NCBI GenBank assembly: GCA_965247115.1
Contig: CBDFGR010000003.1
Span: 1,056,001 to 1,120,000, forward strand
DNA: 64,000 nt
Origin: Myxococcota bacterium
Lineage (GTDB): Bacteria; Myxococcota_A; UBA9160; SZUA-336
Direction of reading: 5' to 3'
Shown: positions 1 to 64,000 of the stretch, piece by piece
Layout: each line of letters starts with the position of its first letter
How positions within the stretch are numbered: the stretch's first letter is position 1
The notes under the pieces: model-generated
Database searches by the model: none
What the model was told of the DNA's origin: nothing
What the model saw: the letters and a program-made list of their open reading frames with translations, nothing else
Program-made: the position numbers and the translations under genes

Positions 1-513
1 TTCGAATACCGCCTGGAGGCTTACCCACGATTAGGGGCTCCACTGGAGAGTCGCCGCGCCGGCTCTCGGCACGGCGGGGAGCATTAGGCGCCGCGCTCCC
101 GTCATGGCGCAAGCACCTCAGTGATCGTCCTGAAGTTCACTCAGGACAGGAAGCCTTCGCCATCGAGAACTTCGTCTGGCCCGTTGCGACCGACCCAATC
201 GATGGTCTACGCAGCGGCCGATTCGCGCCAACCAAGCGCCGCGAAGCGCCACTAAGCCGGGCCCGCTTGACGTGCGCGGATCAACTCGAACACATTTAAG
301 GCCGATGTCCATAGCGGTTACTCGCTGAGTCGTGGCGCGGCATCACGATCACTGCCTTCGAAGCCCGACAACTCTCCGTGATCCACGAAGAGCTTGACCA
401 AAACCACGAACGCCGTCAGGCTCCCGCCATACCGTCACGGGAGGCTGCTGCTCGTTCCCGCGTTTCCAGCGCTAAGAAGACGTGACCGGGACACCCTGAG
501 CGGAGAACTGGAG

Positions 514-1761
514 ATGCTTGAGGAAACTCTCTACTACTTCAATAGAGCGGCCGACGTGCTCGGTCTATCCAGAGTGATCCGGCAGGTGCTTCAGACGCCG
601 GTGCGCGTGGTCAAGGTCGAGGTCGTCACCGAGGGCGACTCCGGGGAGATCCTCCATCACATCGGCTACCGCGTGCAGCACAACCGCGCGCGTGGCCCGA
701 TGAAGGGGGGACTCCGCTTTCATCCCAGTGTCGATGAGGACCACTCGACTGCCCTGGCGAGCCTCATGACCTGGAAGACGGCCGTCGTCGACGTGCCCTA
801 CGGTGGCGCAAAGGGCGGGATCAACTGCGATCCGAAGGAGCTCTCCGGGATGGAGCTCGACGCGATCACCCGTGAGTTCGTCGAACGCATCAAGGAGGTG
901 ATCGGTCCTACGATCGACATCCCCGCTCCGGATGTCAACACGAATCCCCAGATCATGGCCTGGATCATGGACGAGTACTCCAAGTACTACGGGTTCTCAC
1001 CGGGCGTCGTGACGGGAAAGCCGCTGGATCTCTTTGGCTCGGAGGGTCGCGATGAAGCGACCGGCAGGGGCGTTATGCTCGCGCTCGAACAGGTGCTTGA
1101 GGATGGCGGGAGGTCGTTCGAGGGCCTCACCGTCGCCATTCAGGGCTTCGGAAACGTCGGCAGTCATGCAGCACGCCTCATCGCTGAGAGGGGCGGACAG
1201 ATCGTCGCCGTGGGAGACCATCTGGGTGGTGTGCACGCCCGTGACGGTCTGGACGTTCCGGCGCTACTCGAGTACGCGCGGGAAGAACGGACCGTCGATG
1301 GTTTTCCTGGAGCTGATTCGTTCGAAAGCTCGGAAGTGATCACGTGGAATGCCGACGTCCTCATTCCCGCCGCGCTCGAAGACGTGATCACCAAGGAGAA
1401 CGCGGCGGACATCCGAGCGCAGATCGTCGTCGAGGCGGCGAACGGTCCGACCACGCCCGAGGCCGATGAGATCCTGCACAAGCGCGGAATCACGGTTCTT
1501 CCGGACATCCTTGCGAACGCTGGTGGCGTGACGGTGAGCTACTTCGAATGGGCGCAGAATATTCAGCAGTTCCGCTGGGAGCACGAACGAGTGAATGCGG
1601 AGCTCGAGAAGGTCATGCGTAAGGCGTATGGCGCCGTACGCGACGTCGCAAAGTCTCGAGGCCTAGACCTCCGCACCGCGGCATTCGTCCTCGCCGTTCA
1701 GCGCGTGGGCCGTGCGGCGCTCTCGAGGCAGCAGAGACGGCAGCCGATCGACCTCGACTGA
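514..1761 (+). CDS. gdhA: Glu/Leu/Phe/Val dehydrogenase (glutamate dehydrogenase)
   Basis: Motifs GPMKGGLRFHP, YGGAKGG, DIPAPDVNT, IQGFGNVG, EAANGP and ANAGGVTVSYFEW. ATG at 514 follows a purine-rich GGAG stretch and is preferred over the TTG at 394. Confidence 0.93.
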   Translation: MLEETLYYFNRAADVLGLSRVIRQVLQTPVRVVKVEVVTEGDSGEILHHIGYRVQHNRARGPMKGGLRFHPSVDEDHSTALASLMTWKTAVVDVPYGGAKGGINCDPKELSGMELDAITREFVERIKEVIGPTIDIPAPDVNTNPQIMAWIMDEYSKYYGFSPGVVTGKPLDLFGSEGRDEATGRGVMLALEQVLEDGGRSFEGLTVAIQGFGNVGSHAARLIAERGGQIVAVGDHLGGVHARDGLDVPALLEYAREERTVDGFPGADSFESSEVITWNADVLIPAALEDVITKENAADIRAQIVVEAANGPTTPEADEILHKRGITVLPDILANAGGVTVSYFEWAQNIQQFRWEHERVNAELEKVMRKAYGAVRDVAKSRGLDLRTAAFVLAVQRVGRAALSRQQRRQPIDLD

Positions 1762-1835
1762 GCCGTGGCGAACTCATCGACGCCTTTGAACTCCTGGGCC
1801 ATGCTCGTTGTCCTCCTTGAGGTGGGGTCCCCACA

Positions 1836-1851
1836 CCACTATATCTAGTGG
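1836..1851. promoter_or_regulatory. Palindromic operator resembling an NrdR box
   Basis: CCACTAtatcTAGTGG resembles the acaCwAtATaTwGtg consensus. It lies upstream of a minus-strand AAGGAGG RBS and an ATG at 1802. Confidence 0.5.
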
Positions 1852-1859
1852 TCTTCCCG

Positions 1860-1966
1860 GTGCCACGAGGTGCCACGTAGTGCCGGCTAGTGCCACCTAC
1901 GGCCGTCTTATGCAGAGTGGTGCCGGTTTTTGCCACGTTTTTGGCGGCGCTTTTATCGTCCGATTC
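1860..1966. repeat. GTGCC repeat array with 10-bp period; related copies at about 4497-4550 (inverted) and 24590-24640
   Basis: gtgccacgag gtgccacgta gtgccggcta gtgccaccta. The 17-mer ggtgccacgtagtgccg is identical at 1869 and 24590. Confidence 0.75.
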
Positions 1967-2091
1967 ACGGCACTTTCACCGTCTTCCCAGATCAAGCGTC
2001 AGATGTCAGGCGGTTTCGATCTGCACCGGATCGTGCTTCTGGCGGCCGTTGGGCGTGGAGACGACGCGCAGCACGAGGCCGGGCTTGGAGA

Positions 2092-2170
2092 TTACATTCG
2101 CGGGAGAGGGCCGTGGCAAAACCTCGAAGAGGTCGAGTACGCCACGCTGGAATGGGTCGACTGGTTCAAA
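2092..2170 (+). mobile_element. IS3-family transposase C-terminal fragment (approximate ends)
   Basis: RGPWQNLEEVEYATLEWVDWF is typical of the IS3 OrfB end. Confidence 0.75.
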
Positions 2171-2339
2171 TCCATCGACGATTGTTCGAACCGATGGCAG
2201 GGAGCCTCGAGAGCTAAGCACCGAACAGCGGCGCATGCTCATGGTCGTTGAAGCTGGCGGTTGCGCAGATGACCTGGAACCGCCCCGGCGGAGTCCCCAA
2301 CCTGTCGCGAAGGCGCCGTAGCAGGAGCCCAACCTCGGC

Positions 2340-2865
2340 ACCGGCCGTTCCTCCCGATCTGCTGCTGACCACACCCGAGTCGATCGAGGTCATGCTCGTC
2401 TCGAGTCGATCGGATCCGGGGACGCTGTTCCGGAACGTTCAGGCCGTGGTCGTGGACGAGCTCCACTCCTTCGCGGGCGATGATCGAGGATGGCATCTGC
2501 TCGCAGTTGCTGGAAAGAGTGCGTGGGTTCGCTGGCGCGAGGTCCAACGACTCGGTCTGTCCGCGACCATCGGCAATCCCGAGGCGCTTCTCGAGTGGCT
2601 TGCGCCTGCCTCGTCTCGCCCCAGGCGCATCATCGCACCGGACGGCCAGGCGGTGCAGTCGGCTTCCGTGCAGCTGGACTATGTAGGTGGCGTCGAGAAC
2701 ACGGCGAGGGTCGTCTCCTCGCTCCACAAGGGCGAGAAGCGCCTCGTCTTCTGCGATAGCCGAGCACGGGTCGAGGAGCTTGCGGCGGGTCTGCGGCAGC
2801 TAGGTACCGAGACGTTTGTCTCGCACAGCCCGCTCAGTTTGGATGAGCGCCGGCGTTCCGAGGAA
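2340..2865 (+). pseudogene. Lhr-like DEAD/DEAH helicase internal fragment (approximate ends)
   Basis: PDLLLTTPES, VVVDELH, LSATIGN and LVFCDSR are present. Walker A and the C-terminal motifs are missing. Confidence 0.8.
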
Positions 2866-3081
2866 GTCCCCCAGCGCGATCCGCAGGCAGTGGTCTCGGA
2901 AGGGTAGCCCATCCGACCCGCAGATCGAGCGCTCCAAGCGGCCGCCGAGAGGCTCTCCCAAAGCGTTCGCTGCGAGAGCGCCACGAAGCGTCGAGACACC
3001 GCGCTGCGCGAGGTACTGCGCAAACGATCTTGCGAAGATTTCCATCGGCTGCCACCGCGTGCTTCCGATCGACCCGACGAC

Positions 3082-4290
3082 CTACACTTCGTCCGCCGTC
3101 ACCGCGACGGCAAAAGGAACACCCAAGGCCTCGAGGTGCTTAGCCCCGCACCGGACCTTGTCGGCCTCGGTGGTGCGGAGCTTCAGGAAGTCGCGCGTGC
3201 CCTTGGTTTCACGGGCAAGGTAGAGCGCCTCGCCATCGTGCCTGAGAATGGCCCAGTCCGGGTTGTATTGCCCGACGGGAGTATCGATCAAGAACCAAGC
3301 GGGAAGCTTGACGAAGAGACGAATGTCCTCACGCTCGTCGAGCTTCCGAGCGAACTCCCGCTCGATCTCGGAGTCGTAGGGAATGTACTCATACACGGAC
3401 TTATCGACCCCGAGCGCCGTGAGATAGTCGACCAGCTCCTCGTTCTTGAACAGCAGCATCTCCCACTCGGCATCGGAGCCACTGCCGTCGAGCTTTTCGT
3501 ACTTGATCCCGTCGACGAGCAGGCGATGGAGCTCGTGTTTGAGGATCGAAGCGACCGAATCCATGAAGAGCTGCGGATTGTGGAAGAGCTCCCCGAGCCG
3601 ACCCGACTCCTTCAGAATCCTCACCAACGTGGACCGGGTGAGCTCGGTCTCGTTCTGCAGATAGGCCAAGATATCGGGTACGGGCAGACGCCCGTACTCG
3701 ACGCGTTCTTCCGCGACGCTCGTCGCCTGCGTGGTGACGCCTCCCTTCTCGACAGCGATCTGACCCGCACTGATACGGATACGAGGGGCCTCGATCGCCG
3801 GCATCTGCTTGATGGCCGCAACAGCCCGAGAGACCAGACCACCGTCTCGAAATCCACTCGATAGGTCGTCTTGGGCTTGATCCGCTCCCAGAGCGCCCGG
3901 AACTCTGGGCTCAGGGCGACCTCCCTCTTGAGGTGGTTCACCCGTTCGTCTCGCTCCCGACGGATGTGGCGCTCGATCTGATTTGCGGACAGGAGGTCGA
4001 TCACGGCGGGCGTGAGGTCACGGTGGGCCTCGGGTAGATCGATCGCAAAGTCCTTCTTCTTGGGGTCGAAGGCCGGCTGGATGCATCCCTCGGCGTCGAG
4101 CATCTCCTGATCAATCAGGCTCGCCTGGATCTCCTCCGCGGCCTCGCGACCGATCGGCTGTTCCTGGCCATCGACGACCCGGGTGAGTTTCGCCAGGGCC
4201 GCGATGGGGACCTTCCCGAACGCGACGCCACAGTCCTCCTCGTACTCGGTCTGAAGCGCCCGGGCGAAGTCCTCGTAGCTCTCGTTTGCC
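3082..4290 (-). pseudogene. Type III restriction endonuclease Res subunit, C-terminal part, frameshifted
   Basis: ANESYEDFARALQ.E, YDSEIEREFA..L, KLP.WF.IDTP.G.YNPDWA and ETKG. Split over two frames near 3830; helicase N-terminus absent. Confidence 0.85.
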
Positions 4291-4563
4291 ATCACGTAGC
4301 CGGCTGAGGCCCAGGGTCTGGAGCATTCGCCCGCTGGGCGACCGGCCACCCCGCATTTTCTGTTCCTGCAGCGTACTCTGTAGTCACCATGTAGGTATCC
4401 GTTTCAGGAATAACAGCTTGGGAGCTACCATCGGCCTTCATTCCCATTCCTGGCCGATTTGGGAGAGCGTTACGACCGCATGCAGGCGGTGGGCAAGCGA
4501 ATCGGACGGTAAAAGCGCCGCCAAAAACGGGACAAAACGCGGCACCAGGCGGCATTAGCCGGC

Positions 4564-6466
<1,903 letters not shown>

Positions 6467-6628
6467 GGCGGACCTCCTTTTCCTTTCTTGATCTCGCCGC
6501 CGGGTCCCCGGGGCGGCGACCTCGAGGCCCGACGTGACTTGGGTAGAAGGATCAGACTCTACACCGGGCTCCAGGAGCTGGGCAACGTGAGCGCGGCCTG
6601 CAAGGAGCTCGGCGTCTCGCGCTCGCTC

Positions 6629-8034
6629 GGTCACGTCCGGTTCTTGCTGGAAACGCGGGACCGGGGATTGGCTTCGCGTGACGGGATGGCGGGAGCCTGA
6701 CGGCGTTCGTGGTTCTGGTCAAGCTCTTCCCGAATCACAGAGAGCTGTCGGGCTTCAAAGGCGCTGATCGCGATGCCCCGCCAGGACTCGGCGCTCCGGA
6801 TCAACGCAGCATACATCAGCTTCAAGACCGCACGCTCTCCGAAGGCGTGTACGACCGCCTTCATGCGACGGCGCTCTTCGAGGAAGAGGCGCTCGAGTAA
6901 GTTCGTCGTCCGAATCACGCGACGGTGTTTTACCGGGAAGCGCAAGTGGGCGATGCAGGCTTCAAAATCATCCATGAAGCACTGCACGGCCGTAGGTAAC
7001 GTCTTCTCGTAGCGTCGGACCAGGTCGTCGCGCAGGAGACGAGCGACCTCTTGCGAGGGTCCCTCGTAACAGGCCTTGGCGTGGGCGCGAAACTCCGGCC
7101 AGTCGGGCTCGGAGATCTTGGAGGCGAGGTTGCGCATCCGATGGGCCAAACAGCGTTGTCGCTCCGCCCGGGGAAAGCACTCCTCGACCGCGCGGATCAG
7201 ACCGGGGGCTCCATCCGTGACGACGAGGAGCGGATCCTCGAGGCCGCGACGTTTGAGGTCCTGGAAGAAGGCCGTGCAACTCGCCGTGTCCTCCTTCGTG
7301 CCCGGACTCAGGTGCAGGAGAACCTTCTCGCCCTCGTCGGTGATGCCCCAGGCACACAGCACCATCTCGCGACGCTGACCGGTGTGCAGGCGCTCGGCGA
7401 CGCCATCCACGAACAGGTACAGGAGCTTGAACTCGGAGAGGTCCCGGGTCGCAAAGGCCTCGTACTCTTCCCAGAGCTGCTCCGTGACCTCACTCACGGC
7501 TGTCCGCGAAAGCAAGGACCGTCCGTCCTCGCCTCGAAAGGTGGCCTCGATGTCGCGGGTCGAGAGTCCTCTCGCGTACATCTCCACCGCCAGCTCTTCC
7601 AGGGCGCGCGTCCGCTTCTCGAGTTCGGGACGGATCCCGGAACGGAAGGGTTCGTCGGTGTCGCTCACCTGCGGAGCCCGGTACTCGATCGGACCTTCGG
7701 CGCTCTTCACCCGCGCCGGTCGCGATCCATTGCGGTAGCCCTTTTGCCCCTCGCGTCGCCGCGCGTAGTGGCCTCGGCCCAGGACATCGCTGACCTCGGC
7801 TTCCAGCGCCTCCTCGATGATCTTGCGCATCGCGAGCTGGAGCAGCCCCTCCAGGCCGTCTCCTTCCTCCAGCTCCTGGATCAGCTCACGGATCTTCTGG
7901 CTCGTCCTCTCGCTGCTCAGTACTCTCGTTGCCAAGGGGATGTCTCCTCGCGTGGCCGGAAGGTCCGGCGGGTTTTGTTTGATTCACGCGAGGTTGCATC
8001 CCCCCTTTGTTTCCAGCAAACCCCGGACGTCACC
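6629..8034 (-). mobile_element. Complete IS256-family element
   Basis: IRs ggtcacgtccggttcttgctggaaac and gtttccagcaaaccccggacgtcacc. Direct repeat ctcgctc (7 bp) at 6622-6628 and 8035-8041. Confidence 0.95.
6631..7935 (-). CDS. IS256-family (Mutator) transposase
   Basis: MYARGLSTRDI, LFVDG, VTDGAPGL, QRCLAH and RTTNLLER. Confidence 0.95.
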   Translation of the reverse strand: MATRVLSSERTSQKIRELIQELEEGDGLEGLLQLAMRKIIEEALEAEVSDVLGRGHYARRREGQKGYRNGSRPARVKSAEGPIEYRAPQVSDTDEPFRSGIRPELEKRTRALEELAVEMYARGLSTRDIEATFRGEDGRSLLSRTAVSEVTEQLWEEYEAFATRDLSEFKLLYLFVDGVAERLHTGQRREMVLCAWGITDEGEKVLLHLSPGTKEDTASCTAFFQDLKRRGLEDPLLVVTDGAPGLIRAVEECFPRAERQRCLAHRMRNLASKISEPDWPEFRAHAKACYEGPSQEVARLLRDDLVRRYEKTLPTAVQCFMDDFEACIAHLRFPVKHRRVIRTTNLLERLFLEERRRMKAVVHAFGERAVLKLMYAALIRSAESWRGIAISAFEARQLSVIREELDQNHERRQAPAIPSREANPRSRVSSKNRT

Positions 8035-8461
8035 CTCGCTCTACTATCAGCTCCGCAAGCGTTTCGTGCGCTATGGCCCAGATGGCCTCATTCGAAGCGC
8101 CGCCAGGGGCTGTCCGGGACGCCCACCCCAGCTCGATGCCACTGTCGAACGTCAGGTGATCGCAATGGCGCTGGCTTGGCCGAGCTTCGGTCCCCAGCAG
8201 CGCTCGGACCAGCTCGCGATGCGAGGCGTCCGGATAGCTCGGAGCACCGTCTATCGAGCCCTCCGACGTCATGGGCTCGGGACCCGCAGGGAGCGCCTCG
8301 GGATCCTCGAGCGCCACAGTGCCGAGCAGGCGGGCCTCCTCGTCGGTCGAGTCCGGCAGATAGAAGTTGCAGTTGCGCATTGACTCGTGACAGGATATTC
8401 CTGGGAGAAAACCGAGACGGAAGATCCGCGGACCTGGGCATGAGTCTCAGCGGGGTCGAAG

Positions 8462-10783
8462 ATGTCCACGAAACCAACTCTACGCACTTATGTATTGGGT
8501 GGAATCGCGGCGAGTACGCTCATTGTGAGCGGGCAAGTCGCGGCTCAGCAGGAGCCCGAACCAGCGGCGCCCGAGGCGGTGAGAGAGGCCCCCGCCATTG
8601 AGCAGATCACGGTCACCGCGCGGCGCCGCGAGGAGCGCCTGCAGGACGTACCCATTTCGGTGTCGACGCTGACGATGGATGAGCTCGAGAGCCGCACCGT
8701 CGTGTCGATCGAGGACATCGGAGCCGCCATCCCTGCCCTGGAAATGGACGAGTGCGGCGTCGCCAACTGCTTCCGGATGTTCATCCGCGGCGTCGGCACC
8801 CTCGTCATCGGAAGCTTCACCGATCCGCGGGTGGGGCTCTACATCGACGGCGTCTACATCCCGCGTGCCATCGGCGGCCTCTTCGACGTGCTCGACGTCG
8901 AGCGGGTGGAAGTTCTGCGCGGACCGCAGGGGACCCTCTTCGGCAAGAACACAGCGGGCGGCGCCATTCAGGTGATCACGACCCCACCATCTGGTGAATT
9001 CGGGGGGCGCGTCAAGCTGGGGATCGGGACCGACCGTCTCTATACGACACAAGCGTTGCTCGACTTCCCGATCCTCGAAGAGCGCCTCTACGGGCGCCTC
9101 TCGTGGTCCAGTCGGAACTCGGACGGCTACATGAAGAACGTGGCGACGGGGTCGGACGCCTTCTCGGACCGGACGCAGGTGGCGCGCCTGAGCCTGCGTT
9201 ACCTCCCCACGGACAACGTCGACGCGCGGTTCGTGTTTGAGAGGGCTCGGGTCCGCGAGGACGGCCAGCTGCGGAGCTGCGACTTTGACCCGGACCCCGG
9301 CGCCGGCTTGTTGGGCCTCTTGGCGTTGCCCTCGGAGCCCAGTCTAGACGCTCCCAACAACCTCGACACCTTCATCGCCGAGTGCGACCGGTCGTGGGCG
9401 CTTGGGCCCGATCGAGGCACGTCGAACCTCCCCGCGAGGCACGACCTCGACACGTGGCTCACATCCGGGACGCTCCGCTGGGACTTGGGCTGGGCGACCG
9501 TCAAGTCGATCACGGCGTGGCGCCGCTCGGAGAGCTTCGATCGTATCGACTTCACCGGAGCGGACTTCCAGTACTTCGACTCCTTAATAGAGTTTAACCA
9601 CGACACCCTGAACCAAGAGCTGCAGCTAAGCGGCACGGCGCTCGACGACCGGGTCGACTGGGTGGGCGGAGCGTTCTTGTTCCGCGAGAAGGAGAAAAGC
9701 CTTTTGGGGTTCAGCATCCTCACCGAGCCCACGGGATTTTTGCCCATTCCGCTGCCCGACGGAAGCTTCTCTTTTTTCCAGCTCCTACCCCTTCCCTCCA
9801 GCAATGCCCGGAGCAAGATCGACTTCCGCAGCTGGGCGCTCTACGGCGAGGCGACCTATCACCTGACTGAGCGGCTGGCGCTGACGGCTGGCGTGCGGCG
9901 CATCCAGGAGGCGAAGTACGTCACGGATTCCTTCGGCGACATAGGTGTGCGCTTTAAGGCCTGGACCCCGCGCGCGAACCTGAGCTTCCGCCTGAATGAC
10001 AGTCTTATGGTCTACGGGGGCTGGAGCCGCGGCTATACGAGTGGCGGCTTCAACATCGGCGCGCCCAGCATTAGCCCCACCGCAGATGAGGAGAAACTCG
10101 ACAGCTGGGAGGTCGGTTTTAAGTCGGACTGGTTCGACAACCGGCTCCGCCTGAATGTCGCCGCCTACTACAGCGACTTCGAGAACATCCAGGTCCTGGT
10201 CCAGCGACAGGACGCCGCCGGAAACTTCTCGCAGCAACTCGTCAACGCGGCAGAAGCCGAAATCACGGGCTTCGAGGTCGAGATGTCGGCCCGGCCGCTC
10301 GACAACCTGATGCTGAGCTTCGGCTGGGCAGTGACCGACGCCGACTACAAGGAGTTCAACGACCTCACGCCACCGCCGCTGGGGTCCCCGCTGGGGACTC
10401 CTCCCACAGTGGTCAACCGCAAGGACCTCGAGTTTTCCCACGTGCCGGACCACAGCTTCAACGTGACCGGCGTGTATGAAATTCCAGCCGGCGAGCTCGG
10501 CATGCTATCGCTGCAGGCGGACTACGAGTATCGCAGCCGGGTGCATGGCGACATCCTGAACTCGCAAGGCGCCAAGCGGAAGGACCGCGGGCTCCTCAAC
10601 GCGCGCGTGGCCCTGCAGCTCGCCGACGGCAGGACCGAGATCGCACTCTGGGGGAGGAATATCCTGGACCGCGAGTACTACCTCGAGTCGTCAGGGCTCA
10701 CCGCGTCGTTTGGCACCAACTCGATCGTCTGGGCCCGCGACCACAGTTTTGGGCTGGAGTTGTCGCGGACGTTCGGGAACTAG
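8462..10783 (+). CDS. TonB-dependent receptor
   Basis: Signal peptide, ITVTARRREERLQDVPISV, VERVEVLRGPQGTLFGKNT and terminal FGLELSRTF. Confidence 0.95.
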   Translation: MSTKPTLRTYVLGGIAASTLIVSGQVAAQQEPEPAAPEAVREAPAIEQITVTARRREERLQDVPISVSTLTMDELESRTVVSIEDIGAAIPALEMDECGVANCFRMFIRGVGTLVIGSFTDPRVGLYIDGVYIPRAIGGLFDVLDVERVEVLRGPQGTLFGKNTAGGAIQVITTPPSGEFGGRVKLGIGTDRLYTTQALLDFPILEERLYGRLSWSSRNSDGYMKNVATGSDAFSDRTQVARLSLRYLPTDNVDARFVFERARVREDGQLRSCDFDPDPGAGLLGLLALPSEPSLDAPNNLDTFIAECDRSWALGPDRGTSNLPARHDLDTWLTSGTLRWDLGWATVKSITAWRRSESFDRIDFTGADFQYFDSLIEFNHDTLNQELQLSGTALDDRVDWVGGAFLFREKEKSLLGFSILTEPTGFLPIPLPDGSFSFFQLLPLPSSNARSKIDFRSWALYGEATYHLTERLALTAGVRRIQEAKYVTDSFGDIGVRFKAWTPRANLSFRLNDSLMVYGGWSRGYTSGGFNIGAPSISPTADEEKLDSWEVGFKSDWFDNRLRLNVAAYYSDFENIQVLVQRQDAAGNFSQQLVNAAEAEITGFEVEMSARPLDNLMLSFGWAVTDADYKEFNDLTPPPLGSPLGTPPTVVNRKDLEFSHVPDHSFNVTGVYEIPAGELGMLSLQADYEYRSRVHGDILNSQGAKRKDRGLLNARVALQLADGRTEIALWGRNILDREYYLESSGLTASFGTNSIVWARDHSFGLELSRTFGN

Positions 10784-10925
10784 AAGTCAGCGCACCCCTC
10801 TAGAATAACAGAAACGTGTGCTTTCTCGGCCGATCATCATTGCACCGATTCGCTCTCGCAGCGCGAGGACCCCGCGGAAGTGCCCAAGGGTATAACGGAG
10901 CACAGAGTCGCGAAGAGGGGGAGAT

Positions 10926-12314
10926 ATGACACAAACCACACTCTTTCAGAACGTACGCCTGATCGATGGTCTCGCCGATCAACCGCGAGAGGGAGTCTCG
11001 ATCCTCGTCACTGGAGAGCGCATCACCGAGATCGAGCCAGGACCGCGACCCGTACCCACCGGGGCGAAGCTCATCGACCTCAAGGGCAAGACCGTCGTGC
11101 CCGGTCTGATCGATACTCACGTTCACGCGACGATGCTGGATGACGCATACCTGCCACTTTTCCTCGCTGCGGGAGTGACCAGCGCGCGTGATGTCGGCGG
11201 GAAACTCGAGAAGGTGCTCAAGCTCAGGGCGGACCTCGAGAGCGGCAAGATCCTCGGTCCTCGCCTGCTTGTTTACGGCCCGCTGCTCGATGGCGCTGTC
11301 CGGAGCGTCGACCTGCCCTTTTTCCTCGAGATCTCCGATACGGTTCCGTCGCCCGAAGCGGTGCCCCAAAAGATCGGAGATTTGCTCGCAGCCGGCGTCG
11401 ACGGCGTGAAGCTCTACTTCACGATGCCTCCAGAAACGACGAAGGCCGCTATCCAGTTCGTCGACAAACGCGTGCCCGTAACGGGGCACCTCGGCTACAC
11501 CCACTCGATCGATGCGATCGAGTGGGGCATCGACGGGCTCGAGCATGTCTGGATCTCGCCCTACAACGACTTCTGCGCCCTGGACATGCAATACGGCCCC
11601 GGCACGTTCATGAGTGGGGAGTGGTACGAGTACACCGCCAGAGGCTGGGCAGCGGCCGACCTCAAGAGTGTCCGGGCACGCACCTGGTTCGATGCGATGG
11701 CGGAAAAGCAGGTCGGCCTAGGGACGACTCTCACGCCCATGCTGTGGGCGACCAAGTATGGGAAGGAAGCCGTGCGCAACGACCCGGACCGCCGTTACAT
11801 GACACCGCAAGCCCTTGCGTTCGCAGCGGTGTTGGAAGCGAAATTGGGCGGGAAGGGGCTCCCGGGGGATCTCGGGAAGGGGGACCCTGACTGGGATACG
11901 ACGATGGCGCTCTTCGACCCTTATGCCGCGCCCATGCCGGAGGTTCTCGACCAGCTGCAGCAAGTGACTCACACGTTGCACGAGGCGGGCGGTGTCGTCG
12001 TGGGCGGTACGGACACCGGCGCGCTGGCGTACCCGCCCCCGGGGTTCATCTTGCTGCGCGAGGTCGAGATGCTGGCCGATTCGCTGGGGGCCATGCAGGC
12101 CATCCAGGCGGTCACGTCAGCAGCCGCGCGCCACCTGCGACGAGAAAACGATATCGGTGCCGTCGCGGCAGGAAGGTATGCGGACTTTCTCGTGATCGAC
12201 GGCGACCCGCTGCGCGACCCCCGCGAGCTCCGAAATCTCGTCACCGTGTACCGCGGCGGCACGGAGCATGATCCGAAAGCCCTCTTGGCGGAGGTACCTC
12301 AACGGGACCTGTGA
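10926..12314 (+). CDS. Metal-dependent amidohydrolase (imidazolonepropionase-like)
   Basis: PGLIDTHVH, GVKLY, GLEH, GTD and G.VAAGRYADFLVIDGDPL. Confidence 0.9.
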   Translation: MTQTTLFQNVRLIDGLADQPREGVSILVTGERITEIEPGPRPVPTGAKLIDLKGKTVVPGLIDTHVHATMLDDAYLPLFLAAGVTSARDVGGKLEKVLKLRADLESGKILGPRLLVYGPLLDGAVRSVDLPFFLEISDTVPSPEAVPQKIGDLLAAGVDGVKLYFTMPPETTKAAIQFVDKRVPVTGHLGYTHSIDAIEWGIDGLEHVWISPYNDFCALDMQYGPGTFMSGEWYEYTARGWAAADLKSVRARTWFDAMAEKQVGLGTTLTPMLWATKYGKEAVRNDPDRRYMTPQALAFAAVLEAKLGGKGLPGDLGKGDPDWDTTMALFDPYAAPMPEVLDQLQQVTHTLHEAGGVVVGGTDTGALAYPPPGFILLREVEMLADSLGAMQAIQAVTSAAARHLRRENDIGAVAAGRYADFLVIDGDPLRDPRELRNLVTVYRGGTEHDPKALLAEVPQRDL

Positions 12315-12415
12315 CGGTCGTCGCTGATGCCCTCAGATCTTTGAGAAGTCAGAAATAACGCGATCGCCAGCGTGCGATTGATTTGGGGCCGCTCCCCTGT
12401 AAGGGACGTAGGTCA

Positions 12416-12438
12416 GAGAGGGTCGCGACGGCCCTCTC
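12416..12438. terminator. Hairpin between convergent genes
   Basis: gagagggtcg-cga-cggccctctc stem. No clear U-tract. Confidence 0.4.
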
Positions 12439-12467
12439 GTTGGGTTGGATTCGCAGGACTTGCTAGA

Positions 12468-14027
12468 TCAGCGTCCTGCTGCGACCGCGAGCGGGTCCGT
12501 ACCGATCTGCCGGTTCCGGAGCAGCAGTCCGGGCGTTGCGCCGGTGCACTTGCCGTCCTCGAATGTGATTTCGCCGTTAACGAGTGTGTACCGGTAGCCC
12601 TCGGAGTACTGGACCAGCCGCCATTCATTGGCGGGGACGTCGTGGGCGGCCTCGTAGTTCGACTCCGGCGTCAGCTTCAGGTTCTCGAGGTCGTAGACCA
12701 CGATGTCCGCGGGAGCGCCCTCGCGCAGGAAGCCGCGATCCAGGAGGCCCGCCGCCTGCGCCGGCAGGTAGCTCAGGTGGTAGTGGGCCTCCTCGAGGCT
12801 CAGCTGCTTGGTGTCGCGCACCAGCCAGATCAGGAAGTCGGTGGTGAACGAACCGGCCGTGATGAACTTGGTGTGGGCACCACCGTCCGAGGCCCCGGCG
12901 AGTGTGTACTGATCGCGCATGACCTCGCCGACCTTCGCGGGGTCGGAGGCGAGCGTCACCCCGCCACGGAAGACGACCTTGAGGTCGCCAGCGACCGACA
13001 GGTCCAGCATCGCGTCGACCACGTGCTTGCCCTCGGCCTCTGCGATCTCGCTGACCTTCATCCCGATGTACTTCTCGAGCTCGGGGTGGCCCGGGGTCTC
13101 GAGAACACTCAGGTGGGCGGGTCGCGTCTGCTCGCCGATCGACTCGAGCATCGGCTCTTCTTCCCTCAGCTCTACACGCAGCAGCTCCGGGTCGGAGAGA
13201 TTCGCGAGCTTCTCCTCGACGATGCCGAGGGTCGCGTGGTTCCAGGCCGGGCTGCTGTCGTACAGGTTCCAGTGGTCCATCGAGAACCTGAACCACCCCC
13301 GCACCATGACGCCCTGCGCGTACATGCGCAGGCCCTCCTCGTTGCATTTGTGCACCCAGGCGAGCTCCCTTTTGTGGAACTTCGGTTGATCTTCGATCGC
13401 GGCGATCGCGTTGTGCAGGATCGGGAGGCACGCCCTGCGAGCCGCTCCAGGAAGTCGTGGTCCTCATTCCTGAGGGCGTCGCCGGAGCGAACCGCATCTC
13501 CGCTCGCGGCCTGGGTGATCTGGATGAAGCCCTCGTCCCGCTCGCGCAGCACGTCGGCCAGAACCAGGATGTCCTCGTCGACCATCTGGTCGGTGGGCAT
13601 CGGCGTGCCGTCGTAGTCGGCCTGGAGCGAGTGCTCGCCGAGGCGCTGAATCGAGAAGCCGCACGCGCCGGCGTCGATCGCCTCGTTCAGAAGCCGCTGC
13701 ATCTCCAGCTGCTCCGCCTTGGTGGCCGGACGGCTCTTCGCCGCCTCGAGCCCCATCACGTACACCATGAGGGATGACACCGGAACGAAGCTCACCACGT
13801 TCACGCCCTTGGGGCGCCTGCAGTGCGTCGAGCCACTCCGGGAAGCTCTCCCATCGCCACGGCATCCCGCTTTCATCGACCCGTATGGGATCTGCTCCGT
13901 GCGGGTCATCATGAGGAGCGCGCGGTCGCGGTCTTCCGGCTTACAGGGTGCGAAGCCGCAGTTTCCCAGGACGACCGTGGTGACGCCGTGCCAACCGGAG
14001 ATCGTGCAGTAAGGATCCCAGTGGATT
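12468..14027 (-). pseudogene. N-acyl-D-amino-acid deacylase family amidohydrolase, truncated and frameshifted
   Basis: WDPYCTISGWHGVTTVVLGNCGF, SDGGAH and G..ADIVVYD occur in several frames. The N-terminal HxH motif is missing. Confidence 0.85.
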
Positions 14028-14159
14028 TATTCAAAGCCGGTACCTCAAAGCGAGCAACTTCAAGGTCAACTTTCTACCGAGAATGTGCTTTTACAAGTTC
14101 CTCTACGTCTGGCTCGATTTTCCTGGCGCGATGGCAAATCGCCGAATCTAGGCTGGATG

Positions 14160-14482
14160 TATTGGCTCCTCAAGGGCGAGAGCTACCGGCTCAAGGATCG
14201 CGATCTGGGCGTCCCGGCGCTCCGCCGCGTGCGCGGGGCCGAAAAGCGGCTGCCGAGGATGCGCTGTGAGGCGAGATCTCGGTCGGGCCCGAGTGCTACC
14301 CCTCGGGGAAGAAGGTCCTCCGGAGCCTCGCTTCGCTCGGGTCGGACGCCTTCGTGCCCGAGGCTCGCTGCTCTGAGATCAAAGATCAAGGGAGAAAGAA
14401 GGAGAACAGGATGTCCGGCGTCGGTCCCAAGGGGGGGGCAATTTTCAAACGTTGGAAAGGGGTCAGTTTTCGAGCGTTGACA
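14160..14482 (+). mobile_element. IS21-family right end (IstB C-terminus plus IRR)
   Basis: LKGESYRLKD, followed by repeated ggggcaattttc / ggggtcagttttc motifs ending in gttgaca. Confidence 0.8.
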
Positions 14483-14528
14483 AAAACGTCAATAGCAGGT
14501 AGCAGACAGAACAGAAGGAGGAGAATCG

Positions 14529-15470
14529 ATGGACATCGCTGATTACCAGACATCACCCTACGTAGACCCACTTGTCAAAGAGCTGGAAGAGTATGGCTTG
14601 ATGAAGCATGTCGTTGAGCTGGAAGCCTACGGTCTGACGGTGGTTCCGCCTGAAAAGATGGCCGTTGCGGACGATTTTGCCGACCGGCTGCGCGAAGCGA
14701 TCATCCGGACCTGCGAGAAACGCAACGGCATCAAGATCCGCGAGTACAAGGAAGCCAATCCCGCAGTAGAAAGCGGGACGGGCGTGGAGTCGGCCGCGGA
14801 GGAGGAGGTAACGGGGCCGGGAGAGATGGGCAAGAATTCCTGGTTTCTGATGGAAGAAGACGAGGTCTTCGTCGAAGCCGCGACCAACCCCAGAGTGCTC
14901 GCGCTCGTGCATTGGCTATGCGGTCAAAGTGCCACGCTCACAGGCCATACGTGGATCATGAAGCCGCAAGGCAGCGCAGGCGTCTTTCTGCATAGCGATG
15001 CCCACGGCATCCCGCCGGGCGGAGGTCACATTGCCCATGTGTGTAATGCATCCTGGCTTTGCACGGATTATGCGGGTGAGGAAGATGGCCCCTCGGTGTT
15101 TGTCCCTGGCAGCCATCGCTTTGGGCGCGCAACCCTACCGCACGAACAGAATCTTGAAACGACGCCGTTCAAGTGGGTGCCTTTGATCGGCAAAGCAGGG
15201 TCGTTAGCCATTTGGCACGGTTCCACCTGGCATGCTTCGGTCGCGCGCACCAAGCCGGGTTTGCGGGTGACGCTCGTGCAAGTCTTCATGCGCCGTCATA
15301 TGCGCCCGATTCACTTGTGGGAGGGCGAGATTTCACCCCAGCTGCTGGCCAAGCATCCGGCGTTACAGGATGTACTCGGACTCGGTGAACATCTGTATCC
15401 CTACAAAGAATCAAATGATCACACGCGAGTGGCACCGCTCATGTTGACGGGTACGGACCCGTTTGCTTAA
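14529..15470 (+). CDS. Phytanoyl-CoA dioxygenase (PhyH)-family 2OG-Fe(II) oxygenase
   Basis: LHSD, FVPGSH and GS.AIWHGSTWH...R. Strong RBS aaggagga. Confidence 0.88.
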   Translation: MDIADYQTSPYVDPLVKELEEYGLMKHVVELEAYGLTVVPPEKMAVADDFADRLREAIIRTCEKRNGIKIREYKEANPAVESGTGVESAAEEEVTGPGEMGKNSWFLMEEDEVFVEAATNPRVLALVHWLCGQSATLTGHTWIMKPQGSAGVFLHSDAHGIPPGGGHIAHVCNASWLCTDYAGEEDGPSVFVPGSHRFGRATLPHEQNLETTPFKWVPLIGKAGSLAIWHGSTWHASVARTKPGLRVTLVQVFMRRHMRPIHLWEGEISPQLLAKHPALQDVLGLGEHLYPYKESNDHTRVAPLMLTGTDPFA

Positions 15471-15507
15471 CGCCGGGACTCTTAACGAAGACCAGGGAAG
15501 CTTACTA

Positions 15508-15918
15508 ATGAGCGATAGGAAAGTGGCCTTTGCCCGTGCGGACTGGATTGACGAGGCAAAGTCTGTGCTCGAGGATCTGGTGGCTAAGCATGACGAAGCC
15601 GGCAAACGTTTCAGCGTATGTGAAGTATTCAGTGGCGCGCCGCAGGATATTGCGCCGTCCGGGACGGCCGCCTGGCATTTCTACATAGACGGTAAATCAG
15701 TAACAGCGGGTGCCGGAGAAGTCGACGATGCGGATGTGACCATTCGCGCTGACTACGAAGAGACGCTCCCCGCAGCGCGCCTCGTGTTAACACCCGAAGT
15801 GCTCGCGGAGCGAGCGGCGAACCCACCGGAATCGGCAGCGACGATGGAAGGCGACATGAGCCAGGCACCGCCCTATCTAATAGAATTGCACAACCGACTG
15901 GCTTTGATCACGGCATAG
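15508..15918 (+). CDS. Small protein with possible SCP2 (sterol carrier)-like fold
   Basis: WHFYIDG..V.AG.GE.DDADVTIRADY and terminal EGDM; directly downstream of phyH. Confidence 0.6.
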   Translation: MSDRKVAFARADWIDEAKSVLEDLVAKHDEAGKRFSVCEVFSGAPQDIAPSGTAAWHFYIDGKSVTAGAGEVDDADVTIRADYEETLPAARLVLTPEVLAERAANPPESAATMEGDMSQAPPYLIELHNRLALITA

Positions 15919-16037
15919 ATTAATTTGGCGCCTGATGCGATCTCGCCGGAGCTTGCGCCGGTTATCGCAGAACGGCCGCTGGGATCCGCGCCTCGCGCAT
16001 CTCTCTACCCCCGATCAAGCCTGTAGCATCGGATTAC

Positions 16038-16783
16038 CCCGCATTGCCCAGATGACCTTGTGATTTGACGACAGCGGACCCGGATTCTGGCATGAGAATC
16101 ATTACGCATAGGCGGATTGGGGGTGTTGATATGGCTCACCCGATGGGTGAATCGAAAGAGGGGGTTCTGAGGCTGGATCTTGACCGTCGACTCAAGCTGG
16201 AGTTCCACGGTTCCAAGGTCACTTCCGACGCTGGGTTGTTGCCGTACCGGGAGCTGGATGATGCGGTCGGACTGACCGAGATTGCCGGGGACGTACTCAC
16301 GGACACCCGTCGTGGGAGGAACGATCAGCCACGGTCTTGTCGGGCAGTTCCGCCAGTCCGTTTTCGGACGCCTTGGCGGGTACGACGACGTGAACGATGC
16401 CGACCGACTCAGCCTCGACCCGGTCATGCGCTGGATCGTCGGCGGCCATGCTGTCACGAAACAGGCTGCCTCGACCAGTCAGATGGGGCGCTTCGAGACG
16501 GAGGTTCTGGCCACTGAGGAAAACCTCGCCGCGCTTCCCGATCTTTCCGGGCAATGGATCGACAGTGTGCATGACCGTCGCCCACCGACGAGGATCATCC
16601 TCGACATGGATAGCAGCGTCAGCCCGACCCATGGCGAGCAGGAGGGATCGGCCTACAACGGTCACTTCGGCTGCACCTGCTACCACCCCCTATTCCTGTT
16701 CAACCAGTTCGGTGACCTTGAGCGGTGTTCCCTGCGCCCCGGCAACGTTCACAGTGCCGATGACTGGGAAGGCGTGTTGAACC
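16038..16783 (+). mobile_element. IS1380-family 5' half (IRL plus frameshifted transposase N-terminus)
   Basis: LKLEFHGSKVTSDAGLLPYRELD, ILDMDSS and YNGHFGCTCYHPL. IR cccgcattgcccagatgacc. Confidence 0.9.
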
Positions 16784-17188
16784 CGAAAGTCCGAATCCCC
16801 GACGCACCGTCATCTGCGCGATGGCGCGCACGCCCGACCAGTCCAGACCGATCACGCCGCCCATCGGCCCGGCAAGTGAATATGATGGACCCAAACGGCC
16901 ATCGGTGGCCACTGTAGTGCAAACGGAACACCCACTGGGAAGCCGTTGGCGCAAACGCTCCCCCCGGAAATCGAGAGACGAGACCGGACCCGAAAATGCT
17001 GCTCTTTCCGCGCCTCCCGGGCGTCTCGTGTTGCACCCGACTCCGGCAAAGCCCCGGAAACTAGGGAGAAAACCTGGCCTCGTCTCCTCCCTGTCGAGAT
17101 TGGGCAGTCTGCTTGGCGGTGGACGCAGGCCGGAGCAAACTGGTCTCGTCCCCTCGATGCGGCTATTGCCCCTCGTCGGCCGCCCAGA

Positions 17189-17237
17189 GAACTCGCGAGA
17201 GTTCGTGGGAGTTCGTGGGAGTTCGTGGGAGTTGGGA
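17189..17237. repeat. Tandem decamer (GAGTTCGTGG)x3 with degenerate flanking copies
   Basis: Directly visible in the sequence. Confidence 0.85.
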
Positions 17238-17329
17238 GCCCTCGGGGAACCCTCGCTTGACTTTGCGCCGGGGGTGCGGTTGGTCCTGGGCGGGAGACTG
17301 AGTCAGACCGAAAGGTCGTCAGCCCAAGC

Positions 17330-17800
17330 CGGACGAATGTTCCGCGGGGGAGGTTGCGGTCCCCCAGGCTCCTCCCGCCACGATCAGCTGCTCGCGGAGT
17401 CGCACACCATCAGCCCGAGCCGTACCGCCCTCTTGCGCCTGACCGGGACGCTCTATCGTGCGCTCGAGCCCCGGCTCGCCCGTGAACTCGCCTCGCTCTG
17501 GGCGCTGGTACACGCGCCTGGTCTCACCGCGCGGCAGGCCGACCGCGCCATCGCTTGGGTTACTGCTCGGAGCCAACGCGGGCGTTAGGGAGCGACTATG
17601 GCAGCTGATTTTGTGTAGGACGTCGAACACCTCTCGCAGCTAGATTTGGTCGAGTACGAACTGGTGCGCAAGGCCGAGGCAAGGCGCATGGGCGTGCGTG
17701 TCGGGGTGCTCGACAAAGAGGTCGAGGCTGCACGCCGTCGCCTCGCAGGAGTTGATGAGACTAAATCGGACGACGACGGGAATGGGAAGGCCGAGTCCCA
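17330..17800 (+). pseudogene. Possible phage/integrative-element replication gene fragments (approximate ends)
   Basis: Helical fragments LRLTGTLYRAL...ADRAIAW and EYELVRKAEARRMGVRVGVLDKEV are reminiscent of primase-associated proteins. Weak recognition. Confidence 0.3.
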
Positions 17801-17804
17801 GCGA

Positions 17805-18382
17805 GGCCGAATGTGCGTGGGGGGCGGACGCCCGAGTCGCTATCGCGGGAGTTCGAGCCAACGGCGCAGTCGATCTGGAACTGGATCCGCCAGGCCGAGC
17901 GGGATACAGGCACCCTCACGGACGGGCTGACGACGGAGGAGAAGGAGGAGCTGCGCCGGCTGCGGCGTGAGAATCGGGTTCTCCGCGAGGAGAAGGAGAT
18001 CCTGAAAGAAGCCGCGGCCTGGTTCGCTCAGGAGACCGGCTCTACGCCCCGCGGGCGTTCGAGTTCGTGAGCAACCACCGGGCCACGCTCGAGTGCGAGC
18101 TGCTCGATCGCGTCCGCTTCCGCAGCCAGAGCGAGGCACGGATCGCGATCTTCGACTTCATCGAGGGCTTCTACAATCCTCGACGGAGACACTCGGCACT
18201 CGGCTATCTCTCGCCGATCGAGTTCGAGCGTGCGCAGGCAGCCTGAGCCGGGCTTCGCCCGGGTCGACCCCCTGCGGGGCCGAGTCTCGGAACAACTTCA
18301 GGAAGAAATCAGAGACAATCAATCAGGAGCGCTCGGGGAAGATCTCAAGCGCTCAGGTGTCCATCGAAACGGGGCAGCTCCA
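17805..18382 (+). mobile_element. IS3-family element with internal deletion (orfA part, orfB C-terminus, IRR)
   Basis: LSREFEPTAQSIWNW...EELRRLRRENRVLREEKEILK and IFDFIEGFYNPRRRHSALGYLSP.EFE. Ends tgtccatcgaaacggggcagctcca. Confidence 0.9.
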
Positions 18383-18599
18383 CTCTTGGGATGTCGCGCA
18401 TCACGCGATTGATGAATTCCGCGAACACCGAAATGTTGCTGATGTAGTGACCCGCCACTGTATCGACCACGTCCGTGGTCGGCTCCAAGATCTCGGAGCG
18501 GCGGGCCTGCCGGGTGCTCGGGCAACATCGCTCGACCTAGCGCCATACGAGATACTCCGCGCCATGCTCTCCGCCGCGCGCCAATAGCGCAAGCTTGGG

Positions 18600-19737
18600 G
18601 AGCACGTCCCCGACGCCTGTACTCGGAAGCATTGAATCCATCTAAGAAATTTATCGGCATCGACCTCTTCAATCCGCTTGGCAATGGAAACAACGGACCC
18701 GCTGTTCTCCCACTCGTTCCATTTGTTTTGTATGGCACCGCGCGCGTTCGAGACGAGACCGTCGGGATTCGGGTGAATGACCAGGAAGCGTCGGCCGTGC
18801 TTTTCGTAGTACCACTCGATTACCTCCGAGTTGATCCCCTTATCTCCGAAGCTGTACCCGCAGACGACTAACTGATCGGCTTCTCGCACGGTCGACCGTC
18901 GAGAGGTACCTGCGAAACTCCGGCAACCGTTTTCGTATGCCAAAAGTCACCATCGAGCGGAATGCCGATCCTGTCATCGTACCAAGTCTGGGAAGCGTCT
19001 GGTCTCAGGCGAAACCAGTCGACGGAACCGTGAAGTTTCAGAAATGGAATCTTGTCGTCCGAAGCAAGGTCGCCGATCCAATACCGGACACCGGCTTCTT
19101 CGCTAGAGAACCCATCGGCAAGGGATATCCCTTGTGTTCTTAGATGGGTCTCCACATGGGTATCGCGACACAGCGTCACAATGCCGGCGACAGTTTGGGT
19201 CCGGCAAGCCTCCACGAGGATCTTCAAGTGATCAGTAGACGTTGCCTTGGGGCAAAGATTTCTCCAAACGAGATCTGAAATGTGATTGCACGTCTCGTCG
19301 AGCAGATAATTGAAATCGTCCGGGATATTTGGACAGTATGGTACGTTCGGATCTTCGTTTTCTGCGTTTGCAGCTTCGATCAATGGCGACATGTCAGCTC
19401 TTAGTTCATCAACATACGAGCGGATAGCGGGGTTCTCCATCTCGCCCAGTTCTTCGTCCGATGCTTGCTTGGCGAGGTAGAATAGGTCCTCGTAGTTGGC
19501 CGGCCTCTCGCCGTGTGCCGAAACATAGCGTTCGGCCTCCGCATGAAGTCGTCGCGCCACGCCGTTGGCGAGCCGCACGGCGCCCCCCGTCGGTGCCTCG
19601 CTTTCGATGAGGCAATATGTTCCGTCCGAGTGTCTCTCAACACGGGTGCCTGTCAGTACCCGATGGGTCAGACATCGGGTAGAAGGAAATCCGGCCGGTA
19701 GCGACGAACCGGCGCCCAACAGGATTGCGGTTTTCAT
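18600..19737 (-). pseudogene. SIR2-like (SIR2_2) domain protein, disrupted near 18890 (approximate left end)
   Basis: ILLGAGSS..AGFP and FLKLHGSVDWF in one frame; LVVCGYSFGDKGIN in another. Confidence 0.85.
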
Positions 19738-20000
19738 GGGCTGCGCTTCCTGTTCCCGCTCAGCCGGCAGTCGCGTGCGGCTCGACCTTGATGAGCGATT
19801 CCGGCTCTATCTGCGATGTGTCGTTGCGAAGGCAACAGTTCCCCGGCTTCCCTTGTCTCCAGATAGACGTTGCAGACTTGCGGCAACATCACGGCGGGAT
19901 ATCCAAAGCTAATGCCCCCGGTAGGCCTTTGAAACGGTATTGGGGTTGTCGACGCGATCAACTTGTTGGAAATAATGGGCTTTAGGTTCTTTGAAGCCAA
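19734..20000 (-). pseudogene. P63C-domain protein N-terminal fragment
   Basis: NLKPIISNKL...PI.F...GY.A..LPQVCNVYL..R.AG.L..SQ.HIA.RA pattern. Confidence 0.6.
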
Positions 20001-20350
20001 AAGGCCCGGGGGGGGGTGTCGACACCCCCCGGTTCCCGCCTTGGGAGTGCGTCACCGGACTATCGCTTTCAAGAACCCGCCTTGGCTCAATACCCGTGTC
20101 TCATCCTCCAGCACATAGCAGGGAATTTCGATGTCGCCGATAACCAGCGGTTTGTCGGGCGTGCCGGCGATAACCTTGAGCGGTGTCTTGCTCATGTCTG
20201 TACCCTCAATCCCCGGTTAACGCTGCGCTCGAACGTCGACAGGGGATCGGGGCATGTCCCATTCGGTGTTAGATCTGCAAGAGCGGCGACTCCAAGTTTG
20301 AGTGATCTTACGCGGCTTCGTTCTCTGCGTGAAGCGATTCCTCATGTCGT

Positions 20351-20600
20351 CTAAGTGCGTCCACAAGCGTTGACATGTCTTTCATCCCCTTGACGCCGCC
20401 GGAATCCCTTGCGAGCGCCGAGGATGGCGACTCCGACCCAGTGGAGGATCATCTTCCCTCCCTGCCACCGCTTCACCCGGCGCGTGTACGACGCGATCTT
20501 GTCGTTCAGGCTCTCGATCGCGTTCGTGCTCCGAAGACTCTGAAGGAGCGTTCCCTTCACCTCGATGCGCAACAGGGTGAGGGTGTCCTCCAAGCCCTCG
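20351..20600 (-). mobile_element. IS256-family transposase C-terminal fragment
   Basis: SLRSTNAIESLN...RRVKRWQGG. Confidence 0.85.
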
Positions 20601-20604
20601 CAGA

Positions 20605-20975
20605 GGGAAGCGGCCTGGCACTGGGTCGCGGTAGCGTTCGGGGAGACTTACGAGGCGCTGGTCGCGGGACTGCAGGGGGCTCTGGGAGGTGTGCCCGAGG
20701 TGGCGCGCTCGGACAATCTCTCGGCGGCGACCCACGAGCTCAAGCGCAGCGGCGGCCGTGCGCTGACGGCGCGATTCGCCGCGGTGCTCGAGCCCTACGG
20801 ACTGCGCTCGACCCGCATCACGCCGGGGCGCGCGGACAGCGCAGACTTCGTCCGGTAGTGCGCCTGCTCGGCGACACCGTTCTCGTGCGTAGTACACCTC
20901 GACCCAATCGGCGTGCTGGCGCACCTCGACCTCGTCGAGCAGGCGCTGGTGCTGCGAGGGAGCCGCAATCCGTCG
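20605..20975 (+). mobile_element. IS21-family IstA fragment (approximate ends)
   Basis: GETYEALVAGLQGAL.GGVP...RSDNLSAATHEL and EQALVLRGSR. Confidence 0.75.
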
Positions 20976-21444
20976 CTGTCCGAATTTCTTGAACGAGCTT
21001 GTCGCCGCTCTCGCCCGCTGCGCCAGGGACGTCGGAAGTCTCATCATACTCCGAGCTCCGGTAGAAGTACTCCAACTCAAGACGAAACCGACCCAGCAGA
21101 CTATCCGGATATTTCTCGCTGAGGCGATACCCCATCGCCGCTCCGGCCAGAATACCCTCGGCGCTGTCGAACTTGTTCTTCCAGTCTCCAGTCGCACCGC
21201 GATTGGGGCCCGTGCAGTTGTAGTTCTCGTATCTCGGATTTTCTGTGACTGTGGCGAACCTTGGATTGATGAACTCGTCGCACATGCTGGCCCGGTCGTT
21301 GCTGCTTCCGGTGGTATCCACTGACGGAGCGAAGTTGGCTCCCAACTCGCTGCTCAGATACAAGCCCGAATCAGCCCGCGCCGGACTGCTGGAGAATAGA
21401 CATATCGCGATCACGCAAGGCAATAATGAGACAACGCATCTCAT
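20975..21444 (-). pseudogene. Outer-membrane beta-barrel-like exported protein, C-terminally truncated
   Basis: Signal peptide, GLYLSSELGANF and GAAMGY...RFRLELEYFYR. Cut by the IS21 fragment. Confidence 0.6.
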
Positions 21445-21597
21445 CCTCTTTTCCTCCACACAGTGGACAGCGCCGAATAGGGACACGAGCTGCCTATCAA
21501 CGCGAACTCCTCTAGAGCACCTTCAAAGGGGGATTGATCTACTAGCACAAGCATTGTGAAACGCTGTGGGACGAATGGTATCAGAACCTCTGTCACT

Positions 21598-22350
21598 CTA
21601 TTCGGGTTCCTCTCTGGAACGGGTAAAAGACTCCGATTTGGACAGCCGTCCAGTATTGCCATACTCCGAACACTCGTATCTGTAGTCCAATACGATCCCC
21701 TCGTCTCCCAGCCCTGCCTTCGCCCTCATTGTTGCCATTTCTTGCATCAGATTGGCGAAGTTGGCATGAGGAACTTTGGCTCTGATATCCGAGTGCAACT
21801 TTGCCAACAGCGGGTCAAAGTTACTGAGCTCTTGTTTGAGCTTACTGGCAGCACCAACTGCGTCCGACCCAATCACGAATCGATCTGGGTATTGTCTTAT
21901 CATTCGGACCCACCGGTCCAGATCCTTGTATATGTAGTCGGCTAAGATAACCCACGACAGATCGATGGAAACTTGATCCTCCGAGTCTTTGAGGACCGCT
22001 TCTATCCAGAACGGGAGATTCTCAATGTTGATTCGTCTGCTGATGCCCGCATGGCACCAGATAAGCCGAGCTATGTAATATCGGTCACCATCTTTCCAGC
22101 GACAGTGACGAAACAGTCGAACCAGCTCGTCGAGATAGAGTGGTGCCTGGATTTCAGTCGGATTCCTCGAGATCGGCGCGATGTTGTGATGAATGCTCAT
22201 CGGAAGAAAGTGTTTCCCTGCGAACCGGCAGACACGGACGAGCGCCGGGTGGTCGGCCCTAGGTCTTTCCCCGAGAGTCAGATTCGTGAGATCATCATGA
22301 CGCGACCGCTTGGTCAGTTGGTGACCGAGGTAGATAACCAGACACTTGCC
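21598..22350 (-). pseudogene. Amidohydrolase-fold protein, C-terminal part (approximate start)
   Basis: LIWCHAG, IDLSW and YPDRFVIGSD.VG. No credible N-terminus. Confidence 0.65.
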
Positions 22351-22766
22351 GTCCGCGATCTGCGTTCGGAAGAGAGCGCCATCGTCGAAGAGTCCCAGTC
22401 CCGACCCTTTTGCCTCTGCCTCCTCGGACTTCGATCCGATCGGGACGACATTGCTAGCCGTCGCGGTCTTGTGTACGGTCAACGCCGGATCCGCGCTAGA
22501 TCCTCGTGGCGCCGTCTCTTCTTCGGGGCGACGCCGCCCCTCCTCCGGCTCATGCCTCAAGCCCCTCGCTGGAGCCAGCGGATGAGTTCTCGTTTCGGAC
22601 CTAGGCGGTGCCGTCCACGCCGCAGAAAACGTATCTGGCCGTCGGCCATCGCCTGGTAGAGCATCGACCTCGAGCACCCGCTGAACTCCACAACCCGCGC
22701 TCCTCGTCGGCAAGCAGCTCATCGACCTCGTCGAGGGACGTCGCCTCGAGGGAGCTACGCCACGAC

Positions 22767-23234
22767 TCAAGGGGAGTCATCGTCCTGCTCTGGCGGGAGC
22801 AGTGCGCGATCACGCAGTAGATTCACCACGTGATCTGCCGCTTCCGCGGACTGACGGATCTTCTTGAGACCGAGTGTCCCGGGGAGGCTCTCAGTTACAT
22901 CGCGGAACGCGTAGGACATGGCCATCACCCGCTCCCATTCATCGTTGGAGAGGAACTCGAGCCGCTGCTCCAGGGTCGGGAGTTCTCGCACCAAGTCGAG
23001 AGAGGTACTAGTCAGCCTCACAGCAATAGTCTGATGTGGCTTCGCATCCTCCAGCAGAGGGATGAGTCTTCGAAGGTCGGCTCTAGCGTTGCCGGCGACG
23101 CCGATCAGCCTGCGCCGCAACCTCATCGCGGCCCTCCGACGTTCGTTCCGGCGTTCGAAGATTGGCCAGACCGCTACTGCAGTGACGGCTAGCGTTGCGA
23201 GCGCGCGCCAGTCGATGCGCTCCATCACTACGAT
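22767..23234 (-). CDS. Hypothetical protein with N-terminal hydrophobic helix (start uncertain)
   Basis: IDWRALATLAVTAVAVWPIFERR followed by an amphipathic helical region. Confidence 0.4.
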   Translation of the reverse strand: MVVMERIDWRALATLAVTAVAVWPIFERRNERRRAAMRLRRRLIGVAGNARADLRRLIPLLEDAKPHQTIAVRLTSTSLDLVRELPTLEQRLEFLSNDEWERVMAMSYAFRDVTESLPGTLGLKKIRQSAEAADHVVNLLRDRALLPPEQDDDSP

Positions 23235-23971
23235 GAAATCGCTCACGTGCTCGCTCCCTCGGCCGCCGGGTCCAGTTTGTCGATCTTCTTCTGGTCTAGG
23301 AATGGCTCGACGCCCGCGCGGTGCTGCTCCTGGAACAGGGCAGTCCGAACCGGCTTTGCATGGCTGAGCTGTAGCAGTTCTTACAGCCGGGCTGATCTTC
23401 ACGCAGCAGTGACCGACCTTCCCGCTGGAAGCGCGAGCACGGATCGGGCTGATGCTGCGGTCGGTCCACTGGATCAGCGTCGCGCTCAATGGATCTCCTC
23501 GTGCTCGATCCCGGTTTCCCTCATCTGAACAGCCAACGCAGGATCGTCCAGAGGCCCAGTACCCACGGCAGGCACCAGAGAATGGCGATCGCGACGACTC
23601 CCAATGCGATGACTCGGTAACTCCGGGGACGCGCCTGGCTCCTTTCGGATCCGCCCGCTCGATCCGATCTACGGCGTCAAACACGGCGTCGTCGAGGGTT
23701 GGCATCAGGGCTCCCTCATCTCGGGGACACGGATGGACATGGCAATGCCTCCCGCAGAAAGCGGGATGTGTCGCCGCCTCGACCCACGCGTTCGTTAGAT
23801 TCGTCCAGACCTAGACAAGGATCTCTTCGAAGCGGTCGAGGCTGTCGTCGAATCGAGCTTCTTCCAACGCGGTTGCGATCTGCTGGCGCATTGCCGGCGT
23901 CGCGATCGTGTGGAGATCCCCGATCAAGTTGTCGAAGCCCTCGAGAATGAGGGCCACTCGTTCCGACCTGG

Positions 23972-24480
23972 TCACGCGCTCAGCGTCTCCGCCCGAATCT
24001 CGCCGTCGTCCGCCTCCGCCGTGAGGATCACGGTTCCGAGGGCCTTCGCGTGGGCGGCGACCGCCTTTCGGTTTTCCGGATCCAGTCCCTCTCAGGCCTC
24101 CTGGCGCACGACCAGGAGTCCGGAAGCCCCCACGGCCGCGACCGCAATGTCGAGCGACTTCCGCCAGCGCTCGCCCTGGGAGATCTCGGCGAAGGGGATG
24201 AGGCCCCGACTGGTGCGGACCACGAGACGACCCTCTTGAATCGCCATGTCGTCACCGCAGACGCCGGCGACGGCCACCGTCACGACGGTCTCCGTGCCCT
24301 GCGCAGCAAGGCGCAGCTCGTCACCCTGCCGGCGGGCATCATCCGCCTGCTTGGCCAGGGTACTCGTACTCCTCGCGAAGGTTGGCCGAGCGCTCCTTCA
24401 TCGAAGCGCGCTCGACCAGGTTGTGGTGCGGGAAGGCTCGATTGAGCTGGCCAAGGATCTCGTCAAGACCGCCGCCGTTG
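23972..24480 (-). pseudogene. Phage-type SMC/AAA ATPase C-terminus with an in-frame TGA (approximate start)
   Basis: Coiled coil, then FAEISQGERW (signature-like) and LLVVRQEA*EGLDP. Stop at 24092-24094 with the frame continuing to 23972. Confidence 0.55.
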
Positions 24481-24985
24481 CCCCTCGGGACGGGGGCCGG
24501 ATGATGCCTAGGACGCGCCGATCACTCTCTGCATGTCGGACCAAAGCTCCGGGGCCGACGGGCGAACGTCGGGCAAAATAGCCGTCCGCGGTGCCACGTA
24601 GTGCCGCCTACGTGCCACCAAGTGCCGCTATCACGGCGTTCGTACTCTGAACACCGTGCACACTTTCGCTTTTCCGCTTCCACGCTGCGCAGCCTCTTTC
24701 GCAATAATTTTCCGGCGATCTCTCGCAATAATCCGGTGACGTGGCCGCACCCTCTTCGACGAGCTGCGCGCCGAGCAGGAGGCCGACGCGCCCACGCGCG
24801 CAGCTGGGCCGAACAGAAGTTCCGCCGTCAGTTAGGCCTGTTCTCCTACGGGTTGATCTCCCTGCCCTGACAATCGTCGGCGTTAAACGCGCGGCCCTCG
24901 TTCCTCCGTCCGCCAAGCCTCGATTCCCGTATTCAGCACCGAATTGGAGGGCAGCCCCACTTCCCGTCTCGCCCAGCTTAGCCAG

Positions 24986-25251
24986 TCAGGGTTTCTCCAG
25001 CTCCACCTTCTTGCACAACGCCAAAAGTGAGCAGCCATATGACGGATTCAGCTCGACAAGCAACATCCGCTCGGCCTCTACTCGCGTCAGCAACTCTGCT
25101 GGGCGCTTATTGTCGTTCTTCGAGCCGGTAAGATCGAAAAGACGATTGAGTGTCTCCCCATCCGTCGCCTTGCAGCTCCGAACGACCACATCCAGAATGA
25201 TATTGCCCTCACGAAAGTCGTGTGCCTTAAGTCTTTCTACCTGGCGTAGGG
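24986..25251 (-). pseudogene. Small protein C-terminus, possibly a toxin immunity protein, cut by IS256
   Basis: DFREGNIILDV...ELNPSYGCSLLALC. Lower GC, downstream of the RHS gene on the same strand. Confidence 0.45.
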
Positions 25252-26622
25252 GGATGTCCCGGAGGCTGTTGGACTTGAAGACTTGAAAGACTGAGAGCGG
25301 CGGCTCCTTCCGCCTCCGTGTGTTACGGAGGTGGTGCCAACCATAAGGAAGGAGCCACCATGGCCAAGCATGCCAGTCCGCCCGCTCATCTCCAAGTCGT
25401 CGAGTCTCCGAAGACCGTGGCGGTCCAGATCCCGCTGCCCGTTCTGGGGGCGCTCGTGGACGCGAAGAGTGCCCTGTTCGACCTGTGTGTCGGCGTGGGC
25501 CAGCAGGTCCTGGGCGTGCTGATGGAGCACGACCGGGACACGTTCTGCGGCCCGAAGGGGAAGCAGGACCCCAAGCGGAAGGCGGTCCGCGGGGGCAGCA
25601 CGCGCTCAGAGGTAACGCTCGGAGGACGCCGAATCCCGGTCCGTCGGCTTCGGGCACGAGGCGCCGCAGGCGAGCTCGCGCTGCCGAGCTTCGTCTTTGC
25701 TGCCGACCGGGATCCGTTGGATCGACACACGCTAGAAGCGATCGCGTGCGGCGTATCGACGCGCAAGTACGCGCGGAGCCTCGAGCCGCTCGCCGAGGGG
25801 GAGGAGCGGAGCATCTCGAAGAGCGCTGTGTCGCGGCGATTCGTGGCGCTGTCCCAGCAGCAGATGACAGCGTGGCTGACCAAGCCGCTTCACGACGTGG
25901 ACCTCCGGGTCCTGGTGATCGACGGAGTCGTGTTTCGGGACCACACGATCCTGATCGTGCTGGGTGTGGACAGCGACGGGCGGAAGCACGTCCTGGGCCT
26001 GCGCGAGGGCACGACCGAGAACAGCCGGGTAGCGCAGGCGCTGCTCCGCGATCTGCTCGAGCGGGGTCTCGACTCCGAGCGCGCACGCGTCTTCGTGATC
26101 GACGGGTCGAGGGCGCTGCGGGTCGCGATCCGCAAGACCTTCGATCGGCTGGGGGTCGTGCAGCGCTGCCAGATCCACAAGCGGAGGAACATCCTCTCGC
26201 ACTTGCCCGAGGCACTCCACGCCAGCGCGTCCAAGGTCCTGGTCGAGGCCTGGGACAGCCCGGACGCGGAGCTGGCGGAGCGTCGTCTGCAGAGGCTCGC
26301 CGACTCGCTCGAGACCGAGCATCCCGGAGCCGCGGCGTCGATCCGCGAAGGCCTCGAGGAGACGCTCACACTCCAACGCCTGGGGCTCAAGGGCGCACTG
26401 TACCGGACCCTGCGGAGCACGAACACGATCGAGAACCTCAACGGTTCGGTCGCGACCTACACACGCAACGTGAAGCGGTGGCGTGGAGGCTCGATGCTCG
26501 TCCGCTGGGTCAGTGCGTCCGTGCTCGATGCCACGCGGCGCTTCCGAAGGGTCCGCGGATATCGAGACCTCGCCGCCCTCGTCGTCGCACTGCAGAAGGT
26601 CGAAGACCAACAGCAAGACGCC
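25252..26622 (+). mobile_element. IS256-family element, transposase from ATG 25360; right IR not seen
   Basis: GVSTRKY, LVIDG, FVIDGSRAL, QRCQIHK and RSTNTIENLN. Left end gggatgtcccgg. Confidence 0.9.
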
Positions 26623-26853
26623 ATCCACCCTTTATCATCGACTAAGTTTCCATATGCATCATGCGGCTCATAGCCCCTCAAAACCAAAGACGGCGATGTC
26701 TCGTTCGGTGTTGAACTTCGAGAACGGCGGCTCCGGGTAGGTAAATCTTCCCACCTACCAGCAACTTGCTCAATGGTAAAGTCTTCGTCAACGGACCTTT
26801 CGACGCCTTGCGCTTTCGTAAAGTCCATGAAGCTATCGAACTCACTCTCTTTT

Positions 26854-29018
26854 TCATGTAGCCTCTGCAAAGGCTACGGTATCGGCGCCGTTAGCGAACT
26901 TTTCGCCGCCTAGGGTGGAGGTCGTGTCGGTAACGACCGCATCGCTGACGGTTCGGCTCTGCGCTGGAACCGGGCCGGTTGCCGAGTCGTCGACGTTGTC
27001 CTGCCTGGAGCGGCTGTGCTCCGAGCCGACGTCCCCGCCCGCGCCCTGGGGAGGTGTCTCGATCGGATCGGCGGGGCTTTCGGTATCCGCACGCGAGAAC
27101 ACTCGACCGAGGTGATCGGCAACGAACTTGGCTAGGCCGCTGAGGAAGGTCGCCATTCGGATGCCTTGGGACACGGTCGGGAAAGAAAAGTCGCTAGACA
27201 CGATCTTGAAAGGAACGCCGATGACCACGATCTCGTCGGGCACGTGCAAGTAGCCCGAGGGGTCGGTGAAGGACAGCGGATTGTTGTGTGTGCAGGTGTA
27301 GCGGTTCCATCCCTGGGTCGACCCGGGGAATTGGATGAACGGATCCGCGCTCAGGAACCGGCCCAGGACCGGGTCGTAGACCCGGCCGTTCATGTGGACT
27401 AGCACGAAGTCGTCCAGATGCTCGTGGTCGGTGAACCCGCGCGGGGTCTGGACCCCGGCAATCGCCAGCGCCGCGTCCCCCCAGGCGTCCTCTCCCGAAG
27501 CCACCCGCCGCATGCCGAACGAGTCGTAGGCCAAGCGCTCCACCACCGCGCCGCTCGCGTCTGTAATGGTGTCGACCGAGCCCAGATGGTCCCGGTGCAG
27601 ATAGCGCAGTGCCGTACTCGGTGTCGCCGCATCGTCGCGGGTGTGCATCGCGACCCGCGTGCCCCGGGCGAAGATATAGTGGATGTTCCGCGTCGCCTCG
27701 CCGGTCTTGGCCACCTGCTCAAACCAGCCCCCGACATACGTGATGGTGGTCGTCACCGCCCCCTGCACCTTGGTCTGTCGGCTGCGGGCCCGCTCCGGGT
27801 CGTATTCGAAGGTCGTGCTGGTTGCGGTGTCCACGACGGTCTTGGGCTTGTTGAAGCTGGTCCAGGTGAGCGTGCGCCCGGCGCCGGAGATCCGATTGCC
27901 GTTGTCGTCGTAGGCGTAGGTGTTGCCGCCCGCGCCGACCACCGCGTGCGGGCCCGCGTCCCCCGCCCCGGCCTCGTTGCTTGTGCCGTAGACGTAGTCC
28001 GCCGCCCCCACATCGGACTTGTGGACGATGTTTCCGATGGCGTCGTAGCGGTAGCTCTTGGTCTCCCGCGTGCTGTCGTCGTCGGCGTCGTAGACCGTCG
28101 CCCCTGTCAGCCGATTCAGGGAGTCGAAGGTGAAGGTCTCGTACACGTCCTGGAGGAAGTCCTCGCGGCTGGTCAGGTTGCCCAGGCGGTCGAACCCATA
28201 GCCCAGGTCCTGGACGCTGGCCGTATCCCCGGGACCCGACTGGATCGCCGTGACCGCCCCGGTCTTGGGATCGTAGGTCCGCGTCGTGCCGATGCCGTTG
28301 CCGAAGTCCGCCTCGGTGATCTGGCCCGCGGCATTCATCTCTTCCGCCGTCCAGTACACTGTCGCCGGCGTCGCCGCGTTGGAGACGGACTCCAGATATC
28401 CGCTGGCCGTGTAGCCATGCGCCACGGCAAAGCCGGTCTCCGGATAGGTCAGCTGCGCCACCCGGCTGGCGCCGTCGTAGCTCCTCGTGACGCGGTAGCT
28501 GTCCTGACCCAGCGTCACCGTTTCGCTAGAGGCCCGTCCCCGCAAGTCATAGACGTGGCTGCGCTCGTACCCGCCGGGACCGCTCACCCGGTGCAGCTTG
28601 CCCGTGCCCCAGGCGGCCGTGTCGTACGTCCAGCTCGTCGTACCCTCGGCCTCGCTGCGCCCCGTCATCCGCCCCAGCAGATCGTAGGTCAGGCTCACGG
28701 TCTGGGCCACGGCGTCGGTCTGCGACACCAGCTCGCCCAGCGCGTTGTAGGTGTAGGTCCAGGTCCCCATGTCGGGGTCGTCTCGGCGGACCTGGCGGCC
28801 CCGGATGTCGTAGCTGAGCGTGATCGCATCGTCCGCCGCTCCGGTGGTGGTCCGCCGGTTGCCCCACACGTCGTAGGTGTAGCTCGTGGCATTGCCCAGC
28901 GGATCTTCCACCCGCACCGGCTGGCCCCGCGCATGGCGGTCGCGGGTCGTCGTGCGGGCCGTCGTGCTGCCCGCCGGGAACACCTGGATGCGCTGGCGCA
29001 CCGCGTTGTTCGACAGGC
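26854..29018 (-). pseudogene. RHS/YD-repeat protein with RHS-associated core, N-terminally truncated
   Basis: Many YD repeats, YLHRDHLGS, RGFTDHE, MNGRVYDP.LGRFLSADP and NNPLSFTDPSG. Cut by IS1380. Confidence 0.92.
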
Positions 29019-29620
29019 CCCGCGTCGGCTTCATCGTCACCAACCTGTCCCGCCCCGCCGAGCGGGTGGCAGCCTTCTACAATAAGCGCGGTACGGCAGA
29101 GCAATGGATCAAGGAGGGCAAGAACGCCATCAAGTGGACACGACTTTCGTGCAGGAAGTTCCGCAACAATGCCGTCCGGCTCCAGCTTCATGCCCTGGCC
29201 TACAATCTGGCCAACTTCATGCGGACTCTGGCCTTGCCCAAGGAGGTGGAGCACTGGTCTCTGACCCCACTGCGGGAAAAGTTGGTGAAGATCGGTGCGA
29301 AAGTGGTCAGCCACGGGCGCTACGTCACGTTCCAATTGGCCGAGGTGATGGTGCCGAGAGACTTGTTCCAGAAAATCCTGCGGCTGATCGATGATCGGCG
29401 ACCAAGACCCGCCCCGGCGTAGACCGAGGCAATCGACGGCAAGGTGAAAATGATCGGAGAGATGCGTCTGGATGACGGAAAATAGGGGCAAATGGCCTTC
29501 CGGACACAGGAAAACCGAGAACATCAGGTCATCGGATGCCCGCGGAGAACATTCTGTTCCCTCGACGATGGTACGGGGGTATGATTTCCACAAGCCTGGA
29601 GGTTATCTGGGAAATGTCGG
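29018..29620 (+). mobile_element. IS1380-family 3' half with IRR
   Basis: PRVGFIVTNL, FYNKRGTAEQWIKEGK and LAYNLANF. IRR ggttatctgggaaatgtcgg. Confidence 0.92.
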
Positions 29621-29845
29621 GTGAATCCGCAGTTGAGCGCGGACGACTGCTAGACGAGCTCTCGACCGGCTCGGTCAAAGGGTGAATCCACGCTCCTCGC
29701 GGACGATCCGGGAGATCTCAGTCCACAACGTGCAGCTCCTGGCGAACCCGGACTACTCAACGAACGCGCCAGGAGCCGCTTGGCATCGTCCCCGATGGCC
29801 GCGGTCTGCCGGGAGCGAGATCGACGGAGACGAGGAACAAAGACC

Positions 29846-31129
29846 ATGAAACGCAAACCAAAAGGCCCGAAGTACCGGAACCTCTCCGCCCGCGGCAATG
29901 CAATCTACTATGAGCGGGTCATCAATGGCCGCCGAGTCAGGATCTCTGCCAAGACATCCGATTGGGATGAGGCGGCAGCATTTCGAGATCTGTACGAGGA
30001 TGCGAAGCGCACCGGAGCGTACCCAGTGCGCATGTCCGACACACCGACGGTCGCTGAGTTCGCTCCCCAATACCTTCGAGAGGGCATCGACCACCTGGCC
30101 GCGACGACGCAGGCGGACCATCGAAGAGAACTCGGCGATCATCGACCCATCCCGACGTTCTTCGGTCACGTGAAGCTCGCCGAGATCACGAGCGGACAGA
30201 TCCGGCACTTCTGGGCGACGCACGTGAAAGCGAACGGACTCGCGAAGAGCACGGGCGACAACTACGTCGCAGTGCTCGCCGGGATCCTCACCCACGCCCG
30301 CGAGGAGGATCTCGTCCCCGTAGATTACGACCCGATCCGCGAGTGGCGAGAGGCGGGGAAGCACCGGAAGCGAGGAAAGCGCGCACGCGCAGCAGCCGAC
30401 GTCGGTGCCAAGGTCAACCCGATCGAGGATCCTGGGGTCCTGGAGAACCTCCTCGACGCGGCTGAGGCTCGCGGCACCACGGCACGGCTCGTCGCCCTCC
30501 TCTGCCTCGACGCCGGGCTTCGGCTCGGGGAAGCGATCGGGCTGCGATGGGGAGATGTGCACTGGGGAGACGGCGAACGGGACCCCAGGCGCCACCTGCG
30601 AATCCACCGGAACCGCCCGAGGGGCGGAGTCGAGGAGCTTCCCAAAAGCGGGCTCAGCCGCAACGTTCTCTTGAGTATGCGTCTCTGGCGGGCGCTCCGA
30701 TCCGAATACAACCAACGCAGGCTCGAGCCCGACAGTCTCGAGCAGCTGGTGCTCGCCTCTCCCACTGGCGAGCCCCTCGATCCGAACAACTTCCGCCACA
30801 GGCTCTGGAAGACCGTTCTCAAGAAGGCCGACGTCGGCCACTGGACGCCGAAGGACCTCCGAGACTCTTACGCGAGCCACCTGCTAACGCAGGGGGTCTC
30901 GGTCTCCTGGGTGAGTCGCCAGCTCGGACACGCCAGCACGGGAGTCACAGAGAACCACTACGCGACGTGGATCAATGTCGACGGGGTCCCCGTGTACCAC
31001 GCGCCCGCGCTCGACTGGGAGAACGGCGAACAGCCGCCTGATTTGCTCGCGAAGCTCCAGGCTGGCCAGAAGGAGGACGAACTGGAAAAGTACCCCCAGA
31101 AGTCCCCCCATTCGGCCGAGGCAGCCTAG
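29846..31129 (+). CDS. Tyrosine recombinase/phage integrase
   Basis: AGLRLGEAIGLRW, PKSG, KDLRDSYAS, LGHAS and TENHY. Stop is 47 bp from the tRNA-Asp 3' end. Confidence 0.93.
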   Translation: MKRKPKGPKYRNLSARGNAIYYERVINGRRVRISAKTSDWDEAAAFRDLYEDAKRTGAYPVRMSDTPTVAEFAPQYLREGIDHLAATTQADHRRELGDHRPIPTFFGHVKLAEITSGQIRHFWATHVKANGLAKSTGDNYVAVLAGILTHAREEDLVPVDYDPIREWREAGKHRKRGKRARAAADVGAKVNPIEDPGVLENLLDAAEARGTTARLVALLCLDAGLRLGEAIGLRWGDVHWGDGERDPRRHLRIHRNRPRGGVEELPKSGLSRNVLLSMRLWRALRSEYNQRRLEPDSLEQLVLASPTGEPLDPNNFRHRLWKTVLKKADVGHWTPKDLRDSYASHLLTQGVSVSWVSRQLGHASTGVTENHYATWINVDGVPVYHAPALDWENGEQPPDLLAKLQAGQKEDELEKYPQKSPHSAEAA

Positions 31130-31176
31130 AGTCTGGTGCAGAAGCAGCGCAAGTCACTGACTTGACGAAGGTTTGC

Positions 31177-31253
31177 TGGCGGAGCGGACGGGATTCGAAC
31201 CCGCGACCTCCGGCGTGACAGGCCGGCATTCTAACCAGCTGAACTACCGCTCC
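31177..31253 (-). tRNA. tRNA-Asp(GTC)
   Basis: GGAGCGGTAGTTCAGCTGGTTAGAATGCCGGCCTGTCACGCCGGAGGTCGCGGGTTCGAATCCCGTCCGCTCCGCCA. Confidence 0.98.
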
Positions 31254-31297
31254 GAGCGCAGGGTTGGTACCGAAGAGCGCCAGGGTGCGCAATTCTA

Positions 31298-31921
31298 ATG
31301 GCTGTGGGGAGCGAGGCGAGAGCAGATCTCGAGTTTCTCGGGGAGATCCTGGGTCTCTCCCGCGATCCCTCGCTGAACCTGGATGAGTTCGTCGGGAAGC
31401 TCGGCGTGCCCCCCGGGTTGCCAGAGGACGTGGTTCGCGCTGCCGACTCCGCGCTCTATGGAATGGAGGGAAAGATCACACGCCTCGAGCGCGCGGTTCT
31501 GATCCTCGGCGCGCGTACCGTCGCCTCGATCGTCTCTGGGCTCGTCATCCGACGGACTCTGGTCGAGTCGGCGCCCGGCCAAAAGGGACACGCCATCTGG
31601 CTGCACAGTCTGGAGACCGGTATCTGCGCCGAGCTTGTCGCAACGTGTCTGGAGCTAGGCTCCGAGTCGGACGCGTACGTTGCCGGCCTCCTCCACCACC
31701 TGGAAGCGAATGAGCTCCGCGACACCGTGCAGGGACAGCGACACGCCACCCTGGTGCGCGCGGCGCACGCACTCGTTGAGGAGCCGTACGCCGGCTGGAA
31801 GGACGGTTTGCCCGGCGATCAGCGGACTCTCGCGGATCTCGGCCTGCTCAGCGCTGACCTCGTGGAGATTCGCCGAGCCACCCGCGAGCGCACGAAGGCC
31901 CTCACCAGCGTATTTGGCTGA
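31298..31921 (+). CDS. HDOD domain protein
   Basis: SALYG...KITRLERAVLILG, WLHSLETG and AYVAGLLH. Confidence 0.8.
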   Translation: MAVGSEARADLEFLGEILGLSRDPSLNLDEFVGKLGVPPGLPEDVVRAADSALYGMEGKITRLERAVLILGARTVASIVSGLVIRRTLVESAPGQKGHAIWLHSLETGICAELVATCLELGSESDAYVAGLLHHLEANELRDTVQGQRHATLVRAAHALVEEPYAGWKDGLPGDQRTLADLGLLSADLVEIRRATRERTKALTSVFG

Positions 31922-31984
31922 TGCATCGGACCTCCTGATCCGAAGCGGGGCTCGAATCGGCCCTCCGGGTGCACAGACGGACTC

Positions 31985-32000
31985 TTGCCCGGAAGGGCAA
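31985..32000. terminator. Hairpin downstream of tRNA-Val and the HDOD gene
   Basis: ttgccc-ggaa-gggcaa. Confidence 0.45.
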
Positions 32001-32008
32001 CGGCGCCT

Positions 32009-32083
32009 TGGTGGGCGAGGAGGGATTTGAACCCCCGACCAACGCGGTGTAAACGCGTCGCTCTACCCCTGAGCTACCCGCCC
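32009..32083 (-). tRNA. tRNA-Val(TAC)
   Basis: GGGCGGGTAGCTCAGGGGTAGAGCGACGCGTTTACACCGCGTTGGTCGGGGGTTCAAATCCCTCCTCGCCCACCA. Confidence 0.97.
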
Positions 32084-32103
32084 TGGACGCCCTGTGGCGG
32101 CGG

Positions 32104-34560
32104 CTAGTTGACGCCTGCCGGGGCTTCGACCGTGGGCTCCACCCCGAAGATCTCCTCGAGGGGGTACTCCACGATCTCGTGGAAGAGAACGCGATCCTCC
32201 GCCACCAGCGCGTGCTCGAGCACCTGATCCATGTTCTCGACCAGGATGAGGTTCAAGCGGCGCTTGACCTTCGCCGAGATCTCCTTGAGATCGCGCTCGT
32301 TCTCTTTGGGAATGAGAACGTGCTCCACACCGCCCCGCAGCGCCGCAATCAGCTTCTCCTTCAACCCACCGATCGGCAGGATGCGGCCACGCAGCGTGAT
32401 CTCTCCAGTCATCGCGATGTCCGAACGCACTGCCAGTCCCGTCAGCGCAGAGGTGACCGCCACGGCCATCGTGATGCCCGCCGATGGACCGTCCTTCGGC
32501 ACCGCCCCTTCGGGGACGTGTACGTGGATGTCCACCTTCTGGTAGAAGTCGCGCGCGAGACCCAGCTGCTTCGCGCGCCGGCGAACGTAGGAGATCGCGG
32601 CCTGAGCCGACTCCTGCATGACGTCACCGAGCCGCCCGCTGATCTGAACGCGTCCCTTGCCGGACGTGACGAGCGCCTCGATCGTGAGCAGGTCTCCACC
32701 GCCAAGCTCCGTGAAGGCCAGACCGGTGGCGATGCCCACCTGGTCGCTGTCCTCCTTCGTGCCGAAGCGATACTTCACGTTTCCCAGGTGCTTCCGCACC
32801 TGCTTGGGGCCGATCTTCGCCTTGAACTCGGAGTCCGCGACGACCTCGCGGGCGATCTTGCGGCAGATGGAGGCGATCTCGCGCTCGAGGCTCCGGACGC
32901 CGGCCTCCTTGGTGAAGTAGCGGATGATCTCGAGTATGCCCTGATCGCTGAACTCGAGCTGACCCTCGACGAGCCCGTGCTCCTTGACCTGCTTGGGGAC
33001 GAGGAACTTCCGGGCGATCTGCAGCTTCTCTTCCTCGATATACCCGGGCAGGTGGATGATCTCCATCCGGTCCTGCAGCGCAGGAGGAATGCGGCCGAGC
33101 GTGTTCGCCGTCGTGATGAACAGGACCTTCGACAGGTCTGTCTCGAGATCCAGGTAGTGATCCTCGAAGGTCTTGTTCTGCTCGGGATCCAGGACCTCGA
33201 GCAGAGCTGAGCTCGGATCGCCACGGAAGTCGGTCGACATCTTGTCGACCTCGTCCAGCAGGAAGACCGGATTCCCGGTGCCCGCCTTCTTGAGACCGTG
33301 CACGATCTTGCCGGGCAACGCGCCGATGTACGTGCGGCGATGACCCCGGATCTCCGCCTCATCGCGGACGCCTCCCAGGCTGATACGCACGAAGTCCCGT
33401 CCGGTGGCGCGTGCAATCGAGCGCCCCAGCGAAGTCTTGCCTACGCCTGGCGGCCCGACGAAGCAAATGATCGGCCCCTTCATCTCGCCGGCAAGGACGC
33501 GAACGGCGAGGTACTCGAGGATCCGCTCCTTCGGCTTCTCCAGTCCGTAGTGATCCTCGTCCAGGATCACCGCCGCCTCGGAGACGTCGGTCTTCTCGTC
33601 CTTCGTCTCGTTCCACGGCAGGGAAAGGATCCAGTCGATGTAGTTCCGGACCACTGTGGCCTCGGCCGACATCGGCGACATCATCTTGAGCTTCTTGATC
33701 TCCTTCTCGCAGCGCTCGTGGGCCTGCTCTGGGAGATCCTTGGCCTTGAGCTTCTCGTCGAGCTCGTCGACCTCGTTCTTGAACTCGTCCCGGTCGCCGA
33801 GCTCCTTCTGGATCGCCCGCATCTGCTCGTTGAGGTAGTACTCCTTCTGCGAGCGCTCCATCTGCTTCTTCACGCGGGAGCGAATGCGCGTCTCGACCTG
33901 GAGCACGTCGAGCTCGCCCTGCATCAGGGTATAGATCTCCTCCAGGCGCTCGCGCGGACTGGCGATCTCGAGAATCCGCTGCTTCTCCTCCACGTCAAGG
34001 TTCAAGTGAGCAGCGACGGTATCCGACAGGCGCGCGGCGTCCGTGATGGCGGCAACGCTCGCTACCATCTCCGGCGGAACCTTTTTGTTCAGCTTTACGT
34101 AGCTCTCGAAGGTCGAGTTCACGCTGCGCATCAGCGCCTCGGTCTCGATCGTCAGCTCCTCACTCTCGTCGACGTCCTCGACCTTGGCGAGAAGGAAGTC
34201 CTCACCGGACTCGAAGTCGAGGATCCGAACGCGGCGCTTCCCCTCGACGAGGACCTTGACCGTCCCGTCGGGCAGCCGGACCAGCTGAACGATGGCTCCC
34301 AGCGTTCCGATCTTGTTGATCTCGTCCGCTGTGGGCTCGTCCGCCTTCGCGTCCGTCTGTGCCGAGAGCAGGAGCACGCGATCGCGTTGCATGGCGTATT
34401 CGAGGGCGCGGACCGACTTCTCGCGTCCTACAAAAAGCGGCACGACCATGTGCGGAAACACCACTACCTCGCGCAGAGGGAGGAGCGGGACAGCCGTCGC
34501 TTCGGCCGTATCGTCCGACCTCTCGTCGCCCTCGTCCTCATCACCCTTGAAGAAGGCCAT
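32104..34560 (-). CDS. lon: ATP-dependent Lon protease
   Basis: [23 protein letters not shown] and PKDGPSAG. Confidence 0.98.
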
Positions 34561-34571
34561 GAACGTCCCCT

Positions 34572-35810
34572 CTACGCACTCTCTGCGCGGTCGTACACTA
34601 TCATAGGCTCCATACCGTTCCGGATCACGTCCTCACCAATGACGACCTCCGAGACGTCATCCCGGGACGGGATCTCGTACATGATGTCCAGCATGGTTGC
34701 CTCGAGGATCGTGCGGAGTCCGCGGGCTCCAGACTTTCGCTTGATCGCCTCTCTCGCCACCGCTACGAGGGCAGCGTCGGTGAAGCGCAGCGCGACCCCC
34801 TCGAGCTCGAGCAGCTTCTGGTACTGCTTGACGAGCGCGTTCTTGGGTTCGGTCAAGATGCGGACGAGAGCCTCGCCGCTGAGCTCCTCGAGCGAGGCGA
34901 CCACGGGTAGGCGGCCCACAAACTCCGGAATCATGCCGTACTTCAGCAGATCTTCGGACTGGACCTTGGCAAGGGTCACGCCCACTCCGCGCGTCTTCGT
35001 CTTCAGCTGGGAGCCGAAGCCCATTCCCTGAACTCCGACGCGGCGATCGACGATCTCCTCGATCCCGTGGAACGCGCCACCGCAGATGAAGAGGATGTTC
35101 GTCGTGTCGACCTGCACGAACTCCTGCTGCGGGTGCTTGCGCCCGCCCTTCGGAGGCACGTTGGCCACAGTGCCCTCGATGAGCTTGAGCAGAGCCTGCT
35201 GAACCCCCTCGCCGGAGACGTCGCGCGTGATCGATGGGTTCTCGCTCTTGCGCGCCACCTTATCGATCTCGTCGATGTACACGATGCCGCGTTGCGCGCG
35301 CTCGACGTCGTAGTTCGCGATCTGCAGCAGGTTGAGGATGATGTTCTCGACATCCTCACCGACGTAGCCCGCCTCCGTCAGCGTTGTCGCGTCGGCGATC
35401 GTGAAGGGGACGTCGATGATGCGAGCCAGGGTCTGCGCGAGCAGCGTCTTGCCACAGCCGGTCGGTCCGAGCAGCAGCACGTTCGACTTCTGCAGGTCGA
35501 CGTCGCCCACGACCGAGTGGTTCTCGATGCGCCGGTAGTGGTTGTGAACCGCGACCGAGAGCACCTTCTTGGCCTTGTCCTGCCCGATCACGTACTGGTC
35601 GAGGATGTCCCTGATCTCCTTCGGCTTCGGGACGGACGAGGTCGCCGCCTCGGTCTCGCGGCTCGCCTCCTCGGCGATGATGTCGTTGCAGAGCTCGATG
35701 CACTCATCGCAGATGTAGACGGTCGGCCCCGCGATGAGCTTCTTGACCTCCTTCTGGCTCTTTCCGCAGAAGGAGCAGGCCAGGTTCGTCGCGTCTTCCT
35801 TCTTCCTCAC
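34572..35810 (-). CDS. clpX: ClpX ATPase
   Basis: CSFCGK zinc finger, [13 protein letters not shown] and GARGLR. Confidence 0.98.
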
Positions 35811-36430
35811 GACTGGGCCTCCAGGCTCTCGCTGGTCCCGGGTCGCTCATGTCTGGAGATGATGCGATCGACGATGCCGTACTCCACGGCCTCGGCGGCA
35901 GACATGAAGCGGTCTCGCTCGGTGTCCTTCTCGATCACCGCGACGTCCTGCTGGGTGTGCTCGGCCAGGATTCCCGTCATCGCCTCGCGCAGCTTGAGGA
36001 TCTCGTCCGCCTGGATCTGGATGTCGCTGGCCTGGCCCTGGGCCCCACCCCACGGCTGATGGATCATCACCCGGCAGTTCGGCAGCGCTTCGCGCTTGCC
36101 CCTTGCGCCGGCCGCGAGCAGGAGGGCTCCCATGCTCGCCGCCTGACCCATGCAGATCGTGTGCACGTCCGGGTTCACGTACTGCATGACGTCGTAAATC
36201 CCCAGGCCCGCGTTCACGTCTCCACCGGGCGAGTTCACGTAGAGGTAGATGTCCGTCTCGGGATCGTCGTGCTCCAGAAACAGGAGCTGGGCGATTACGA
36301 TGTTCGCGACGTCCTCGTTGATCGGCATCCCCAGCACGATGATGCGATCCCGGAGCAGACGCGAGTAGATGTCGTAGGCGCGCTCGCCTCGGTGCGATTG
36401 CTCGATCACGGTAGGAATGAGGAGCGACAT
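35807..36430 (-). CDS. clpP: ClpP protease subunit
   Basis: DIYSRLL.DRII, YVNSPGG, QAASMG and MIHQP. Confidence 0.98.
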
Positions 36431-36514
36431 GGACTTCATTCTAGCGAATCGGACCCGGGGACGGGTCCGGGCCCGTTCCACGGAAGCCGACATTTCCCCT
36501 TAGAAATCAACCTC

Positions 36515-37801
36515 TTATGCATCCGAGAGCCTAGCTTCTGAGACCAGGAATGCAACGACCTTCTCCTCCAGGAGAGCCCCCTCGAGAGCGGGGAGAACCC
36601 CCCCGTCCTTGTAGGCCTTGCGGATCTCGGTGGTGCCACGGTCCTGCTCCTTCGCGATCTCGGCCAGGCGCTCGTCGACCTCTTCCGCTGTGACCTCGAT
36701 CGCCTCGGCCTTGGCGATCTCCGGCACGAGCAGGCCGAGCTGGACGTCGCGCTCCGCGAGTGGGCGCCACTCTTCCCGCCAGCTCTCGATCAGCCCACCG
36801 AGCTGCTCGCGAGGGAGCTGGTTTCCGAGCTGGCCCAGAGCGCGTTGCAGTCTGCTCTGCAGCTGGCGCTCGACCAGGCTCGGTGGCAAGGGGAAGGTGT
36901 TCGCTTCGATGAGCGCATCGACGACCGCCTCCCGCTGCATCTGCTCCAGCTGGCGTTCGCGTCCCTCGTCCACGCGTCTTCGCACGTCGGCTCTGAGCTC
37001 CTCCAGCGTGTCGAGGTCGGACACGTCCTTTGCGAGCTCGTCATCGAGCTCGGGCAGCTCCTTGCGCTGGATGCCCAGCACCTTGACCTCAAAGCGGGCC
37101 AGCTTCCCAGCGAGCTCGTCGCGCTGGTACTCCGCTGGGAACTCCAGCTCGAAGGCGTGCTCCGCGCCGACTGCCAATCCTTGGAGCTGCTCGTCGAAAC
37201 CGGGAATGGCCTGCTCCGAGCCGACGGTGAACGTCGCGCTCTCGCTGCTTCCGCCCTCGAAGGGCTCGCCATCGATCCTGCCCACGAACGAGATGTTGGC
37301 GAGGTGACCCTCCCCCAACACGACTCCAGGCTCCTCCTCGTGGACCTGGGCCTGACTCTCGCGCAGCTCCGCGAGGTGGGCCTCGACGGGATCGGTCTCG
37401 GGCTCGGGGAGTGCGGGGCGAGCAACTTCCAGGCCCCTGTGCTTCACCAGCTCGATCGTCGGCCGGATCTCGACCGTCGCCTCATAGGCGTAGGAAGAGC
37501 CCAGCTTGGGCTGTTCGCCCGGCTCGAGCTGTGGCTCCGAGATCACGTCGAGCTCGGAGTCGGCGAGCGCCTTCATCAGCGAGTCCCGCACGAGCTTCTC
37601 GAGAACCTCGGCCCCCGCGCGGGCGCCAAAATAGCGCTCCAGCACCGAGCGGGGCGCCTTGCCGCGGCGGAACCCCGGGATCCGGGCCGAGCCTCGCAGC
37701 TCCTTGTAGACGTTGTCGAAGGCAGCATCAACGTCCACAGTCGGGATCTCGATCCGGAGCCGCCGCTCGACCGGACCTGTCTCGTCGATGTTGAGATTCA
37801 T
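36515..37801 (-). CDS. tig: Trigger factor
   Basis: IPGFRRGKAP and an FKBP domain (FEGG...IPGF). Synteny with clpP. Confidence 0.96.
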   Translation of the reverse strand: MNLNIDETGPVERRLRIEIPTVDVDAAFDNVYKELRGSARIPGFRRGKAPRSVLERYFGARAGAEVLEKLVRDSLMKALADSELDVISEPQLEPGEQPKLGSSYAYEATVEIRPTIELVKHRGLEVARPALPEPETDPVEAHLAELRESQAQVHEEEPGVVLGEGHLANISFVGRIDGEPFEGGSSESATFTVGSEQAIPGFDEQLQGLAVGAEHAFELEFPAEYQRDELAGKLARFEVKVLGIQRKELPELDDELAKDVSDLDTLEELRADVRRRVDEGRERQLEQMQREAVVDALIEANTFPLPPSLVERQLQSRLQRALGQLGNQLPREQLGGLIESWREEWRPLAERDVQLGLLVPEIAKAEAIEVTAEEVDERLAEIAKEQDRGTTEIRKAYKDGGVLPALEGALLEEKVVAFLVSEARLSDA

Positions 37802-38110
37802 CCGCCCTCCGGCCCAAACGGGCCAGGTTGCCCCTCTAGAGCCATGATAGAGAACGAGCCGACGGGCTCAAAGTGGTGTTCGCGCCGAAGCTAACCTTCG
37901 GCGGCGCTCGCACTTTTCGCTTCCGGTCGGACCTGTCGCTCGTTGACGTCTATTTTGGATGGCCGTCCGATCTCGAGTCTGCGGTAGGGTCGAGGCACCC
38001 TGCAAGCGCCGCATGTGCGGCGCGCGCAGCGAAGGGCGAAGCCCTGAGCGGAGGTGGGTGGCCGCGGCCGCCCGCGGCCGGGTCCCACAAGAACCGGTGG
38101 CCGATCCTCC

Positions 38111-39013
38111 TCAGGCGAGGAGGGCCAGGGCGAGCAGCAGGCCGTAGACCGCGTGCAGCCGCGCAGTCTCGGCGAGGCTGCGCCCGAACTGCTCCGCGCT
38201 TCGGGCCGCGCGCAGATTCCTCGCCGCTAAAATCGCGAGGGGTAGACTCGCCAGGCACAGGACGGCCCCCGCTCCCGCAGCCGTCAGGACCAGGACCCCG
38301 GTCCAGAGCACGGCGATGCCTACGAGAACGGCGTACAGGCGCAGGCTGCGCTCCGGGCCCAGGCGCACCGCCAGCGTCCGCTTGCCAGACGCCGTGTCGC
38401 TCTCGATGTCGCGCAGGTTGTTCACCAGCATGAGGCAGCTGATCAGGGCGCCCACCGGAACGGCCGCGGCGAATGCCGTGCTGGAGAGCCGACCTGTCTG
38501 CAGGTAGGCCGTGCCGGCGACGGCGACGAGCCCGAAGAAGACGAAGGCGGCCAGCTCTCCCAAGCCGAGAGCCGAGAGCGGAAACGGGCCAGCGGAGTAC
38601 GCCACAGCCGCAGCGATCGAGGCCATCCCGACGACGAGGATCGGAAGGCCCCCCAGCACCGTGAGATAGACGCCGCACAGGCTAGCCAGGCCGAACGCGC
38701 CGCCCGCGGCGGTGAGGACCGCTCGATAGGAGAGCAGACCCGCCTGCGTGACACGGGTCGGACCCATCCTGCGCTCGCTGTCGATCCCTCGCGCGAAGTC
38801 CAGCGCATCGTTCGCGAGGTTCGTGCCTGCTTGCAGCAACATCGCGGCCAGCAAACACACAAGGGTGACACTCGCTCGATGGGCGCCCTCCGCGTACCCG
38901 ACCGCACTGCCGACAAGTACCGGCACGGCCGAGCCTCCAAGGGTCCTGGGACGCACCGCCAGAACCCAGTGCCCCAATACCCGGCGGGCGGGAGCGAGGC
39001 ACCCGGAGCTCAA
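38111..39013 (-). CDS. menA: 1,4-dihydroxy-2-naphthoate octaprenyltransferase
   Basis: RPRTL, NLAND..D...GID and NNLRD...D...[13 protein letters not shown] start overlaps the menB stop. Confidence 0.92.
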
Positions 39014-39831
39014 GGGAGCCGCGGATAGGCGGAGAAGTCGGGCCGCCGCTTCTCCATGAACGCGTCGCGACCCTCCTTTGCCTCGTCGCACATGTAGTAG
39101 AGGAGTGTCGCGTCCCCGGCGAGCACCTGCAGGCCCGCCTGGCCATCGCAGTCCGCGTTGAGGGCCGACTTTAGCAGCCGGATCGCGAGCGGGCTGTTCG
39201 CCAGGATCTCGCGGGACCACGCCACGGTTTCGCTCTCGAGCTGATCGAGGGGTACCACGGCGTTGACCAGCCCCATGTCGAGAGCCTCCTGCGCGCCGTA
39301 CTGGCGGCACAGAAACCAGATCTCCCGGGCCTTCTTCTGACCCACGATCCGCGCCATGTAGGAAGCGCCCCAACCGCCGTCGAAGCTGCCGACACGCGGC
39401 CCCGTCTGACCGAAGCGCGCGTTGGTCGCAGCGATGGTCAGGTCGCAGAGCATGTGCAGAACGTGACCTCCGCCAATCGCGTAGCCCGCAACCATCGCGA
39501 TGACAGGCTTGGGCAGAGCGCGGATCTCGCGCTGAAGGTCCAGCACGTTCAGCCGCGGCACGCCTCCCGAGTCTACGTACCCGCCGTGGCCGCGGATGCT
39601 CTGATCTCCACCAGAGCAGAAGGCCAGATCACCCTCCCCGGTCAGGATCACCACGCCAACCTCGGCGTCCTCTCTCGCGTCCTGAAAAGCCTGGCGCAGC
39701 TCGAAGACGGTCTCCGGGCGAAAGGCGTTTCTCACCTCGGGTCGGTTGATCGTAACCTTGGCTATGCCGTCGCCCGACTTCTCGTAGCGGATATCATCGA
39801 AGTGACCTGACCCCTTCCATTCGACCATCAT
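39010..39831 (-). CDS. menB: 1,4-dihydroxy-2-naphthoyl-CoA synthase
   Basis: [15 protein letters not shown] and [13 protein letters not shown]. Confidence 0.97.
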
Positions 39832-39851
39832 CGTCGCTCTCCTTCTGTGGT

Positions 39852-40544
39852 TCAGACTCGCTCTGCCGACAGGAGCTGGATCGCCCCGAGCATGCGGCTC
39901 GTCTTGCCGACTCGGGTGAAGCCCGCACGCTCCAGGTGCGAGATCAGCTGCTGCTCCGAAGGCAGGTAGTGCATCGACGCCGGCAGGTAGCGGTATGCAG
40001 GTCCGTCGGAGAGCCAGGCTCCGATGCGGGGCACGATGCGCCGCAGGTGGAGCTCGTGGCCCCAGCGGAGCAAACCAGGGGGAGGCTGATCGAACTCGAC
40101 GAAGCCCACCCGCCCGGCCCTGACCAGTACCCGCGCGCACTCGCGAAAGACCGCGTCCAGGTTCTGGAAATTGCGCAATGCAAAGCCGCAGGTCACCACG
40201 TCGGCACAGGCATCCGGAAGGGGGAGCAGCGCAGCATCCGCCTGAACCCGCCACGCCCCTTCACCCCGCGGGCGCGCGGCACGCAGCATTCCGAGCGCGA
40301 AATCCACCGCGACTACCCTCGCCCCCCTGGCGCGGGCGAGCTCCGCCAGGTCTCCTGTTCCGCTGGCCACGTCGACGACGAGAGAGCCCGGCCCGATCCC
40401 CGACGCTTCGACGACCTCGGACCGCCAGCTCCGATCCATGCCAAGAGACATGAGGCGATTCAAGAGATCGTAGCGCGGCGCGATGCGGTCGAACATGGCA
40501 CGCACGAACCCGGGTTTCTCTTCTGCCGGGGGAAGCTCGGTCAC
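39852..40544 (-). CDS. menG: Demethylmenaquinone methyltransferase
   Basis: [20 protein letters not shown] and FALRN. Lies in the men operon. Confidence 0.88.
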
Positions 40545-40652
40545 GGGTTCAGTCGGCGTAGCAGGTCTCCTCTTCGCTCAGGGCCAGCATACACGCCGCC
40601 TCCGGTATGATGAGAGTCTCGGGCCACGCGCCGCCCGCAGTGGAGGAGGAAC

Positions 40653-41567
40653 ATGGCAGAGGACTACACGTCGCTCATGGCAGAGGCCGCGGCAGCGGCA
40701 GGACTCGAGCCACCTGCCATCGTCGCGCCGAAGGATCACTACGTCGAGCTCAACGCACTCCGCTTTCACTACCTGGACTGGGGAAATGAGCACCTGCCGC
40801 ACGTTGTGCTGCTGCACGGGGGGTCCCTCACCGCCCACACATGGGACATGGCCGCGCTACTCCTGCGCGATCGCTACCATTTGGTCGCCCTCGATCAACG
40901 CGGGCATGGCGACACAAGCTGGACGTCGGCGCAGCGGCTCGGCGAAAACGGCTCGGATCTCATGTTGGAGGACACGCGCCAGTTCATCGAGCAGCTCGGC
41001 TACGAGCGGCTCTCCCTGGTCGGAATGTCCATGGGAGGGATGAACACGATCCGCTATGCAGCGCGCTATCCCGGGCAACTTGCGGCCGTGGGCATCGTAG
41101 ACGTTGGCCCCGAGACGATGCGCGCCGGGCAGATCGAGATGGAGCAGTTTCGCCACGCCACAGAGACGCTGGAGCGCTTTGACGACTTCCTGGATCGGGC
41201 CATCAAGTTCATGCCGCACCGTCCCCCGTCCCACCTTCGCTACAGCCTGACGCACAGTCTCAAGCAGACTGCGGATGGTCGCTACACCTGGAAGCAGGAT
41301 CGCCGGCCGCGCCCCTCCGGGGTCACGGACGATGCGGCGGCCCGTACCGATGCGCTGTGGGACGACGTGCGAGCGATCCAGCAGCCGACCCTCTTGTTTC
41401 GCGGTGCGGAGAGCAAGATTCTCGCGCAAGACGCGGCGGAGCGAATGGTGAAGGCCATGCACTCCGCACGCCTCGTTGTGATCCCGCGAGCCACGCACAA
41501 CGTACACAGCGACAACCCTGCCGATTTCTCGCGCGAGCTGGACCGTTTCCTCAGCGACGTCCTGTAG
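40653..41567 (+). CDS. Alpha/beta hydrolase
   Basis: LLHGG, DQRGHG, GMSMGG and HNVH. Confidence 0.9.
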   Translation: MAEDYTSLMAEAAAAAGLEPPAIVAPKDHYVELNALRFHYLDWGNEHLPHVVLLHGGSLTAHTWDMAALLLRDRYHLVALDQRGHGDTSWTSAQRLGENGSDLMLEDTRQFIEQLGYERLSLVGMSMGGMNTIRYAARYPGQLAAVGIVDVGPETMRAGQIEMEQFRHATETLERFDDFLDRAIKFMPHRPPSHLRYSLTHSLKQTADGRYTWKQDRRPRPSGVTDDAAARTDALWDDVRAIQQPTLLFRGAESKILAQDAAERMVKAMHSARLVVIPRATHNVHSDNPADFSRELDRFLSDVL

Positions 41568-41576
41568 GGAATCGCT

Positions 41577-43895
41577 GTGAGCGCTTCGGAGACGGCGGCC
41601 TTCGATGGGCTCCGCGTCCTCGACTTTAGCCAGGGGATCCCCGGGCCCATGGCCTGCATGCTGCTGGCCGACCTGGGAGCCGAGGTCATCAAGGTCGAGA
41701 CGCCGTCCGGGGATCGACTCCGTTCGCATCCGGGCTACCTGTGCTGGAACCGCAACAAGCTGCGCGTCGAGATCGACCTGGAGACGGGTGCTGGACTGCA
41801 GCGGGCCCTGGAGCTCCTCGCGAGCGCGGACGTCGCCGTTTTCGACGATCCCCCCGCCGGATTGGAGGCGCACACCGTGTGCGCGCAACAGCCCGGGCTG
41901 CTCTACGCCGCCCTGCCGCCCTACGGACATACACGATCTGGTGTGGATCTGCCGCCCGATCATGCACTGCTCACGGCTCTCTGCGGGGTCGCCTTCCAGC
42001 AGTTCAGCTGGGAGGATGTCCCCGTCTACCTGGTCACACCGCAACTCGGCTACGCGCACGCGCTGGTCGCGGCGGTCGCGCTCGCGGCCGGCGTGATCGA
42101 GCGAGCCGGGACCGGCCTGGGACAGGTGCTCACGGTGAGCGGCCTGGACGGAGTCGCTGCGGCGACCAGCGGGAGCATGCTGCACGCCGAAGGCGTGCCC
42201 CACCGGCAGCGCAGCCGAGGTGCCAGGGGCGGAGTCCCGAACTATCGGCTCTATCGCTGCGCCGACGGAGAGTGGCTCTTCCTCGGTACGCTGCTCTTCG
42301 CGCACTTCGTGAGGGCGCTGAAAGCCATGGACCTGCTCGACATCATGGTCATGGAGGGCGTGGAGGGCGAGTTCGCAAACGTGATGAAGCCTGGCGTGGC
42401 CGGACGAGTTGCGGCTCTATTCGAAGCCCGCTTCGCGGAGAAGGATCGCGAGGAGTGGCTTGGCATCCTGCACGAGCACGGTGTGCCGAGGGGCCCGGTC
42501 GGAACCAGGGCCGAGTGGTTCGCAGGCGAGACCGTTGCCGCAAACGAGATGCGCATATCGCTTCACCACGCCGAGCTCGGACGCGTCGACGTCCCCGGAG
42601 TGCCCGTCAAGCTGAGCGAGAGTCCGGGCCGGGTCCGTCACCTCATGCAGACTGTGCCGGTGGACGCGCTCGCGCCGCGTGAGCCCGCCCGGCTCGGCAA
42701 CGCCCCCGCACGCCCCGGAGGTCCGCTCGCCGGAGTGAGGGCGCTGGATCTCGGCGCGATCATTGCCGGGCCCTTCGCGACGACCGTACTCGCGAACTTC
42801 GGCGCGGACGTCATCAAGGTCGAGCCCCCCCCAGGGGATGCGCTCCGAGCCTACGGGCCGGGCTTCGTCGGCTTCAATCAGGGCAAGCGCAGCCTGGTTC
42901 TCGACCTGAAGCGCCCTGAGGGGCTCGAGGTCTTCTATGAGCTTGTTCGGCAGGCCGATGTGGTCTGCGACAACTACCGCCACGGCGTGCTGGAGCGCTT
43001 GCGGATCGACTACGACACCTTGAGCCGGATCAACCCGCGCATCATCTCCACCTCGGTGACCGGTTACGGACCCGTGGGTATACTCTCCCGCGACCCGGGC
43101 TTCGATCCGATCACGCAGGCGCGCAGTGGCCTCATGGCAGCACAGGGCGGGAACGATGAGCCCGTCTTCCACACCATCGCGGTCAACGACAACACGAGCG
43201 CGTTGGTCGCGGCGTTCGGAATCCTCGCAGCGCTCCACGCGCGTGATACGACCGGGCGCGGCCAGCGGGTGGAGACGTGCCTTGCGAACCAGGGTGTCCT
43301 GTCCCAGTCCGGCGAGCTCACCTGGTACGAGGGCCGACCTCCGGCGCCGCTCGGCGACCGCGACTGTCTTGGAGTGGGCGCGCTGCAGCGCTTTTACCCT
43401 TGCCGCGACGGTTGGCTCGTGGTCGCGTGCACGGAAGGCTCGCACTTCCGTGGACTCTGCGCGGCGCTCGAGCACCCGGACTGGCTCGGGCGCTGGTCGG
43501 CCGAGGCCGCACTCGACGAGCCCCGCGACGGGGCATTGGCCGCTCTGATCTCCGACACGCTGAAGCAGCTCCACTCCGCCGAGGCGCTCGAGCGCTTGTT
43601 GGCCCAGCGTGTGCCCGCGGCACCTGCCACGAGAGACGAGGACGTGTTCTCGAACTCCTTCTTCCTCGACAACGACTTCTTCTGGGAGACACACCACCCG
43701 ACGCACGGCCCGATGCTGAGCGTGCGGCGCTACGCGGGCTGGAGCCGCACCCAGGCGGGCTTTGCCCGACGCGCCCCGGAGCTCGGCGAGCACAGCGAGG
43801 AGGTCCTGAAGGAGGCCGGGTTGGCGGAGGAGCGTATCGCAGCGCTGATCGACGCCGGGATCGTCGGCGCCCAGGCGCGTAGCGACCCCAGATGA
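41577..43895 (+). CDS. Tandem-domain family III (CaiB/BaiF) CoA transferase
   Basis: Two copies of RxLD...GP...LAxxGAxVIKVE and the terminal APELGEH. Confidence 0.9.
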   Translation: MSASETAAFDGLRVLDFSQGIPGPMACMLLADLGAEVIKVETPSGDRLRSHPGYLCWNRNKLRVEIDLETGAGLQRALELLASADVAVFDDPPAGLEAHTVCAQQPGLLYAALPPYGHTRSGVDLPPDHALLTALCGVAFQQFSWEDVPVYLVTPQLGYAHALVAAVALAAGVIERAGTGLGQVLTVSGLDGVAAATSGSMLHAEGVPHRQRSRGARGGVPNYRLYRCADGEWLFLGTLLFAHFVRALKAMDLLDIMVMEGVEGEFANVMKPGVAGRVAALFEARFAEKDREEWLGILHEHGVPRGPVGTRAEWFAGETVAANEMRISLHHAELGRVDVPGVPVKLSESPGRVRHLMQTVPVDALAPREPARLGNAPARPGGPLAGVRALDLGAIIAGPFATTVLANFGADVIKVEPPPGDALRAYGPGFVGFNQGKRSLVLDLKRPEGLEVFYELVRQADVVCDNYRHGVLERLRIDYDTLSRINPRIISTSVTGYGPVGILSRDPGFDPITQARSGLMAAQGGNDEPVFHTIAVNDNTSALVAAFGILAALHARDTTGRGQRVETCLANQGVLSQSGELTWYEGRPPAPLGDRDCLGVGALQRFYPCRDGWLVVACTEGSHFRGLCAALEHPDWLGRWSAEAALDEPRDGALAALISDTLKQLHSAEALERLLAQRVPAAPATRDEDVFSNSFFLDNDFFWETHHPTHGPMLSVRRYAGWSRTQAGFARRAPELGEHSEEVLKEAGLAEERIAALIDAGIVGAQARSDPR

Positions 43896-43929
43896 GCTTG
43901 GATAGAGTCCGAATAGGGGGGGAGCAAGA

Positions 43930-44115
43930 ATGAAGACACGTCTGCTAGCGCTTCTGGTCCTGATCGCGGGGGCCACGGGCTGCTTCGCGACCAAGCTCGT
44001 ATCGGTCCCTATGCGTGTGACCGGCGCCGTGATCTCCGTGATACCAGTTGCGGGCAACACGGCCCACGACGCGATCGACTCGGCGGCCGACATCGTCGAC
44101 GAGGTCCCGATCTAG
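43930..44115 (+). CDS. Small lipoprotein
   Basis: Lipobox ATGC; KLVSVPMRVTGAVIS.IP..G...HDAID. Good RBS. Confidence 0.75.
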   Translation: MKTRLLALLVLIAGATGCFATKLVSVPMRVTGAVISVIPVAGNTAHDAIDSAADIVDEVPI

Positions 44116-44135
44116 TCGCTCGCGAGCCGGCCCTG

Positions 44136-44552
44136 CTAGCGGTCGGGAAGCGCGTCCTCGCCCACGTAGCCCGGGTCGTCGTCGTAGAGGGTTACCGTCA
44201 GCGGGAGCTGGTGACCTCCGACAGTCCACTCCCAGCGTCGTGGGCGCTCCGACACCAGGGGTGCGGTAATCAGATCGCCCATCCCCCTGTAGAACCGGAT
44301 CTGGCCCTTCACGAAGCCCACCGGAAGCCCGAGGGCCGCGCCGAGCGTTGCGGGGACGTCATGCCGATGAAAGTCGATCCCGTGCGTTACCGGAGTCACG
44401 ATCAGCTCCATGGGCGAGTACAGGACGTCTCCGACGGCGTAGATGATCTTGACGGTCACTCGCTTCAGATAGGATCCGGGACCAGCGTGTGCGTCGAGCG
44501 GCAGCGTCCACGTCAGGCCTACGATCGTCATCGCCAACAGCAGTCGTCTCAT
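44136..44552 (-). CDS. Exported hypothetical protein
   Basis: Signal peptide ending AHA; purine-rich RBS. Confidence 0.6.
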   Translation of the reverse strand: MRRLLLAMTIVGLTWTLPLDAHAGPGSYLKRVTVKIIYAVGDVLYSPMELIVTPVTHGIDFHRHDVPATLGAALGLPVGFVKGQIRFYRGMGDLITAPLVSERPRRWEWTVGGHQLPLTVTLYDDDPGYVGEDALPDR

Positions 44553-45274
44553 GTCGCTTCCTCTCCAGTCCCCTCCGAGCTTGGACCATGGCTCCATGCT
44601 TGGATCATTGCTCATCGGCGCCCGACAACCGGGACTGTACGCGCTGGCGAGAACGTCAGTCCTTGTCGTCAACTGGTCGCAAGACGATCGCGGAGCAAGT
44701 GCCGCAGGCGCCGCCAGGATGTGGAGCAGAACGGCAAGGCTCTACGGAAGATGGACGACGGCCGGCTGCAGAGGGCCGGGAAACAACGAAATTCTCCCTT
44801 TTCTTGCTGCAGTGGTGGACATTCTGCCTCAAGTAGGATAGCTAGCGGTGTGGCCCGCCACTCGGCTGCGCCTCGGACCCCCGGGTCGCGTGCCTCCCGG
44901 GGGCCTAGTCCGGCACGCCCCGTGCATCAGAATCGGGCATCCAGCTGGGTGGCAGCGAGAGAGGCGCTCCGCTCCGCGGAGAAGGAGTTTACTTCCACTA
45001 GACGGGTGAATATTTCTCCGGGGTGGGCGTCTGACCGGTGGCCCAATCCCCGGAGGGTTCGGCAGGCGCACAAAGCCGCGTCGGCCGAACGGCTTGTCAT
45101 CCCGCGCAAATGCGTGGGACCAGCCCGTCGCGGCTCTCACTCCCGGGCCGTGACCCACACAAAGCAGCGAGAAGACAATGCGCGCGTGCACCTCTCACGC
45201 GCTCGAGGGGACCTGGCGGTTCCCGGCTACGAAAAGCCGGGCCCCGTCTCGAGGGCCCAGGAGGACTGGAGGGG

Positions 45275-46807
45275 ATGACCCTGAACGCAGCCTCGAGTGA
45301 ACTCGAGAAATGGAATTCGAACGCGCCCGATCTGGGATCGGACACGGACTCTGAGGCCGTGCGTCTGCCCCTGGGAGTAAAGCTGCCGGAGGCGCAGCCC
45401 CGGACCAAGCCGACGAACGAGCTTCACGATCGCGACCCGCTGGTCTCGTACTTCGGGGACATCGGGGGGATTCCGACCCTGCAGAGGGAGCACGAGATCA
45501 TCCTGGCCAAGGAGATCGAGTCAGCCACTCACGACTTCCGTTTGGCGATCCTCTCGATCCCATGGACTGCGGAAGAGACGGTCCGGACCTGGCGCGGTCT
45601 GCTGGACCAGAGTCGCGTCACGGGCAAGATCTCCGAGTCCTTCAACAGCAGCGCTCCGGCTGCCGAGGATCTCGGCGAGCGCGTGGACACGAGCCTGGCC
45701 AAGGTAGAGCGCCTGCTCGCGAGGCGGGAGAAGCTGGTGAGCGAGGCCCGCCCGCCCATTGCGAAGCTGCAGCGTCTCGATCAGCGCATGGCGCGGCTCC
45801 TCGGAGACATCGATCTCTCCCTTCGGCTTCTCGAGCGCATTCGCACCGCTCTGCTCGAGCGGCGCGACAGCCTCGTGCACGCCCTGGCGCAGCGTGAATC
45901 CCTCAGCGCGAAGCGCCGCGCACCCCGCAGCGAGCGGGGCCGCGCACGGCGGCGCGCCGAGTTGAGCGAGCTCGAGAGGCGACTGGCTGCCCTCGAGGCC
46001 GACGTCGGGGTACCGGCGAGCGTGTACCTGGAGCGCCTTCGGGCGATGGAGGACGCCTGGGATCGCCTGACAGTGTTCAAGAATCGCTTCGTCCAGCACA
46101 ACCTCAAGCTCGTCATCACGCTGGCGAAGGACTTCCGGAACATGGGGATCCCCTTCCAGGATCTGATCCAAGAGGGGAACATCGGCCTGATGCGCGCGGT
46201 GGAGAAGTTCGATCATCGGCGCGGGTTCAAGTTCTCCACGTACGCAGTTTGGTGGATTCGTCAGGCGCTGGTGCGGACCATCCAGAACCACTCGCGCACC
46301 ATCCGCATCCCGAGCCACCTGCACGACACTCTTCGCAAGTACCACCGAGCCCGAAACGACCTCGAGCGGGAGCTCGGCCGGGAGCCTAGCCCTCCCGAGC
46401 TGGCCCGCTTCATGGAGCTGGACGAGGAACGGGTAGAGCAGCTCGAGGGAATCGTGCGCGAGCCGGTGAGCCTGGAGAAGGCGGTACCCGGCACCGACTC
46501 GAAGAAGCTGCAGGACACGGTCCGAGATCCGGATCCGGTCTCCCCGCTCAGGGGGATGGATCACTCTCGCCTCGAGCACGCGATGCAGGAGTCCATCCAG
46601 ACACTCTGCGAGCGTGAACGCGACATCCTCCGCTGGCGCTTCGGGCTGGACGGGGGCCGCGAGCACACGCTCGAGGAGATCGGTCAGAAGCTCGGGCTAT
46701 CCAGAGAGCGCGTGCGCCAGCTGGAGGCACGGGCGCTGGAGCAGCTGCGCAGCGGCGAGACGCACTCCCGCCTCGAGCCCTTTGTCGCGGAGCACCAGGA
46801 CCTCTAG
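45275..46807 (+). CDS. RpoD/SigA-like sigma-70 factor
   Basis: Region 1.2 DPL.SYF, NLKLV, DLIQEGNIGLMRAVEKFD, FSTYA.WWIRQ and TLEEIG..LGLSRERVRQLE. Confidence 0.92.
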   Translation: MTLNAASSELEKWNSNAPDLGSDTDSEAVRLPLGVKLPEAQPRTKPTNELHDRDPLVSYFGDIGGIPTLQREHEIILAKEIESATHDFRLAILSIPWTAEETVRTWRGLLDQSRVTGKISESFNSSAPAAEDLGERVDTSLAKVERLLARREKLVSEARPPIAKLQRLDQRMARLLGDIDLSLRLLERIRTALLERRDSLVHALAQRESLSAKRRAPRSERGRARRRAELSELERRLAALEADVGVPASVYLERLRAMEDAWDRLTVFKNRFVQHNLKLVITLAKDFRNMGIPFQDLIQEGNIGLMRAVEKFDHRRGFKFSTYAVWWIRQALVRTIQNHSRTIRIPSHLHDTLRKYHRARNDLERELGREPSPPELARFMELDEERVEQLEGIVREPVSLEKAVPGTDSKKLQDTVRDPDPVSPLRGMDHSRLEHAMQESIQTLCERERDILRWRFGLDGGREHTLEEIGQKLGLSRERVRQLEARALEQLRSGETHSRLEPFVAEHQDL

Positions 46808-47112
46808 ATCCCCAAGTTGCTCAGCATCTGGGTGAGGCGGTTCAGCGTTCCCGCGATCGTAGTATGATCCGCCTCGAACTCCAGGGCCAGCTCCGAGATG
46901 CGGCTGGACAGCGAGTGCTGCTTGCGCGCGGCGGCGCGCGCGTCCTGAGTCGAGTCCAGGCTACGGCCGATCTCCTCCATCGCGCTCCGTAGCGGTGCGT
47001 GTCTCACTATCTGCCCGCTCGCCCCAGTGCGAGCTGCGAGGGCCGTCCAAGTGGTCTGGACATCGGTAGGCAGGTAGTCTCCGACCTCCGGAAGATCGAT
47101 GGTCGTCCCCAA
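46804..47112 (-). CDS. Hypothetical helical protein
   Basis: ORF fills the gap between the sigma factor gene and cls. Confidence 0.4.
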   Translation of the reverse strand: MGTTIDLPEVGDYLPTDVQTTWTALAARTGASGQIVRHAPLRSAMEEIGRSLDSTQDARAAARKQHSLSSRISELALEFEADHTTIAGTLNRLTQMLSNLGI

Positions 47113-47127
47113 CAGCAGAGGTCGGGC

Positions 47128-48378
47128 ATGAGCAGGGACGGCACCCCGAGAGCCGGAGCTGGCCGGCAGCAGGGCGAGGGTTCCCGCCGCTTGCGTGCCG
47201 GGCTACGCCGGCACGGTCTCGCCCGGCAGCCGACCGCGCTCATGCGCCTGACCCGGGCTCACGACCTGCGGTTCACGGACGGGAACCGGATCGCGCTCTT
47301 CGACACGGGTCGTGCCGGGCTCGAGGCCATGCTGGACGCGATCGATGCGGCGAGTGAGCGGGTCCACCTCGAGACCTACATCTTGCGAGATGACGAGATC
47401 GGCAAGCGTTTCCTCGAAGCCCTGTCTGCGCGGGCGCGCCAGGGTGTCGCTGTGCGTCTTCTCTACGACGCCGTAGGCTCACGCGGTCTCCATGACTCCT
47501 CGCTCGAGGAGCTGCGCAGTGTCGGCGCGGACGTGATCGCCTTCAATCGGCTCGGACGCTTGTACGCGAGGTTCGCGCCAAGGAAACGAGATCATCGCAA
47601 GATCCTGGTCGTCGACGGGCGGGTCGCGTTCACTGGCGGACTCAACATCGGCAACGAGTACTACGGCGGACCCGGAGACTCGAGGCTGGGCTGGCGCGAC
47701 GCCCACGCGCTCATCGAGGGTCCGGCAGTTCGCGATCTGGAGGCCGTCTTCCTCGAGAGCTGGTTCCGGGCCGACGGCCCAGGGCTGATCTGGAACGACT
47801 TCCTCGACCGCGCGCCTCCTCCCTGCGGCGATAGTCGCTGCGCTGTCCTCGCGGACGGCCCGGTCTATCGGCGCCGACGGACCCGGGCGCTGCTGATCGG
47901 CGCGCTGGGCGATGCGAACGCCACGGCCGGGCTCACCAGTCCGTACTTCGCACCCGGCAGGCGGGTGCTCGAGGCTCTTGCACGCGCCGGGCAGCGCGGG
48001 GTGCGCGTGGACTTGCTGCTCGCCGGCAGAAGCGACCACCCGGTGCTCCGCCGCGCGGCCCGGGCAAAATTTTCCGGCCTGCTACGCGCGGGGGTTCGGG
48101 TGTTCGAGTACGAGCGGACCATGATGCACGCGAAGACGGCCGTCTTCGACGACTCCTTCGCGGTGATCGGCACTTCGAACCTGGACCGCCAGAGCTTCGA
48201 ACGCTCCTACGAGGTCAACCTGGTGATCGCCGGCGGGGACGTCCCTCGCCAGCTGCTCGGGAACTTCGAGCGAGACTGCGCGCTCGCGAGCCCGATCGAC
48301 GAGTCGATGCTCGCATCGAGGGGAGTGGTGGAGCGAGTCCTCGACGCGCTCGCGTCTGTTCTCGCTCGCTTCATGTAG
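47128..48378 (+). CDS. cls: Cardiolipin synthase (phospholipase D family)
   Basis: Two HKD motifs: HRKILVVDG and HAKTAVFD. Confidence 0.9.
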   Translation: MSRDGTPRAGAGRQQGEGSRRLRAGLRRHGLARQPTALMRLTRAHDLRFTDGNRIALFDTGRAGLEAMLDAIDAASERVHLETYILRDDEIGKRFLEALSARARQGVAVRLLYDAVGSRGLHDSSLEELRSVGADVIAFNRLGRLYARFAPRKRDHRKILVVDGRVAFTGGLNIGNEYYGGPGDSRLGWRDAHALIEGPAVRDLEAVFLESWFRADGPGLIWNDFLDRAPPPCGDSRCAVLADGPVYRRRRTRALLIGALGDANATAGLTSPYFAPGRRVLEALARAGQRGVRVDLLLAGRSDHPVLRRAARAKFSGLLRAGVRVFEYERTMMHAKTAVFDDSFAVIGTSNLDRQSFERSYEVNLVIAGGDVPRQLLGNFERDCALASPIDESMLASRGVVERVLDALASVLARFM

Positions 48379-48404
48379 AAACTCGGGACGAATCCAGCTC
48401 GCGG

Positions 48405-48734
48405 TCAGTGTGTCCGATGGCGGCGCAGCTCGTAGAGCCCTTCTCTCAAATCTCCGAAGAGCTCTTCGACCTGTGGATGCTTGACAGGCCCTCCTGTCGC
48501 ATCCGCCAGGAGGTTCTGCTCGGACACATAGGCGATGTAGGGAACGCTCGCGTTCTCGGCGAGCAGGTGGTAGTAGGGCTGGTCCTTGCTCGGTCGCACC
48601 TTCTCGGGGATCGACAACCACCACTCTTCGGTATTGCTGAAGGTCGGATCCACGTCGAACACGACACCGCGAAATGACCGGAAGCGGTGCCGCACTACCT
48701 GTCCGATCCGGAATTTCGCGTTTCGATTGATCAT
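48405..48734 (-). CDS. hspQ: Heat shock protein HspQ (YccV)
   Basis: KFRIGQVVRH, GVVFDVDP, QPYYHLL and AYVSEQNL. Confidence 0.95.
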   Translation of the reverse strand: MINRNAKFRIGQVVRHRFRSFRGVVFDVDPTFSNTEEWWLSIPEKVRPSKDQPYYHLLAENASVPYIAYVSEQNLLADATGGPVKHPQVEELFGDLREGLYELRRHRTH

Positions 48735-48845
48735 TGAGCCAGCGCCACGCCCATCTTATCAAACTGCTCCGTTGGGTTTGGCCCAACCTCGGCAAGAGCG
48801 GGTGCACTGGCAGCGTAGCGGCACCCAGGCTTACCTTCCGGGCTC

Positions 48846-50954
48846 ATGGCGATTCTCCCGCAGAGACGGCGTCTCAAGAAGGAGCTCACGCTTCTCAACG
48901 TCTACGCGATTGCCACGGGCACGACGCTGAGTGCGGGGTTCTTCCTGCTCCCTGGACTCGCTGCAGCGCAGATCGGCTCCACGCTGGTCTTGGCGTACCT
49001 GATCGCTGCCCTCCCTTTGATCCCCGCAATGTTCAGCGTTGTCGAGCTCGCAACAGCCATGCCTCGGGCCGGCGGCATCTATTACTTCCTGGACAGAAGT
49101 TTGGGTTCGTTCGTGGGCACGGTCGGTGGTATCGGAACCTGGCTAGCGGTGGCACTCAAAGCATCCTTCGCGCTGGTCGGGATGGGTGCGTACCTCGCCC
49201 TCTTCTTTCCGGAGCTTCCGGTCAAGCAGCTAGCGATCGGCTTCACGCTGACCATTGGCGCGCTCTGTCTCTACGGCGCGAAGACGAGTGGAGGCTTTCA
49301 GGTTCTCCTCGTTTCAGGCCTGCTCTGCATCCTCGCGGCCTTCGTCGGTGGCGGGCTACCGCTGCTCCAAGAGTCTCACTTCAGCGCTTTCTTCGAGCCT
49401 GGCGTGGGCTCGATCCTGTCCACGGCCGGGTTCGTGTACATCAGCTACGTAGGCGTTACGACCGTGGCGAGTCTCGCAGAGGAGGTGAAGGACCCAGAAC
49501 GAAACCTACCCCTTGGCGTGTTTCTCGCGCTGGGCACTGCGATTCTCGTGTACGGCCTGGGAACGGCAGTGATCGTGGGCCTGGTCCCACCCGACCGGCT
49601 CGCAGGAGACCTCACATCGGTTGCGACCGCCGCAGACATCCTGATCGGAGGGTGGGGCACGGTGCTGATCTCCGTCGCGGCGATCCTGGCCTTTACATCC
49701 GTGGCAAATGCCGGCCTGCTGAGCGCCTCGCGTTTGCCACTTGCGATGAGCCGCGACCATCTCGCGCATCCTGCCTTGCGACACCTTGGGCGACGCGGCA
49801 CGCCGACATACTCGATCCTGCTCACCGTCGGGCTCATCGTCATGATTCTGGTCTTCCTCGACCCGACGAACATCGCGAAGCTGGCCAGCGCCTTTCAGCT
49901 CACGGTCTTCGGCCTCGCCTCGGTGGCCGTCATCGTCATGCGCGAGAGCCGCATCGAGTCGTACGATCCAGGCTACCGCTCACCCGGCTACCCATGGATG
50001 CAGCTCTTCGGCGTAGCTGCCGCCGGCCTGCTGATCGTCGAGATGGGCACGGCACCCGCGCTCTTCTGTGCCGGGCTGATAGGGCTGAGCTCCGCCTACT
50101 ACTGGTTCTATGGCCGCGGGCGGACCGACCGCGCTGGCGCGATCTTCCACGTGTTCCAGCGCCTGGGCGAACGACGCTCGCTCGCATTGGATCCCGAGCT
50201 GCGCAGCCTCTTGAAGGAGAAGGGTCTTCGCGAGGAGGATCCCTTCGAGGAGGTCATCGCGCGCGCGGAGGCGATCGACGCGGAGGACGGGATGACGTTC
50301 GAAGACGTCGTGGAGCAAGCCTCTGAGTGTCTCGCGCGGCGCCTGCGTTACCCTGCAGGAAACCTGCGAGAGGGCTTCCTCCAGGGGACTCTGATCGGCG
50401 CGACGCCGGTCGAGCGCGGGGTCGCACTTCCCCACCTGAGAATGGCGGATGTGGATTCGCCGGAGCTGGTGCTCGTACGCTCGCGCGACGGAATCCATGT
50501 ATCGACCGGAAGCCTGCTCGGGACCCCCCACGCCCCTGAGCCCGTCTACGCGATGTGCTTCCTCGTGAGCCCCGAGCACGATCCGGCACGTCACCTACGG
50601 CTACTCGCCCAGATTGCGAGTCGGGTAGACCAGGACGACTTCCAGCCCGCCTGGCTCGAGGCCGCGGACGAGCACGCCCTAAAAGAGGTACTGCTGCGCA
50701 ACGAGCGCTTCCTCTCACTCGGCGTCCACAGGGGATCTCCGACGGAAGCCCTCCTGGGCCGAGCGATCCGCGAGATCTCGTTTCCCGACGGTTGCCTGGT
50801 CGCGATCGTCCGACGCAGCGACGAGGTCATCGTGCCGCGCGGGAGCACGGTGCTGCACGAAGGCGACTGGCTGACCGTGATAGGCACCCCCACGGGAATC
50901 CGGCGCTTACACCAGCAGTTCGTAGATGAGCGGGAGCGACCCAGCCAGGCTTGA
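48846..50954 (+). CDS. APC amino acid permease fused to PTS EIIA-like and TrkA-C domains
   Basis: GTTLSAGFFLLPG and EE..DP.RNLP; GVALPH; IVRR..EVIVPRG.TVL..GD.L.VIG. Confidence 0.88.
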   Translation: MAILPQRRRLKKELTLLNVYAIATGTTLSAGFFLLPGLAAAQIGSTLVLAYLIAALPLIPAMFSVVELATAMPRAGGIYYFLDRSLGSFVGTVGGIGTWLAVALKASFALVGMGAYLALFFPELPVKQLAIGFTLTIGALCLYGAKTSGGFQVLLVSGLLCILAAFVGGGLPLLQESHFSAFFEPGVGSILSTAGFVYISYVGVTTVASLAEEVKDPERNLPLGVFLALGTAILVYGLGTAVIVGLVPPDRLAGDLTSVATAADILIGGWGTVLISVAAILAFTSVANAGLLSASRLPLAMSRDHLAHPALRHLGRRGTPTYSILLTVGLIVMILVFLDPTNIAKLASAFQLTVFGLASVAVIVMRESRIESYDPGYRSPGYPWMQLFGVAAAGLLIVEMGTAPALFCAGLIGLSSAYYWFYGRGRTDRAGAIFHVFQRLGERRSLALDPELRSLLKEKGLREEDPFEEVIARAEAIDAEDGMTFEDVVEQASECLARRLRYPAGNLREGFLQGTLIGATPVERGVALPHLRMADVDSPELVLVRSRDGIHVSTGSLLGTPHAPEPVYAMCFLVSPEHDPARHLRLLAQIASRVDQDDFQPAWLEAADEHALKEVLLRNERFLSLGVHRGSPTEALLGRAIREISFPDGCLVAIVRRSDEVIVPRGSTVLHEGDWLTVIGTPTGIRRLHQQFVDERERPSQA

Positions 50955-50980
50955 CAGTGCATCAAGCGCCGTCTTGTAAT
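50951..50980 (+). promoter_or_regulatory. Putative sigma-70 promoter for cysK
   Basis: TTGACA-N18-TGTAAT. Confidence 0.5.
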
Positions 50981-50994
50981 GGCCGCGCTTAACC

Positions 50995-51996
50995 ATGGAC
51001 ATGCGCAACGGATTCTCAGAGACCATCGGCAACACGCCGCTCATCAAGCTCCGCAAGGCGTCTGAGCTCACGGGCTGCACCATTCTGGGCAAGGCGGAGT
51101 TCCTGAATCCCGGCGGCTCGGTAAAGGACCGCGCTGCCCTCTACATCATCCAGGATGCCGAGGAACGAGGCACGCTCAGACCTGGTGGTGTCATCGTCGA
51201 AGGTACGGCCGGAAACACCGGGATCGGCCTCGCGCTCGTCGGAAACGCGCGCGGCTACCGCACCGTCATCGTGATCCCCGACACGCAGAGCCAGGAGAAG
51301 AAGGACATGCTGAGGCTGTGCGGAGCGGACCTGCGCGAGGTCCCGGCGGTGCCGTACAAGAATCCCGAGAACTACGTGCACGTCTCCGAGCGGGTAGCCA
51401 AGGAGCTGGCGGCGAGCGATCCCAACGGCGCGCTGTGGGCCAACCAGTGGGACAACCTGGCCAATCGCGACGGGCACTTTCGCACGACCGGACCCGAGAT
51501 CTGGGAGCAGACGGAGGGCACGGTCGACGGGTTCATCTGTGCCATGGGAACCGGAGGCACTCTCTCGGGGGTCGGGCTCTTCCTCAAGGAGCGCTCCAAA
51601 GACGTCGTGATCGGACTCGCGGATCCGGCGGGGGCCGCCATGTACCACCTGTTCAAGGATGGAGAGCTGCGGGGAAGCGGGGGGGACTCCATTACGGAAG
51701 GCATCGGGCAGGGCCGCATCACGGGAAACGTAGAGGGCGCACCGGTAGACAACCCCTACCGGATTCCGGACGAGGAAGCTCTTCCAGTGATCTTCGATCT
51801 GCTCAAGGAAGAGGGGCTTTGCCTCGGCGGCTCGAGTGGCATCAACGTCGCAGGCGCAATCCGCCTGGCGGAGGACATGGGTCCGGGGCACACAATCGTG
51901 ACGATCCTCGCCGACTACGGCACCCGCTACCAGTCCAAGCTATTCAACCCCACCTTCCTGAAAGAGAAAGGCCTGCCGAGCCCCGACTGGCTCTAG
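50995..51996 (+). CDS. cysK: Cysteine synthase
   Basis: GNTPL, NPGGSVKDR, TAGNTG and GTGGT. Confidence 0.92.
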   Translation: MDMRNGFSETIGNTPLIKLRKASELTGCTILGKAEFLNPGGSVKDRAALYIIQDAEERGTLRPGGVIVEGTAGNTGIGLALVGNARGYRTVIVIPDTQSQEKKDMLRLCGADLREVPAVPYKNPENYVHVSERVAKELAASDPNGALWANQWDNLANRDGHFRTTGPEIWEQTEGTVDGFICAMGTGGTLSGVGLFLKERSKDVVIGLADPAGAAMYHLFKDGELRGSGGDSITEGIGQGRITGNVEGAPVDNPYRIPDEEALPVIFDLLKEEGLCLGGSSGINVAGAIRLAEDMGPGHTIVTILADYGTRYQSKLFNPTFLKEKGLPSPDWL

Positions 51997-52433
51997 TCAG
52001 CGGCGTTCGCGGGGGATCGCTCCGGCGCTGCGTAGTGGAAGCTCTTGGATTCGAGCACGGATCCATCTTCCGCGACGACCGAGACAGTCCACTCGCCGAG
52101 CCAGAACTCGTGCAGCTTCTTCGTGGACCACACGCGCCAGCGAGGGCCTGCGACCTGAAAGGGCACGTCCGCCATCACCTGGCCGTTGTACTCCCAGCGA
52201 TGCGAGACGGACTCGCCGCTCATGTTCCGGAGCTCGGTGAAAAAAGTGATCATCCGCTGGTCGTTCATGATCTCGCTGAGACTGTCGACGGGCTCGCGAT
52301 CTGCGACGCCGCTCGTGAAGCTGGCTCTGACGATGATTCCGTCCGCCCAGCTGGCCTCATCGGCAGCCTCGGCTTTCGTTGCGCCGGAGACTGTAACGAG
52401 GCACCCCAACAGCAGGACTCCCAAAAGCTTCAT
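51993..52433 (-). CDS. Exported DUF2914-like protein
   Basis: Signal peptide; REP, FFTEL, HRW, RWRVWS.K and G.W.V.V. Confidence 0.8.
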   Translation of the reverse strand: MKLLGVLLLGCLVTVSGATKAEAADEASWADGIIVRASFTSGVADREPVDSLSEIMNDQRMITFFTELRNMSGESVSHRWEYNGQVMADVPFQVAGPRWRVWSTKKLHEFWLGEWTVSVVAEDGSVLESKSFHYAAPERSPANAAD

Positions 52434-52551
52434 GGTCTCAATCCTCCTGGGACGACGGGCCGCTCTTTCGACGGGGCGTCCCGCTAGGGAGATCGGCTTC
52501 TCCGACGCGCTCTTGAGCCCTGTGCCTTCCTGGTAGCTCATGTCGCAGGCG

Positions 52552-53874
52552 TCACGCGAGATTGCGGTAGGCCGGAACGAAGATCAGCAACACGCTCGCC
52601 ATGATCACCAAGGCGAGCGCGGAACCACCAACCGCGAGCTGAGGACCGATCTCGTTCGCGAGAACTCCGATGAGGAAGATGCCCAGGCTCATCAGACTGA
52701 ACTCCATCATGTAGAAGCTCATCACACGGCCTCGAAAATCGTCCGCGACGTAGGCCTGGATCAGGACGTTGCTGAGCGACATGCGCCCGGCCTGTCCGAG
52801 GCCCACGACGGTGAGAATCGCGACCGACAGCCAGTACGACGTCGAGATCGAAAACGCCACAAGCGCGCACCCGAGGAGCAGTGAGCTCAGCAGAAGCACG
52901 AGCCCACGACGCCGGTTCGGAAGCGAGGCGATGATGAGCGAGCCGATGACGGAGCCCATGCCAGAGATACTGGTCAGATAGCCGAGCCGCGCCGGTCCAG
53001 TGTCGAGCACCTCCTTGGCGAATCCAGGCAGCAGCATGAAGTACGTCATGGAGAAGAGGACCATCAGGAAGTTGCATCCGAGCAGCATTCGAATCGTGGG
53101 TGTCTCCCAGACATAGCGGAATCCTGCGGCCAGCTCCTGCAGCGGAGGATTGCTGCCACCGTGCGGAGGCACACGGTCCGCCACCCTCACCTTGAGAAGT
53201 CCGAGGATCGACGAGCCGTACAGTGCGGCCATCATGTAGTACACGAACTGCGCGGCCCGGATGCCCCCGCCGTTGCCCCCGTCGAACGCACCGACGAGCC
53301 AGCCCGCAAGGCCGGGCATCAACAGACGAGCCGCGTTCATGCCCATCGTGTTGATGGCGATCGCGTTCATCAAGCGCTCCATGCCGAGAATCTCAGGAGT
53401 CAAGGCCTGACGCGAGGGCATCATCGTGTTCATGGCCGCGCCCTGCACCATGGCCGCCACGATGAGGTGAGAGAAGCGCAGCAGATCGGTCGCGATGAGA
53501 GTGCCCACGACAAGCACGACGAGCGTGTTCAGCGCCTGACCGACCTGAACCACGTGCTTCTTCTGTCGCACGCGATCTGCGATCACGCCACCGAAGAGCG
53601 CCGTGGCCACGCCGGCAGTGCCGTTGGCCAGCGAAATGATCCCGAGCGCGGCAAACGAGCCGGTCAGCTCGAAGACGAGCCAGCCACGGATGAACATCTG
53701 TGTGTTCATCGCCGTGAAGCTCCCGAACTGAGCAGCGAAGAACCAGCGAAAGTTCCGATCCTCGAGCGCGCGGAAGGTGTTACGCCAGACGCTCCGCTTG
53801 GGGCGCAGACGGGTAGCGCCGGAGCGCTCTACTGGGCCTTCAGGTTCCGGCTGCTGTCGCTGCGGTGCACTCAA
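52552..53874 (-). CDS. MFS transporter
   Basis: About 12 hydrophobic segments, GGVIADR and RGRVMS. Confidence 0.9.
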   Translation of the reverse strand: MSAPQRQQPEPEGPVERSGATRLRPKRSVWRNTFRALEDRNFRWFFAAQFGSFTAMNTQMFIRGWLVFELTGSFAALGIISLANGTAGVATALFGGVIADRVRQKKHVVQVGQALNTLVVLVVGTLIATDLLRFSHLIVAAMVQGAAMNTMMPSRQALTPEILGMERLMNAIAINTMGMNAARLLMPGLAGWLVGAFDGGNGGGIRAAQFVYYMMAALYGSSILGLLKVRVADRVPPHGGSNPPLQELAAGFRYVWETPTIRMLLGCNFLMVLFSMTYFMLLPGFAKEVLDTGPARLGYLTSISGMGSVIGSLIIASLPNRRRGLVLLLSSLLLGCALVAFSISTSYWLSVAILTVVGLGQAGRMSLSNVLIQAYVADDFRGRVMSFYMMEFSLMSLGIFLIGVLANEIGPQLAVGGSALALVIMASVLLIFVPAYRNLA

Positions 53875-54033
53875 TCCCGTCCCGATCCGGGCATCGGGGA
53901 CGGGCTAACAAATGGGGCGGGTGCACCGGGAAGGAGACTCACGTGATGCCGATGATACGGAGCCTCGAGCTACAGCGCCAAGCCCGCGCCTTATCGGCAC
54001 GGTCGAGGGCTCGGTCGCTGTTCGCCGCCGAGG

Positions 54034-54576
54034 CTAGGAGGCGCTTGCCGGTGTGTGCTTGACGTCTTGCTCGGCGAACTCGCGCGTCCACCCCGCGAAC
54101 TCCAGGAGGATCCCGTCCGGATCGAAGAAGTAGATCGACCGGACGAACGTGGTCTCGTTGACCTCAGGGCTCTGCTGCTCCGAGCTGTCATCGTGGTTCA
54201 CCACGTCGGTGACCTCAATGCCCTTTGCGGCAAGCCTGCGCTGGTAATCCTCGATCTTCTCCACAGGGATATCGAACGCCACGTGATTCATCGACGCATG
54301 GGCAGTCGTGAGACCGGCGCCCCACTTCGGCTGCGGTGAGGCCACGCCTGGCGCGGCCTCGGGTGCGTCGGGGAACCAGAAGAAGGCGAGTGAGCCCCCG
54401 TTCCCCATGTCGAAGAAGAAGTGCTGTCCCATGCCATTGGGAAGCTCGATCGTCTTGATCAGTGGCATACCCAGGACGTTGCTGTAGAAGTCCACTGTCC
54501 GAGCCATGTCCTTGCAGACGAGCGCAAGGTGATTGATGCTGCGAAGCTCGAACTCCTTGTTCTGATTCTCAGGCAT
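54034..54576 (-). CDS. VOC/glyoxalase family protein
   Basis: NHLAL, FY..VLG, NHVAF and SIYFFDPDG..LE. Confidence 0.92.
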   Translation of the reverse strand: MPENQNKEFELRSINHLALVCKDMARTVDFYSNVLGMPLIKTIELPNGMGQHFFFDMGNGGSLAFFWFPDAPEAAPGVASPQPKWGAGLTTAHASMNHVAFDIPVEKIEDYQRRLAAKGIEVTDVVNHDDSSEQQSPEVNETTFVRSIYFFDPDGILLEFAGWTREFAEQDVKHTPASAS

Positions 54577-54630
54577 ATGGCCCTCCCGCAAGGGAGCGTA
54601 TCAGAGCAGTCAGGGACACCCAAGCCTTGG

Positions 54631-55065
54631 TCAGTTCACCCAGGCGTTGGCCACGCGGCCGGCCTGAAAGGACACGTAGAGTGAGCTGTGGCCTTCCCGG
54701 TGGTAGATCCACTTGTCGTCCGCCGGATTCGATTTGGAAGGAGCGCCCATCGCTGCGAGCACCGCGCAGCGGGACATCCCGGCTCGAACCTGACCGGAGT
54801 CGGCATCGGGCCAGCTATCCGGAGAGATCAGCGCGCGCTTTCGAATCTCCGCAGCGGCTGCCTTGTGGAGATCTGGGTCGTAATCACGAGCGGAGTCGGG
54901 CTCGTGCAACTTTCGGAGCCGCGCCCCGGGGTCGTCGACCCGCACGTGATACAGGACGCAGAGCTCGTCGTTGCTCAGCTGATCGATCGACATCGCGGCG
55001 CACCCCGCGGTCGCGACCACCAGCAAACCAAGCAGCGCAGCGTTCTGTCCGGCCAGTCTCCTCAC
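54631..55065 (-). CDS. Lipoprotein with SmpA/BamE-like C-terminus
   Basis: Lipobox TAGC; GMS...V.AAMGAP...W.Y...YV.F..GRV. Confidence 0.65.
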   Translation of the reverse strand: MRRLAGQNAALLGLLVVATAGCAAMSIDQLSNDELCVLYHVRVDDPGARLRKLHEPDSARDYDPDLHKAAAAEIRKRALISPDSWPDADSGQVRAGMSRCAVLAAMGAPSKSNPADDKWIYHREGHSSLYVSFQAGRVANAWVN

Positions 55066-55231
55066 CCGGGCGGAGACTAGCCGACTCGCCTCTGGAGGCG
55101 TGGGCTCCCCCTGCAGGGCTGCGCGCCGTGGGCACAGCTCGGCTCAGCGTGCGAAGCTGCCGCCTCCCTCCGCCCTTGCCGAGCTCACACTCGGAACGTG
55201 GAGGCGTCGTACCCGTCTTGCGCCAGTCGGC

Positions 55232-56710
55232 TCACCGCGCGACCGTCTCCAGCGTGCGGTAGAGGAACTCGACCGCCCAGGCGAGTGCGGGGAGTGGGAC
55301 CCGCTCGTTGTCTCCGTGCATGCGGAGCTCATCCTGCTCCACCAACGGAAACGGCAGGATGCCGTACGTCGGGATTCCACGGGCGCGCAGAGCGGCGCCG
55401 TCCGTCGCACCCGCGGACATGAACGGCATGACGACAGCACCAGGAGCCATGTCCCCGCTCGTCTCCTCGAGCGCTCGAAAGAGGGCAGTCCCGACCGGCG
55501 AAACCGGAGGCGAGCTCCGCGGCTCGCCAACCAGCGCAAAGGTTACCGCCGCCTCTCCGCCGGCTGCCTGCATGCCAGTCACGATCTCGCCTACGTCATC
55601 GCCGGGAAGCACGCGCACGTTGAAGGTCGCCACGCCTTCCGAGGGGATCACGTTCGCCCGAATTCCCCCACTGATCAGTGTAAGTGCCTGGCCGGTTCGG
55701 AGCATCGTGTTGTGCAGTGGGTTTCGTGACAGGATCTCGGCAGCCGCCATCGAGCGGGGCGAGGCGTCTCCCACCAGGTCCAGCATGGCCTGGCGGAGCA
55801 TCCCATCCGACTCGATCTCGGCCAATCGACCAAAGTACAAGCGCGTGGTCTCGTTCAGCCGGACCGGAGCGCGCCAGGCGTGGACGCGTCCCAACGCGCG
55901 CGCGAGCGCCGCAAGGGCGTTGTCCGGCAGCGGCACGGAGCCGTGCCCGCTGGGACCAAGCGCTCGGACCTCTACGTCGTAATAGATCTTCTCGGTGGTC
56001 TGGATGCTGACCGAGCGGATCTCGCCGCTGGTTATTCGGATGCGGCCGCCCTCGTTCAATGCAAACTCGGGATCTCCGAGCAGCGCGAGATGCTCTGCGA
56101 GCACGACATCTACTCCAACCGGGTCGCCCCCTTCCTCGGCAGCGGTGGCGAGGAGGACGACGTCGCGCGAAAGCTGGTCGCGCCGCTCGGCCAGGGACTG
56201 CAGCGCCGCCACAGCAGCTGCCAGCATTCCCTTGTCATCGATCGCACCTCGGCCATACAGATAACCGCCGCGGATCGCGGGTGAGAAGGGAGGGCTGTCC
56301 CACTTGTCCGGCTGCGCCCCCACCACATCCATGTGCCCCATCACGAGGACGGGACGCTCCGTTGGCTGCCCTGCGCGCACCCGCGCGACGAAGTTCGCGC
56401 GTCCTTCCCCAACCGGGAGCACGTGCGTCTCGACACCGTCGGCGTCGTTGAGTACGGACTCGAGATAGAGCGCGCTCGAGAGCTCGTTCCCTGGCGGGTT
56501 CTGGGTGTCGATTCTGATCAGCGCCTCCAGATGTGCCAGGGTACGCGCCGCGGCTGCCGGGCGGTCGAAGCCCTGCGGCGCCGGGGCGACCAGCGTCCAC
56601 GGGCCTGTCGCTGCATGCAGGACGGCAGCGCGTATGCCGAATGCCGCTGCAAGGGAGAAGCTCAGTACGACGAGGAATAGCAGTCGAACCATCCGGGACC
56701 TCGGACGCAC
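55232..56710 (-). CDS. Exported M20/M25/M40 metallopeptidase
   Basis: GHMDVV, GRGAIDDKG, AEE, NEGG and HGDNE. N-terminal hydrophobic segment. Confidence 0.92.
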   Translation of the reverse strand: MRPRSRMVRLLFLVVLSFSLAAAFGIRAAVLHAATGPWTLVAPAPQGFDRPAAAARTLAHLEALIRIDTQNPPGNELSSALYLESVLNDADGVETHVLPVGEGRANFVARVRAGQPTERPVLVMGHMDVVGAQPDKWDSPPFSPAIRGGYLYGRGAIDDKGMLAAAVAALQSLAERRDQLSRDVVLLATAAEEGGDPVGVDVVLAEHLALLGDPEFALNEGGRIRITSGEIRSVSIQTTEKIYYDVEVRALGPSGHGSVPLPDNALAALARALGRVHAWRAPVRLNETTRLYFGRLAEIESDGMLRQAMLDLVGDASPRSMAAAEILSRNPLHNTMLRTGQALTLISGGIRANVIPSEGVATFNVRVLPGDDVGEIVTGMQAAGGEAAVTFALVGEPRSSPPVSPVGTALFRALEETSGDMAPGAVVMPFMSAGATDGAALRARGIPTYGILPFPLVEQDELRMHGDNERVPLPALAWAVEFLYRTLETVAR

Positions 56711-56728
56711 GGTGAGGAATTCGTCGCC

Positions 56729-58844
56729 CTAGATACTAGCTCGACGGTCTCCGATAATCCTCGTCGGTTCCAGCGCGAGCTCGTGGTCCATGCTCCCGAT
56801 GAGCTCCGCACGATGTGTGACAACCACTCGAGTCACGTCGAGCTTTCCAATCTCTTCGTTGATCTGGGCCTCCAGTCGGGCATCCAGGTTCGACGTCCAC
56901 TCGTCGAGGAACAACACGCGAGGCTCTCTATAGAGCGCTCGGGCGAGCAGCACGCGCTGACGCTGTCCAGCGGACAGCATGCTCCCCATGTCGCCGATCT
57001 GGCTGTCGTACTGCATGGGCATGCTGGCGATCTCTCGATGAATCGCCGCCGTCTCCGCGCAGGAACGGATTCTGTCGGCGTCGCGCTCCACGTCGAACAA
57101 GCAGATGTTGTCCGCGATCGAGCCCGAAAGAAGCTGGTCGTTCTGCATGACCGCCGCGATCTGATGGCGATAAGTGCTCAATCCGAGCTGATCCAGACGC
57201 GTTCCGTCTACCCGTACCTCGCCCGAGCTCGGCGAAAGGAGCCCGAGCAGGAGCTTGATGAGCGTAGTCTTGCCACAGCCGGAAGGTCCCGTGATGGCGA
57301 TCGACTGGCCACGCTCGATCGTGAGGTTGAGACCCTCCAGGACCGGTGGGTCAGAGGCAGCGTAGCGGAACCCGAGGTCTACGAGCTCGATGCAGCCATC
57401 GACTCGTCTCGGACGCGAGCCGTTCGCAGGAGACCCGTCCTCCGCGCGGGTCAGCGCAATGTCCGCCACGCGGACGAGATGCAAGTCCAGCATCCGGAGC
57501 TCGATCGCCTGGTCAATCAGCGCGGAGAGCCTCGTCGTGAACTGACCCTTGTAGGACATGAACGCGAAGAGCATCCCGACCGTGAGCTCGTGGCTCAGGA
57601 CCAAGGTGGCTCCGAGGTAGATCACGGCCACGTTCTCGAGGCCGAAGAGAACGCCGCGGATCGCATCCTGACCGATAGCCAGCCTTCCTAGCCGGACACC
57701 TGCATTCAGCTGAGCGGCGTGGCGATTCTGCCAGACCACCTCACGATCCGACTCGCAGCCGAACACCTTGATGCTTTGCAGGGCCCGGAGCGTCTCGAAC
57801 ACGCTCGAGTCCTCCCTTGCGCCGGCCACGATCTGTTCCTCCGAGAGATCCTTGAGAGGAGCGTAGAAAGCGATGCGCGTGAACCAGTACAGGGTCACGG
57901 AGGCGAGTACGACCGAGGACAGCACCGGGCTGTAGGCGAGGATCATGGCGAGGGTCGCGAGCGCCATCAGCCCATTCGATCCCGACGGTGACCAACCCGG
58001 TGGTGAAGAGCCTGGTGATCGGCTCGAGCGAGCCGAAGCGGGAAACAACGTCTCCCAGGTGGCGCTTCTCGAAGTACGAGATGGGAAGTCGCAGCAGGTG
58101 GTGAAACAGGTTCGAGACGATCTGAAAGCCGAGCTCCGACCCCAGCCGCAAAACGAGCCATGAGCGCAGCGCCCTGGTCCCCAGATGGATCAGCATCAGA
58201 AGCACGAACGCCAGGGCGAGTAGCGAGAGAAGGTCCCGATCGCGCCTCGCGAGGCCCTCATCCACCACGAGCTGCATGTAGAACGGGCTCGCCAGCGCGA
58301 AGACCTGGAGGACCAGCGACACGACGAAGAGCTGAGCGAGAGCGCCCTTCAAGCCCGAGGCACGTCTCCAGAGATCCGCCAGCTGGAGCTTCTCGCTGCT
58401 GGGGCCGGGCTCGAATCCGTCCATGGGCAGGAGCTCCAGGGCCACCCCGGTCAGGTGTGGTGACGCCTCCCGAAGCGAGTAGGTCCGTCTGCCGAGGGCC
58501 GGATTGTGGACGACGATTCCGCGGCGTGAGGCGCTCCTCAGCACGACGAAGTGCGTCGCGTCCCAGTGCAGGATGGCCGGTGTCCTCAGTGCGCAGAGCT
58601 CATCCAGGGCGATCCGGAGGGGTCGGCAGCTCAGGCCGAGCTGGCTCGCCGTCAGCATGAGGGACTTGAGGCTGGTGCCTCGAAGCGACGCCGCGTGATC
58701 ACGCCGCAGAGAAGTCAGGTCGGTCTGGCGTCCGTGATAGCTCGCGACCATTGCAAGGCACGCCAGTCCGCACTCGGCCGCTTCCGTCTGAAGGAGCACA
58801 GGAAGTGCGGAGCGCCTCGAGAAGCGCAGCGCGGCGCTACTCAT
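56729..58844 (-). pseudogene. C39 peptidase-containing ABC exporter (CvaB/RaxB-like) with a one-base frameshift
   Basis: QTEAAECGLACL, LHW..HFVVL, GPSGCGKTT, LSAGQRQR and LFLDE. An extra A at 57975-57976 (ATC GAAT GGG versus ATC GAT GGG CTG ATG) splits the frame. Confidence 0.9.
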
Positions 58845-59773
58845 TCGGCGGCTCTCCAGAACTCCGGAAGGCGGTGCCATAGCAGCCACTCACCGGGCCG
58901 CGCACGGATCCAGCCCTCCGCTCGAGCCGCGAGCTGTCGCATGATGCGCGCGCTCGCGAGGGCCACGTCCTCGCCGTCGAGGACTCGTGCCAGCATGGGC
59001 CTTTCGAAGTGCACGACCTCTCGTCCGAGCTCGTCCGCATAGCTGACCGCTGGCAGAATGACCGCTCCAGCCAGCAGGGCGAGCAAGGCCGCGCCTGCGG
59101 GGAGTCGTGCGCTTCGGCCGAACAGCGGCACTACAACCGAGCGACCGGTTCCGAACGCGAGTGGCGTATCGAACTGTATGAGGAGCGTGTTGCCGGCGCG
59201 TAGCTCCAGCCAGGCTTTGAGGCCCGGCCGGTCCGAGAAGGGGATCGCGCCTACCTCGACACCGGCTGGTGCGAGCCGTCGGTAGGCAAGCTCTTCACGC
59301 CCGGTCCACTCTCGCAGCGTGATGACGCGGATCTGTCGGCCGGGCGGCGAGATCCGAACCAGCTTCGCGAACCCGCGCAGATAGCTGCCCATGTGAATCG
59401 TCGCCACCACGAGCGGGGTGCTCTCGCTCGGACCTACACGATCGCCGAGCTCGACACCGCTGTACGCGAACCCCTCTCCCCTGACGTCGACGCTATCTGC
59501 CAGCTCGACCGCGCGCGCCCGGCTCCCCAGGATGAGGTCGCGATAGTCACAGTGAAAGGAACAGGCGCGGTGAAATTGCTGCAGCGCGATGCGCCTCGCC
59601 TCGCGCGGAGACTCGTCCAGCGCCAGCTCTACGATCCGAGCAGCGCGGCGATGCGCCGAGCGCCCACACGTTGCGTAGGCTGCACCACCTAGCACCCGCG
59701 CGCAGCTTCGAGCGAGGGTCGCAGGGAGGTGCGAGGCGAGGAGCGTAGCCACAGAGACGATCCAACCAGGCAT
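58841..59773 (-). CDS. LpxL/lysophospholipid acyltransferase-like protein
   Basis: VATIHMGSY, IQFD, VPLFG..A.LPAG.A.LA...GA.I.P and IR..P.EW..WH. ATGA overlap with the exporter. Confidence 0.78.
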   Translation of the reverse strand: MPGWIVSVATLLASHLPATLARSCARVLGGAAYATCGRSAHRRAARIVELALDESPREARRIALQQFHRACSFHCDYRDLILGSRARAVELADSVDVRGEGFAYSGVELGDRVGPSESTPLVVATIHMGSYLRGFAKLVRISPPGRQIRVITLREWTGREELAYRRLAPAGVEVGAIPFSDRPGLKAWLELRAGNTLLIQFDTPLAFGTGRSVVVPLFGRSARLPAGAALLALLAGAVILPAVSYADELGREVVHFERPMLARVLDGEDVALASARIMRQLAARAEGWIRARPGEWLLWHRLPEFWRAAE

Positions 59774-59800
59774 GACCGTCGCAGGCTCGGCCCTGTGCGC

Positions 59801-60130
59801 TTACCAGCAGGCGGCAGGCTTGCCGCCATCCCCGCCCGAAAATGGAGCTCCGAAACTCATCATGCCGATGAAGCTCGAAATAGTATCCGTCACGTGCAGG
59901 GTGCCGACGGCCGCGTTGTAGGTCTTGCCGGGGTTGTCGTAGGCGTAACCAGCGACCTGGCCCCCGATCTCGCTGGTCAGCCCCATCGTCATGGTGGTCG
60001 CAAAGCCGCCGCAAGGCAGGCACATTCCGTACCCGAGGCCCAAACCGGCTAGCTGGCCTGCACTCACTGCGATCTGCCGCCCATCCCCACCGGACACGAA
60101 CTCGACCTCGGCTGGCGTCAACTCACGCAT
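59801..60130 (-). CDS. Double-glycine-leader bacteriocin/microcin precursor (109 aa)
   Basis: 15-aa leader MRELTPAEVEFVSGG, like the colicin V leader. Gly/Ala-rich 94-aa core; RBS caggagg. Confidence 0.88.
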   Translation of the reverse strand: MRELTPAEVEFVSGGDGRQIAVSAGQLAGLGLGYGMCLPCGGFATTMTMGLTSEIGGQVAGYAYDNPGKTYNAAVGTLHVTDTISSFIGMMSFGAPFSGGDGGKPAACW

Positions 60131-60734
60131 TTCTTCCTCCTGTTTCTCTTGGTCTGACGTTGATGAGAGGGCCCAGCAGCCACCCGATTAGGGAGCGCCG
60201 CTCGACGGTGATCTGCGTGCTGAGGCGCATCCCGGCGCGCAGCGGGACCTGCCTGCCGTGCACGACGAGCTCGTGCTCGACCAGCTCCACTGTGACGCGG
60301 TGTACCGGTTCCTCGATCACGATGGGGAGCTGCGGATCCCGTGGGAGCAGGATCGCCTCACTGACTTCACGCACCCGACCCCGGAAGCTGCCAAAGCGCG
60401 GGGATGGGAACGCATCGTAGTGCAGCCAGACCTGCTGGCCGGGCCCCAGAGAGCCGAAGGCGCGCGTCGGAACGTACAGCTCTGCGTGCAGCCCAGCACT
60501 TGCCGGTACGAGCGAGACGTCTGATTCACTCGCGCGCCCGAGTGACAGAACTCCTCGGACCGTCACCTGTCTTGCGTAGTGGCCCCAGACAAGCAGAGCG
60601 CCGAGCGCGCTACACGTGCATATGGCAAACACCGTCACCAGCGAGAGCCCAAGCGGCTGCGTCAGGATTACACCGCCCCAGATCGATGCGCTAGAGCGTG
60701 CGGTGGCTTCTTCTCGAAATAGCGTTTCCCTCAC
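60123..60734 (-). CDS. Short HlyD/CvaA-like secretion adaptor
   Basis: LFREEA, TM helix, Y.R.V.V.G.L, AELYVP.RA.G...GQ.V.L.YDAFP..RFG and L.AGM. The long helical hairpin is missing. Confidence 0.85.
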   Translation of the reverse strand: MRETLFREEATARSSASIWGGVILTQPLGLSLVTVFAICTCSALGALLVWGHYARQVTVRGVLSLGRASESDVSLVPASAGLHAELYVPTRAFGSLGPGQQVWLHYDAFPSPRFGSFRGRVREVSEAILLPRDPQLPIVIEEPVHRVTVELVEHELVVHGRQVPLRAGMRLSTQITVERRSLIGWLLGPLINVRPRETGGRNA

Positions 60735-60768
60735 TGCTCTCTGAGTGGAGCGAGCGGGGCACAAGGTG

Positions 60769-61068
60769 TCAGCATCGGTCAGACCTCCGCTTCGTCGGAG
60801 CCAGCGGCAAGCACGCACGACATAGCAAGAGTGCGCCGAGTACCAATAGTGTCGTCAGGCCGAGCCGGAGTCCGACCGAGAGCCCACCGCCAAGCAGCGT
60901 CGCCACGACGGCAACCGGCACCATGGCGACCAGACTCCAGATCGTCTCTTGCCGGGAACGGAAGTTGGAGCTCGATCCGCAGCGTGGACAGAGGTAGGGA
61001 CGACTCCGCGAGATCGCCAGCAAGCTCCAGGCCGTCGGCCGTCGTCCGCAGCTCGGACACTGCGCCAT
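60769..61068 (-). CDS. Small zinc-ribbon (CxxC x2) two-TM membrane protein
   Basis: CPSCG...CPRCG followed by two hydrophobic helices. Confidence 0.7.
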   Translation of the reverse strand: MAQCPSCGRRPTAWSLLAISRSRPYLCPRCGSSSNFRSRQETIWSLVAMVPVAVVATLLGGGLSVGLRLGLTTLLVLGALLLCRACLPLAPTKRRSDRC

Positions 61069-61168
61069 TTCATGAGTCCTGCGGGACCGAGCTGACGTTC
61101 GCCGGAAATGCCCTGGGGAGAACGTCCCCGAGTCTAGCGACGCGCCCGAAAAGTGCAGCCGGGCAGGA

Positions 61169-61507
61169 TCAGTTGGGGAGATCGGGGCCGAGCCCGCTCT
61201 CGCAACGAAACAGAACCCGGCTCAAGAGGCGACGTGAAGGGGCGTCCAGGTTGGAGAAGCGGACGGCAAACCCGGTCGGTGTCGTCCGAACGACCTCAGA
61301 GGGCAGCTCGATCTCGAAGGATCCCGGGTAGTAGGACAGCCGCATGCGCAGCGGGGTTCCGCTCTCCACAACGATGGAGGCACGCTCGACAAGGGCGCCG
61401 GAGGCGGAGACGTTCCACACCGTCCCGGTGCCAACCTGATCGTCACATCGGAACTCGACGGGTCCAGTCAGCTCGTAGCGCGTCGCCGCAGGTTTATCGG
61501 TCGGCAT
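61169..61507 (-). CDS. PilZ domain protein
   Basis: RY.L...V, NVSASGA and EVVR....GFAVRF. Confidence 0.8.
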   Translation of the reverse strand: MPTDKPAATRYELTGPVEFRCDDQVGTGTVWNVSASGALVERASIVVESGTPLRMRLSYYPGSFEIELPSEVVRTTPTGFAVRFSNLDAPSRRLLSRVLFRCESGLGPDLPN

Positions 61508-61582
61508 GCCGGACCTCCGGTGACGGCATCGGCGAGGAATCTGCTCAGCCTGAGTCGGGCAGGCTGGGCTCGCTGCAAGGCG

Positions 61583-62008
61583 TCAGCGGAGATTGGCTAG
61601 GACGACGCGGAGGATGTCGAAGCGGGTCACGGCGCCGATCAACTTCCCATCCAGCACGACCGGCAGGCGTCGGAAGCTGTTCCTGAGGAACAGGCCCGCC
61701 GCAAAGTAGATGTCTGTATCGGGCGTGATCGTGGTGATGTCCGTCTCCATGAAGCTCTCGACTTTGCCGCTCGGGACATCGGCTCCGTGACCGGTGGCGA
61801 TCAGCTTGAGACAGTCCTTCTCGGTCAGCATCCCCACGAGCTGCCCGGTCTCGTCCAGGACGGGCGCCCCGGTCACGTGGTTCTTGAGCAAGGACTCGAC
61901 GGCCACCAGAATGTCCGTGTCCGTTCGCACCGTGTGCACGCGGGTATCCATGAAGTCCCCGACTGCTGGCAAGGTCATGAGCAGGCTGGAGGTGCTCCCG
62001 CGCGGCAT
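61583..62008 (-). CDS. CBS domain pair protein
   Basis: GAPVLD..G.LVGMLTEKD and RRLPVV.DGKLIG..TR.D. Confidence 0.9.
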   Translation of the reverse strand: MPRGSTSSLLMTLPAVGDFMDTRVHTVRTDTDILVAVESLLKNHVTGAPVLDETGQLVGMLTEKDCLKLIATGHGADVPSGKVESFMETDITTITPDTDIYFAAGLFLRNSFRRLPVVLDGKLIGAVTRFDILRVVLANLR

Positions 62009-62169
62009 TCGTTATCCCCTCGATCCCGACCCGATCGGTACCGGCCGGGCAGCGTTTCGAGTCGCGGCGTCGACTCGTGGACCTATTGTGACCCATCGTT
62101 CGCTTGGATGGCAATCGCCAGCGCCGGCTCGCGGACTCCTGGAGCCGTTCCAGAAGTCCCCTGGTTCCG

Positions 62170-62823
62170 CTAGGTTACGCCGCTCGATGCGCACGCGCTG
62201 CGCAGCAGTCTGCGGTATCCAGCCAGGACGAGGGCGAGCGCGACCGCCTGCACCGCGTGGTAGAGCGAATTGTGATTGAAGTAGACCGGATGGACGGAGA
62301 TCTGCAGCAGCTGGATAGCCGCCGCGACGAAGGATAGGACGAGTCCCCAGGCCCCGATCGTGGCTCCGACCAGCTCGCCCCGCCGCGAAACCACGACGAA
62401 CACAACAAGCAAGAACAGAGCGGCTGGCAGGTAATTCGCGACGGCGACCCAGAACGCATCGGTCACGAACACCACCACCGCACAGTACGCTCCGAGCTGC
62501 AGCACCCCCATCCGGATGATCCAGCGGGCAGCCTCGGGACGAATCACGAGGTGTGCGCCGATCGCCCAGCCGGAGAGGGTGGTCAGGCCGATTCCCAGCA
62601 GCGTCCCGGGCCACAACAGCGCGTGGCCGCTGCTCGTGGGATCGACGAAGAAGCCGTGGACGGTCCCTCCGAACAGGGAAGACACCGACAGCGAGGCGAA
62701 GAACAGAGTCATCCAGCGGCGCAACGCTCCCTCGCCGATCCGGGGTCGCCAGACCAACCAGGCGAAGACCGCGCATTCGAGCGCCAGTGCGTAGTCCGTC
62801 AGTGTGACGTCGGGCTCGGTCAC
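62170..62823 (-). CDS. Multi-pass membrane protein (DUF6962-like)
   Basis: EPD..LTDY, GG..HG and FNHN.LYH. GTG start overlaps the HAD gene stop. Confidence 0.75.
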   Translation of the reverse strand: MTEPDVTLTDYALALECAVFAWLVWRPRIGEGALRRWMTLFFASLSVSSLFGGTVHGFFVDPTSSGHALLWPGTLLGIGLTTLSGWAIGAHLVIRPEAARWIIRMGVLQLGAYCAVVVFVTDAFWVAVANYLPAALFLLVVFVVVSRRGELVGATIGAWGLVLSFVAAAIQLLQISVHPVYFNHNSLYHAVQAVALALVLAGYRRLLRSACASSGVT

Positions 62824-63473
62824 GTCATCAGCCGAAGAATCTCCGAGGGCTCCCGGACCATGGCCCTGGCGCCGGCGGCCTGGAGCTCTTCGGCAGTGCG
62901 ATAGCCCCATAGGACCCCGAGAGGAAACATGCCCGCGGCGTTGGCAGTTCTCACGTCTACCTCGGTGTCACCGACGAAGAGGCATTCGCCCGGTGACACG
63001 TTCAAGCTCTCGGCGATCTCGAGCGCCCCGGCAGGATCGGGCTTTCTGGGGCGTGCGGGGTGCTCTCCGATCACTGGGGTAAACGTCCAGCGTCCCAACA
63101 GGTCGTTCACGCAGCGCTCTGTAGCAGACTGGGACTTGTTCGAGAGCACTGCCAGACCGACCCCTCGATCTGCCACATCGTCCAATAGCTCGGGAATCCC
63201 GCTGAAGGGTCTGGTAGAGACGTTCCAGCTTCGCTCGTACTCCTCGAAGTAGGCCTCGACACACTCCTTTATCAGTGCCTCGCTACGGCGGTGGGCGGGC
63301 AACGCCTGTCTCACGCACTCCGGAGCGCCGTCTCCAATGAGCATGCGATAGGACTCGATCTGGTGCGTGGGAAAGCCGCGAGCCTCGAGCACCCAATTGC
63401 AGGATGTCCCGATGTCGTGGAGGGTATCCAGGAGGGTACCGTCGAGATCGAAGATCAGAGCTGGGAAGTGCAT
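62820..63473 (-). CDS. HAD-family hydrolase (phosphoglycolate phosphatase-like)
   Basis: FDLDGTLLDT, LSNK, KPDP and VGDT.VD. Confidence 0.92.
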   Translation of the reverse strand: MHFPALIFDLDGTLLDTLHDIGTSCNWVLEARGFPTHQIESYRMLIGDGAPECVRQALPAHRRSEALIKECVEAYFEEYERSWNVSTRPFSGIPELLDDVADRGVGLAVLSNKSQSATERCVNDLLGRWTFTPVIGEHPARPRKPDPAGALEIAESLNVSPGECLFVGDTEVDVRTANAAGMFPLGVLWGYRTAEELQAAGARAMVREPSEILRLMT

Positions 63474-63515
63474 GGACCCACAGGGTGTAGGTTCCGAGTC
63501 TACCTTTCCTCGAGC

Positions 63516-64000
63516 TCAGCTGATGCGGATCAGCTCGAGGAGACGCGTACGAACGGCATCGACCTCCTGGAGCCGCAGGCCGACGCCTGGGGGCTCCTGG
63601 ACGTGCGTCACCACGAGGGCCTGACACTCGATGCTTCCGTTCTGTTCCGGCAGCAGGAACGTCACGTGGACTTCTTCAGCGATAGGGGGACGCTCCGACA
63701 CCAGGATCTGAACCCCCCCGTGCTTGATGTCGCGCTCGTAGATGCGCTTCAGCTCGCCCGGATCTCGCAGGTCCACCAGAAAGCCGGCATCCGTGCGAGG
63801 CGTCTCGCAGGTTCGGGGCGAGTCATCCTCGGGCTTCTCCTCGAGCAAGGCACGGATGGCCTCTCCGAGACTCACGAACCGGAAGCCGAGTGCGGACTTG
63901 AACATGGACGCCGCATAGCGGGGGTACACCTTCTTGCGTACCACGACACCCTCCGTGAAGTAGGGCGTACCCTCGGGAAGCTGGAGCTCGATGTGAAGGC
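63516..64000 (-). CDS. PilZ-like domain protein, 5' end beyond the window
   Basis: Frame is open to the window edge. DIKHGGV and A.VV....PPGVGLR; the tail of a second PilZ-like unit lies upstream. Confidence 0.65.
   Translation of the reverse strand, partial: LHIELQLPEGTPYFTEGVVVRKKVYPRYAASMFKSALGFRFVSLGEAIRALLEEKPEDDSPRTCETPRTDAGFLVDLRDPGELKRIYERDIKHGGVQILVSERPPIAEEVHVTFLLPEQNGSIECQALVVTHVQEPPGVGLRLQEVDAVRTRLLELIRIS

Follow-up and report, generated by a model that had tools for sequence, protein, structure and literature searches.

A colicin-V-like export operon in a Myxococcota bacterium with a PatA/LpxL-fold enzyme predicted to acylate its double-glycine peptide

Gene content of the operon and its microcin V-like precursor

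The window analysed here, i.e. the whole stretch of DNA of 64,000 nt, originates from an uncultured Myxococcota bacterium. The locus comprises five minus-strand ORFs, encoding a CxxC/2-TM protein, a HlyD-like adaptor, a precursor, an acyltransferase and an exporter, with an M20-family gene located 3' of the latter:

60769..61068, minus strand: CxxC/2-TM protein, 99 aa, two CxxC pairs; hydrophobic towards the C-terminus (residues 41-92, hydropathy)
60123..60734, minus strand: short HlyD-family adaptor, 203 aa, partial match to TIGR01843; the ORF could reach 60818
59801..60130, minus strand: precursor, 109 aa, double-glycine leader MRELTPAEVEFVSGG followed by a 94-aa core
58841..59773, minus strand: LPLAT-fold acyltransferase, 310 aa, PF03279; dyad His127/Asp202, HX4D acid replaced by Leu
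56729..58844, minus strand: C39 peptidase-ABC exporter (PCAT) with Peptidase_C39, ABC_membrane and ABC_tran domains and a 1-nt insertion at 57975/57976
55232..56710, minus strand: secreted M20-family peptidase/deacylase (Pfam M20; NCBIfam PRK09133, ArgE/DapE-type deacylase)

Gene order and junction overlaps are established. The stop codon of the adaptor gene and the ATG of the precursor gene overlap by 8 nt (ATGCGTGA), 27 nt separate the precursor stop from the acyltransferase ATG, and the acyltransferase and exporter genes overlap at ATGA, in agreement with an earlier reading of the letters (hereafter the sequence-only reading). The five same-strand genes of that reading are indeed all encoded on the minus strand, albeit the exporter consists of two frames and not of one ORF. 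An identical gene order is found in the closest relative, L003, and in L004 the acyltransferase is kept, followed by an intact exporter. The core module is composed of the adaptor, the double-glycine precursor, the acyltransferase and the C39-ABC exporter, and all four core genes are under purifying selection. Judged from its conservation, the CxxC gene is accessory and outside this core, as only a 29-aa remnant (55% identity) is left in L003, and its assignment to the system in the sequence-only reading did not hold. TIGR04104 matches the protein with E 1.4e-7 and 31.7 bits, under the cut-off of 45. The M20 gene is present in the window and in L004 and absent from L003, making it a variable neighbour of uncertain membership in the system. 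No glycosyltransferase or other lipid-pathway gene was found in the ORF list and Pfam scan of the operon, and the Pfam scan likewise returned no esterase or arginase gene.

Double-glycine leaders share a consensus of hydrophobic residues at positions -4, -7 and -12. The 15-aa leader MRELTPAEVEFVSGG, invariant across nine relatives, carries V-4, V-7 and L-12 at these positions. The core (9.3 kDa, pI 4.75, 21% Gly) contains an invariant GLGYGxCLPCGG motif and an invariant C-terminal Trp; Arg18 is also invariant, Cys108 is not, and no invariant Lys is present in the core in the alignment of relatives. PF17508 (MccV) matches residues 1-54 of the window precursor with 14.9 bits (E 0.041), not reaching the gathering cut-off of 27 bits. 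Sub-threshold matches to this family were obtained for 9/9 precursor relatives (best E 0.0019), and no other family was matched consistently. In the ESM Atlas, the precursor lies closest to a Colicin-V cluster (0.88), to be taken as no more than a lead. On these profile matches the precursor appears to resemble microcin V, below threshold only.

The adaptor belongs to the HlyD family, as proposed in the sequence-only reading, but in a truncated short form which that reading had missed. A single TM helix and a short VRGVLS strand lead directly into the beta-barrel domain. TIGR01843 covers residues 86-220 only, corresponding to profile positions 288-413 of 422, with 64 bits against a cut-off of 209, and alignment to long HlyD fragments reveals that the coiled-coil hairpin and most of the lipoyl domain are missing. 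The GTG at 60734, picked by comparison with L003 within the ORF at 60123-60818, is the probable start. The short form is conserved in six close relatives of 185-204 aa, which carry PF26002. A full-length HlyD/CvaA adaptor with a TolC-reaching hairpin is ruled out by the size of the protein and the alignment gap.

Taken with the domain matches of exporter and adaptor, the leader residues bear out the proposed combination of a double-glycine peptide, a C39-ABC exporter and a HlyD-type adaptor. Microcin V (CvaC, CvaB, CvaA, TolC, Cvi; class IIa) shares with this locus the 15-aa double-glycine leader, the anionic Gly-rich core of ~9 kDa with Cys residues, the exporter and adaptor types and, below threshold in all nine relatives, its own Pfam family. 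In contrast to microcin V, the place of the immunity gene is here taken by an LPLAT acyltransferase, the adaptor has no hairpin, the precursor stays under the gathering cut-off, and the host is a Myxococcota bacterium. No modification of MccV beyond a disulfide is known.

State of the exporter gene

The C39 Cys/His motifs ECGLACL and THFVVL are present in the exporter, and Peptidase_C39 is matched with E 1.3e-29. The protein is encoded by two overlapping frames, the first (57741-58889) covering C39 and the N-terminal TMD portion, the second (56729-58048) the remaining TMD and the NBD. The frame changes within a conserved stretch of the TMD; L003 and L004 both have an intact gene. The extra base at 57975/57976 is carried by contigs of X1 and X2, two runs of one sample that is probably the source, and is absent from the contigs of 6/6 runs of six other studies (X4, X5, X6, X7, X8 and X12). 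Other single-strain indels in the locus are found in X5 at 57898 and in X12 behind 59019.

As the exporter is frameshifted in this genome, the system is probably inactive here. The locus would then be dead or dying, with a real 1-nt insertion disabling the exporter so that no peptide is exported, and the overlapping frames, the recurrence of the base in both runs of the probable source sample and the additional single-strain indels make this the likelier state of the locus. Conversely, the extra base may be a read-error artefact common to the runs of the sample, whose libraries are not on record, and both exporter halves display a dN/dS of 0.14-0.17 relative to L003, so that any inactivation must be recent. 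A dead or dying locus, being a matter of condition only, would fit every reading of the enzyme considered below.

The acyltransferase and its homologues

The only enzyme gene of the operon had been assigned an LpxL-type (LPLAT) fold, and this assignment stands on three lines of evidence. The Pfam scan places PF03279 on the C-terminal third of the protein only, with 35.7 bits against a cut-off of 22.3; Foldseek with the AF2 model (pLDDT 92) retrieves PatA (E 2e-10, TM up to 0.75) and LpxM (E 1e-9); and in the profile alignment His127 and Asp202 coincide with PatA His126 and Glu200, the catalytic His and the distal acid. The fold is shared with PatA (PDB 5F2Z, 5OCE), LpxM (5KN7), LpxL and VexE at TM 0.6-0.75. 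Unlike these enzymes, which serve lipid A, PIM or capsule pathways, the present one is encoded in a peptide-export operon. No extra leader-binding domain is seen in the AF2 model, the 310 aa being the size of PatA or LpxM.

Neither His127 nor Asp202 varies among 26 sequences. The acid of the HX4D/E motif is lost, position +5 being Leu132 (HMGSYL), while housekeeping paralogues keep D or E there. In the available text of PMC8519569, PatA His126 is the base and Glu200 its helper, and the excerpt of PMC9597891 describes VexE, which likewise lacks the HX4D/E acid, as functional with Tyr at the HX4D position and dependent on the equivalent distal Asp (Asp532). Based on the invariant His/Asp pair, the VexE precedent and a dN/dS of 0.28 (0.11-0.33 in neighbouring genes), the acyltransferase is probably active.

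A second PF03279 gene, at C2:1364745, retains HX4D/E where the window enzyme has HMGSYL, and scores like the PF03279 genes of 19 other matching Myxococcota genomes (E ~1e-27 to 1e-30, versus 1e-103). In a quick ML tree the housekeeping copies form a clade of their own (100), and the enzymes of the window, L003, L004, P0007 and P0008 form another (99). The NCBIfam equivalog scores of the window enzyme are far under the cut-offs (32.5 vs 209; 26.1 vs 248). The second genomic copy, the separate clades and the low equivalog scores rule out orthology to the housekeeping lipid A secondary acyltransferases; the window enzyme is a distinct paralogue and does not cluster with housekeeping LpxL.

In all three genomes of one Myxococcota genus, the acyltransferase is accompanied by the other core genes, namely those of the precursor, short adaptor and exporter. 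A strong acyltransferase match and the precursor were found in the same two of 401 Myxococcota genomes; within the order the enzyme is present in 3/32 genomes, namely all three of this genus and none of the 29 others. The acyltransferase, precursor and adaptor clusters have members on equally sized contigs (8871, 4999, 6402 and 5886), and these matching sizes suggest that four more contigs carry the three genes together. Since all co-occurrence stems from a single genus, the cases are not independent. The expected link to C39 exporters and double-glycine peptides is seen in every close relative; it fails in all five distant homologue loci, whose enzymes are 28-31% identical to the window enzyme. 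There, a crude pattern search gave no double-glycine ORF in 5/5 loci. In L027 and L028 the homologue overlaps an MsbA-like half-transporter, with a ketoacyl synthase in L028, and in L029-L031 it follows MacB-type pumps; S9 peptidases are among the neighbours. Given these other exporters and the lack of a double-glycine ORF, the wider family may act on lipids.

Candidate acceptors of the acyl chain

The explanation considered best, with a probability of roughly 0.4, is a four-gene colicin-V-like operon whose PatA/LpxL-fold enzyme acylates the precursor before export. The acyltransferase would attach a fatty acyl chain, presumably from acyl-ACP or acyl-CoA, to the precursor in the cytoplasm, at one of the invariant nucleophiles Tyr34, Cys37, Cys40, Thr45, Tyr62 or Tyr64; O-acylation would be nearest to the known chemistry of the LPLAT family. 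The C39-ABC exporter would then remove the leader and export the peptide, and, as the adaptor has no hairpin, the product may stay in the envelope. Peptide acylation would be favoured by the operon layout, with the enzyme gene 27 nt from the precursor and overlapping the exporter at ATGA, as well as by the genus-wide co-occurrence of a non-housekeeping paralogue. A more specific version, in which the peptide is O- or S-fatty-acylated before PCAT export and may end up as a lipid-anchored microcin that is not freely released, is tentative and rather doubtful; retention in the Myxococcota envelope may follow because the adaptor has no TolC-docking hairpin.

Several observations speak against a peptide acceptor. 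The enzyme has no leader-binding domain, the core has no conserved Lys and its Cys108 is variable; the crude pattern search found no double-glycine ORF at the distant loci, and the co-occurrence comes from one genus; and the absence of a small conserved immunity gene leaves that role for the acyltransferase. Furthermore, peptide acylation is not known for any enzyme of this fold: according to the available parts of PMC8519569 and PMC9597891, all characterised members, PatA, LpxL/M and VexE among them, transfer the acyl chain to hydroxyls on the sugar or hydroxyacyl moieties of glycolipid precursors.

The acyltransferase could instead do the work of the small membrane immunity protein found in class II microcin operons, remodelling lipid A or another envelope lipid and thereby shielding the producer from the exported microcin. 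The envelope glycolipids that serve as known acceptors of the fold would suit this role, as would the position next to the microcin gene, the location of validated immunity genes according to the available text of PMC12219008, and a conserved small immunity ORF is lacking, the CxxC/TM protein being reduced to a remnant in L003. Such self-protection is nevertheless unlikely, as the validated immunity proteins in the same excerpt are small TM proteins of at most 216 aa and not enzymes, and the acyltransferase is translationally coupled to the exporter and not to the microcin. In addition, contig X12 (a single contig of low depth, 7.7) carries a 1-nt insertion inside the acyltransferase gene with precursor and exporter free of indels, a weak pointer against immunity because loss is more easily tolerated in a tailoring gene.

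An acceptor other than peptide is improbable. Acyltransferase and ABC exporter would then be an older unit, joined here to a microcin cassette, and the enzyme would acylate a sugar or lipid precursor whose product is co-exported with the peptide or unrelated to it. The MsbA-like and MacB-type exporters and the ketoacyl synthase at the distant loci fit this picture, as does VexE, which in the portion of PMC9597891 at hand makes an acylated sugar nucleotide whose product exits via an ABC transporter. However, the operon has no glycosyltransferase or other lipid-pathway gene, its exporter, a PCAT that cleaves peptides, shares only 24% identity with the L027 ABC protein, and the enzyme is restricted to genomes carrying the precursor.

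Acylation of the precursor would have parallels in several known systems. In the activation of RTX toxins, HlyA is acylated by HlyC and then exported through HlyB/HlyD/TolC, so that a dedicated acyltransferase of the same operon would in both cases lipidate a secreted polypeptide ahead of ABC/HlyD export. HlyC is from another enzyme family and acts on a large RTX protein whose signal is C-terminal, and the C39-like domain of HlyB is inactive, whereas the C39 Cys and His are present here; RTX-type activation by a HlyC-family enzyme is ruled out, as the Pfam scan of the operon gave no HlyC or RTX match. According to the sequence-only reading, the acyltransferase-like MceI and MchD are HlyC-type and not LpxL-type. 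The class IIb siderophore microcins (MccE492, MccH47, MccM) resemble the proposed system in that cluster-encoded enzymes (MceC/D/I/J) modify the precursor before or at export, as described in the available sections of PMC7680869 and PMC12219008; a review ascribes attachment of the siderophore to MceIJ. Their glucosylated enterobactin derivative is placed on a C-terminal Ser in a Gly/Ser-rich tail, in contrast to the invariant Trp end seen here, and the present operon differs in its enzyme family and in having no glycosyltransferase or esterase genes.

The RiPP lipopeptides (selidamides, lipolanthines, goadvionins, lipoavitides and aphotorhaptins) combine a ribosomal precursor with cluster-encoded fatty acylation, which is here predicted, and the selidamides also have Gly-Gly leaders. 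Within the available text of PMC13647313 (2026), all of these, including those with Gly-Gly leaders, are made by N-acyltransferases of the GNAT superfamily, with Lys/Orn side chains or the new N-terminus as acceptors; the LPLAT enzyme would instead be expected to follow the O-acylation known for its family. A selidamide-type RiPP lipopeptide is ruled out by the lack of a GNAT match in the Pfam scan of the operon, of a conserved Lys and of an arginase.

The literature search found no described microcin or RiPP system with an LPLAT-family enzyme, consistent with the sequence-only reading, which named no characterised example. Should the peptide prove to be what the enzyme lipidates, the GNATs would be joined by a second, unrelated family of enzymes making gene-encoded lipopeptides. 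The LpxL/PatA fold would gain its first peptide substrate, class II microcins their first modification besides siderophore attachment, and the product would be the first ribosomal lipopeptide from a lipid-A-type acyltransferase. In the case of producer protection, the enzyme would represent an enzymatic, lipid-based mechanism of microcin immunity. Under either reading, the range of MccV-like peptides is widened to Myxococcota.

Gene content and distribution

The locus represents a genuine variation on the class II microcin scheme, confined to one genus, in which an LPLAT acyltransferase, with a predicted role, is the sole enzyme. It lies on contig C3 of a genome (G000) of 5.17 Mb in 3 contigs, and domains were assigned to the operon genes with Pfam and NCBIfam.

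Genes of the operon and the adjacent peptidase gene (window coordinates)
60769-61068, minus strand: CxxC/hydrophobic protein, 99 aa (ORF listing); TIGR04104 match below threshold (NCBIfam)
60123-60818, minus strand: HlyD-like gene (ORF listing); TIGR01843 HlyD on residues 86-220 only
59801-60130, minus strand: peptide (precursor) gene, 109 aa
58841-59773, minus strand: acyltransferase, 310 aa; PF03279 Lip_A_acyltrans, 35.7 bits against a cut-off of 22.3, residues 207-301 only
57741-58889 and 56729-58048, minus strand: C39 peptidase-ABC exporter in two overlapping frames; Peptidase_C39 (E 1.3e-29), ABC_membrane, ABC_tran
55232-56710, minus strand: M20 peptidase, secreted

The junctions described in the sequence-only reading proved exact: adaptor and precursor genes share 8 nt, from the precursor ATG to the adaptor stop, a gap of 27 nt separates precursor and acyltransferase, and acyltransferase and exporter share an ATGA overlap. 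All five gene types that it had named are likewise present, although the exporter is frameshifted, the adaptor is a short form and the CxxC gene falls outside the conserved core. As only a 29-aa remnant of the CxxC gene is left in L003, a locus from the same-genus MAG G358, this core consists of four genes, which follow there in the order adaptor, precursor, acyltransferase and intact exporter. The second related locus, L004, carries the acyltransferase, an intact exporter and M20; its contig terminates inside the acyltransferase, and adaptor and precursor were not found in this incomplete genome (1.8 Mb).

A profile of the enzyme family matched 21 of 401 Myxococcota genomes at E <=1e-25. Matches of ~1e-103 were obtained from G000 and G358 only, the remaining 19 genomes scoring 1e-26 to 1e-30, the level of a second PF03279 gene of G000 itself (6.8e-30). 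The precursor profile matched the same two genomes (2/401). Of 32 genomes of the order, the enzyme is present in the three that belong to the genus, one being the incomplete MAG from which L004 comes; it was not detected in the remaining 29. The clusters of acyltransferase, precursor and adaptor have members on contigs of matching sizes (8871, 4999, 6402 and 5886), which suggests that further contigs carry all three small genes. All cases of co-occurrence belong to one lineage and are hence non-independent. Among plasmids, tblastn gave no match for the window enzyme or for the queries P0012 and P0015.

Regarding the flanks, the VOC gene is the sole gene of the window neighbourhood shared with three genomes of the same family. 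Upstream on the same strand (61169-62910), genes for a PilZ-domain protein, a tandem-CBS protein and a DUF6962 membrane protein are syntenic with L003, with no evident link to the operon. A scan of the stretch returned a single promoter-like site, which lies on the strand opposite to the operon, and did not return any terminator. In both the window and L004 the exporter has the M20 peptidase/deacylase gene on its 3' side; L003 lacks this gene. A periplasmic M20 deacylase encoded next to acyltransferase and exporter would be in keeping with a prodrug-type scheme, albeit with a linkage that is not conserved.

Exporter frameshift and single-base indels

Read on the minus strand, the exporter switches frame within ...LVTVGI/E.. 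and ..GLMALATL...., where both L003 and L004 read ...IDGLMAL..., as expected if the TT at 57975-57976 contains one base too many. The extra base is carried by contigs from sequencing runs X1 and X2, which represent one sample, near-identical to the window and probably its source, and is absent from contigs of X4, X5, X6, X7, X8 and X12 (six other studies). The exporter is probably broken in the window's genome; since both halves retain a dN/dS of 0.14-0.17 against L003, the break would be of recent date, or may be a read artefact of the source sample.

Two further differences were observed at a depth of 7-8: in the X5 contig the exporter is one base short at 57898 (-1), and the X12 contig has an additional C behind 59019, inside the acyltransferase (+1). 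Neither is found in the contigs of X6, X7 and X8. The single-base indels of the operon (57975-57976, 57898 and 59019) differ among near-identical strains, and none is located in a long homopolymer. A costly locus may have been inactivated repeatedly, or low-depth contigs may contain errors.

At 58400-58440, in the C39 domain, the window and L003 have Asn (VVHNPALG) where L004 has Asp (VVHDPALG), a position that we take, from the motif, to be the third residue of the catalytic triad.

The acyltransferase, precursor and adaptor

The lipid A/lysophospholipid acyltransferase fold proposed for 58841-59773 from the sequence was borne out, both by the PF03279 match above cut-off and by the AF2 model (pLDDT 92), for which Foldseek placed the characterised enzymes PatA (E 2e-10, TM up to 0.75) and LpxM (E 1e-9) at the top ranks and PlsC far lower. 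A HMMER search of 1.84 billion representatives returned 545 relatives at E <=1e-3, of which 88 reached E <=1e-10, the only close ones being the proteins P0007 (53%) and P0008 (45%). Clustering with housekeeping LpxL, which the sequence-only reading had named as evidence against its proposal, was not seen in a quick ML tree of 62 rows (a careful search was unfinished): the housekeeping copies group together as a clade (100), apart from a clade (99) of the window enzyme, L003, L004, P0007 and P0008, which is nested with 23 further members in a 28-row clade (99).

His127, Leu191, Asp202, Pro241 and Trp299 are invariant among 26 aligned sequences. In the profile-to-PDB alignment His127 and Asp202 correspond to PatA His126 and Glu200, of which the former is described as the general base, assisted by the latter (PMC8519569). 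The acid of the HX4D/E motif is replaced by Leu in the window enzyme (HMGSYL), while six housekeeping Myxococcota paralogues have D or E. VexE provides a precedent, as both enzymes are without this acid and both have a distal Asp: VexE is described as having Tyr at the acid position and requiring the equivalent Asp (PMC9597891).

The precursor leader, MRELTPAEVEFVSGG, is invariant among 9 relatives. Conservation in the core is complete at Arg18, GLGYGxCLPCGG, Thr45, GYxYDxP and the C-terminal Trp109, among other positions, and does not extend to Cys108 or the Lys residues. The core comprises 94 aa (9.3 kDa, pI 4.75, 21% Gly). PF17508 (MccV) is the sole family matched by all 9 members of the precursor family, with every match sub-threshold (best E 0.0019; window precursor E 0.041, residues 1-54), and the closest ESM Atlas cluster is Colicin-V (0.88, rated a lead only). 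We read the peptide as a predicted, remote MccV-like class II microcin; other roles are described as possible for double-glycine peptides (PMC4997328).

Judged against L003, GTG 60734 is the most likely start of the adaptor, for a protein of 203 aa, and the short form is conserved in six close relatives (185-204 aa). In the alignment the beta-barrel follows directly on a TM helix and a VRGVLS strand; relative to long HlyD fragments, the protein lacks the coiled-coil hairpin and the greater part of the lipoyl domain. Export may, judging from this architecture, end at the periplasm or envelope. Against L003, the adaptor has a dN/dS of 0.45, the acyltransferase 0.28 and the precursor 0.24; the values of neighbouring genes lie at 0.11-0.33.

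Predicted acylation and distant homologues

The reading we prefer, at a probability of about 0.4, is that the enzyme would acylate the precursor ahead of PCAT processing and export. It is based on the enzyme's position in the operon and strict co-occurrence with the precursor, on its divergence from the housekeeping enzyme with the catalytic pair kept, and on purifying selection. Complex prediction of acyltransferase and precursor (ipSAE 0.00 and 0.00) was run with no controls and is uninformative either way. The acyltransferase might instead confer self-immunity through lipid remodelling, a role that we consider less likely. Action on a non-peptide acceptor appears somewhat less probable still; a point in its favour is that VexE is described as acylating UDP-GlcNAc, with the product leaving via an ABC transporter (PMC9597891).

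Precursor acylation by such an enzyme would be without a described counterpart: as in the initial reading, which knew of no characterised system, full-text searches of main texts found no description of a microcin, bacteriocin or RiPP paired with a lipid A or lysophospholipid acyltransferase, and those for class II microcins and Myxococcus likewise yielded no such pairing. For selidamides, lipolanthines, goadvionins, lipoavitides and aphotorhaptins alike, the acylating enzymes are described as GNATs (2026 paper, PMC13647313), and the word "acyltransferase" has zero occurrences in the main text of a 2025 class II microcin survey (PMC12219008).

A metagenome scan with the distant subgroup A5, narrower than the whole family, gave five loci (L027-L031). 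In L027 and L028 the acyltransferase overlaps an MsbA-like half-transporter without C39 domain; in L029-L031 it lies 3' of MacB-type ATPase/permease genes with HlyD and OEP genes. Also nearby are genes for a ketoacyl synthase (L028), S9 peptidase lipoproteins (L027, L030) and a CAAX protease (L030). Linkage of homologues to precursor and exporter, a check proposed in the sequence-only reading, holds within the genus, whereas the five distant loci have other exporters and no double-glycine ORF was found in any (5/5), the crude regular expression used making this weak evidence. These neighbours, together with just 24% identity between the L027 ABC protein and the L004 exporter, indicate that the broader family is linked to exporters, though not visibly to PCATs. 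The implication is mixed: acylation is tied to export, and a peptide acceptor is not indicated. Given the same low identity, we make no claim of orthology between the acyltransferase-ABC pairs of the distant loci and that of the window. The distant branch carries the motif SIHM[GD]xF, and its MsbA-like/MacB-type neighbourhood represents an uncharacterised acylation-and-export module.
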